Shown here one piece after another: positions 1 to 64,000 of a stretch of 64,000 nt of DNA. The stretch is from Eledone cirrhosa (lineage: Eukaryota): NCBI GenBank assembly GCA_964016885.1, contig OZ024742.1, positions 76,570,001-76,634,000 of the forward strand. Reading direction: 5' to 3'. The translations under genes and the position numbers were made by a program. The notes beneath the pieces were generated by a model. The model was not told the DNA's origin. It searched no databases and was given only the letters and a program-made list of their open reading frames with translations. Within the stretch, counting starts at the first letter, position 1. Every line of letters begins with the position of its first letter.

Positions 1-3000
1 CCTTTGTTCTGTCCTACGCAATCTTGTTTTTGTGTGTGTTGTGTGCTTAGTTTGCGCATGTTTTACATCCAGGTGTATGTGTGTGTTTTTATTTGTTTAT
101 TTATTTGTTTATTTACATGTTACTGGCTGGTGGTTTGTTCTATATGTGTGTGTGTTTTGATTTTGTCCTTAATTGTAAGTTGTGATGTTGCTATTCCATT
201 CATGTTTTCTATCTAATTTTGGTTAGAGTTCATTTATGTTTATTGCCTCTGTGATTTGTCTAAACATTGTGTATTTTCTGTGTGTAGATTCTATTTTTAT
301 TTCTATGTTCTCTAATTTGTCCTTATGTTCTATTTTAGCATGTTGGTGGAGTATTGATGATTCTGTTTTACCTAGAAGTTCTCGCCAGTGTTCATTTAAC
401 CGTTCTCCTATAATACGAGCTGTCTCACCTATGTACACTATATTCTTATACTTACATTATCCTTCAGTACATCTTATGCTATATACTACATTTCTAGTTT
501 TACAGTTAATATGGGGGCTTAGTTTACAGATTATGCATTTCTTATCTATACAGGGAGGTCTTTGAAAAGGGTATGTATTGCTAATAATTGTTTTTATGGA
601 GGTACCTGGTCTTTCTACTATCTTAATACTAAGTTTATGTTTATCTAAGGCCCTTCTAAATTCGTAAGCTACTCTAGCGGTTGTATTGATGAACATTACA
701 CTCTGGTATTTATTGCTATCATACCACGTTTCTCATCACCCGTACCAAATCCGCAATCAGTATGTTGATTTTGGTGTGATCCGAAACAGCTGAATTTCGG
801 TGGATCAGATATTTGGAAGTCATGGGTTTGGCATAATGAGAACGGAGGATTTGTTTTTTTTATAATTAATGGTTTCTAACCAGAGCTCTGCGTCTATTAC
901 AGGTAATCGATGGTTGAGGTGTTTGCTTGGGTAGTCTATAGTAACACTAATACTCTGATGGATGGAGTTAGCTATTTGCTGGATGCTTTCCATTGTGTTT
1001 TTTTCTAATTCCTGACTGTCCTCTAGTGGGGGTGTTTGTACTACCATGTTTATATCATCAACGTAGCGGAAGTACATTATCAGGATTAAGAGGTTGCTGT
1101 CTTCTAATTGTTCTTTAAGTTTAAGTTTAAGTTAATTGTCCCACCATACCATGAATAGATTACCTATGTCACCTGTAATCCTAACACCAATGGCTGCTCA
1201 CTCCTCATGGGCATATGTTTTTCCATTAAATTTGAACATATGTTCCTTAAGGGTTAGTATTATACTGACCCCCACGTCATGTGCAATCATTTTCTTTAGT
1301 TCATCGTGGTTTTCGGTGGTCCGTATGGCTCTGGTCCACCCGTTCCATCTTTCTGTGTGGGTTTTCTTGGCCATTGAGGTAATGGTAGGTTGTCTGCCTC
1401 TTGCTGGTCTTGTAGGGCACAGGTTGCTAAGGTCATATGTATCTAGATAATCATTACTATAGGTAAGTTTAAGTAGGAGTCCCAGCTCACTGGTATCAAT
1501 CCCACGGAATTCAACATTGATCTCACTGATCATTTCTACGCATTTCTCCACAGCAAAATCCACGTCAATGGATGGATAGAGGGACAAAACATCCATACTA
1601 CCTATTATACAGTTTGTTAGGTCCCTAGATCGGTTATTTTCGCTGATTCTGCTGAGGAGGTCCTCCGTGCTGTCACATATATCTGGGGACATTTCAATGA
1701 TGGGGCGTATGATCAGGGAGAGGAAGTTGAAAAGTCTGTAGTTACTAGCAATGTTAGCTCCACAGACTGGCCGTATTGGCCCATACAACGCTGGCACGTC
1801 ATTTTTCCAGGCATGGAAGTTGTTGGCAGTCCATTTATTGTGCTGCATTATGTTTGTCCATATCATCATATGAGCATTGAGGGTTTTCTCCCTATCCTCA
1901 TTCTCTTGTGGTGTTACTTCTCTTGTGTTCGTGATATGGAGTTGCATTACCTGGATGTAATTTGACAGACTGTCAACCGACATTCTGCCAGACTTGTCTG
2001 TTGGAAAGCATGCAATATCTCCATTACGCGAGCGCTGCATGAGCTTACGCAAGCCATTTGCAGAAGTTTCTCCCAGTTGCTGGGCCTCCATTCTATTTTG
2101 CCTCTTGCTATACTGTTCTATAATATTTCTAAGGTTAGATCTAGTTATACTAAATTGTGTTTCTGTTTGTTCATCGACTAGCGTTGGCAATTGCGTGCGT
2201 TTGTTAAAAGCTAAAGTCTTGGCGTTGACTTGTCGTAGGTCGAAGGACATATCGGAATGATTACAAAAAGTAGAATTCCAGGCTGCTGCTTTATGTGTAC
2301 TATTGCTATTTTTATTGTTAGTTGTGTTGTTTCTATTTCTATTTACACCAACAGCCTCATGGTTGTTTCTATGTTTCTCATTATTACTCCTGTCTCTTTC
2401 CTCTGGCTCATTGTTATTATCTACTCTATTTTATGTGTCTGTGAGTTTGTCCTGGTTATTTTCTCTGTCAGTATCGATAGTCTGCATACTCCTTTCAATC
2501 CCATTACCCTCCCTTACTTCTGTGTTACTGTCATTACCTGTTTTCTGTGTCTGTGTGTTTGTTAAGATTGTGGTGGTGGTGAGGGCATAGAATGTGTGTG
2601 TGTGTTGTTGTTGTTGTTGATGTGTGCTGTTGTTGATGTGTGTTGTTGTTGTTGTTGTCTCCGTGTATGTTATTATTGTTGTGTGTGTTGTTGTTGTTTG
2701 TGTCTATGTGTCCTTTGTTGTTGTCTCTGAGTATGTTAGTATTGTTGATGTGCGTGGTGTTGTTGCTATCGTTGTTTGTGTATGTGTGTGTGTTGTTGTT
2801 GGGATGTGTTTTGTATGTGTGTGTGTGTGCGTATATGTTGTTACTTTTGTTTTGATTTGGTTTTTGAGGTTCCAACGTAATTTTGTAAAGGATTTTTCTA
2901 TTTCTGACAAGCATTTTATCATATTTACCTTATTATATGTGGCATATTTAGGTGGTAGCTGTAATATCGATAATTCATCAGAGTCGACTGTAGTGTTGCC

Positions 3001-3209
3001 GTATATATTTGTGTTGTTGTTGTTGAATTCATCTGTTAATGGGATGTCCGCCATGTTCATGAATTTAATTTATAAATTTATAATAAATTGGAGTGACACA
3101 CTGGTGCGTGTGTTTCTTATTGGCAACATGACCCTCCCAAAGTATAACAATATCGGTTTCAACACATGTTTTGAGATAAAGAATCTTGCTAAACAAATTC
3201 AGAAACGAA

Positions 3210-3210
<1 letters not shown>
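1..3210 (-). mobile_element. Penelope-like retroelement (family A, copy 1), degenerate; runs off the left window edge; short inverted pLTR piece at 3061-3210
   Basis: Minus-strand ORF pieces carry TDKSG, SMDVLSLYPSID, YFRYVDD and GIY-YIG (VVYSIRC...YIGETAR...ERLNEH) motifs. It is clearly homologous along its length to 43383-47287. The right end abuts (TA)n. Confidence 0.95.
170..3060 (-). pseudogene. Disrupted PLE RT-GIY-YIG ORF
   Basis: Split into ORFs 2704-3060, 1198-2250, 820-1077, 457-696 and 223-438 by frameshifts and TAA stops. It also has a 45-bp deletion removing LRKDHK and a roughly 230-bp deletion near position 725 relative to copy 2. Confidence 0.9.
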
Positions 3211-3252
<42 letters not shown>

Positions 3253-3330
3253 GTATTCCAATGTTACACTATAGAAACAATTGTTACCTAATAAATTCTA
3301 TATACCCGCATTTCCATTTCGTAAATTTTT

Positions 3331-3363
<33 letters not shown>

Positions 3364-4260
3364 CTATATATATATATATTTATTTATTTATATATATACA
3401 CGTATATTATATATATACTTATGTATATATTCATGCACACATACACACACACACTCACATACATATGTGTGTGTGGTTCTATTGAGAATATACGGATGCA
3501 ATTCAGCAGAAGCTATATAAGAAAAACGGCATGCATAATATTAAAACTGTCTACTAAAATTGACTTCGTGATACATAATGTAGGACCCTACTGTCTCTAT
3601 GATATTCACACAAGTAGTACATACTCCATTAAGAAAATCAATTATCCTGCATCATGCCGGCATCACTCCTTATATCTAGAACACATTTCGACCAAAATAC
3701 CATGATCATTATTTATCTATCCCTAAAATATTAATGTGGCATCAATATTTCAACGCTGTATCTTGAATTAGCGCTTCGATAAAGCAATTAAATCTAATTG
3801 TGTTTTTCACATACATTGCTGGAAAATATTTATTTATAGTGACCTACGACTTCAATTAGCACCAATTTGTAAATAAGATGATAAAAATCGATACATATAT
3901 AATCATGCACTATAAGCTAGTTCGAAATATCATGATTAAATATTATCCACATTTCTGAGTTGTTTTTCAGAGGAAAAAATATATTTGCATGTACTTATTA
4001 ATTTATTATATATAATATAATATATAATCAACCAGCAGTATATATGTACATGTTACCATTAAAGTTCTGCCCTTTCTCTCACTCTCTGTCTTTCTCTCTC
4101 CCACTCTCTCTCTCTCTCTACCCCCCCACACACACATATACACACGCACACACAAACTCAGGCACGCACACATATATCTATATCTATATCTATATCAATA
4201 TATATATATACATTAAAGTAACAGATTTATGTTTATATTACTATATATATATATTTATAT

Positions 4261-4299
<39 letters not shown>

Positions 4300-4309
4300 T
4301 GTGTGTGTA

Positions 4310-4354
<45 letters not shown>

Positions 4355-4367
4355 ATAAGTGAATAAA

Positions 4368-4399
<32 letters not shown>

Positions 4400-4559
4400 C
4401 ATGTTTAACATAGAAATGGCTTCTACAGTACGAGAACTTTTTCATTCAAAAGAAGTCATGCAGATCATTTCTTTTGAATGAAACAGTTCTGGGCATTTAG
4501 AAGCGATTTCTATATTAAACATGGTTTTCACACTCTACTAATAGGTTCCCATGTCCTAA

Positions 4560-4860
4560 AAGTAAGGCTGCTGGGCATGCAATCGTGGTGCCATGTGTTC
4601 GATACATGGGCTGGATTCCTTGTTGTGTTCTTGAGCAAAACACTAATTTCACGTTGCTCCAGTATTCTCCATTATATTCAGCTGAAAATGAGTAACAGCA
4701 ATCGATGAGGGGTTAACTCTAAAATGGGCTGGTGTCCTGTACAGAGGGGAGTCTTTTACTATCAGTTACTTCCCTCCATGCAATCGGGATAAGTAATGGC
4801 TCAACGCCCTGCTTGCGCGCCCGAGGTCTAACAAATTGAGTACCTTACTAACTGTGGTTA
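4560..4860 (+). mobile_element. Degenerate SINE (probably tRNA-derived, conserved central domain)
   Basis: B-box-like GTTCGATAC near 4597, followed by TTGTGTTCTTGAGCAAAACACT and GTCCTGTACAGAGGGGAG...CGGGATAAG blocks typical of metazoan SINE cores. Boundaries approximate. Confidence 0.5.
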
Positions 4861-4922
4861 CCGCCGATGAAACCCGGGACTGACACACACACACACACAC
4901 ACCCACACACACACACACACAT

Positions 4923-5007
<85 letters not shown>

Positions 5008-5010
<3 letters not shown>

Positions 5011-5455
5011 GGTGGCTGCCAACTCCTTTTCGAGTACGGCCACTACTTTTTATCCATGTATGAGAACCCCTGCTGATGCGCTGAACGAGGGCCACTTTTT
5101 AGTCCAGCCAGCGACTTGAAAACTCTGGTTGGTATAAACACTACACTTGTGACAATTATTGATACATAGTGCTTGGCCCATGGTACCATGTTACGACAAG
5201 TGCAGAGAGATCTCCAGATATAAATCAATGCCTGTGCTGTGAAGCTTTTATAGTGAGCAAAGGCACTGCACAAAGCCAGTCCCACTCTCTTAACCAAGAT
5301 GATATTTACCAAAAAGAAGAACAAGTCAACATCATTAGATACCATCAGGGTTGCAGGTGTTATATCAGAGTTTTCCTTCTCCTAGAATACTGCCTTGACA
5401 AAGGCTTAGAGGTCATCTCTCGCGGTGATTTTGGATGGCCATTGACTCTTAAGAG
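5008..5455 (-). mobile_element. Non-autonomous retroposon with RTE-like 5'UTR sequence, copy 1
   Basis: Near-identical to 54720-55129 and 59813-60255. The minus strand contains CTAGGAGAAGGAAAACTCTG, a motif recurrent in RTE-clade 5' regions. Confidence 0.7.
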
Positions 5456-5459
5456 CTAC

Positions 5460-5508
<49 letters not shown>

Positions 5509-6658
5509 TGATTATGGAGGAGATGCGGATCGAACCCAAACATCTATGTTTACCTTTATTTTTTCAAACTCTGAACATAACTGAGTTTTACAAATACGCG
5601 CACGTTATTTGAATTAAGAACACATGGAGCTGCCAATGATTCGTTATACTCATATATATTAAGAATTCCGGGCATTTTTGGCCTTTAAACTTGTATTTTA
5701 TTTTTCGATTCAAAAGAGATATAATCAATGATGATATTGGTCAAATTTATACTCATAGCGAGAAGGACCTGGATAAATGCTGCGACACAGTGCAATACAC
5801 AAATGACCTACTCATATCACCGTATATGTGCTATATATGCGATTGACCTCAATAACAGGATAATAGATTTCAAATATATAAGTAGAATATTATAATAATT
5901 CAATAAATCTATAATTGCTATCTAAAGTTTGTAAATGTTTCTATTGCATAATTTACGCTGAAAAGAAAGGTCCATCTATTCATGAAGTACATATTCTATT
6001 TCGGAAATAGCGCAGAACGACGAAATTGGAGAAGGAAATACATTTAAGTCTCTAAAAAAATATTTCTGCAGCTGCTAAGGATAAATGCTGTTTGTGTATA
6101 ACGTCCAAAAGGCATATTTGTAATGAGATGAAAGTTACATGATTACACAAATTGTAAAGAAGTAAAAAATGTTGATGTGTGAAGAGAGAAAACATAAAAA
6201 CGGAAAATACCTTAGTATTGTGGAAAATGAATATATTGAAAACAGAATATATTGAATAAATAAGATCAAAACGTGTAATAGATTCCTTACTGATATTTTA
6301 CTCTGTAAGTCATATAATGTGAAATGGGTTGTAAATAAACATGGTTTTTGAGTATTTTACTATTACTGAGATCTATCAGAATGTCTTAGGACACCACGGC
6401 AAAGGAGTAATTCGTGAGAAATTATTGATGGTTTTTTCGCTGTGATTTAACTCATAAGATGCCACACATTCGGATTGTAGGTAAACTTTATCTGAAAGAT
6501 TCTAAATAGTTTCTGTCTACTTAATTTCTCAAAGAAAGCGTGGGATGACCAGAAGCTTTCTGAAGTAACATATACTCAAGATACTCTGGAGTGTGAAAGA
6601 TAGCGGGACATTATGATTGCGGAACGAAGGTCTTTAAACAAACACACACCCACACACA

Positions 6659-6708
<50 letters not shown>

Positions 6709-6800
6709 CATATATATGTGCATATATACGCTCACATACATACACACACCAAACTCCTCCATATATATGTAACTCCTTCACTCCCTCACACAATCACACA

Positions 6801-6894
<94 letters not shown>

Positions 6895-6918
6895 GCGCTT
6901 AAGATCTGTCTTACTCAC

Positions 6919-7157
6919 CTGCGCAATGAACTGTTTCCTTCAGCCAGATTACATGTGCAAGAATTAATTGAAAGTACACGAGAATGTGTCACAGAGAAAC
7001 AGATAAACATTATCCAAAAAATAAGATAATTCCATGTGCAAAATATAGTCCAATGAGGAAAAACAAAGTTGAAAGAAGAGAAAGAGAAAAGACGTAAGAA
7101 AATGAGACGAAATAGTTTGAAAGTTTGAAAGTAGAAGTAAAAAACATGATATAGCAT
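6919..7157 (-). CDS. Candidate host exon with signal-peptide-like segment
   Basis: The ORF runs to a perfect donor CAG|GTGAGTAA. Translation YLIFWIMFICFSVTHS-RVLSINSCTCNLAEGNSSLR gives a hydrophobic stretch followed by Cys residues and an N-x-S sequon. Non-repetitive sequence. Confidence 0.3.
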
Positions 7158-7605
7158 TTCAAGTCAACACGCGTGACCGATATGCTACTTCATATTGGCT
7201 TTTTCCTATCTTTAATAGCCATAGATACTGCATGCATCATACCGTTCTTTGGATCGTGTGTACAAAAACTGCACAAGGCGATACAAGTCTATCTTATATG
7301 AAACCAAATTTACATGAAACGGAATTGAATCTTGTAGTCCACTCCTTTTCCTTGTTTGCACTTAATTTTTTTAAGAAGTTCTCATAATTCAATTATAAGT
7401 GTTTCCTGACCGTGCCTTGTATTTATTTATACATATACATACATAAATATTTACATTTCTAGCCCGTTCGCGTGTTTAAATTATATTTATTTATTTTTGA
7501 TTTTACTAAATATATTTTGTCGTTAAAATATATTTACACATATACATTTATACAAACAGGCATACACACGCGTACTTCACACACACACACATCTACTCGC
7601 ATATA

Positions 7606-7799
<194 letters not shown>

Positions 7800-8139
7800 T
7801 GTGTGTGTCTGTAAGTATGTGTGTCTGTAAGTATGTGTGTCTGTATGTGTGTGTATGTGCCTTTCTATGTGCGGTCGTGTGCTTTCTTACATTATCAAAT
7901 TTTGATCATGTATACTGAACAAATATTTTCAGCTTACATGCAAGCAAATGATATATTTGAAGATAGGAGATATTTGTGTAAACATATACGTATGTGATTA
8001 CGAATAAGTTTAACAACGAAATACACTTAAGATGCGATTAGAAAGCCTACAAATAGTGATTAGAAACTCTCAGGAGAGCTGGACACCAGAAGGTAAAATT
8101 ATATACGAAACACCAAGTCAACATCATGAATATTTCTAA

Positions 8140-8600
8140 TTATCTGGCGTTGTCTGTCTGTCTGTCTACTAAAACGGTCGGCACACATCTCCTCTTAAAC
8201 CGTACGTTCAAATTTCGGTGAAATTGCTACACTTATAGATGAAGGTCCGGAAGAGACATCGGTCAGAAATATTTTCAAATCGACCCACGCCAAGTGCAAA
8301 AATCGAGTTTGTAATGTATTGATTTTTTCAGTTCAAATTTATAAATAGAGATGAGAGACAAGTTATGTCCCTTTTATGGCGTAATTTGTTTATCTATTTA
8401 CGTTACGAATAAAATACGCGTACAAAAATACGCGAACAGTTTTCGGGCCAGCAAAATTTTAACCTGCAAAATTCATGAGTTCGAAGTTTCAATATTAAGC
8501 TTCCATTTTGCTTCATTTCCATTAAAAAATCTTTTAAAACAATATTTCAGCACATCAGCCTCGCCGTCACCGAGGCAACACTGCGAGTGTCTGGCTTGCC
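8140..8600. mobile_element. Possible Helentron/DINE-like non-autonomous element
   Basis: (GTCT)n near one end and a short GC-rich segment at the other; boundaries approximate. Confidence 0.3.
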
Positions 8601-9509
8601 TCAAAATTAGAGAGGTTGCCCAGTACTCGCGACGTTGCTGACTTTTTCTCTGGTGTTGGCTCCGTTGTTCACCCCTTCCTTTGCATTTTCTTTAATATTG
8701 TAGTTTATGTATATATTTAAAATATATTTGTTATGTTATTCTATTGTAAATTTATTTATATGCTCTGTTTATACCCTCAAAATTCTATGAAACTACATAC
8801 ATGTTGCAACTCTTTCTATATATATATATATATATCACACACACACACATGTACATATACATCTAAAGAGAGAAAGAGAGATGTAGAGAGAGAGAGTGAG
8901 ATAGGTCGTTATACAGAGAGAGGTGAGGTACAAGATAATCAGATAGAGATACAGAGAGGGAATGGCGACGATCGCTGGGTCACACACACACACACAAACA
9001 TATATATATAAAGAGAGAGAGAGAGAGAGAGAGTTCTGCGCGTTCTTTATTGTTCTCCATTCTGTAGGAGGTAGAGAGAGAGGGGGGTATGAGTGAGAGA
9101 GGGAGAGAGAGAGAGGGTATGAGAAAAAAGGGAAAGGGGTTGAGACAAAAATAAAGTTAAGCAAAGAATCGCTGCTTTCAACATTAACGGGAGCTTCTTA
9201 AACTATTAAATTCTATCTGTGGACGTAGAATTAAATATTTCGAGAAACGTTGCAACCTAAGTAAAACAGGAAGACGATATTTTGGTTCGTGAAGACGTTC
9301 CCTGGTAATGAACGGAAAAAAAGCGAGGATAATACGTCGTTATCTGGAACGAAAAGAACAATTTCATGCAAAGACAAGACCAAGTTTAAGGTGTAAATGG
9401 AGTCATTAGACTAATATTATATTTAAAATAACCGAATGATTTCCAGCCCAGGAGTTTAAGAATGATGTAAATAAAGTTGTAAACGAAAATGACGGAGGTT
9501 ATTAAAATA

Positions 9510-9622
9510 GTTGTTTCTACTTTTGGCACAAGGCCAGCAATTACCCAGTACATTACTGGTACTTTATGTTATCGACCCCCGTAAGGATGAAAGGCAAAGT
9601 TAAACTCAAAGGCATTTTAACT
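9510..9622 (-). mobile_element. Nin-domain tRNA-SINE, 5'-truncated
   Basis: Matches the 3' part of the SINE at 28557-28743. Confidence 0.85.
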
Positions 9623-9789
9623 TTGCCTTAAAATAGTAAAAGTAAATAGTGAAGATTTTGGCCAGTACATACGTATGCGCCGACGGACATACACATACAC
9701 ATACATACGCGCACACAAATACATACGCACACACAAATACACACGCCCACACACACACACGCGCGTGTGTGTGTGTAAATCTTATGCAT

Positions 9790-10187
9790 TTCTACAGTAT
9801 TTTCACCAAACTTAAGACATTGGTTACTTATGTACTCCGGATGGTCATGGGCACTTTCATTTTTCCAGATATTGATTATAGGGCCTCCCGGCAGGTAACC
9901 CCCCTTTAAAGCACTGCAGTGCAATGCAACAAAACGTCATAGCTTCTGGAGTTCGCAACCGATTTTCACAAAACTTGACACATGGGCTACGTTTGTTCTA
10001 CAGATGAATGTGAACTCTCAGAATTGGCACATATTGAGTAGGGGACCCCTGGAGGCAGGAACCCCCTTTTGGAAAAAGCCGATGATTTTGTAAAAGTATA
10101 GTTTGCCAAGCAACACTGAAGTATTGACATAAATGGTATACATAACTGGTATTAATACACGAGCAACGCCGGGTACCTCTGTTAGTA
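9790..10187 (-). mobile_element. Helentron-associated (HINE/DINE-like) non-autonomous element
   Basis: 9950-10185 is the reverse complement of 58212-58445. The terminal motif is CTA..AGAGGTACCCGGCGTTGCTCG, and a TTTTCAC.AAACTT block is internally duplicated. Confidence 0.6.
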
Positions 10188-10351
10188 CCTGATGAAGTCA
10201 ATTGTTGGAGGTAAGCTGAGCATTGGCATTTAATTGTGCAGTTTGTAATACAAAATTGTTGATAAATAATGTTACTTTATTGAATAGGCTACAGGTACAT
10301 TATTTACGCTCCCGCTGTTAATCGTTTTTAGTTAATCGTACACCAATCATA

Positions 10352-10397
<46 letters not shown>

Positions 10398-11267
10398 CTT
10401 GTGTCTATAGGTGTCTATAGTGTAATAAAACACCTCTTAAAAACAAAACGTAGACGTTTTAATGTAGGAACATGCACAACATTTTACCCTGTTGGGTGCA
10501 AATATATCGGAAATCAACTGGTGAAACAAAATCTGATAGCATATGAATCAGATTTTCTATAAAACGTCAAATGTGTGTTTTATATAAATTATAAAGAGGA
10601 CAGCGTTTCCAAAGTTACACCTGTTCAGAAGGTTTGCACCGAAATTATATATATAACGTATTTATTTCAGATGAAATGTCCTTAACATACTCGCTATACA
10701 ATATATTATGCGGAATATGGTGAGAACGAACCAGTTACAAATGCATTACAGGCTAACAGAAGTTAGTTCCATGCGGTAACAATTCGACTTATGATGTCAG
10801 TAGACATGGGCTTAGTATCGGAGGCGTTGAAATACAGTTGGAAAGAAAAATAAATTGTGATTTCTGCAATTAAAACAGTTTCCAGATATTAGCAATTCTT
10901 TTGTTTATACACATATCCGTAGATACTACTTCAAACACGCACCCATGAATTTACCCATTTAGTCGAAAGTATCCATAAATATTCAGAAGTACATACATTT
11001 GCTAAATCCACTGCTATGCCCCCTCTGAGTTCTCAAGTTTACCTATCTCGCTAATTCAAGTATTCTTTGCTTATCTCATAACAAATCGACAGTCAAATAT
11101 ATTGCTTATTTTCAAAAAATGATCTAAAAAAGAAATATTCGAGGAATTCAAACCCACACACGCGCGGGCTCATAGCATAGGCATACACACACACACACGC
11201 ACACATATAGTGCTCTACCACTACGGATATTAACGTCCAGTGTTCTACCTCTCTCCCTCTCTCACTC

Positions 11268-11441
<174 letters not shown>

Positions 11442-11934
11442 TATAAACATTGCACTCAAGCGCAAAAAGGCGTTAAAGATAGCTCATAAAATAGGCTGAA
11501 GACACTTAAAAGTTGCAATGGTTGTTATGAGGAATTGAATGCCATAACCCTCAGATACCGGCGAGACGTTTTAGCCATTAGGATCCGTGATAGTTCCATT
11601 CCCGTTATTTTTATCGAGATAATTGTACCACAGCTTTCAGATGTCAGCAAGCAGGCGGATAAAATGTAAACAAAGAAAGTTGTCCTTTTATTTAGTTACT
11701 TTGACGGGAAGGAAATTGGCCTGGCTGCTTAGCTTAATTGTTACATCGTTTAGCCAGTATCTGGAAAATATCGGATTCAATTCCTCATAGCAGGTGATGT
11801 CAACTCATTTTTCCAGTTTTTATCCTACTTGATAAGCCTTTATAGAATTTCTTCTCTTGAGTCCTTTCTATATGCTTATATAATACATTCACAGCGATTC
11901 AAAAGAGAGACATTCGGCTTCGTACGTTGTATAA

Positions 11935-12185
<251 letters not shown>

Positions 12186-13121
12186 TGTATTGATTTGTGT
12201 ATGTATTTGTATGTATAAGGAAAATAAATTCACATAAATAATATAATTATTCTATGTAATAGATTTTAGGGCAACATATTATCGATATGTACTTTTCTGA
12301 CTATCGTAAGTGAATGATAGTTTTCTCCGCTTTCATTTGAAATCAGAAGGAACAGCGACACTGTACAGCCTTTAGAATGGTTCTTTGCACTTTTTCTACA
12401 TTCCTTGCCTCGTGATATATTATGAATATCGAATTCAAGTAGTAAAATATTTATTAATAATAGAAATATGGAAAAATACCAATATACGTTAGTAATGCCA
12501 ATAGACAAATTGAAAAAACAGAGATATGCAATAAAAGTGAATAAATACTTTTGATGGAATTCAAAATGAAAGAAAAAGTAAGTAAAATTGGCAGGAAAGA
12601 ACATATTAGATTTGAAGAACAGAAAATATATATGTGGAATGTTAAAAGATATTGAAAATTGGTAAAACAGAAAACAAAATGACGAACTAATCCCCTTTCA
12701 CAAACGTAACAGCAATTAAAAAAAATGGAAATGTAATTTACAAATGTCGAGAGTAAATGCGATATCCAGTCAATTGGAAAAGAAATGAAAAGTCTTCAGT
12801 GGGTACAATTAGATTTGCCCAGACAAAAGTCAGATGGAAATAGTACAAAGAAAAAAATACAAACACCAGATTCAATGTCGATATGGACACAGAGCAAAAT
12901 TGTTTCAGAAGATCATATTGAATACGTTTATTCTTTTAATCTGATTAGAAACAATACTTGGTGAAAGTTCTTATAAACTTGTTTCAGGAATAAAAACACT
13001 GTTCTGAATTTTTTGCGAGTAGTAGAGAGTAATTTGTATTCTGAAAATCAGGTATATGTTTAAATAATATGTATGTTTGCTACCCCTGAAAAACTTTTGC
13101 ACAGTCACACTTTCTCACTCA

Positions 13122-13233
<112 letters not shown>

Positions 13234-13254
13234 CGCACACACATATATATATAT

Positions 13255-13688
13255 AAGATAGAATACAATAAACAAAACAGTCACCCACACACGAACACAC
13301 TATACACACACGCATATGCATGAGCAAAGAAGAAGACAAAAATAAATAAATAAACAGATTATATAAAAATGGCGTAGACATACAATACAACAGGAGGAAA
13401 CATAATAGCACCACTGACGATGTTGTAAATGTGCAACGAAATAGCTTTGTTAGACTATATATATGTGTTTGTGTCTATATTATATCTGTATTTTTGACCG
13501 TTGCTCGGGCAATAGTAAACATTGAGGACCGAATAAATCAACTGATATAAAAGATACAGAAGCGAAAACCAACCAAACAGTGAGTGTGTTCTGTTATTAA
13601 TTCTGGCAATATTATTACAACGATATGACCCTCCCCAAGTATAACAATATTTGTTTCGACATACGATTTCATATAAAAAATCTTGCAA

Positions 13689-13694
<6 letters not shown>
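13255..13694 (+). mobile_element. Solo pLTR of PLE family B (related to family A)
   Basis: Homologous to 21650-22100 (reverse complement). Contains a hammerhead motif and ends with [23 protein letters not shown] before (TA)n. Confidence 0.8.
13407..13453 (+). ncRNA. Minimal hammerhead ribozyme motif (degenerate, family B)
   Basis: CTGACGA-T-GTTGTA-aatg-TGCAAC-GAAA-tagCTT; stems I and III are imperfect. Confidence 0.6.
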
Positions 13695-13747
<53 letters not shown>

Positions 13748-13748
13748 T

Positions 13749-13838
<90 letters not shown>

Positions 13839-14488
13839 GTACGCCCAGCCGACTAACTCACTCGATATGCAAATTAGGCTACTTAGCCGTTAATATGCAT
13901 CAGGAAAGTATATACTTTCAAACTTTCAATCGACTGACAGGTACGGTGCTGATGACAGCTAATAAGCTTGAAACTAGTTAATTGTTCCTTTGTCAGTGTT
14001 GAACAAAAGGGCAACGACGGTTGCCGAACACTGTACGGCTCATAATTCGGCCTGTATGTTTACAAACACACCGAGCATTAAAATAAATGTACGGTAAACT
14101 CATACGTACATATATATATATATATATATGTGTGCATGTATGTATGTATATACATACTACTGTACGTCTGTATACATATATGTATGTACGTATACATACT
14201 TATATATATATATATATATATACATATAAATATGTAAACAGGGTATGTTGAATACATTTGCATCAGTTTTTTGTATTGAAGAATCAAACAACGTGAATAT
14301 ATAAAATCAAAAACATGATCAGAATTAGTTAACAAAATATATCACTTAATATAAGTAGAATCTATTATTCAAAGATTAAAGAAAATGATGCCTTTTACAG
14401 ATATGTGTCAATTCTATCGTACACACACACATACATACATACACCCACGCACACACACACTCACACACACATACACACACGCACACAC

Positions 14489-14521
<33 letters not shown>

Positions 14522-14523
<2 letters not shown>

Positions 14524-14703
14524 CAAAGGAATTGTGGTAAGGAACCAGATGGACCATACCGCACCAGAGTACTCAATACTTATGGTAGTAGATTGGGAAA
14601 TAGGATAATTAAGACCCCGACGGCAGAGCTCAAGCCGTTTCGACGTTCAGAAATAGCCGTCGAAACGGCTTGAGCTCTGCCGTCGGGGTCTTACGTTTTC
14701 CTA
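14522..14703. mobile_element. Short asymmetric fold-back element (family D), copy 1
   Basis: Perfect 36-bp inverted arms 14610-14645 and 14658-14693, with an extension on the left arm. Flanked by (TA)n; homologous to 33907-34100. Confidence 0.8.
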
Positions 14704-14709
14704 TATATA

Positions 14710-14746
<37 letters not shown>

Positions 14747-14901
14747 TTCATTACTATCTTATTACCAGTAAGATAAATAGCTCAATGTAATGCTATATCA
14801 TTATGATGGATGTCAACCCTCTGTGGGTCAATATATGCGTATGTTTTTGTATGTCTCTTGTGTTGATAAGGAGGTCAAGTATGTGAAAAATCACTAAATA
14901 G

Positions 14902-14950
14902 TTGCTCCGACGAAGCCAAACCTCGGTTTGGAGGAAACAATTGTAAGCAA
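14902..14950 (+). ncRNA. Hammerhead-like motif (variant core CCGACGA) in a dispersed repeat
   Basis: TTGCT-CCGACGA-ag-CCAAACC-tc-GGTTTGG-ag-GAAA-CAATT-GTA-AGCAA. Stem I is 5 bp, stem III is palindromic and the triplet is GUA. The host repeat (about 14840-14990) recurs at about 58890-59030 on the minus strand. Confidence 0.5.
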
Positions 14951-16883
14951 ATAAATGATTTAAACTGAACTTTGATTCATGTAATTTCTCTCTATATATA
15001 TATATATGAAGTTATAGTTTCAAAGGTAAAACTTCTTATAAAAAAGAGAAAGTACACAAATCTTCCTTGGGGCTTAACTAGCATGCCATTGTGTATACAT
15101 GAATAACCACGTGTTTTCTTGCCTAGAACGTGAATATTTCCCAGGAGCCTGCATTTGAATGGTATTTCACATCATGTATTAGTTTTGAAATATACAATAT
15201 TTAGTGAAGTTACTAACAAGAAAATAAATAGACCTTACAATATTCATATGGTGGGAATGTAAAGCCTGAATATATTAAATAGGAAAGATGCAAGTGACAG
15301 AGGCACACACACAAAAAAAATGGTTAAACAATAATATTCTTTGTCACAAAATAGTAGTGGATCAGCTAACTCTTTAAAATACATAAACAGCTGACGAAAA
15401 TACAAGTAAAATTGAAAACATAAACAAACATAATCAGAAGTGAATATTGAAAAGTTAAAAGTGTATTGCTGATTCAACACAATGAAACATTTCAACAGAG
15501 TTTCAGGTAAACTATTTGAGTAATAAATGATACTACATCACCTTCAAAAGAAGATTAATAACTACAACATTTATTCCCCACATATGTTCTATATTTAAGA
15601 TTGAACGCAATAATATAGTAACAGATCCCAATTACAAAAGTAGAATATTATACTGATTCACTAAGACATAATATTAGTATCTTCAATGTTCATAAACTAC
15701 GAAACATTAGTATCGCAAGTTCTGAAAAAGAAAGACTATAAAGTGCATATACTATTTTGGAAATAGTGTAGAACGAGATACATTTAAACTTACGGTATCA
15801 AAGAGCACCTAACAATTATGAATAATTCGAAACTATCAGTGAAGCTCCCATTCAAGAATGTTTGGTTAAAAATGCACCATATGTAGCTGGGACTATAGTA
15901 GGATGGTGGACAATGTAGTTTATATATAATGACTGAAATCTATAGAAAAATGTTATTTACTAATCACTCAAAAGTGTTGTTTGCGAAATGAGAAAAGCCG
16001 GTTTGCTTATAATATATATTAATCTTTCCCAGGAGATGTCAAGCTATTTCACTACAATGTTTGTATTTGCTTTGAGACTCTTAGCAGAACGGGTCCTATG
16101 TCAAACAACATTATTTTGAAAACAAATATGTTGATCATTTCATTGTTTCGTCGTTTTGTCTAATTATTAGTCTCTTCTTTAAGTCCCATATACATGGTGG
16201 ATAGAACTACTAGAGGAAGAGAATGTTAAATAAAGTGACAGTGAATTATTTCAATATATGACATTTTAAAAATATTATATATTGCAACTTTTTCACCTGC
16301 CAGTATAAGCACTAGAATTAGTCTTATTTAGTCCCACATGTTACCAGATAGAATAAAGCTACGACTAAAAACGTTTTAGCCGTGACTGCTCCATGCATTT
16401 TATTTTTTTGTAAATACAGTTGATGTGATCTATCTGATATGACTGCGGATTGTAACGAGTCTACAGGTCGCCTATATGTTTTCCTGCTATGCCTCAATCT
16501 TACTTCTATACCTTCTATGTCCATGTTGTCAGCTGTGAGAACATTGAAATTATATTAAAAATATGCAGCAGTTTGTTGTATATAACGAAATAATTTAGGC
16601 AAATGAATGGTTTTCAAATTATATTAGGTCATATATACGCCTAAATAATGATTTCTAAAGTTGGGAATACTGAACTTTATAATTACTAATAGTTTCAATG
16701 AATCAATCGAAATTTGAAAGGGTATACTAACAGTTACTGCTCCTTAATATTTCCATTGGAAAGATTAACAGTACTATTTATGATACAGAAAGCCCAATAT
16801 AATGGTAACTCTAGCGTCAAGGTAACTTAAGAATATTGAGAATATATTTATAACACAAATTTAAATTTATTAGTAACAGATGG

Positions 16884-16947
16884 TTCTTCTTCTTCTTCTT
16901 CTTCTTCTTCTTCTTCTTCTTCTTCTTCTTCTTCTTCTTCTTCTTCT

Positions 16948-16980
<33 letters not shown>
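16884..16980. repeat. (TTC)n(TC)n tract at the 3' end of a minus-strand RTE fragment
   Basis: Direct reading; adjoins the LINE fragment. Confidence 0.9.
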
Positions 16981-16981
<1 letters not shown>

Positions 16982-16984
16982 AGA

Positions 16985-17975
16985 GAGAGGGTCGTGGGGG
17001 CAGAGTCCTCAGACACTTCTTCAAGTGGGTCTTTTCAGAAGCAACCATCTCCAACTGATTCGGCAGGATCCCCAAGTGTGACCAGCCAAACTCATGTATG
17101 TTATCCAACCATCTTCTCGGGGGCTACCCTGTGTAACATATCGGTCGGTTATGGCCGTAAAATCTGTCCAGATATTCTTTCCTGGGGCATTCTAACCGAA
17201 TGTCCATACTATCGTTGATGTGAACTCTCAATTCGGAGTAGAGGTTCTACCTCGAGTGACTCTCTGGTACGTACTCTATCGAATGACGTTACTCTAGAGA
17301 CCCTTGTATTCGCGATCGTATCCTTTCGGTCATTACCCAAGATTCATGACCATAGGTAAAGGTTGACATGAATACTGATTTAAAGATAATGTTTGGCTTT
17401 TACGCCTACATCCCTTCTGATTACTGAATGCCAAAGCTGGTGCTTTACACCACCAGCTTCTAAAACTTTTCCACTTTCCGCCACCTGGCGCCCATCACTT
17501 GTGAACACGAACAGGAGATACTTGAACGTCTCTACCTGCTTCAGTGAAACTCCATTCACATGTAGAGAACTCTGTGCAGGGCTCCTTGAGAGGGTGATTG
17601 TCTCAGCTTTCCCAGCACTGATGTTCATTCCAGCCATGCAGAACACGGCATCACGAGTATCTAGTGCAAGTCGGAGATCACCTTCTGTCGGGTTAAGTAA
17701 CAGTGTCGTCTGCAAATTCCAACCCCCTGATTTTACACCTGCCACTCATGCTATCACTTCCAAACCAGCTGCTTATGTCAATTCTCTTCATGCAATTAAT
17801 GAACATGAGAGGTGAGAGTACGCATGATTCGTGGTGTCCGACTCCAACGTTGAATGGTTTCGATTTTACACTACTTATGCGAACACAAATACTCGGACAT
17901 TCATATAGAGACATCAGGACAGCAAGAAGTTGACTATGGATCCCATACTACTTCACAGCCTTCTACAACTCGTCC
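16985..17975 (-). mobile_element. RTE-clade LINE 3' fragment (degenerate reverse transcriptase)
   Basis: Translations VKSKPFNVGVG..CVLSPLMFI, LEFADD and VSLKQVETFKYL. Homologous to 40690-41640. Confidence 0.85.
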
Positions 17976-18822
17976 CGAGGGACGCGGTCATATACCTTTT
18001 CACGCTCGAGAAAATAACAATATACATCCTAGCAATCCCCCCACTATGTCTCGATGTCCTGTCGCAGTTTGTCATAAAATTAATATTTTTTTAATTCTAA
18101 GATTCAATTTGTTTTGTATGGGAATCGCAATGCATTGCATATTTCGTTACTAAATTTATATTGAAACCACTACACATTTCTCATGAAACCTCTAGACTAA
18201 AAATCAAAGAGAGACATTTCACGGCAGAAAGCATTACTAGATAAGTTGTACGAATTCTCAACGTAACAACTCGTGCCGTCTTCTAACATCTATTCAGTCA
18301 GCAACTAATATCTTAACTGGAGTAATATAAAATCAGATAAGCTTCATACGACGAACATAACGTAACAGTGTTAATGTCTCTGCATGTCATTTCACTGTAA
18401 ATTTTATAAATGTTTTTCTAAAAATGTCACCCAATCAATTTAAACTAATAATGGTTTCTGTAAAAGTACACTGTCTTCCGGCATTACACATAAGTTTTTT
18501 TATAGAATGAGGTGAATAATGTCGTTAACAGATGTAGGTTGCCGATGAAATTATTTCTTTTCGTTCAGTGTTCTTAGTAAAGGTACGGACAATGAAAGGA
18601 TATTTGAAGATAGCAATATACTTGAGGCTATGTTGGGAGTTCAATATATCAAATGTATGACATACCGGTACGTTCCCTGACAATAATTGAAGTTTTGCTT
18701 TCATTGAAGGAAAGGAAATCACAAACCCCACAGCATATCGACTTGTTTAGATAATTCATGTAGTAGGCACAGGCGTGCGCATTCAATATATATGCACAAA
18801 TACTCGGACACAGACACACACA

Positions 18823-18853
<31 letters not shown>

Positions 18854-18987
18854 GCACTCAAAGAGAGACACACACAAAGACACACACACTCACACACGCA
18901 GCTCACACACACACTCACGCACACACTCACACACACACACACACACACAAACAGCCCCCCCCCCCCCCTTACGTACCCCCCCCCCCT

Positions 18988-19030
<43 letters not shown>

Positions 19031-19707
19031 CATTATATTATAAACTTTACGTCAGATCAAATGTCGTTTTGGCACAAAATGAATATGTATTGCAGAAAGG
19101 AATATCACTTGTTTTAAATAAAGAAAGAAGAATTTATCTCCACTGTTGACGATTACTAAATGAAATCCTTTCGAATTACACAACACTTCTAAAACGTTCC
19201 TCAAATTCGAAGCAAATACAAATAAATGTCTCTGTAGAGGAAAAAGGTGAATCAATTTTTTCTAACATGACTTGAATAAATTGAGAATGAACTTAAATTA
19301 GCATTCAGACGAATGGAAGTATATGTTTACGCCAGCCAGCTGTGCTACGGCTAATTAACTTGATATATACATATGAAAGGCGTCTTCGTTAACACGATAG
19401 GTCATCCGTCTAAATAATCTACCTATGTCGGCATTTAGATATTAATTAACAGAATTGCAATTTTCACGAGGACAGCACTTGACGCAATGGGTCAGAACCT
19501 CAAATCGTGTAATTTATATTTATTTAATACACTTACTTAGTTATATATATATGCAGTTGATAATGAAATACGGATACATTGGACGAAATGAATTTCCTTC
19601 AAACAAATGCTTTCAGTGTTGACCTTTTAAAGCTAATGATTTGTAACTGTAAATATCTGTGTATACAAACAAACAAACACACACCCATATATATATGCTC
19701 GCGCGTT

Positions 19708-19747
<40 letters not shown>

Positions 19748-19780
19748 TGTGTGTGTGTGTGTGTGCGTGCGTGTGTGTGT

Positions 19781-19818
<38 letters not shown>

Positions 19819-20279
19819 GTGTGTGTGTGTGTGTTTCTGTGTGTATATGTATTCATATATTAGAGGTGTATGTGGAAAATCATTAATAAATCTCGTCATG
19901 TGTATTTTCGCCTGTGACAATGGCACTTCTATTAGAGTAGCCCTGTGAAAACGTCAGAAGCTATTGTTTCCGGGACATTTAATCAACACCAGTGACGTTT
20001 ACTCTGTCCAGGGATGAGTATACTTTTTGTGTCCTGGAAAATGTCATTTGTATATACTGCATGCTAGACAGGCATTAATCATAAGTAGCACTATCAGTGT
20101 GAATCACAAAAAGTTGTATAGTACATGCCTTCATATACAACTCCATTATGAAACACACTATGTTAGAGCTACGGCTAATACGATTACACTCTTGCATATA
20201 AATTTATGAAGACAGATAAGGTTTTGTTTATGTATATCACTGAAGCCTATACTTTTCTTGGGGCTATACCTACTAATAC

Positions 20280-20341
<62 letters not shown>

Positions 20342-20427
20342 CATACATATATACATATATATATATACAAGTATATATATATATATATATATTAGAGCAA
20401 ACATCACGAGCGCTCTATCTCAAAATT

Positions 20428-20465
20428 ATTTTTGAAAAGCATTAGAAATGCGCAACCGGTAAAAG
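20428..20465 (+). ncRNA. Hammerhead remnant with U3-A8 core
   Basis: TTT-TTGAAAA-GCAT-tagaa-ATGC-GCAA-CCG-GTA-AAAG. One core mutation (GAAA to GCAA); palindromic ACCGGT stem III. Confidence 0.5.
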
Positions 20466-20623
20466 CTCAAACTAAAACTGAATACTAACCAATACTTATT
20501 ACTAATTTATACTTATTCCTAATTAAACTATTTTTCACTGGGAAAAATTTGTCAGCATTTTCTTTTCCTTTTACTAATATATCACAACTCGTGAGTTACA
20601 CCACTATTTTTTAAATATATATA

Positions 20624-22100
<1,477 letters not shown>

Positions 22101-23417
22101 TAGTGTGTATAGTGTTGTGTCTGCTGGGTGACTAGTGTGTGACTAGTGAGAAAAGCAGTCTAATTTTTACTGAAGGGTATCATAAAATAAATAAATAAAT
22201 AAATAAATAGACACATCAACAAATAAAGGTTATTCTTCTGATGAACGGCATAGCTTAAGGTAAGTGATAATATCGTTTACTAAAGTTGTTTGAACAATTT
22301 CTCATTCCAGAAGCCCTATTCAAATACCAAAATTTACAAGAACACTAGAACTTGACATGTTGATTATTATAAATTTATGAGAGAAATGTCATTGTTGACT
22401 CGGCTGTGTCTCTTTGTCATTTGACTCTGCTATTGTTCGAGGAACAGCGACATGACGAGTGCTTTCTGAAGTCATATAAGCAATAGATTTTGATGCGAAT
22501 GTATTAGTATTTAGACATAATATTACTTCGGGTCTCTCTTTCTCTCTCTCTCTCTCTCTCACTCTCTCTTTGTTTTGTTTCGTGACTGTATGGCTATTGG
22601 TTTGGAAGCGAAAGATCTAATAGTATTAAAATCTACGGCGAAAGAAAATAAAGCAAAATCATAAAATGCAGGAGAATTCTATTCAATTCTGATTAATTTC
22701 GAATTAAATGAAAATACCAATTTAGATATATAGAGCAAAACATTTAAATATAATTTTGAGTAGATTTTGGTATGATGTGTAATTTTATTGAATCATTTTC
22801 AGTTAAGCGTACATTTAGAAAATATCAGTAGTTGTTTAAAACGTTTATCAGAAAAAGAAAATAGTACCCAAATCATTAACGTATTACATTGACTAGTTGT
22901 AAACATGACAAAGAAAGGCGGATGTAAATTGTACTTCATTGTTCTATCTGAGTAATCGATTTTAAATCTTTTCAATATATTAGTGAATATATATATATAT
23001 GTATGTATCCATGTATGTATATATATACGTACGTATGTATGTAAGTATGTATGTAAGTATGCATGTATGGATATGTGCATGTCCTTATGTATTCTAACAT
23101 ACACTTATGTAAATATATATATATAATAATAATAAATGTGAAGACTAAAATCCGAAGAGGGCTCGATAAGGAATATATATTTATATATAATATATATGTA
23201 TAAACCCGTAGAGTAAATATTTCTTAAAATAACAGATTAAATACCAATTTAGGTATATAAAGCAAAACATTTGAAGAGAAATATGTTGAGTACATTTTCG
23301 TATGATGTGTAATTTTCGAAATAATATTTACTTCTGCGCCCACAGACGGATTTATTTTAGTTTCAGAAGATTTCGTTATGGGTGAAAGCAGCAATTCTTT
23401 GCTTAATCTTTAATCTG

Positions 23418-23469
<52 letters not shown>

Positions 23470-23479
23470 TAATTGCTAC

Positions 23480-24780
23480 TTCATGTCAAAAAAATGGCAG
23501 CCCTTCATTTAACATTGCACTTTAATTCATGCTGGATCTTTGCAGGTAATGCACTTGGATCCTGAGTGAACGCTTCAAATAGCAAGCTCCTTTGGCCTTT
23601 TCTCAAAGCCATTACATCAGTATTGAATGATCATTATCCATGAGGTACGGTCTTCTGGTAGCCTCCTATATCCCCATATCAATCTTCAAAGCTTTAAGTT
23701 TGTCTTTTACGGCATCTTTAAACTGTTGCACCTAGTCTTGCACGAAAAGCCACAATGCCATACCGATATTACTAGCCCATGAATGACCATTACAACACTG
23801 ACTCTTCGAAAGTGGATCAGAACAGCAGGTATTCCATCCATATCTCAGGATTTCCCTATGTTTATCTCTTTTATAGTAGACTTTATTTCATCAATAGGTG
23901 GAAAATTCATTGTCCCTATTACAGTCTCCTTTTACAGAACTCCATTGATAATTTCCTCATCAACTACAGGTGGTTTATCAATCAGGTACTTAAAATGTTC
24001 TGTCTACCGACTTATGATTCCTGCTGCATCTTTGATGTTTACGATCCCATCTTTTGACTTCAATGGTGAAATTATTGAAGACTGTGGGCCAAAGAGTTGC
24101 CTTATTGTACTGTCAAGTCATTTCAGTTATAAGCCCTCCACCTCTTTGCTGAAACTTCCGATCACCAGTTCTTCTTCATCGTTCGATTTTTACATTATAT
24201 CTTTGAATTTGCTTCTTTTAATGATTTCTCAAACTTTCTGCTCACTGAGCTCTCCGCCCCAACACACTTCTCATTCAAATTCTTTTTCTCTTCCATGTGC
24301 ATTGTAATTTCAGCATCATTATCAACAAACCATTCTCTGTGTTTTGTTTCCTTAAGTGCAGCAGCCCCAACACTGGAAACCTGCATTTTAAACTCTTCCC
24401 AAGTCCCTTCAAAGACGACGTTATCAAGTGCATTTTGCATTTCTGAACTTTGGAGTTCGGACACATCCGAAAATACGCTTTAGCAATTTTAACCCTGCTG
24501 CTCTCAATTTGATTCTGCTCTGCACCTTACTATTCTCACCTACAAGTCTGTGGTGTGTACCAGGTTTTGTACCACGCATTACTCTTACAGAGCAGATATC
24601 ATGGAGGCCTTTATTCCTGCTGATGATATAATCCAAGATGTGTCCTTGTATGGATGTCGAGGGTATCCATGGTGCCTTTTGAATCTCCTTTTGGGAAACA
24701 TATATTGCACACGACTAGCTCAAACTCAGTGCATAATTGCAAGAGGAGAAGATAATTGGCATTGATCTTGCCTTAACATT
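23480..24780 (-). mobile_element. RTE-clade LINE remnant, internally deleted
   Basis: Translations DYII...DICSVRVMRG...THHRLV (end of AP endonuclease), WFVDNDAEI (linker) and QQFKDAVKDKLK (C-terminus); many stops. Confidence 0.75.
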
Positions 24781-26120
24781 CTTCAGATGTGGTAGGCCTT
24801 TATGACTTGTCCATTAACAACTCCAAGAAGCAAGTTGTTGTCCGAATGTGGAGTCTATGTTATACACCCTTGTGAATCTGTCTAAAAATCCCTTGATTGA
24901 AACGTCTGTTCCCTGTCATTGTGTTTTGCAATTCTAATTCGTTTATTAACGTTGTACAAATTTAGTAAAAGTCTAAGAATTATTATATGAATTAAATTAT
25001 GTACATCTATGATCAAATATGATTTAAATATATATACATACGCGTGAATGTATACATATGTGCATGTGTGTGTGACTGTGATAGTCCCTAAATTTATGTG
25101 AATATATATAGATATTAGTAAATTATTGATAATATTTGTAACGCCAGTACAATGCGGTAAAAACATATAAAGGGTACATAAATAAACAAAACAAATATTA
25201 GTATTATCATTCCATGTCATTAAATTCACCAATAAAATGTGAGAATGGTGTAATATGCCCACGTTTAATTGACACATAACATCATTTGTCGTTTAGGTAT
25301 TGATTCCAAAATAAGATAGTTTGAACCCTAAAAGTATATATTCAATCTTCATCACAGTATTTCTTTTATATTCTTAGAAAATGCACTTGTTCGTTTTTCT
25401 GCAAATTATATTGTCACAAGAGATAAACTTCTACGTGTTTTGTTTCATTGTATGCACGTTTAATGTTTACACTTCGAAAGTATTGATTAAAACTAAAAGC
25501 TGACAGTATCATGTTCGTCAGTAAACACATGACTTTTGAGATCAGTTGACGTTACTCTGTAAATAGCAAATATATTTGATTAACAAATATAACTTATTTC
25601 AGGCCACATCTTACTATCAGACAGCCGTTTTGCTAAAAATCGATATTCAATCACTTGATTACCAATATTGACATTTTATCTCTTACGACGTGTAAATATA
25701 ATTTAAACGAAGAAATATTACTATTTAATTTGTGTATATTACTTATGAAGACAAACACTTATTTTTTAACTGGATGTACGCGACATATTTTCAGTAACTC
25801 TTTATGTTGACCGACATCCATTTTACGAGAAGTTTCAATGATATATGTATAATTGTATGTTTTGAATCATAGTATCCATGAAAATAAAGTCTATGAATAA
25901 TTCAGTGAAATTTATTAAGATTCTTTGTGTAGGTAGCCACATAGGCGTGCGTTAATATATGAAGTGTAAATAACTTCCTAATTCCTGCAGCTTTCATTCA
26001 TCCATTCTATTAAATATATTAGACTAAATCGCAAAAATTGAAATTGATTTTTCTGTTATACTACCACTAATACGGCAATGGAATATGTTAATGCATATAT
26101 TTCCACAAGATGATTCATAT

Positions 26121-26165
26121 TTACGTATGCACATGTCACGTATGCACATGTTACGTATGCACATG
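26121..26165. repeat. 15-bp tandem repeat x3 (ACGTATGCACATGTY)
   Basis: Direct reading. Confidence 0.85.
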
Positions 26166-28556
26166 AGTGACTTTTAATCGTAATCCTGGTAAGACTTCCA
26201 TCAATAAGGGTGTCTCACAAATGTTCGAACATTTCTTTGTATGGGTCATTGATCTGTATTGAAGGATATCATATATTTTGTAGGTTAAATTGAACTTATA
26301 TTATCCTAGTAATTGAAGTGTAAATATTATTACTTCTTGGAAATACAAATTCTTTCTTAAAAATAAAAGGACCTCAGTACATTTATTGAAAGCTTCACCC
26401 ATGTTTGATTGTCAAAGATCATATACTCACACTTATTTAATTTGTCCCATAGAGTTTAATAGTGGATAATTCTACATCTGACATAAAAAAAACTTCATGA
26501 AAGAATGTTTTCTATATAGATATATTAAATGCAATTTAAATGATAAAGTTATATCATTATTTTTTTCAAACTTCCAATTAATACTGATTAATTAAAGTGC
26601 GTGCAAAATAAAAATAAATTATGCCGGATGTTTTACTTGGTATGTAACTAAATTGCATACTTGCCATAGTCTCATTTCATTAGAAATATAACTACACGGA
26701 AGTCGATCACTACAGGTTCAAATAAGGATATGATATTTATATTCAATGAATGCTAGAAAGAATTATGCATTATCCATAGGGAACTTAAATATTAAATAAG
26801 TAATCACTTTATAAAATATCCTGGAATATTTAATATCGATTCAATAATAACGGGATGAGTCAATTCCATAGGTCAATAGAGAGCAAGAACTTAATTGAAT
26901 GTAAACAAGGTCATCAGAAGACATTGATTATGCCTTTATATATTTGCGTCAGTGGGAAGGATTTAAAGACGTGTGAGAATAGATCCTCGTGCTGAGGGTG
27001 TCTCTGGCCATTCTCTGTGGTAATGCTTTTGCCATTTTTTATGTTATTGTATTGCGATTAACACAAACAACTTTAAACATCGTGAAATAAAATCTATGAA
27101 ATCTTTGAATCTATGCTAAATTAGATATGCTGCAATACAGTAGCCTCCGAGTAATTTGTGAGGAAATTATAGTTATTTAAATCATATTGTAAATATTGAT
27201 CTTTTAAAATAAATAACTCTGCATATTATGTTTTATGACATTACAATTATTTAAAATAAGAGTGCTATACATTGAATAAATAGGCATTTCATTATCGAAT
27301 CTATGGGGCGTACACGAAAAGTTCAAAACGACTCGAAAACAAGGGTTAAACTGTTGTTATATTCTACATCTGGCAATACTGTTGTTAACTTGTAGCTGTA
27401 TGGTAAACTTGATTAAACAGACTGATGATAAATGCCATCTAGCCATGAGTCTTAATTATCATGAATGTTAAGAGGTGCCTATATCCATTATTATATGAAT
27501 GTTGTTATCGGTAGTACGTTATTTGTTGATGGTATTGCTGCCATATCTAGCAAGTTAGGAAACTAGCCATAATCTCTCTCGAAATCAATCCCATGTTCTC
27601 TTGCTAACTTGTTTGACTATCTTCACGTTCCATTAAGGTGAACTCTTAATCCGAGAATCCACGAGCTACGACTCTGTCACTGCCTCCACCCATGTCAATT
27701 CGGCTGTAAACACAGACACGACCGTCTCCAATACAGAAGAGACATAGCTGACCAAAAACCGAGGCTTGAACAATTGCTTCCTTTTCACGCCGGTCGCAGT
27801 TGAGACCTCGGGTAGCCTCGGTGTTGAACAGCTGTGCTCCGCAAAATCAGGAAGATTCCCCAGATCGCCTATGGATTGAGCTCCATCAGGTGGGGTGGCT
27901 CGTGCAGTGGGTGTCGGTGGCCATTCACCCCGGCAATGCCTTCGTCAAATTACCTAAGGCGAAGCCTTTACCAATGTGTCTGTAGTGCGCTTCAGAAACC
28001 TCCTTTGATACGGGTGTATGGTGTTTTGTCATCCTACTTTCTTTTCTATCGTTGCTTTATTTCTTTTTTTTGTTCTTTTTTCCTCTCTCTCTTTTCCGTT
28101 TCAATTTTGCCACTTTTGTTGTAGAATTTCAATAAAACTTCAAAACATTACGGTTTCCTCTGTTTGAAGCGTGCTTTGTCATTTGAACTGTAGTTGCAAG
28201 ATCGGGATGTTCCGTCCATCAAACAACTAGAAAATTATCGAAGAAAGATACGGTGGTGAATTCTACTTTAATAAATTAAAGGAAAGAACCACGCGCTCAT
28301 TATTTGGTACATGAAAAAGCCCATATTAATAGAAAAACACCCGGTCTTCAATATCATGTACATGACGATAAATAACAAAGTGTCTACACTCCATAATTTA
28401 GGATGTTATTATTCACATTTATTTCATTGATTCTTACAGTACAGATAACAAAAAAATAAAAATACACCCGGTTCCTGATATTTATCTGGACTTGAAATTG
28501 TGTATGTCATACCTTATATCCAAATTGAGAATGGTCTTAGCGTTAATATAGTCAAT

Positions 28557-28743
28557 AATTGTTTCTACTTTTGGCACAAGGCCAGCAATTACCCAGTGTA
28601 TTACTGGTACTTTATTTTATCGACCCCGTAAGGATAAAAGGCAAAGTTAACCTCGGCAGGATTTGAACTCAGACCGTAAAGGGACGTAACTATGCTCGAA
28701 AGATGGCGTCCGACCCTCGACCAATACTGCCAATTCACTGCCC
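28557..28743 (-). mobile_element. Full-length Nin-domain tRNA-SINE with 19-bp TSD
   Basis: Minus strand has A box TGGCAGTATTGG, B box GAGTTCAAATCC and core GAGGTTAACTTTGCC...GGGGTCGATAAAATAAAGTACCAG. TSD CGTTAATATAGTCAATAAT at 28541-28559 and 28746-28764. Confidence 0.9.
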
Positions 28744-30321
28744 TTCGTTAATATAGTCAATAATAATACATAATCTGTATTGACTACTCTGTTAAATAAA
28801 TGTTTCATCAGTGGTTATAATTGCATAGTACAATTGCATAGAAAGAAAATCTAATTATGTTTTGATGTACTTTGTAATATTCATATCTGTGTGAGTCCTG
28901 TATCTGTCAGCGTCATTATTCACCATAGCGTATAAGTATTGACTTATTAATATCATCATAAAACCACTTTAAACTGCCAAATGATATGCGACGGATTATT
29001 AACGCATTTATAAATCTTAAGAATTGTAAAATAAATTAAACAGGCAAATTATGAAATCATACTAACGTTGATATTGGATGTTATCAATGTTTTTATTCAG
29101 CTTATACCACTAGAGAATGTTCAGCTCAATACGTAAAGATTTCAAAGCCATAACCTCAATTCAATTTCAATTAACTGTGTATTTCCTTTGTTTCACTTAG
29201 AATGCAACCATATTTTTACTAGAGCAGAATACATCCACATAATATCGTTTTCATTTGCTTCAAGAAAATATTATAGATGCTTTTATATTGGGAAATGCTG
29301 TCAGATAGAAACCAAAAGGAGAAGATTTGTCTGCTACTTTTTGTACACCGCAGGCTGGTTAAGATAGTCAACTCACACCGAATTGATTTACTTTGCATAT
29401 ATTAAGTTGGTGTTGATTTCCTTCACTATACTTTGTTACAGAAATACTGGATAACTATATTGTATGTTATTACTAGCACTTTGTAATCTACTCTCAGATA
29501 TGCATTTCAAAATATTGTATATTAACCACTTTCTATTCAGTTTTTGATATTTTGTATTGTTTTTGAGTTAGCTATTGCAAAGTATCCGATAGCGTAGCAT
29601 CACCGTGCCTAACGGTAAATAACGTATAAAGTAAAAGAAATGGGAGTTTGAATTACTGATGACCTGGTTTTATCCATATGAGTATTAAGTAAGCCACGTC
29701 TCCTAATCAAGGTTTTGTTCAAACCACAACGTCTATACGTGATACCTAGACCTGTTGAATGTGATCCTGTCAATGATATGAAAGAAATACGTGGTAGTAA
29801 AAATATAAATGACAAACGATAAAAGTATTATATAAGCATGATCTTTTCAAACCTTCATATTTCTCAGATTTTATGTTCGTAAAATGAATTAAATTAAATG
29901 TTTTGGGAGCTATAATCAACTACATATATTTTAAAAGCAAGCAACAGTATCCTTTTGTCTACATCATTTGTGAATAAATGCTTCCTCTTTATTCGTTTGA
30001 TTTTGTATTTTCAAAAAAATTAGTGTCACTATTTGTCTTTACTATGTATGTAATATCTTTCCGAACATAAATGGTGTTTGCAACACTAATCAGGAACTCA
30101 TTTGATGTTTTCAGAACAACATCGTATACTGGGTGTATGGAGTTCTGCATTACCTTGAAGTCAACATAACCTTTTTAGAACAACATGTTGTCTCTCCATT
30201 CGATGCAGGCATTGTATAAATGAGAGTAATCTTCCCACATAGCTATTATACATATTTGGGATCAGTAACCTTTGTACTGTAAATCAGAGTTAGCAGAGCA
30301 GAAAACATTATTTAATTACAA

Positions 30322-30396
30322 TTACGGGGTCGATAAAATAAAGTACCAGTAATGCACTGGTTAATTGCTGGCCTTGTGCCTAAAGTAGAAACAATT
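30322..30396 (+). mobile_element. Nin-domain SINE, heavily 5'-truncated
   Basis: 3' 75 bp of the SINE, flanked by duplicated ATTATTTAATTACAAT. Confidence 0.85.
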
Positions 30397-31273
30397 ATTT
30401 AATTACAATCAATTTTATAACTATCAATACGATCTGAAGTTATTCATTCTGAGCAGGATAGTACGAAATAATTAGTAAAAGCCATGTTAACTATAAAAGG
30501 ATCTGGATTATTTCTGTGTTTTCTTTGTAATGTACCTGTTGAATTGACGTGTTCTTTCTTGCTAATGATAGTAACGCATCCAGCCTAATTAATGAAGATG
30601 GTTCTTTGTTTTAGTTGGCTAGCCAGACATTTATATGAAATATGGATTCTGGAATGACATCATTAAAATTTCAAATTTAATAATCAAAATTGATATACAT
30701 TCACTTATCTTTGTATGTCCAGGTTATACCACATATTACGTATGTTCAGCTTGTACATATCGTTGCGAATGTTTGATCTAGAGAGCCCAAATATCGAACG
30801 CATTTCAGTCAAGGCCATCCTGTCTTTTATTTAGACATGGTGTATCTAAATCCGCATTAACCAATATAGTCTCTGATATCAGTTTTTATTTTAGGATGAT
30901 AAATGATACACCTTTGTTGATTTTACATTGGAACAAGTGGTTATTTACATTCCGCTAAAAGAGAAAGAGAGAGATAGCGACGAGATAGGTATAATCAAAT
31001 GATTCCTCTATTAAGTGTACCAACTAATTTGTCTCTTAATATTTTTTCATATTTAATATAATCTATAATCATGTGCATCTAGCGATGAAGTGTAGGTTAA
31101 ATACTGGATACAAACAATTCATTTTGAAAACTTTCTAATTTCTTGGCCGCCAATAACCCGAATATATACATTATAGACAAGCATTTGGTTCACATAAACT
31201 TACGTCTTGGTAAATTCGAATATATCGATTTTAAATTAGTATACCTTGATTAGATTGTGTGTATTATTGTATG

Positions 31274-31451
31274 GGCAGTATCGGTAGAGGGTCGGACGCC
31301 ATGCTTTCCCAGCAAAGAGTTACGGCCCTTTATGGTCTGAGTTCAAATCCCGCCGAGGTTAACTTTGCCTTTCATCCTTACAGGGTCGATAAAATAAAGT
31401 ACCAGTAATACACTGGGAATTGCTGGCCTTGTGCCAAAAGTAGAAACAATT
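31274..31451 (+). mobile_element. Nin-domain tRNA-SINE
   Basis: GGCAGTATCGG A box, GAGTTCAAATCC B box, same core and tail. Confidence 0.9.
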
Positions 31452-31810
31452 ATTTTGTATATAGTACGTTGTTGCATTATTTTTAATTCTTCTATATTTT
31501 ACCACAAAATACTATGTAATCCTAAATGCTAAACTCGAAATGCTCCAGCACCTGATTTCATTCCCAAAATATGTACTATAAAAACATTTAGCCTGATTTC
31601 TGTTTTGTTTATAGCATTTGTCGAGCAATACTCATAAATACTACAGACGAGAACGGTTGATTAAATTATACATCAAATTTCTTATTCACATGGTACCTAT
31701 TATTAGAGGTTTTGTGTATGTTTTTAGCTATATATTTGGGATATTTTTCTATATTTATATTTGCTAAATTATCCTATTTTCTTTATAGACACATTATTAT
31801 ACGTTGCAAA

Positions 31811-31982
31811 TTGGCAGTATCGGTAGAGGGTCTGACGCCATGCTTTGAAGCATAGTGTTACCTCCCTTAATGATATGAGTTCAAATCCTGCCGAGGTTAA
31901 CTTTGCCTTCCATCCTACGGGGTCGATAAAATGAAGTACCAGTGGGATAATGGTTGGCCTTGTGCCAAAAGTAGAAACAATT
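31811..31982 (+). mobile_element. Nin-domain tRNA-SINE
   Basis: Same motifs; imperfect TSD ATTATTATA..TTGCAAAT. Confidence 0.9.
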
Positions 31983-33039
31983 ATTATATTTTGCAAATGA
32001 AAGTTAGTTTGCATGTCTGTTCGCGCTCCAAGGTTAGTCACTTACGTTATCCCTTTCAAGAGAAGAAGTACATATCACTGGATCTCAGAGGCCATGTCAC
32101 TTGCCTCCCTTGCCATTCTAGATCTCCTTAGGTCTTACCCCATTTCAAATTGTCATCTCGTAGTTTTATCACCATTATACATTAACTAAGATAATTAATG
32201 CAAACATTTATTTCAGCATGATATGTTTTGTGAACTCTTAATTTCTGCTTGATGTGTATATTAGTATATTTGATAAATATATTTTGAAATCCTTCCCTTT
32301 AAGTCTTCCCTTGTAATTTGAAATTCCCCTCACCTAGGAGCCTCGTGACTACCGTTTGAGAATCGTTTACACACAACATATGTACAAATATCAAAAGAAA
32401 TGTATACTTTCGAAATATTCTCATGAAAACGTCTGTTTAATAGACTTCCAATTTGTTTAATATATTGTAACACTTGATACATTATTTTACAAATTTGTAT
32501 TTATGAAGACTTAGGGAAACATTATTTCAGAACTTTCTTTATACGGTCATATAGTTCCTTCCCCGGGGTTTGACAGGTGTTAAAATTTCTTTTCAAATTA
32601 AATTTATATTACAGGAGAATAAGAGGCAGATAATTTGTTAAACATACAATTTTCGAACAATGAACCTTCTGTTTACAGATGTGTCATTGTAACTTATAGT
32701 TGGGTGGTTTCAAAATAGAAGTTAACTTGGTTTTAACAGTGTTTTAACAGCATAGCATAATAATAATCTATTATGCGAGAGACCAAGGCAAATCAATTGT
32801 TAATAGTGAGGTTATAAATGTCTGCATTAATCAATGCTGAAGCCCCAAACGTGCATACACGCGTTGAAAATATTATCAAAATGCACGTATGTATAGAATG
32901 AAGATAGACAGATACACCTTACTTTCACTCACACTGCCATTGCCTTTAATAATCCGAAAATGTTGACAGTTTTTGCATGCTAGTGTGTTTGTTTAATGGC
33001 GTTTTAGTTTGATTAAAATTTTCATTAGTATAACGAAAA

Positions 33040-33290
33040 TATTATGGATTCTTATATCTTTAAATGTTTATGGAGGGTCATTTTGTTATAGTATTGCCAG
33101 CAATATATAATAAAATACACTCACTGTTTGGTTTGGGTTCGTTTTCGCTTCAGTTTATTTTTTATGTTTATAATTAATTTAGCTGGCAACCAAAGTTTAT
33201 CATTGATTGACAAACAGTTAAAAAAATATATATAAATATTGTCTCGGAGTTCTTATGTTTCCTCCCGTTGTATTGTTTGCAAACAAATTA
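33040..33290 (-). mobile_element. Old remnant of family-B pLTR
   Basis: GGAGGGTCAT...ACACTCACTGTTTGGTT...TTTTCGCTTC matches 21700-21790; the hammerhead part is not recognisable. Confidence 0.6.
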
Positions 33291-33838
33291 TAAATTATAT
33301 GTACGCTTTTCATATCAGTTACATATGTTTTACTATTCTTTTCCTACGTATGTAATGTAGGATGGTTTACAAGTTTTTATCTCTTTAGATGATAAATATT
33401 GAAAATAATGTGTCAATTTGAATATATCACATGTTTATTCAACATCATTTTACTACATATACGAAGACTAAAACGAATATGTTTTATAGCCCATAGCAGA
33501 TTTGTATTTGATTTTACAACTCTCATATTCAGCAAGACTATATGAGATTATCAAGACTGAGTGATTATACTTTCCTCGTGTCTTACAAAATTTTGTATAC
33601 TAGTAAGAACTCAAGATTATAAATTATGCGTATGGTTGACTTTGGTGAAATGATTTAAATGCGTTATATCCAGTTGGTCGTTTCTTTGAGTTGCTGTTGT
33701 AATACTTAATTTATTTTAGTATTAAAATATTTTCGTCACATGAGAGCAGATAGTAATGGACATGAAAGGTAGTGGAACATATCAAATTGTGTGGCATATT
33801 TTCGTGTCGACTCTCATTAAACTCTTCATATATGTATA

Positions 33839-33906
<68 letters not shown>

Positions 33907-33910
<4 letters not shown>

Positions 33911-34098
33911 AACCAGTAGGACCCCGACAGCTGAGCTCAAGCCGTTTCGACGGCTAATTCTAGTCCAGAATTAGCCGTCGAGACGGCTTGAGCTCAGCTG
34001 TCGGGGTCTTACTGGTTCCTATTACCCACTCTACTACCTCAAGTATTGAGTACTTTGGTGCGTTATGGTCCACCTGGTTCCTTACCACATTTCCTTCG

Positions 34099-34100
<2 letters not shown>
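33907..34100. mobile_element. Short asymmetric fold-back element (family D), copy 2, opposite orientation
   Basis: Inverted arms 33906-33961 and 33967-34022, plus an extension to 34100; flanked by (TA)n on both sides. Confidence 0.85.
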
Positions 34101-34166
<66 letters not shown>

Positions 34167-34247
34167 GGTAAACAGAAATAACAACACAATCAGTACAGGA
34201 TATGGAAGGTATATATTAGGTTGACGCTTGATATAACAGGAAGAGGG

Positions 34248-34283
34248 TCTTAACGTTTCGGACGCTAGTCATTCATCAGAAGA
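34248..34283 (-). ncRNA. Minimal hammerhead ribozyme motif (family E)
   Basis: Minus strand TCTT-CTGATGA-a-tGAC-tagc-GTCc-GAAA-C-GTT-AAGA; palindromic AACGTT stem III. Confidence 0.7.
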
Positions 34284-34466
34284 AAGAATGAGAAATAAAA
34301 TAGATTAAGGGGACGGGTAGGATGGAATTGGAAAAATGTCTTTAGATAAAAATAATAGGTCCATTTATGTTGACATCTCTTGAAGCAAAGAGTTATTTAA
34401 TTTGTTGGTTATTCAACAAATTTATTTATAACAGATTCGAACCACTCTACAAGATTCTTCTGGATC

Positions 34467-34725
34467 AATAATATTAATAAATGGAAACTATCTTTATAAA
34501 ACCATATTTATTTTATTATATATATTTCAAGGGTACCAACACTTTTTGGACTATTCAAACAGAACTTACAACGATAATTTCTCGTTTTTGAATATGTGAC
34601 TATCTATAAAACAACTTTTGTATTTTATATGATGAGGGCGTACCAAAAATTGTTGTTAATCTTGAAATATATATAATAAAATAAATAAGGTTTTATAAAG
34701 ATAATTTTCATTTATTAATATTATT

Positions 34726-34726
<1 letters not shown>
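34467..34726. repeat. AT-rich inverted repeat, arms about 65 bp
   Basis: 34467-34531 versus 34661-34726; the right arm abuts (TA)n. Confidence 0.75.
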
Positions 34727-34762
<36 letters not shown>

Positions 34763-34789
34763 AGAGAGAGATAGAGAGAGAGAGAGAGT

Positions 34790-34865
<76 letters not shown>

Positions 34866-35748
34866 TGAAATCGCAATCCGCAGTTCTGATTTTCAAAAGT
34901 AGAATTGAGATGGAGGGTTTGTGGTTTTTCTCACATCTGGTTGGTCTTTGAAAGTTACTTCTGTTTTATATGGAAAAAAGTGGCTCGAAATGCTAGGTTT
35001 TTAGAGAGTTAAATTGGTTGGTTAGTGAATAAGTATAATAAATTTCGCGCGAAATTTATTATACTTATTCCGCTGTGGCCCGTCTGTTTCTTTCTTACAG
35101 CTTCCCTTTTCTCTGTATCTCTCACTTCCTTTTACCCCCCTCTGCCAGTCACTCTCTCTGTCAGCCTCTTCCTCACACTTTCACTCACTCTCTGCTACTC
35201 CCTCACCTAATTCCTCTCGTTTGACCTGTGCGAAATCCTTTCCTCACTCACATTTCGACAAGGTCGGATGGTCTTTATTCTCTCTCGTCTACGATATCAC
35301 AGAACTTATGTTCATCGATTTCAGGGACTTGACTCCTTCTTCCTCACTTTTCGTTGCATTACCATCTTTGTTTGTTTACTGTCTCGCTCGTTCCCCCTAT
35401 TTACGTGTCCCAACGGCTTTCTTTAGCCGTTGCTCGCACCAACCAGAGGTATATGGTCTTTAAAGCGATGAAATACCAATGAAGGCTGGAAGATCACTGA
35501 TGAAGGACTAAATTTATATATATATATATATATATATTTCGTTTCTGAATTTGTTTAGCAAGATTCTTTATCTGAAATCGTGTGTTGAAACCGATATTGT
35601 TATACTTTGGGAGGGTCATGTTGCCAATAAGAAACATAGGCACCAGTTGATTTCACTTCAATTTATTATAATAAATTTATAAATTTAGGAATTTATAAAT
35701 TTCTGGTTGGTTGGTTGGTTCCACAACCAGATAGTTGTTTATATATAT

Positions 35749-35793
35749 TGTCAAAGTTCTTTCGTCATACATTATGTGACCTCTTCAGTGACT
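35749..35793 (-). ncRNA. Minimal hammerhead ribozyme motif (family A)
   Basis: Minus strand GTCA-CTGAAGA-G-GTCACA-taatg-TATGAC-GAAA-gaa-CTT-TGAC. Confidence 0.7.
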
Positions 35794-35939
35794 GGGGATT
35801 CTTTTCTTTGTTTTTGTGCTTCTGCTTTGTTCTGTCCTACGCAATCTTGTTGTTGTGTGTGCTGTGTGCTTAGTTTGCGCATGTGTTACATCCAGGTGTA
35901 TGTGTGTGTTTTTATTTGTTTATTTATTATTGTATCCCC

Positions 35940-35984
35940 AGTCACTGAAGAGGTCACAGAATGTGTGACGAAAGAACTTTGACA
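35940..35984 (+). ncRNA. Minimal hammerhead ribozyme motif (family A)
   Basis: GTCA-CTGAAGA-G-GTCACA-gaatg-TGTGAC-GAAA-gaa-CTT-TGAC. Confidence 0.75.
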
Positions 35985-36131
35985 ATATATATAAACAACT
36001 ATCTGGTTGTGGAACCAACCAATCAACCAGAAATTTATAAATTCCTAAATTTATAAATTTATTATAATAAATTGAAGTGAAAGCAATTGGTGCGTGTGTT
36101 TCTTATTGGCAACATGACCCTCCCAAAGTAT

Positions 36132-36169
<38 letters not shown>

Positions 36170-36379
36170 TACACCGTATTCTCCTTTCTCACCTAAACCT
36201 GTCTCTAATGTGTATATCAACATCACTGGCAAGAAACTGGTGAAGCCCCTTGTGAGCTCTGGTGGCGTGGGCCACCGAACGACACCAGATCTAGTTCAAT
36301 CGACCTATTTATCATTATTAGTCGCAAACTCTTATGCAACGTTTTCAGTTGGACGTCAGAACCAGGCGTGTCAACAAAG

Positions 36380-37545
36380 CTTATAGTTATGATATATTAG
36401 ATACGTTTGTAAGATACTTTTCCGCCTAACATCATTAAATCTGTTTGCGATAGGAAATGTATAGCTTTGTGTATATATGGTTAGCGGGGAATTGTTTCTC
36501 TATTACAGCTAGGAATGTCTGAAAACTTTGGTGTTGATATTCAGTGAGACGTGTGGTGGGAACCAGAAAGTATTTTGTTTTCTATATATCTTTACTTTAT
36601 TTGATCTAATGCTGTAACAAATTTTCGACTTTAAATCTCTCTTTAGAACACCTGTGTAGAGGGCGGATGCTTTGTTAAACATAACTCTCCTAGGTGAGAG
36701 GATGAACATTTTCCTACATTGGATTCTGAGTAGGTTTTGTAACATTATTCTGTGTGGCAGAACTCAACATTTATGTAACGTTTGTGATCCTTATTATTTG
36801 GGACTAGTATTGCATATAAAAAAATTAAAATGGCCAGGCGAGCTTCCAATGTGATTGTTAAGCCGAAGGATCTAGATTTGTGTATACTATCTTTATTAGT
36901 ATGTACTGTGTATATCGTCCCGTATCCCTGCATAGATCAAAACGTACGGATGCGTTGACGTCACCTAGGTTATTCACAATACATACGCCAACCATATATC
37001 CATGAGATTATACCAACGTGTGAGGCTCCTCTTGTGATGTTGCCTTTTACCAATTATGTGCCGAGGCGAAAGGGAAGCCTTTCCGTCACACGTATTATAA
37101 TTTCACGTTCCTCACTGTCTATGGTATAGATTCTATTGGTGATATCTAGTGCTCTAACTAAACAGTTTCTTGAGATCGAAATGTAAAAGTTTACAATAAC
37201 CCATTTGATATACCTGGCGCCCTTTAATTGCAGGCTTTACTAAACCATATCCTTACTCTCCCATTGTTTTCCACACCCCTAACCTGGGTGTCTTCTTTAA
37301 TATTGATATTAATGTTCCTTTAAGTGCTTTTGGTAGCTATACCTTATTTGAATGAGAATAGTATTCTACATTGTTATAGTCCTTAATTGTGATAAAAGCA
37401 TTTCTCTTATGCATCGTCTCTATTCTAAATTTTAACCTTAGCTTCGTTTGTATTTGCTTCGATTCTCTTTTGATATTATCATAGGTGTTTTGTTTAAATC
37501 TCATGTAGTTGCGAGTGATGTTATGTTTTAGTAATTGTATGTCAT
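36380..37545 (-). pseudogene. Highly degenerate RT fragment of a different PLE lineage
   Basis: Minus-strand translations LLKHNITRNY...RIETMHKRNAFITIKD, FGLTITLE, PNNKDHKRYINV and FWFPPHVSLNINTK resemble PLE RT and thumb motifs (AFITLKDHK, WFNPP). Confidence 0.7.
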
Positions 37546-40052
37546 TTGCTTTGAAGAGAACAGGGTTGGGAGGATGCAGAAAAAAGCAGACCCTATCTCA
37601 ACTAAAGCGGCCATAATATTACAGAGAGGTACCTAATATTGAATCACCCATTAGATACTGGTATCCACTAAACAGTTAGGAAAATAGACTGAATATGAAG
37701 AGAAATTTCTCCTGGTCAGACAAAAAGCAAATATATTCGAGAAAAAAATCCTAGAGATGCCCCTCCTAGAAGAAATAGTTGTTTTCCAAAAGTTGTTTTT
37801 CAATATAATTCAGGATCGGAAGTAACAGGGGCCGCATCAGCTTATACATTTTCCTATAGGGTTGAGATTTATGGTGCACGAGTGATTAATCTACCACGAT
37901 TAATCACTGATAATTCGGTTATCGAAAATACGTATGATTAGTTGACAGATTTAAGAGAGTCGTTAGAGCGTTACATTTCATTATTTCCAGTTATCGCATA
38001 TTTCATAATAGGGAAGTTTGACCGTGGTAATGTATGTGTCTCTTCGCCTTTACTTGGCCATCTTAAACTGTTAGCAAAAGCATGGTACATTCAACCAAGA
38101 TATATTTCATTGTTTGTGACGGCTGTAGTAGTCTATATATAAATATGTAAATTAGGAAATTTGGAAATTAATCTCCCTGTTTATTTCTACTGAGAAAGTA
38201 ACTAATTCAACCCAATGTTAGAATCAATGTTCTTCTTTCGTCAAGTCTATCCAATTATGTGTCGCTTACATGCATAGACTTACAGATAGATTTTCTCTAT
38301 TATAATTTCTAATATTTCATACACGTTCGATTCATTTGTGTTCTCCAATATTCTGTTTAATGTTTACCGCTGCAAAGTGTGTGATTTAAAAATATATTTC
38401 ATTAATTTCTAAGGAAGAGTTTATGTATACTATTTCTGTTTCTAGTTGGACCTATGTGTTGTCACCTACTGTTGTCCATTTTAACTATTTTCTCTTTAAA
38501 TGCCATAGTCTATATCTTGTAACTCTCATCGTCTTCATTTTACTTTAGTTTTCTATCAGTTATCATTTTATGTTTCTACTCAATATTCATAGATCTACAT
38601 ATCCATATATTATTCCCATATCCGTATCACCAGTATGTTATATATTACAGGAAGTCTAGCCATATATTGTAAAAAAATTATTTTGCAGTAGCAACATTAG
38701 AAATAAAATAAAATATGTCTATGATATTGTTAAGATCATAAGCTGCGTAAAATGATATTCAAATAAATCAACTTATCAGCTGCTTCAAATAAAAAGAACC
38801 AAATGCCTCTAACATTGCGACGTCCATATGAAAATGTAACAATAAAATGGATAATGTATTCCTAGATTCACTATAACAGAATACATGATGAGACAGACAT
38901 GTCTGGAACATTACAGATCATAGCTATACTCAGTTGGGCTGAATTACTGCTAAATTATATCAACAACACTCATATTTAAAACCACATTACACTAAGTATG
39001 CTAGGTGCATAATTCTTTTTTGCACATAACACAATATAGGATGTAACAGGCATTTGCATATCTTGTATAATGTTTGGGTTTTGTACGATTATTTGCACGA
39101 ATTAAGCTGTCTGTTAGGAAAATGGAAGCCTACGACATCATCCAAATAAAAACCAAAGAGAGAGTCTCAACAAGATCGATAGTACTAATAAAAACTGAAG
39201 CAAAATATATAGTCTCACCTGTAACTTCTTAAACAATATGAGATTTATTCATGCAATTTCATTAATTCATTCCAAGCAAATGCGGGGGGATTTTCATATA
39301 AACTTGTATATAAGCAGAGAAAACTGATATGAAATTCAAACATTATTCATATATGTGTTGAATATATAAATGTTCGAGTAACTGGGTATTCGATAAAGTT
39401 CAACAACTTATAAAATCATTCGTATATAAGTTTTGATGCTACTGTAACATTAGATATACTAGATTCTGAATAAGTCCCAATCTCAGTCAAGACGCCAAAG
39501 AATTCCTTGCTTGTGTTAAAAGACTAATATAGGTGTAATTAAAATGTTTTTTTTTAATATATTTGTGTGGTGCGACTAGCGTTTGAAATATTTTGTCACA
39601 TGTCACCTCTTGGGTGGAAATTCTAATTCGATGCGAATTATAAATTATCGTCGAAGGGTTGGAATCATATAAATCCAGTAAAATTGCGAGTAATTTTAGT
39701 GCCGCCTGTTTGCTCATAACAAAATATTAATACTAACTAGAGGTGATTAAAGAAAAGCAAACATATCAATGTGTTAGAAAAAAGTGATACAATATGGTTC
39801 AATTATTACCAGCAGATTTGTATTTGGACGCAGGGTTTACAAACTCCACAAAATGAAAGTGAGATAAATAAAACAGGAATAAAATAAAACAGAACGTAAT
39901 CAAAATTAGTACAGTAAGTAAATTCAAATATTTTTTTTAATCGACTGGATTCACTAAATTTCTTTCTAACCTGTTGAAAGTTGATTTAAAGATTCTCGAA
40001 ATGCTGTTTAACAATTCAACCTATTTGACTCTGCTAATATTTCCTTTTACAG

Positions 40053-40142
40053 ATAAAAGTAAAAACTAAAGGGTGTTTATGCAAATGTACAAAAGAACTC
40101 AGGAAACAGCTCTCAAACTCCGGCACGAGCAATGCCCTAAAG
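40053..40142 (+). CDS. Candidate 90-nt internal exon
   Basis: Branch-like CTAAT plus TTTCCTTTTACAG acceptor and AAG|GTAATA donor; open phase-0 frame IKVKTKGCLCKCTKELRKQLSNSGTSNALK. Confidence 0.25.
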
Positions 40143-40483
40143 GTAATAGTACATTCTCCGCAGAGGTGTTTTCCAGCTGGATATGTTCGAAGAAGTACAG
40201 AAGTGTACTCCCTGCAGTTTAAATGCAACACGCCTGTATATTCGTCACGCCAAAAATAAGTTATAATAATGGTATTTGGAGTTGCGAAGACACCGTTAAT
40301 GTTCTACAGCTATCGAAACTACAAGCTTATTTTTATATATCTGTAAACAAAACTCATTGCTGTTGGAATTTGAAATAGATTAAACAGCTTCATCAGAGGG
40401 CACTCATAAATATTGACGGATGCTGCCTGCCTCTTAAGGGCCAACATCTTGCATGAGAGCAGGTTCATCTCTGAAGACATTCT

Positions 40484-40484
<1 letters not shown>

Positions 40485-40568
<84 letters not shown>

Positions 40569-40581
40569 CTCTCTCTCTCTC
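40485..40581. repeat. (CT)n microsatellite
   Basis: Direct reading. Confidence 0.95.
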
Positions 40582-40689
40582 ATTCCCTCTCTCGACCTCT
40601 CAAATGTTGCCCTGTTGAAATTTGAATACACACAGCTTGATCGTAACAAAATACATATTTTTCTTCTTCGTTTTCGCCCACTTATTCCT

Positions 40690-41640
40690 AAGAGGGACGT
40701 CGGATTAGAGTCCCCAAAACACACATTTAAGGAGATCCTGTCAAAAACAACCGGCTCCAAAACATCCGGTTGGATACCCAAGCAATATCAGCCAAGCAGA
40801 TCATGTTCTGTTGAGTTATGTAACACCATGTCGTCTGCAAATTACACTCGCCAGTCATGATATCACTTCTAACCCGGATGCACATGCCAATCCTCTTCAT
40901 GCATATAATGAATGGAGAGGTGACAGTACGCATCCTTGATGGAGTCTTGAATGGTTTCGATTTAGCAACATTTATCCGAACACAAATACTCTGGCAAATG
41001 CTAGTAACAGCAGAGCAGCAAGAAGCTGACCACCGATTCCATACTCCTGCACAACCTTCCATACGCGATCATATGTCTATTCAAGGTTGACAAAACAAGG
41101 ATATACCTGTTGGCAATGCTCCCACTATTTCTCGAAGACCTGCCACAATATGAATATTTGGTCGGCTGTGCTACGCCCGGGTGGAAACCGCACTGTTCAT
41201 CAGCTATCTTGGACTCGACAATCTCCCAACATCTCTTTGCTGGACATTCGGCATAGACTTTATATGAGAGGCTAAAAAAGAACACCCTCTGTAATTGGAA
41301 CAAACTCCCTTGTCCCTCTTTTTGAAAATTGGGATTATCACTCCTGTTTGTCATTGCTTACGTGCCTTTCCAAATTTCCAGGCCACACGACAATAACTTT
41401 TCAGCATTAGAATACCTTCTCTATTTAAGGTATTTAACATCTCGGACCGGAATTCATCTTCCCAAACGGCCTTGTCACCTTTGAACTCTTTAACTGTCTC
41501 GTGACCTCAACCTCTGAGGGATTAGTCACAGCTCCCAGATGCTCCTCGTGTACATCAGAAAATACTGTTGTCGTCGGGTTTAGGAGATCAGTAAAGTATT
41601 CTCTGCCCCTAGTGAAGATCCAACTTTCTTAAGAAAGGAT
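40690..41640 (-). mobile_element. RTE-clade LINE RT fragment
   Basis: Translations LSYKVYA...IVESKIADEQCGFHPG and VRINVAKSKPF; homologous to 17600-17975. Confidence 0.85.
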
Positions 41641-42642
41641 AACCCCAGATGCGTTCTTGATAATATTCTTACATGGTCATGTTTGATAATGAAAAAGGAT
41701 GGTAATATAAGGAAAACGATATCCTTGATGTTCAGATTAGTTTTATTTAATTCTATTTTACGCCCTGTACTTCACAAGGATAAAACGGTCATTGCTGAAT
41801 AACTATCATTTTTTCTTTCGAGAAATACTCGATATATAACAAGTTGCAACTCTATCCCTTCGTTAGGACTTATATGATACGAAAAGGATTTATTGATATT
41901 TCTTAATCTACTCTCATTCTAATCCATAATTAATGGAAATAAAGCCCTCTGTGTTAAAACCATTGGAATTAGCCACGTCTCATTTTTTCATAAATTCTAT
42001 TAAGTTTATACTATATTGTATGATGCTAATATTATTTGAAAAATGAACTATAATATCTTCGAGAACCTATAAAATAGTTAAAGCATTGCTGCAAATGAGT
42101 ATTAAATCTTTATGAGTCATTGTCATGAAACCACTCATTGAAGATTTATGACGCTATAGTCATAATTGCGCTATGAAAATTGGTTTATACGTACAAGTTA
42201 GCCTGAAATATTATTCTGGTAGTGAACGTTCAAACATGTCTTTGAAATAACTTTAAATTATTCTTACGCATCGTTTGCCTGTATTCGTATTTGCCTATTT
42301 GTTTTCCATGTGTTCTAAAAGTCATTTATGTATCTCATTGCATTTACATCTCAACTAATCAAATTATAGAAAATTATACGAGTTTATCCATGAATTATAT
42401 ATATATATATATTTCGTTTCTCAATTTGTTTAGCAAGATTCTTTATCTGAAATCGTGTGTTGAAACCGATATTGTTATACTTTGGGAGGGTCATGTTGCC
42501 AATAAGAAACACACGCACCAGTTGCTTTCACTTCAATTTATTATATATTTATAAATTTATAAATTTACAAATCTACAAACTTATAAATTATAAATTTCTG
42601 GTTGGTTGGTTGGTTCCACAACCAGATAGTTGTTAATATATA

Positions 42643-42689
42643 TAGTCATAGTCCTTTCGTCACACACTATGTGACCTCTTCAGTGACTA
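42643..42689 (-). ncRNA. Minimal hammerhead ribozyme motif (family A, inverted arm)
   Basis: Reverse complement of 47067-47113. Confidence 0.8.
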
Positions 42690-43384
42690 GGGATTCCTTT
42701 CTTCGTTTCTGTGCCTTTTTTTTCTTCTATCCTACGCCATTTTGTTTCTGTGTGTGTGTTGTGTGCTCAGTTTGCGCATGTGCCACATCCGGGTGTCTGT
42801 GTGTGTTTGTGTTCATTTTTCTATTTGTTTATTTATTTATTGTTGGTTGGTTGTTTGTTCTATGTGTGTGTGTGTTTTCATTTTTTCCTGTGTGTGTTTT
42901 CATTTTGTGTGTGTTTTCAATTGTAAGTTGTTTGTTCTATGTGTGTGTGTGTTTTCATTTTGTCCGTAATTGTAAGTTGTGATGTTGCTGTTCCACTCAT
43001 ATTTTCTATTTAATTTTGGTTTTAATTCTTTTATGCTTACTGCCTCTGTAATTTGCCTAAACATTGCGTCTTTTCTGTGCGTGGATTCTATTTTTATTTC
43101 TATGCTCTCTAATCTACCCCTGTGTTCTATCTTAGCATGTTGGTAGAGCACAGATGATTCTTTATTATCTTGGAGGTCTCGCCAGTGTTCATTTATTCGT
43201 TCCCCTATACTACGAGCTGTCTCACCTATGTACACTATATTTTTGTTTCTACATTGTCCTTCAGTACATCTTATGCTATACACTACATTTCTAGTTTTAC
43301 AGTTAATATGGGGGCTTATTTTACAGGTTATACATTTCTTATCTATACATGAGGGTCTTTGGAACGGGTATGTCTTGCTAATGT

Positions 43385-46300
43385 GATAAGCACTTTAACA
43401 GAAAATTAAAGTGGCTTAAACAGGCAAAGCTAAATCGGGATACTATAGAGTATACCAATAGATATCCCGACAAAATTGACGGTATCAACATGGCCGACAC
43501 CTCATTATCTGAAGAGTTCAACAATGAAAATACCAACATTTATGGAAACACGGAAATAGATAATAATGAAATGTCTGTATTACGTCTGCCACCCAAATTT
43601 GCGACATTCAAGAAGGTAAATATGATTAGTTGTCTGTCAGAAATAGAAAAATCATTTACAAAACTACGCTGGAGCATCAAAAACAAAAGCAACAATATAC
43701 GCACACACATATACTACACACATCCCAACAACAACAGACACACAGACACAAACAACAATAACAACAACAACAACAATAGCAACATACTCAGATACAACAA
43801 CAACAACAATAGCAACATACCCAGATACAATAACAACAGACACGCAGACACAAACAACAATAACAACACACACAGCAACGATAACACACACGGAGACAAC
43901 AATAACAACAACACACACATCAACAACAATAGCAACATACCCAGATACAACAACAACAGACACGCAGACACAAACAACAATAACAACACACACAACAACG
44001 ATAACACACACACACACGGAGACAACAACAAAACACATCAACAACAACACACATCAACAACAACAACACACACGCATTCAATGCCTCTCACCACCACCAC
44101 AATCTTAACAAACACACAGACACAGAAAACAAGTAATGACAGTAGCACAGAAATCAGAGAAATAAGAGAAAGTAATAGGATTAAACAGAAAAGGAGATGG
44201 GAGACTAAGGACAAAGAGAATAACCAAGACGAACACACAGACAGACAAAATAGGGTAGATAACAACATTGAGCCAGTGGAAAGAGACAGGAGTAATTATG
44301 AGAGACATAGAAACAACCATGAAGCTGAGGCTGCTGTTGTTGGTGGAAATAGAAACAACACAACCAACAATAACAATAGCACTAGTACACATAAAGCAGC
44401 AGCCTGGAACTCTCCGTTTTATAACCCCTCCGATAAATCATTCGACCTACGACGAGTTCACGCCACGACTTTGCCATTTAACAAACGCACGCAGTTGCCA
44501 TCGCAGGTCGATGAACAAACAGAAGCACAATTTAGTATAGCTAAATCCGAACTTAGAAATATTATAGAACAGTATAGCAAGAAGCATAATAGAATAGAGG
44601 CCCAGCAACTGGGAGAAGAATCTGCAAATGGCTTGCGTAAGCTCATGCAGCGCTCGCGTAATGTAGAGATAGCATGTTTTCCAACAGACAAGTCTGGCAG
44701 AATGTCGGTTGACAGCCTGCCAAACTACATCCAGGCAATGCAACCCCACATCACTAACACAAGAGAGGTAACATCACAGGAGCATGAGGATAGAGAAAAA
44801 GCCCTCAATGCCCATATGGTGATGTGGACAAATATAATGCAGCCCAACAAAAGGACTGCCAACAACTTCCAGGCCTGGAACAATGACGTGCCGGCGTTGT
44901 ATGGGCTTCGAAAAGACCATAAAACGGGCTGGGACCCTGTCACGGGACCACCAACACGACCAGTCTGTGGGGCTAACATTGCTAGTAACTACAGACTGTC
45001 CTACTTCCTCTCCCTGATCATACGCCCCATCATTGAGATGTCCCCAGATGTGTGTGACAGCACGGAGGCCCTCCTCAGCAGAATCGGCGCGGGTAACCGA
45101 TCTGGGGACCTAACAAACTGCATAATAGGCAGTATGGATGTTGTGTCCCTGTACCCATCTATTGACGTGGATTTTGCTGTGGAGAAATGCGTAGAAATGA
45201 TCAGCGAGAGCAAGGTTGAGTTCCGTGGGATTGATACCAGTGAGCTGGGACTTCTACTTAAGCTTACCCATAGTAATAGTTACCTAGACACTTATGACCT
45301 TAGCAACCTGTGCCCTACAAGACCAGCAAGAGGCAGACCACCTACCATTACCTCAATGGCCAAGAAAACCCACACAGATAGATGGAACGGGTGGACCAGA
45401 GCCATACGGACAAACGAAAACCACGATGAACTGAAGAAAATGATTGCACATGCGGTAGGGGCCAGCATAAAATTAACCCTTAAGGAACATATGTTTCCAA
45501 TTTAATGGTAAAACATATGCCCAAGAGAAAGGAGCAGCCATTGGTGTTAGCATTGCAGGCGACATAGCTAACTTATTCATGGTATGGTGGGACAGTAGAC
45601 TTAAACAAAAACTTAATGAACAATTAGAAGACAGCTTAACCCTGATAATGTACTCCCGCTACGCAGATGATATAAACATCGTAGTTAAGACACCCCCACT
45701 AAAGAACAGACAGGAACTAGAGAAAAACACAATGGAAAGCATCCAGCAAATAGCAAACTCCATCCACCAGAGCATTAGAGTTACTATAGACTACCCAAGT
45801 AGACATCCCAACCATCGATTACCTGTACTAGACACAGAGCTCTGGTTAGATACCATTAACAATCAAAAACAAATCCTCCATTCCCATTATGCCAAACCCA
45901 TGACTTCCAAACATCTGATCCACCGAAACTCGGCCATTTCGGACCATACCAAAATCAACATACTGATTGCGGATTTGGTACGGGTGATGAGAAATGTGTC
46001 CCGCATGTGCAACCCCGAAGAACTAGAGAGACACATACAACACTTCATCCACCGTATGCAGTTCTCTGGCTACAATCAGAGAGATAGAATCAGAGTGTAT
46101 AAAGGAGCCAGAACCAAATGGGAAAAAATGGTAAATAATGACATAAATGGGACCTGCCCCTTGTATAGGAGCAAATTTTGGAATAGAATAGAAAGAACTA
46201 AGAACAAGGCCAATAGAATAAACTCATGGTATGATAGCAATAAATACCAGAGTGTAATGTTCATCAATACAACCCCTAGAGGCGAACTAGCCTACAAATT

Positions 46301-46856
46301 TAGAAGGGCCCTAAATAAACATAATCTCAATATTAAGATAGTAGAAAGACCTGGTACCTCCGTAAAAACACTTATTAGCAAGACATACCCGTTCCAAAGA
46401 CCCTCATGTATAGATAAGAAATGTATAACCTGTAAAATAAGCCCCCATATTAACTGTAAAACTAGAAATGTAGTGTATAGCATAAGATGTACTGAAGGAC
46501 AATGTAGAAACAAAAATATAGTGTACATAGGTGAGACAGCTCGTAGTATAGGGGAACGAATAAATGAACACTGGCGAGACCTCCAAGATAATAAAGAATC
46601 ATCTGTGCTCTACCAACATGCTAAGATAGAACACAGGGGTAGATTAGAGAGCATAGAAATAAAAATAGAATCCACGCACAGAAAAGACGCAATGTTTAGG
46701 CAAATTACAGAGGCAGTAAGCATAAAATAATTAAAACCAAAATTAAATAGAAAATATGAGTGGAACAGCAACATCACAACTTACAATTACGGACAAAATG
46801 AAAACACACACACACATAGAACAAACAACTTACAATTGAAAACACACACAAAATGA
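43385..46856 (+). CDS. PLE polyprotein: reverse transcriptase plus C-terminal GIY-YIG endonuclease; 5'-truncated, one frameshift (about 45496) and one premature stop (46728-46730)
   Basis: Motifs LPPKF, TDKSG, LYGLRKDHK, RPV, SMDVVSLYPSID, QEKGAAIG, YSRYADD, LPVLDTELW, CIDKKCITC and VVYSIRC...YIGETAR...ERINEH...QH. The frame is open upstream of ATG 43490 back to the inversion junction. Confidence 0.93.
43780..44030 (+). repeat. In-frame 120-bp tandem duplication encoding an Asn/His/Thr-rich tract
   Basis: 43801-43860 and 43921-43980 differ at one base. Confidence 0.9.
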
Positions 46857-47066
46857 AAACACACACAGGAAAAAATGAAAACACACACACACATAGAACA
46901 AACAACCAACCAACAATAAATAAATAAACAAATAGTAAAATGAACACAAACACACACAGACACCCGGATGTGGCACATGCGCAAACTGAGCACACAACAC
47001 ACACACAGAAACAAAATGGCGTAGGATAGAAGAAAAAAAAGGCACAGAAACGAAGAAAGGAATCCC

Positions 47067-47113
47067 TAGTCACTGAAGAGGTCACATAGTGTGTGACGAA
47101 AGGACTATGACTA
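47067..47113 (+). ncRNA. Minimal type-I hammerhead ribozyme motif in PLE 3' pLTR
   Basis: TAGTCA-CTGAAGA-G-GTCACA-tagtg-TGTGAC-GAAA-gga-CTA-TGACTA. Stems I and II are 6 bp each, stem III is 2 bp; predicted cleavage after A47107. Confidence 0.8.
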
Positions 47114-47279
47114 TATATATAAACAACTATCTGGTTGTGGAACCAACCAACCAACCAGAAATTTATAATTTATAAGTTTGTAGATTTGTAAATTTATAAA
47201 TTTATAAATATATAATAAATTGAAGTGAAAGCATCTGGTGCGTGTGTTTCTTATTGGCAACATGACCCTCCCAAAGTAT

Positions 47280-47287
<8 letters not shown>

Positions 47288-47350
<63 letters not shown>

Positions 47351-47358
47351 TATATATA

Positions 47359-47403
<45 letters not shown>

Positions 47404-47409
47404 TATATA

Positions 47410-47500
<91 letters not shown>
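47288..47500. repeat. (TA)n microsatellite between two fold-back elements
   Basis: Direct reading. Confidence 0.95.
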
Positions 47501-47502
<2 letters not shown>

Positions 47503-47655
47503 CAAGATGTATGGTAAGTCGTACGTAAATCGCGATGATCACGCCTGACCTGCCAAATATGCGACGGTAGCTAGTTAAGCTCTATGCGTATAAGCAGAGC
47601 AGAAATATTAAGGAAAAAGAATAAAGGAACTTTTATGGCATTATAACAAGTTTAT

Positions 47656-47702
47656 TGCCGACAGCCGTTTCGTCCGACCATATGGTGGGACTTTTCAAGG
47701 CA
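47656..47702 (-). ncRNA. Hammerhead ribozyme motif, U3-A8 core (family C, inverted arm)
   Basis: Reverse complement of 49371-49417. Confidence 0.85.
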
Positions 47703-49370
47703 TATAACAGGTAATTGTAAGTTCATTATTTTCATCAACGTTTCACTCAAGATTAGCAGTTTGAAATCGTGGTATACATCAACAGCTCAGCTTGTTTATC
47801 TGGGGTCTATATTCTAAGGGGGCTCTTTTATAATAGTTGTAGGACTTGTAAAAGGGATGGGTTAGAGGGAATTAAGAGAATTTGAAAAGGGCCTAAAAGT
47901 TAGGGATTGAAGGTTAAAAATTAAAGAATTTATAACTTTCGCATTAAAAGTAAAAGACTTGGGATCCCTTAAAAGCACCTTAAAAAACACCTCAATATGC
48001 GCATAAAGCTTATAAGCCCCAATAAACCTAAAAAAACAGAAGAGATTAAGAGAATAAAAAAATAAAAGGTTTCCTAAAAAATTACTTCAAAAAAAATTTT
48101 TCTAAAGAATCCCCTTAAAAAAAATTGAAGAAAATTTTCGAACATTTAATAATCCCTACGAAAGTTCTAAACTTAAAAATTAAAAATTAAAAATTACGGA
48201 AAAAAAATACTTTCAAAAAGATTTAAGAGGTTAATAAAGTTAATGATTTAAGGAATACATAATATAAATACATTTTATAATTATTGTCTTTTTACTTATA
48301 TATTTTCTTACTCATCATTTTCTTTAATCTTCGAGCCCAACTTGATAAGCTCTTTGAAAAGCTCCTTAATTAGATTACTTAAATTACTTTATTTGTTATA
48401 CCTAAGTTGTTGTATGTGTTGAAGCAGCCCTTTGGAAATTCCTCGGATCTCCCAAATTGCGTAATTTTTAATTTGTAATTTTCCTCAATTCATTTATATA
48501 TATTTTTAAAGGTTCTCTAAATTTTTTTCTTTGAGGGGTCTTTCGGAAGAGGTTGTTATTAAAAATATTAAAAAAGCCTTTTCTGAAGGATTTTTTGAAG
48601 GCTTTTTGAATTAACCTTTAATTGATTCATTTCTTTCTTAATTTTTAAATTTAATGTTCAACCTCTTAATCTTTAATTTTTAATCTTGGATATATAAGAT
48701 TTCTTAATCTTGGATATATAAGATTTCTTAATCTTAAATTCATTAAATTTTTTAATTTCTGGGTTCGGAACTCTTAAACTTCAAATCCTAACTTAAATCT
48801 TAATCTTTATATTATGTATTCCCTAAATCATTAACTTTATTAACCTCTTAAATCTTTTAGAAAGTATTTTTTTTCCATAATTTTTAATTTTTAATTTTTA
48901 AGTTTAGAACTTTCGTAGGGATTATTAAATCTTCGTATTTTTCTTGAATTTTTTTTAAGGGAATTTTTTAGAAAAATGTTTTTTGAAGTAATTTTTTAGG
49001 AAACCTTTTATTTTTTTATTCTCTTAATGTCTTCTGTTTTTTTAGGTTTATTGGGGCTTATAAGCTTTATGCGCTTATTGAGGTGTTTTTTAAGGTGCTT
49101 TTAAGGGATCCCAAGTCTTTTACTTTTAATGCGTAACTTATAAATTCTTTAATTTTTAACCTTCAATCCCTAACTTTTAGGCCCTTTTCAAATTCTCTTA
49201 ATTCCCTCTAAACAATCCCTTTTACAACTCCTACAACTATTATAAAAGAGCCCCCTTAGAATATAGACCCCAGATAAGCAAGCTGAGCTGTTGATGTATA
49301 CCACGATTTCAAAGTGCTAATCATGAGTGAAACGTTGATGAAAATAATGAACTTACAATTACCTGTTATA

Positions 49371-49417
49371 TGCCTTGAAAAGTCCCACCATATGGTCGGA
49401 CGAAACGGCTGTCGGCA
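49371..49417 (+). ncRNA. Hammerhead ribozyme motif, U3-A8 core (family C)
   Basis: TGCC-TTGAAAA-GTCC-cACCAtaTGGTc-GGAC-GAAA-C-ggct-GTC-GGCA; canonical GUC triplet, predicted cleavage after C49413. Confidence 0.85.
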
Positions 49418-49464
49418 ATAAACTTGTTATAATGCTATAAAAGTTCCTTTATTCTTTTTCCTTA

Positions 49465-49496
<32 letters not shown>

Positions 49497-50363
49497 TATA
49501 TACATATATATATACAATGTATATATATATATATTATGTGTGATTGTAGTTCGTGTAACAATTATTTTAAGTTAATTTAAGAGACAGACAATTAAAAAAT
49601 TATAAACGGTCGGTGTTTAGCAATTTCACTAGCATGATATTAAAAGTGACATTTTGATTTATTACGAAAATCATTTGGCTGACCATTCGACAATTTTATT
49701 GCCTTGTATTTGTTTATCAGGTTTAATTGTTTAATTATTTAATCACTCATTTAGTTATCTAATTTTATTTGTGTGATCGGGTAAAAGTATATATTTGCCC
49801 TCGTTCCTTTCCAGTCTCTTAATGATGAACGATTTCAGTTGTCTTATAAAAAAGTCTCCCTTGATCAGCTCGGTTTCTATGAGGCGCTATGTTGCGAGCA
49901 TTGTGACTCTGAGACTTTCTTTCCGAATATAATGACAGTTTTCCGGAAAAAATGAGGAATTAGTAGTGAGGTTTTTCTTAATCAGGAGTCAAATATTGCT
50001 GCCGGGCAGCAAATATTATACTTAATCTATACACTAATTATGCAGGCAACACCCCGTTCTCCTGAAAGGGCAGTTGCTGAACAAATATGTTTTAGTCATT
50101 GAGGGGTTGTTTCCTGAATAGATATATTTTTACGGGAGGGGGGGTCCCAATTGGGTCAGTTGGACATCGAGGCCCTCCCTCCCTATGTCCATGGGGTTAG
50201 CACTGGTCGTCTTTTTGTCATGCTGTTATATCTACCTTGGCTCTATGGATATAAATATATATAAAAATATATATATATATATATAGCCAATGAACAAAAC
50301 AAATACAAGGAGTGCAGTACGAACAGTGTTGATATTATGTTCACGCTTGAGAGTGTGTGTGGG

Positions 50364-50399
50364 GGGTGACGTTTCGGGCATAAGCCCTTCATTAGAAGA
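50364..50399 (-). ncRNA. Hammerhead remnant (family E-like)
   Basis: Minus strand TCTT-CTAATGA-a-GGGC-ttat-GCCC-GAAA-C-GTC. G5 is mutated and the 3' strand of stem I is lost. The flank ATATTA.GTT.ACGCTTGA is shared with 34213-34231. Confidence 0.55.
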
Positions 50400-52188
50400 C
50401 AGGTGGCAAGGAAAAGAGTTCCGAGAAGATGTGAGGGGGGGGGGCACATTAAAATAAAGAAAAGAAAATTTATATGAAGGAAAAGAAATTAAAAAGAAGG
50501 AAACAACATTAAAATGAAAACAAGTGGTGAAAGGGTGTCAGACGTGTAGAGGTGGTGCTGGGTGGATGGAGGGGGAGGGATAGGGGAGAAGGATAATAGG
50601 GGGCCACAGCGGTGAGGGTGGAAAGTGGTGTGTGTGTATGCGTGTAGGTGTACGTGTTTGTGTGTATGCGTGGATGTGAATGTGAGAGTTTGTGGGAGAA
50701 CGGGATTCCATGCTCGTGTATTAGGAAAACCAGTGTGTACATGGGGTGGGATGTAAGTCTATGGTGGATGTGCGTGTGGATGGAGAGGGGTCGGAAGGGG
50801 TGGGGTAGAGGATCCTGCGGAGTCCGGAGGTAGAGTAGGTGTATGTGAGCATATGCACGTGTGTGATTGTTTGTTGTGTGGTGTGAATACGATGGAATGT
50901 ATGGTCCCGTGTATGCGAAAATGGTGTAAGTGTTTGTGTGTGTGTTCCTGAATGTATATCCGGTGAGTGTGTGGACAGATGGTGAAGTTCCGGGTATTAA
51001 AAGGTAGATATCCAGAGATTGTGACCAACGGTGTGGGATCCGTGTAATTGGTTAGGAGGAAGTAGAAAGTTGTGCGGCGCGCGCAAAAGGAAGTGGTCAA
51101 GAAGGTCAATACAGGGGGAGGAGAGGTCAGAGCGAATGATGCGAGAGAGAATGAGAGAGAGGAGATAGCAGTCAAGAGGGTGTGAAAGAGTCGGGCAGTG
51201 GTAGTTGGCAGGTGATTCCTGTATGTGCGTGTAGAATGTGTGTGTCTCTGTGTGCGGAGGTGCGGTGGACAGGAGAGGTGGTGGGTCAGGGTGAACATTT
51301 GAGGGAGAGGGGGCGGTGGGTATAGGGGGAGTTTGTATATTCGTGGAGGTGTTAGTAGGATGTGTGTGGGGGGTTGTTGGTAGTATGCGAGAGAGAGAAG
51401 GTGGTGGGTATTGTATGAGTGAGTGTAATATACTGGTGTGTGTGTGTGTGCGTGTATGGTTGTCAGTGTGTGTGTGTGTGTATGGTAGGGTGGGTGTTAG
51501 TATTTTTAGTGTGTGGTGGGGGTTAGTGGTGATAGTGCGGGTGTAGAGTGGGTTGTGTAACGGTGTGTACGTAGGTGTGGGTGAGTATATATATGCTGGT
51601 GTGTGTTCGTGTGTGCGTTTTGAGAGGAAAGTGGGTTGTGGGTGTTTAGTGTTATTATTGGTGGGGTGGTCGAATGTGGGTGCGTATGTTATAGGGGAGG
51701 GGTGGGGTGAACCAACGTGTGGTGGTAGCTGGAAATGGAGGGGAGTATGAATCTTGGGAGTGTATTAGTGGTGTGTGTGGGGGGAGGGGAACGGTCGTAG
51801 GCTAAAGGAAGAGGGTGGGGAGTTCAGGCTTTGAAGAAGGTGGGAAAATCTTTAAAAAATCAGATTTTCAAAGTTAATGCAAACATAAATTGTAAAACAA
51901 AACAGGAAAGTTAAGCAGGAACGTTTAAAAATCTCCCCACCGAAGTTAACAAAGAACTTACTACAAAACCAAATTGTAAATTCATATTATTATAAAATTA
52001 AACATACATTGCGACTAGAAATAGGGAGTCTACAGCATGTATTGCAAACTTTACCCATCGTATTTACTCTCAAACGCACAAACGTACGCCTGCGCGCACA
52101 CACTTATATTATTATATATATATGTATATTTATTTCCTCCCTCTCATTTTATATATATATATGTATGTTTATTTTCTCTCTCTCTCAT

Positions 52189-52219
<31 letters not shown>

Positions 52220-52227
52220 ATATATAC

Positions 52228-52301
<74 letters not shown>

Positions 52302-52416
52302 GAGAGAGTGAGAGAATATAATATTTATTATCTATACACCTATTTTTATTCCTGTCATATTTAATACGGTGTATTCGCCTGCCTAACATTTAACCATATA
52401 AGCAACGGTCACTAAT

Positions 52417-52602
52417 AATTGTTTCTACTTAAGGCACAAGGCCAGCAATTACCTAGTACATTACTGGTACTTTATTTCATCGACCCCGTAAGGATGAAAG
52501 GCAAAGTCAACCTCGGCGGGATTTGAACTCAGATCGTAAAGGGACGTAACTCTATGCTTCAAAGCATGGAGTCCGACCCTCTACCGATACTGCCAATCCG
52601 CC
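52417..52602 (-). mobile_element. Full-length Nin-domain tRNA-SINE with 17-bp TSD
   Basis: A and B boxes plus core; TSD CAACGGTCACTAATAAT at 52403-52419 and 52602-52618. Confidence 0.9.
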
Positions 52603-53371
52603 AACGGTCACTAATAATGTATGTGAAAAAGCACGAAGTAACTGCAATGTTGAATATAAAGAAAAATGAATAAACGTTATAATCAGCTACTCTGTACCAC
52701 GTAGAATTATTATTATTATTATTGATTGCTACGGTTGACGGAGACTCGGCTCTGTAAGGTATTGTAAATTTTGAACGCTATAACAATTGTAAATTGTTTA
52801 AAACTTGTAGACAAAAACACCCTCCTCCTCGTGAGAGGGGTATTTCTGCCCGTTATTTGGCCCTTCGGGGTTAAATAACTGCTTATTGGGGTTTTGTACC
52901 CAATATTTATTTTAAACAAAAAAAAACAACATGGCTACAAAAAAGAATTTTCATAGGTCACTCCCACTCATTCCGTCTTCTTCTTCCTCAATCGTCAATA
53001 CAGCAGAGAGAAGATTGTCTCTCTCCCTCCCTTCTTTAAATGTGTCTCTCTCCATCCCTTCTCTTTCGCAAGCGACGACAGAAAAGAAAAGTCTCGTGCA
53101 AAGCGTGCAAGATTTCTCCACGACGATGAAACAGGTGTGCGGGAAATACGAAAACCCATTTCATTCGTCTGACGTCAGGAATAATAGCAGTAGCAGCCGT
53201 AATAACAACAGCAACAGTGACAATGAAAACAACAGTAGCAGCCGCAACAGCATCAGCAGCAGCATAAACAACAACAGCATTAGCAGCAGCAACAACAACA
53301 ACAACCACAGCAACAGCGGCGGCGGCAGTAGTCGTAGTACCTGCAGCAACAACAAAAGTAACAGCAGCTCT

Positions 53372-54030
53372 GACGACTTTGTATTTCTCCTATACGCGGG
53401 TTTCCTGGGATTTGCGATAAGTAATCATTAGACCTCTTAGGTATCATTCCCAGAGCGCCTACAACCACTGGTATTGTTTTAGTTCTCAATTTCCACATTT
53501 TTCCAATTTCTATCTCCAGGTCCTTATACTTGCTCAATTTTTCAAATGTTTTTATAGATACATTCTTGTCTATTGGAACGGACATATCAATTAGCAGGCA
53601 TACCCTCTTTTTAAAGTCCTTCAATATTATATCAGGTCTATTTGCATCTATTTTTCGGTCTGTTTGGATGCTAAAGTTCCACAATATTGAGATGTGATCT
53701 TTTTCAAGTATGGAAGGTGGTTGATGCTCCCACCAATTCTTTTGATGGGGCAGGTCAAAATGCTTACACATTATCCAATGTATGTATTGTGCAGCTCTGT
53801 CTTGCCTGTTTAGGTATTCGGTTGGAGCTATAGGACTGCACATTGAAATTATATGGTCAATGGTCTCTGGTTGTTTTTTGCATACACGGCATAATGGGCT
53901 GCATCCATTTTTTATTATGTTGGCTTGGTAATTTTTTGTTGGCAGACACTGATCTTGTGCTGATATAATCAGTCCTTCAGTCTCCGATTTCAGTCCAGAG
54001 GATGCCAACCACTGATGGGTTAAAGTTTTT
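53372..54030 (-). mobile_element. R4/Dong-type non-LTR retrotransposon 3' fragment (CCHC knuckle plus restriction-like endonuclease)
   Basis: Open frame ETEGLIISAQDQ, CRVC....ETIDHIISMC, NRPDII, IDMSVP, EKLSKYKDL, IPVVVGALG. Confidence 0.9.
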
Positions 54031-54031
54031 A

Positions 54032-54151
54032 TTTCTTCTTCTTCTTCTTCTTCTTCTTCTTCTTCTTCTTCTTCTTCTTCTTCTTCTTCTTCTTCTTCTT
54101 CTTCTTCTTCTTCTTCTTCTTCTTCTTCTTCTTCTTCTTCTTCTTCTTCTT
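54032..54151. repeat. (TTC)n microsatellite
   Basis: Direct reading. Confidence 0.95.
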
Positions 54152-54154
54152 TCC

Positions 54155-54690
54155 AGGACGGAGTCATCAATAAATATACATGGTTTAAGAGGAATCAGGG
54201 ATAGAGATCAATAGTTGGTTTCGTTATTGTCACTTATCTCTTCAATTTGTGTTCTGAGAGGGGCTGAGCTGTCAACAGATCACCATCTTGTTATCTGCAA
54301 CTTGGGGTTACATAATAAAGCCAATGAAGCCCCCAACACTGACAGGTCGAGAATGATCTACCGGATAAAGTGGAAAGCGATGGTGGATAAGGAGGTCAGG
54401 ACTAGCTATGCAGACACTATAACATCCAAATTCTGAGAACGCACTGAATAAACTTAGGACATTGAGACAGAGTGGAGATTTATATCATCTCAACAACTTC
54501 TGCTTTTGATGTTAAATGCTGCAGTCGAAAGTCGCTTGGTGTGTCGCCGGATGGCTGGATGATCGCATGGTTCAATGAAATGGTCAAATATCACTTCCCA
54601 GCAAAGATGGAGGCCCACATAGCAAGCCTTCAAAATATGTCTCCAAAGTTGAGGTCACAAAATCAGTTAGAATGTATGGTGAAATCAAAT
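54155..54690 (+). mobile_element. RTE-clade LINE fragment (end of AP endonuclease and linker)
   Basis: Translations VLRGAELSTDHHLVICNL and AWFNEMVK. Confidence 0.7.
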
Positions 54691-54719
54691 TAAAAGAATA
54701 CATACACTTACATAATTAC

Positions 54720-55129
54720 ATGGTGGTGGCTGCCAACTCGTTTTTTAGTACGGCCACTACTTTATATCCATGTAGGAGAACCCCTACCGATGCGCTAAAC
54801 GAGTGTAACTTTTTAGTCCAGCCAGCGACTTGAAAACTCTGGTACAAACACTACAGTTGTGACAATTATTGACACATAGTGCTGGGCCCATGGTACCATG
54901 TGATGACAAGTGCAGAGAGATCTCCAGATATAAAGCAATGCCTGTGCCGTGAAGCTTTTATAGTGAGCAAAAGCACTGCACAAAGCCAGTCCCACTCTCT
55001 TAACCAAGATGATATTTACCAAAAAGAAGAACAAGTCAACATCATTGGATACCATCAGGGTTGCAGGTGTTATATCAGAGTTTTCCTTTTCCTAGAATTC
55101 TGCCTTGACAAAGGCTAAGGGGTCATCTC
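54720..55129 (-). mobile_element. Non-autonomous retroposon, copy 2
   Basis: Near-identical to 5008-5420. Confidence 0.75.
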
Positions 55130-55210
55130 ATACATGCATACATACATACATGCATACATACATACATACATACATACATACATACATACATACATACATA
55201 CATACATACA

Positions 55211-55241
<31 letters not shown>
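55130..55241. repeat. (CATA)n microsatellite
   Basis: Direct reading. Confidence 0.95.
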
Positions 55242-55243
<2 letters not shown>

Positions 55244-57542
55244 GATCACAGCCACTTTTTTACAATTAATTTTCTTTCAAACCAGTTCGACTTGCAGGAT
55301 TTGTGCAGAACCATCAGTCAAAAGGTGTCCCCGTATTCCAAGTACCCACATTCATTCTGTACTTGTTGCTATAGTATCTTTTGGTGTTTGCCTCAATATT
55401 ATGAACTACCACCAACTGTAGGGTGCTATCCAGTTTGATGCCTGAACAGAATTTGTTATGACGCCATTATGTCACTACTCCACACCGATGCATGATACTA
55501 TTCAGACAAACAGTGCAGCGACGTTAGTATAAGACTTTAGGTAACCACGTACATATTTGTGAATATATGCCGCTAACCGTTTGAGTCTCCCATTATTGCC
55601 ACTCCTTTATCGCCGAGGGCCTTGAGAAGAAATATCTGCACATGAAGATCGCAATGCTATACTCATAGCACCCATTCCATCCGAGCAGCTATGAGTAGAG
55701 TGACAAGACAAGGCAAGATAACAAGTAGTTAAAAGGATCTAATATTTTATTGTGATGGCGTTTAACCACTTCTGATGGTGTAGTCGTAATCACCACGCTT
55801 GCCCTATTGCCTGTTGGTAAGGCTATTTAAACCCTATTTTCGCTGGATGGCGTTTACTCAGAGGAGATCATCAGCCCATTGAGAACGCTTGTATTTGTGC
55901 TACAGGCATTCCACTTTCCTTCCTTGCCAGAGCAGGATCTAGTGGTGGAGCTGGTTTAGTCGCCGGAGACCCAACCATGAAACAGGTTGTACTAGGCTAC
56001 ATGGTACCAGTAGCGTGCAGAAATCTCACCCGACATATATACATAAATACATAAATATATACATACATACATATATTCATACATAGATACATACATGCAA
56101 ACAAACATGTTTGCATTTCAACACAGTCCCTCGAAAGCAACAATGTGGATATTAATAAGAAGATTTGAAATTGATACATGCAAGATTTCACAGCTCTAGC
56201 ATCAATACCTCATTTTTCAGCCTTTTAACGTTTCAGCCAACATTCGTATAGCTATTTTAGAAATGATACTGAGCATTTTGTAGCCCGAAATGGTCACTGT
56301 CATTGCTAAAAGCATTATCTAATCATATAAAATTTAATTAGACAAAATTCACCAACGATATCACATATTTAAACTGAAAAACATTTCAGAACACTATATA
56401 TGATATCATACAAGGTATACTTGAGGGATAACATTTGTAGTAGAACAAACTTGGGGGGTTATTATATCAACACTCCTCTATGAATAATACTCTTTTGCTG
56501 ATGTTCATGATTTTAATTATAACAACTAAAACTATGCTGTTACAACTCATTCAACAACAGTAACAATATATCATGAAGTGCAATAATCTATTAAGATTAA
56601 ATTGAATATTTCGTTGTAACATATTTCGCTAGAAAAACAATTTCCCTATTGGAATTTCCCAAGCAGGATATAGATCCATGATTGGAATTTACTGTTATGT
56701 TTAATTATCAATCCAGAGGAACACACTGTTTCGAGAGAACATTTGAGAAATACTAATATGATGAATCTCAAAGCCTTCTGAGATGAGCTTGAGTGTGTCA
56801 TGCGTTCAAATGTAACGATGGGCATAAATTATACTTAGACGGATTTTGCGTAACGAAATAAATGGAGAGTTAAACTAATTAAGTGTCACTAAACCCGAGA
56901 TCAATCAGTTGCTGTTAAAATCAACTGGATGATGAACGGATTTCTAATCAAGCTTGCAAGGTTATTAATTAGTGTTCGGCCACACAATCCTCTGATACCA
57001 CTGCGCTGATAAATGAGATTGCTTCCATTTCGAAATGATAATATTACGTTCAGGTAAAGTTATCGGAGCTTGAATAGACTATAACTGTTTTAGGTTCGAG
57101 CAACGAACGAAAATCATTTCAATATCATTGAGACATAATTTAAAATGTTTCTAAATGACAATGTCTGATATTACTTATGTGATATATCAATGCCGTATAT
57201 ATTCATTACAAACTAGCCTATAGATTAATTTAGTTTCATCATCAGGCATATCAATTTACAATCCTATTCATAGATCTAATATGCACGCAAACATACACAT
57301 CATTTTATATAATCTTTGTTTCCAATTTAGTTACTACAATCTTGACTGCTACAAGGCGAATAATTCTTATTAAATATGACTGGAATGAAAGTAGGTGTAT
57401 AGTTAATAAGTATAGTATGTTGAATATTTTACGGAATTTATTACACAGTTTTGCAGTCAATAATATCACATAGTTAACATTATCTTTTTGGAACTCACCT
57501 CAAAACACATAGATGTTAGTGATACCAACTTACAGCGAGAAT

Positions 57543-57596
<54 letters not shown>

Positions 57597-58168
57597 TGCT
57601 TAGAAAATGTTGAATATCTAGAAATAACTGTGATTACATTTATGCCCAGCGTTCAAATTATTTTAGATTTTCTAAGAATTTCAACTACTCGGCTCTCCAC
57701 GTATATTAACATACATACACTCATGCACACACACATTCATACCACATACACACACACACACTCACACATATACACACACAGGCTCACACACCCATAAATA
57801 TATGTACATAAATGTATATATATATATTTATAAAGTGAGAGAGAGAGGGAGATAAATATATATACATATATAACATAAGAGTGTGCACGCAGGAGTAGCT
57901 TTTTCAGTTAGCTGGGTTTCAGATTAAAAATATGGGGTAAAATTCGCAACACATGCTGTAGACCTCCTATTTCTAGTCGCAATATATGATGTTTTAGGCA
58001 CCACTTTATCACCCGAAAGCCATTACGTGGCATCTGAGTAAATCTTGAACTTGGAAAGAAACCCACACTTCCACATACAAATAAACGGATACACACGAAA
58101 ACAAACACAAAGACACTCCCATAGAAACACGCACACATTTACGCGCGCACACACACACGCACAAACAC

Positions 58169-58211
<43 letters not shown>

Positions 58212-58212
<1 letters not shown>

Positions 58213-58707
58213 TAGAAGAGGTACCCGGCGTTTCTCGGATATTAAATAGCAGTTGTGTATACCATTTATGTCAATACTTCAGTGCTGCTTGGAAAACTAT
58301 ACTTTTACAAAATCATCGTTTTTTCCAAAAGGGGGTTCCTGCACCCAGGGGTCCCCTACTCAATATGTGCCAATTCTGAGAGTTCACATTCATCTGTAGG
58401 AGAAACGTAGCCCATGTGTCAAGTTTTGTGAAAATTGGTTGCGAAATCCAAATCGGTTGCAATGTTTTTCGAAATATTTACTTCTGTGTTCACAGATTAC
58501 TCTCAGTTCAATTTGAATGTGAAATTCCTGTTTCATCAATTTTCTCCGTAACCATGGACGCTTGTAGCTTGAATATCGACCCAACGCCTCCTCCGGTTAT
58601 TCTGCATAACTGTGTAAATTTCCGCGGCATTCCACCAAGCCGTTTCGACGTTTATCCGACTACACCTACATTTGCAACGTCCGACCACTTCCAATTTATA
58701 TAGTAGA
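58212..58707 (+). mobile_element. Helentron-associated (HINE/DINE-like) non-autonomous element
   Basis: Starts CTAGAAGAGGTACCCGGCGTTTCTCG and ends TTTATATAGTAGAT; inserted in (TA)n; homologous to 9950-10185. Confidence 0.65.
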
Positions 58708-58722
58708 TATATATATATATAT

Positions 58723-58775
<53 letters not shown>

Positions 58776-59688
58776 TGTTATGAAATGAAAAGAACCGTGT
58801 GGTTGGGACGGAACAGGAGGAGAAAGGAAAAAAGGAGTTTCCATCGTCAGCTGTAAATATATCCCATATATATATATATATATATACATATAGAATTCAC
58901 AAGAATCAAAGCTATGTTCAAAGCATTTATTCACATAAATTGTTTCATCCAAACCTAGGCTTGGGTTCTTCGAAGCATTTTTCAATGTTTGTACACATAA
59001 TTGACCTCCTTTCCAACGCAAGAGACACACAGATACAGTAGAGTGACATATATTATATTATACTATTTTTGTACAGCAATTCAAATTCAAAATCAAAATT
59101 AAAATACATTCGGCAGATAACACAGGTAATGCAAGAGGATGGTTTGATAGTCAGATCTAGTAGGTAGTTGATGCGTTAGTTACACATGGAGCATGCAAGT
59201 GTGTCTCATTTTTATACTATTATTGTGTGGCAGGGTGTTACACGTAATGCAAGCACTTTAAGCGGGTAAGCAAGATTATTATGGTGGTTGTAGTGGGAAG
59301 GTATTTTTTGTATAGAACAAAAAAGTATGTGTGCAGAAAAATAAAAATAAAAAGAAGAAGCAAAAGAAAGTTATAGTTTTCGTATCCACCACCATTTTCA
59401 CATTCAGAAAAAGTAAGATATAGTTTCTACATTCATCACATAAATAACGATGATTCCGTATTGAATGTTTGATGCATTAAAATAAATTATTTTAGCGTAT
59501 TGAGGCTCAGTGTTATTTAATCCAAGTTTACAGAATAGGTTGATTCTAATGCGAGAATTTGCAGCGGTGTATTACCCGGAAGTATATGTGTAATTAAGGG
59601 GAGTTAATGCGTAAGGGGAGGTAACTAGCCGAATCTTATAATTAAATTCATTGTTCTAACATACATTATAAGCGCCTCAAGTGAGTAC

Positions 59689-59741
<53 letters not shown>

Positions 59742-59761
59742 TATATGTGGGATACATTTAC

Positions 59762-59812
<51 letters not shown>

Positions 59813-59815
<3 letters not shown>

Positions 59816-60422
59816 GGTGGGTGTCAACTCCTTTTCCAGTACGGCCACTACTTTATATACATGTAGGAGAGCGCTACCGATGCGCTGAACGAGTGTGATT
59901 TTTTAGTCCAGCCAGCGACTTGAAAACTCTGGTACAGACACTACACTTGTGACAATTATTGACAGATAGTGCTGGGTCGATGGTACAATGTGACGACAAG
60001 TGCAGAGAGATCTCCAGTTATAAAGCAATGTCTGTGCCGTGAAGCTTTTATAGTGAGCAAATGCACTGCACATAGCCAGTCCCATTCTCTTAACCAAGAT
60101 GATATTTACCAAAAAGAAGAACAAGTCAACATCATTGGATACCATCAGGGCTGCAAGTGTTATATCAGAGTTTTCCTTCTCCTAGAATTCTGCCTTGACA
60201 AAGGCTAAGGGATCATCTCTCTCGGTGATTTTGGATGGCCATTGACTCTTAAGAGGTTATTTGCCCTTTGACAGATTTTCTTTTTAGTCCTGCAGGATGT
60301 CCAAAGTCACCCTCCTCACCAAGAAAACTTGGTGGGGTTGCCAGTTTAGTCGCCAACGACCCGACCATGGGACAGGTTGTACTGGGATGCATGTTACCAG
60401 TAGCACCAACTGGTGACCTGAC
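59813..60422 (-). mobile_element. Non-autonomous retroposon, copy 3 (longest, includes structured 5' head)
   Basis: Same body as copies 1 and 2 plus 60256-60422; the head is shared with 55940-56034. Confidence 0.75.
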
Positions 60423-60503
<81 letters not shown>

Positions 60504-62986
60504 TACATCAGATGTTAACGAAGCTCGTATATTTGCAGTCGTCATTTAGTGTATAATTAACTAAGCAACAGAAGGATTTCCCTTGAAATCGACAGGAAAA
60601 ATATATACTCTAATTTATAGGCTATAGCCATTTGGACTTGATTTGGCTTCCTTTAAGTTAACGTCATCAACGTTTACTGCATGAGGAGTCGATACACTTC
60701 AAATTTTATTTTCGTTAGCGTACGTCAGGACCTAGAATACTTGAAAGCATAAGTAGGCAGTGAATTTAACTGTTACTGTCAGGGCATCATGCCCTTCAGG
60801 GACAATTTTATATGCTACTTCCGCAGACTGCTAACTCATGAGGTTACATTTATCGTTTAATACAGACGGCTATACTTGCAATTCTCATGTCACCTGTGCT
60901 GATTTGTACTACGTTTAACTACTGTCTGTTTTGTGATTGTAATAGGGGCTATTTATTTTTAAAAATAAGGAGGTAGATTTAGAGAAGGATGCCATACCCC
61001 ATAATGATACGACAACAATCATTATCATTTTTTTTTTATCTTTGTCCAAAATATATTGTCCAGCTAAAACTAATAGCAGATTTATGAAATTCATGACAGT
61101 TTTAATATAGGAAAATTTATGAATTAGCCTTAATTAATACGGTCTGAAAAAGCTATTGTAAATATTAGTGAAAATAACACAATTATTTGGAGAATTACGT
61201 CAATCAAGTCAATCAATTATGGGCAACATTTGCTTAATATTGTGTCATATTAAACATAATCTTCTAAAGTATACATCATAGACTGGGAAATAATTGGCAG
61301 CAAATTGGCATATGTTCAGAAGACGAATGTAACAATCTAATCATGACAAATTAATTTTATCTCCCTGTCTACAAATAATTTAAGATTGTGAGTATTAATC
61401 ATTTCCAGTAAATCACTTATGGAGCGAACGTAGGGGCACTATCTTGATTAGCTTCCAAATCCTTTTTCGCATAATGTAATTACCATATTTGCAGGCCTAT
61501 TGGACGCACTTAAAACAATTTAAAAACATATATAACATCTTTCCTGCGTCCAATATGCTCGTATCACCGATTGCACACCGAACAACGTGTGAGGACAATC
61601 TGATATAGTGATACAATACACATTTATAAGCCAAACGATGTCGATGAAATGTACTAAAGTATCCGGCTTATACGAAGGGACGCCCAATAGGCCAACAAAT
61701 ACTGTAGCTAATAAGAGGAAGTAACACAATATGAATATAAGTTCCATTTATATTCCCGTACAATCAGGACCCAATGTAATGAGGAATAAGAAATTAGAAG
61801 TTATCATATTCTCATGAGGATCATTACCCTACGAAATGAAATAGACAACTTACGTAATTTTGTGTCTTATTCTCAAGTGCCTTTTTTTCAGAATTTTACT
61901 TATGATCAAGAAAATCACAATATTTTTACCAGTTACATTAAGATAAACAGTTATAATTCTATGTACGAATCCTTAAAACCAAGGGGAATTGTGATATACC
62001 GTATTCTTTAGACATTTTAAACCTCCCAGAGCCCATTCACTCCGCGTGACTGAACACAGCCGATATCATCCAGTAAAAGATGAAGGCTGATAGAGTAAAA
62101 TACGAGAAAGAGATACATACGCAAAATAGACTCCAGTACAGGACGGGTAAATTTTATCGACCGAGAAATAAAAAAAAAAATGCAACGTTGATAGCTGGCC
62201 AATTTGAACTCACAGCCAGGAGAGCCGGATATGATACCACAAAGAAGAATTCTCTCTGATCTTCCTAAAATGTTCAGAATCCCCTGGGGACAAAATATAA
62301 TACAAAACGAGTAATTGTTTTGAACAGCATTTTGAACAGCAAGCTTATATTTTGTAAATCTCCGTATTAGTACTAATGATATTCTATTTTAATTAAAGGA
62401 TTCCTGTTTCAAAGTTTTATTGAGCATGGCAATCGCCCATATTGATTTCATGTTGTAATGGTTGCTTTCTTTTACTGCTGAGGTGAACAGTTCCTGAAAA
62501 ATAGAAAAAGAGTGTAAGACATATATAGGCACGTGTGTTTTAGTTATATAGAGATGTAACTGCAATTTGGTGATTATCGATGATGAAATATAGATAGTGT
62601 CGACGAAATTTAAATAAGGCTAACTGTTAGAAGTGCCCACAAAACTGCCCATGAGAAAGTAAATAAATGATATATGTGGCCAGTGGGTGGACACGTTAAA
62701 ATTTAGAGATCTTTCAAAATCTGTTTGTATTGAAATGTTGAAGGTTTTCATACAAATTATGATTATAGGAGGAGGGCTCTGAAGCTGTTGTTCTGCAGGT
62801 CAGGCAGTTTGGACAATAGCCTTTTCAGTATATCCCATTTTTCGGCCAACACAGCCAAATCATGCTCAAACCATCTTTATAGAGTCTATATCGTCATAGG
62901 ATCCACAAATCCAAAACGAAATTCGTGCTACTGTCTTTAAGGGTCCACACCACGCTTGCGAGTATAGTGATATCTATCTATCTCTA

Positions 62987-63050
<64 letters not shown>

Positions 63051-63564
63051 TATACATACATAGAGGGAGACAGACATAATGATATGGCTGAAATCATTAA
63101 CTATTAATGGATATTCTTAGATATCCTCTCTGCTTTTAATGGAAGGATAGAGACAGGGTTGGTCTTATTATTTTCTTTATTAACATTAATCTGACAGTTC
63201 TATAATTAACAAAGAATATCCAATCCTAAACAACTCCATATATGACAGTTTTAATCAACAAAAAATTGAAGGTGCTCGTCTGGCTATGGTCCGGCCGATT
63301 AATTTTGCCGTCAAGCTATCAAATAATGCACTAGCTAATGTGGTACAGCTACACGATGATTGCATTAATGATTGACTTGTAATAATAGGAATTTGTGATA
63401 TTTTTGAACGCCTGTCGTAATCATTAATTTAATGAGCAGGATAAGAAGAAAGATGATGATAATAATGATGAGGATGACGGTGAAGATGATATTGATGGTA
63501 GCAGTAATGATTGTAGTAGCTAAATTGGAAACAAAGATTATATAAATTCCTCTGTCTCTCCTAC

Positions 63565-63620
63565 GGCTGCTGCAACTACTGCTACTACTACTACTACTAC
63601 AGATGCTGCTGCTGTGGCTG

Positions 63621-63668
<48 letters not shown>

Positions 63669-63669
63669 G
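63565..63669. repeat. (CTG)/(CTA)n trinucleotide tract
   Basis: Direct reading. Confidence 0.9.
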
Positions 63670-63857
63670 TTTGTTCTTCTACCATAACCGTATGTTAATG
63701 ATTTTGCTGTTGTTGTTTTTCGTTTCTATTTCTTCATCATCATCATATTATTATTTTTTCTCTTGACTCATGTTACAGATCGCTGTCGTGCGTTTTTGCT
63801 ATTCCGTTTGTTAGATTAATTAACCAGTATCTTCATCAGTTGGTTAGTTTTCCTCAC

Positions 63858-63939
63858 CTGTAGTCTTTAGAAGTTCAAGCTCTGTTTGCAACACCATTTT
63901 GGAAAAATAATATGGTGGACAAAGAGACTTCTTCCACAT
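63858..63939 (-). CDS. Candidate host exon (possible first coding exon)
   Basis: Donor CAG|GTGAG at 63857; frame MWKKSLCPPYYFSKMVLQTELELLKTT is open to the donor; unique sequence. Confidence 0.25.
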
Positions 63940-64000
63940 GACAGAACACTAGGCTGGCCACAGGATGAAAGCAGCAGCAACAATAACAAAAACGCTGCAT

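Follow-up and report, generated by a model that had tools for sequence, protein, structure and literature searches.

An endonuclease-bearing Penelope-like element of Eledone cirrhosa carries the start of its open reading frame at insertion ends of two fixed lengths

The window, by which we mean the whole 64,000-nt stretch of Eledone cirrhosa DNA that was analysed, contains copies of a Penelope-like element (PLE) that bears an endonuclease; these copies are dead. One of them, at 42409-47287, is 5'-truncated and consists of a 974-nt inverted arm that lies head to head with a 3.9-kb arm, with a 3-nt overlap at the junction. The 3.9-kb main arm carries a 5'-truncated ORF body on the plus strand (43382..46790), which corresponds to amino acids 145-1270 of the full protein and encodes, in this order, an N-rich insert, a reverse transcriptase (RT), a CX4CxxC linker and a GIY-YIG domain with a CCHH motif. 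It is disrupted by a frameshift near 45480-45505 and a premature stop at 46728-46730. Further downstream on the same strand are the motif AAAATGGCG (47013..47021), which is common to element families A and B and is a candidate RNA start, and a predicted minimal type I hammerhead motif (47067..47113, predicted cut after 47107). The arm terminates with the first 26 nt of the ORF (47262..47287), coding for MTLPKYNNI, which we refer to as a short (+26) end of family A, and adjoins a (TA)n target tract (47288..47500). The inverted arm on the minus strand (42409..43382) is also 5'-truncated and spans -880 to +86, giving a long end with a 60-nt tail and an ATG at 42494; over 914 nt, it matches the main arm with 99.6% identity.

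Two additional family-A insertions are present. An inverted mini-insertion of 606 bp (35534..36139) has a minus arm with a long end (ATG 35619) and a plus arm with a short end (ATG 36114). An older copy consists of a main arm on the minus strand (1..3069), which continues beyond the window edge and has its short (+26) end 203 bases left of the window, and a short inverted arm on the plus strand (3067..3213) with a long end and an ATG at 3128. Family B, a sister family of A with 58% protein identity, is represented by a 3' end on the plus strand that stops at +71 (13265..13695, ATG 13625), one on the minus strand that stops at +69 (21648..22115, ATG 21716) and a decayed end on the minus strand (about +18; 33064..33165). 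The latter is an eighth end, which had been overlooked in the original prediction. The seven ATGs that had been described (3128+, 13625+, 21716-, 35619-, 36114+, 42494- and 47262+) were all found at these positions and strands, each followed by (TA)n. A long N-terminal peptide had been assigned to every end, and this was borne out for five of the seven, of which 3128+, 35619- and 42494- reach +86 (29 codons) and 13625+ and 21716- reach about +70, whereas 47262+ and 36114+ hold only MTLPKYNNI (9 codons, +26).

The full-length protein has 1,270 amino acids and is encoded by a single ORF with an RT and, at its C terminus, a GIY-YIG domain, as is the criterion for EN+ PLEs. In Pfam searches with slices of the protein, RVT_1 was matched with an E value of 3e-5, which is below the curated cut-off, and GIY-YIG with an E value of 8e-5, above its curated cut-off. 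The whole protein matched no Pfam family, with nothing of note for alignment members, and a search of solved structures gave weak RT matches at best (best E 0.0012). The CCHH motif is present (VVYSIRCTEGQC...YIGET at 1165-1187, with the histidines in INEH (1195) and LYQH (1211)), and CIDKKCITC at 1144 constitutes a linker zinc finger between RT and EN, which fits the Neptune/Nematis pattern CX2-5CxxC. Partial tandem and inverted pLTRs, 5' truncation and a hammerhead motif in the pLTR, the structural features of EN+ PLEs, can likewise be read from the sequence. Judged by domains and motifs, the predicted protein and its element fit an EN+ PLE. Other assignments were rejected: Penelope/Poseidon are characterized by the lack of a linker zinc finger, which is present here, Naiad/Chlamys by an N-terminal endonuclease, which is C-terminal here, and Hydra by a CxCX5C linker and the lack of the CCHH motif, which is present here. 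We found 217 homologues, and the closest database protein, with the source label Octopus vulgaris, is 69% identical. Proteins of families A and B contain an Asn/His/Thr-rich repetitive insert before the RT (aa 250-475; window 43726-44072), which is absent from distant homologues and resembles the N-rich inserts of Adineta Penelopes. About 130 residues (aa 719-852) are located between RT motifs A and B, also in homologues; this stretch appears long for a PLE and might represent an insertion into the fingers.

The single RT/GIY-YIG protein encoded by this PLE has its true start at MTLPK. When loci were fetched by the window's 5' junction, MTLPK was found in frame 146-147 codons 5' of KHFNRK, with no intron, in at least 17 of 30. 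Furthermore, residue 1 is where 143 of the 150 scored matches to aa 1-250 start, and about 50 of the 150, as counted by eye, have an open frame of at least 1,268 aa. A head-to-tail array at C6:65.203-65.231 Mb comprises six 4.27-kb units, one of them with an intact 1,270-aa ORF, and in arrays elsewhere (C1526, C4:116.27 Mb) both inverted arms contain tandem units. MTLPK likewise runs in frame into the ORF in full-length copies of family B. An in-frame stop is located 12 (A) and 8 (B) codons 5' of the MTLPK ATG, with no intervening ATG, and distant homologues start at the position aligned with MTLPK. The distance from this Met to an LPPKF-like motif, which was matched by 49 of 64 proteins, is 213 here as compared to a median of 199.5 in 48 homologues. 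The main ORF frame is indeed open at the 5' junction (43382), and the predicted continuation of MTLPK into DKHFNRK...MADT is seen, intron-free, in full-length genomic copies. At the DNA level, the uninterrupted frame rules out an intron between MTLPK and the ORF body. When the element is annotated, the upstream pLTR has to be part of the full-length consensus, and MADT is to be rejected as the start, since the frame is open and conserved for 180 codons 5' of it.

In agreement with the original prediction, families A and B have just short blocks in common 5' of the ATG, and are conserved 3' of it, free of indels and with an excess of synonymous changes (81% nucleotide identity, pS 0.44 and pN 0.13 for codons 1-28). 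The dN/dS values of 0.12 (codons 1-23) and 0.21 (codons 1-28) indicate purifying selection on the N-terminal segment; they come from a single A-B pair, in which 7.5 differences are synonymous and 8.5 non-synonymous, and synonymous sites elsewhere approach saturation. Mismatches among 63 family-A copies (13/5/7 at codon positions 1/2/3) are uninformative because dead copies drift neutrally.

The repeat unit of 4.27 kb is composed of the 3.81-kb ORF and a 0.46-kb spacer bearing the hammerhead motif. Coding copies are arranged head to tail, as either partial or full tandems, and most copies are 5'-truncated with just 9 or 29 codons. Read-through copies, listed in 31 rows with a few loci occurring twice, retain 23 to more than 1,500 nt 5' of the ATG. 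The proposal that the tail encodes the missing N-terminus was correct in that MTLPK is the N-terminus, but the tails hold only 9 or 29 of the 144 codons absent from the window copy. Joining the ends of this copy would therefore not yield the ORF, and its 144 codons were lost by ordinary 5' truncation. Similarly, coding capacity had been restricted to tandem or circle-derived copies; a second, upstream pLTR copy is needed, but a partial tandem (pLTR-ORF-pLTR) suffices.

Insertions end at two fixed positions. Using exact patterns, 13,325 family-A ends at +26, 11,956 at +86 and 474 read-through cases were counted genome-wide, so that about 2% of the counted ends read through. As reversed control patterns gave 0 matches, the end patterns do not reflect chance. 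Among 35 distinct family-A ends from loci that were chosen on upstream sequence and blind to end type, 20 are short, 14 are long and one is clipped by the locus edge. Family B ends are found at +26 and at +84 or about +70. The interval between the two ends is the PLE 'tail', which measures 60 nt (+26 to +86) in family A and about 45-58 nt in family B. Loose ends at the same +26/+86 positions were seen in Logan contigs, which possibly derive from the assembly's own sample and cannot reveal RNA ends. The insertion target is (TA)n and both ends share ATAT microhomology with it. The fold of the +1 to +130 RNA was not significant (z -0.76 and -0.01), nor was a conserved hairpin across the tail. Tail-only inserts of 60 bp (+27 to +86), flanked by a (TA)n tract on either side, have 20 exact matches in the genome, and 10 of 12 that were examined cleanly reach +86. 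At C1:132947047-132947577, at least 12 tandem repeats of a 46-bp piece that surrounds the +86 site are present.

Long and short ends are paired in inverted insertions. All 37 distinct abutting inverted pairs (20 of them at loci chosen for having a long end, 17 at others) combine a long with a short end. The same is true for 40 of 45 divergent neighbours that lie up to 10 kb apart in the first 39.6 Mb of C1, a sample ordered by position (expected 0.50; p = 3e-8). The remaining five comprise two true long+long inverted pairs, two separate insertions and one ambiguous case. The partner of the long end at 3128+, located outside the window, was predicted to be short before it was fetched, and it is. 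This near-strict pairing suggests different priming sites for the two strands of the cut target. At most head-to-head junctions, the arms adjoin each other to within a few bases, and arm lengths vary freely. Many of the inserts are inverted mini-elements of about 620 bp. It has been reported that the tail is often present at one end only (PMC3846280, PMC8557442); our literature search for a twin-priming account of PLEs found none.

More than half of the family-A arms (27 of 52) have their 5' ends at -245 to -256, upstream of the hammerhead, and none of the 52 ends is found at 5 nt or less from the predicted cut (-146). The choice of loci partly favoured arms that extend to -206 or -232, but partner arms not subject to this choice pile up at the same position. 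The copied-arm 5' ends accumulate 4-15 nt upstream of AAAATGGCG (window 46998-47021 for pile and motif). For family B, no comparable sharp pile was observed among 22 arms. The simplest reading is that the pile marks the 5' end of the RNA, an alternative being that the polymerase stops at the (CA)n tract. As the ends pile upstream of the ribozyme, a linear RNA with a 5' end is indicated. We take AAAATGGCG to resemble a YY1 site. YY1 has been described to set accurate L1 initiation (PMC11364546).

The hammerhead motif at 47067..47113 is composed of stem I (AGTCA/TGACT), CTGAAGA, a 7-bp stem II, GAAA and a 2-bp stem III. Stems I and II are part of the MFE structure, but the z score is -1.03, and an Rfam search of the whole window found nothing, hammerhead included. 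Its architecture matches a type described previously (PMC4209133), with which it has the type I topology, a long helix II, a short helix I, a minimal helix III and an extra nucleotide 5' of stem II in common, as well as the occurrence of opposite-strand pairs 100-700 bp apart. The family B hammerhead is unlike this published type, as its helix III region is longer and a stem I is not clearly visible by eye. A hammerhead about 150 nt upstream of each ATG had been predicted, which is accurate for the predicted cut site of family A (146-155 nt), but not for family B (about 180 nt) or for 3128+, which lacks an upstream hammerhead because its arm starts about 60 nt before the ATG. The distance from the hammerhead core to the ATG is 181-189 nt in family A and about 223 nt in family B.

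We propose that a linear, terminally redundant RNA would begin in the upstream pLTR, probably near -250, and extend through the ORF and the downstream pLTR past +86. The endonuclease would cut both strands of the (TA)n tract and each target 3' end would prime at one of two AUAU sites, one per strand. The truncated cDNAs would be joined head to head, resulting in an inverted insertion with one long and one short end. To yield a full-length product, the RT would start in the downstream repeat and pass the upstream ATG. Tandem arrays could possibly be explained by tandem transcripts, by template jumps or by expansion at the DNA level. From the sequence, +26 and +86 likely mark RT start positions, and we consider it highly probable that the true start, MTLPK, is found at insertion ends because the RT starts in the downstream repeat, 26 or 86 nt beyond its start codon. 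More tentatively, and with slightly less than an even chance of being right, we suggest that priming is asymmetric, with one RNP, perhaps a dimer, priming the two strands at +26 and +86, and with cDNAs that reach the RNA 5' end near -250 before they are joined head to head. If true, this process would be recorded in the 1:1 ratio of end types and the one-long-one-short pairing, and also in the inverted mini-elements of about 620 bp and the 60-bp tail-only inserts. In L1 twin priming, both target strands prime cDNA synthesis, which leads to 5' inversion; here, by contrast, the sequence copied by the two arms is the same, and copying starts from two fixed sites that are 60 nt apart.

The original prediction regarded the insertions as circularly permuted elements and invoked a circular RNA. 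According to such a model, hammerhead cleavage and ligation would produce a 4.27-kb circular RNA, on which the RT starts at +26 or +86 and rolls round to give permuted or tandem copies. The seamless head-to-tail arrays with a hammerhead motif in every spacer are in line with this idea, and small hammerhead retrozymes are reported to form circles; three family-B units that differ at just 3 sites and have one frameshift in common fit either model, and in short reads a ligated circle, being seamless, looks like a tandem. However, the last spacer of the six-unit array differs from the internal spacers at 17 sites and changes within the array are block-shared (units 1-3 versus 4-6), unlike copies of one circle, with gene conversion or an assembly error being possible causes. 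The 5' ends at -245 to -256, with none near the predicted cut, also argue against a circle. Exact unit-length permuted copies were not found either: exact patterns gave 20 loci that start at +27 after (TA)n, the 12 examined all stop by +86 without entering the ORF, and no locus starting at +87 was found. In addition, hammerhead mutations left in vitro insertion of an Anolis element unaffected (PMC11167929). We therefore regard the circular model as very improbable; permutation was not observed among the loci examined, a circular origin is without support here, and no circular RNA is required for the end layout. Neither a circular full-length PLE RNA nor a later study of the PLE mechanism was found in the literature, with subscription papers such as Arkhipova 2006 lying outside the search.

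The end points might instead be set by microhomology alone, with RNA or cDNA joining (TA)n at any ATAT and no starts defined by a protein. In favour of this, +26 and +86 are the sole ATAT ends within the first 300 nt of the family-A ORF and the long end of family B varies over AT-containing sites (+51, +62, +69-71, +84). Yet longer (TA) runs in the pLTR (-137 to -133, -50) are rarely used as ends, with one family-B case in a partial count, as the end finder needed a match crossing the ATG. Family B moreover retains +26 and +84 despite ATAT also at +18, +50 and +140, and microhomology alone yields no one-long-one-short pairing, which makes this account quite improbable. Self-priming on an antisense template has been put forward for the inverted structures (PMC3846280, PMC8557442); the tail would then result from endonuclease resolution and the start codon would be a by-product of the nuclease cutting its own pLTR. 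Some junctions are palindromic (loci L011 and L019), and self-priming would also give a tail at one end only, but the abutting junctions and freely differing arm lengths seen at most loci speak against it, as does the placement of the tail boundaries at RT start sites on the sense RNA (PMC11167929). We consider it unlikely.

The presence of the ORF start at the tail is a known and standard feature of PLE structure, and the original prediction thus rediscovered a published layout. Several systems are closely related in this respect. The Adineta vaga Penelope (Gladyshev and Arkhipova, 2013, PMC3846280) has the same layout, with a pLTR and a tail holding the first ORF codons; the element studied here is set apart by its 9 and 29 codons, 60-nt tail, (TA)n targets and more than 25,000 family-A ends, and by an N-rich insert that precedes the RT. 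For the Anolis carolinensis Poseidon PAc (Frangieh et al., 2024, PMC11167929), initiation by the RT was shown in vitro to occur at two positions within the ORF, with the tail as the interval between them, both target strands were cut and extended, and hammerhead cleavage was not needed. PAc also shares the tandem layout, AT-rich targets and a hammerhead close to its start codon. Its start sites are situated at an AC-rich stem-loop without target homology, about 111-118 nt into the ORF, whereas the starts inferred here would be at +26 and +86 at ATAT words. The PAc ribozyme overlaps the start codon, whereas it is located about 150 nt upstream here; both PAc start sites are used alike on both strands in vitro, in contrast to the one-long-one-short pairing seen here; and the linker zinc finger is absent from Penelope/Poseidon. 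Neptune/Nematis-type EN+ PLEs (Craig et al., 2021, PMC8557442) have the C-terminal GIY-YIG domain with CCHH, the CX2-5CxxC linker, microsatellite targeting, 5' truncation, an inverted 5'-truncated copy and a tail often at one end in common with our element. The published tail of 30-40 bp is shorter than the one seen here (60 nt in A), and the likeness to Neptune/Nematis is one of structural and sequence features. As the headline is in print, it carries little weight as a discovery. What the genome offers is a clean and very large natural data set on how PLEs finish integration, and the more than 25,000 ends, near-strict pairing, sharp 5'-end pile and intact young ORFs make two-site priming testable in vitro.

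Other repeats were noted in the window and at the loci studied. A retroelement-like ORF fragment on the minus strand (53280-54194; …GLIISAQDQCLPTKNY…KLSKYKDL…) is unrelated to PLE families A and B. To the right of the (TA)n tract of the PLE, a 664-bp inverted repeat (47605-48268 and 48806-49468), the copies of which are 96.7% identical, is possibly a DNA-transposon-like element. A dispersed repeat of about 100-190 bp occurs in at least six copies (9503-9622, 28546-28737, 30322-30400, 31268-31462, 31809-31988 and 52414-52597) and a 480-bp repeat is found at 4975, 54724 and 59780. Lastly, a fragment of a different, distant GIY-YIG PLE adjoins one family-B insert (locus L120:3-293).
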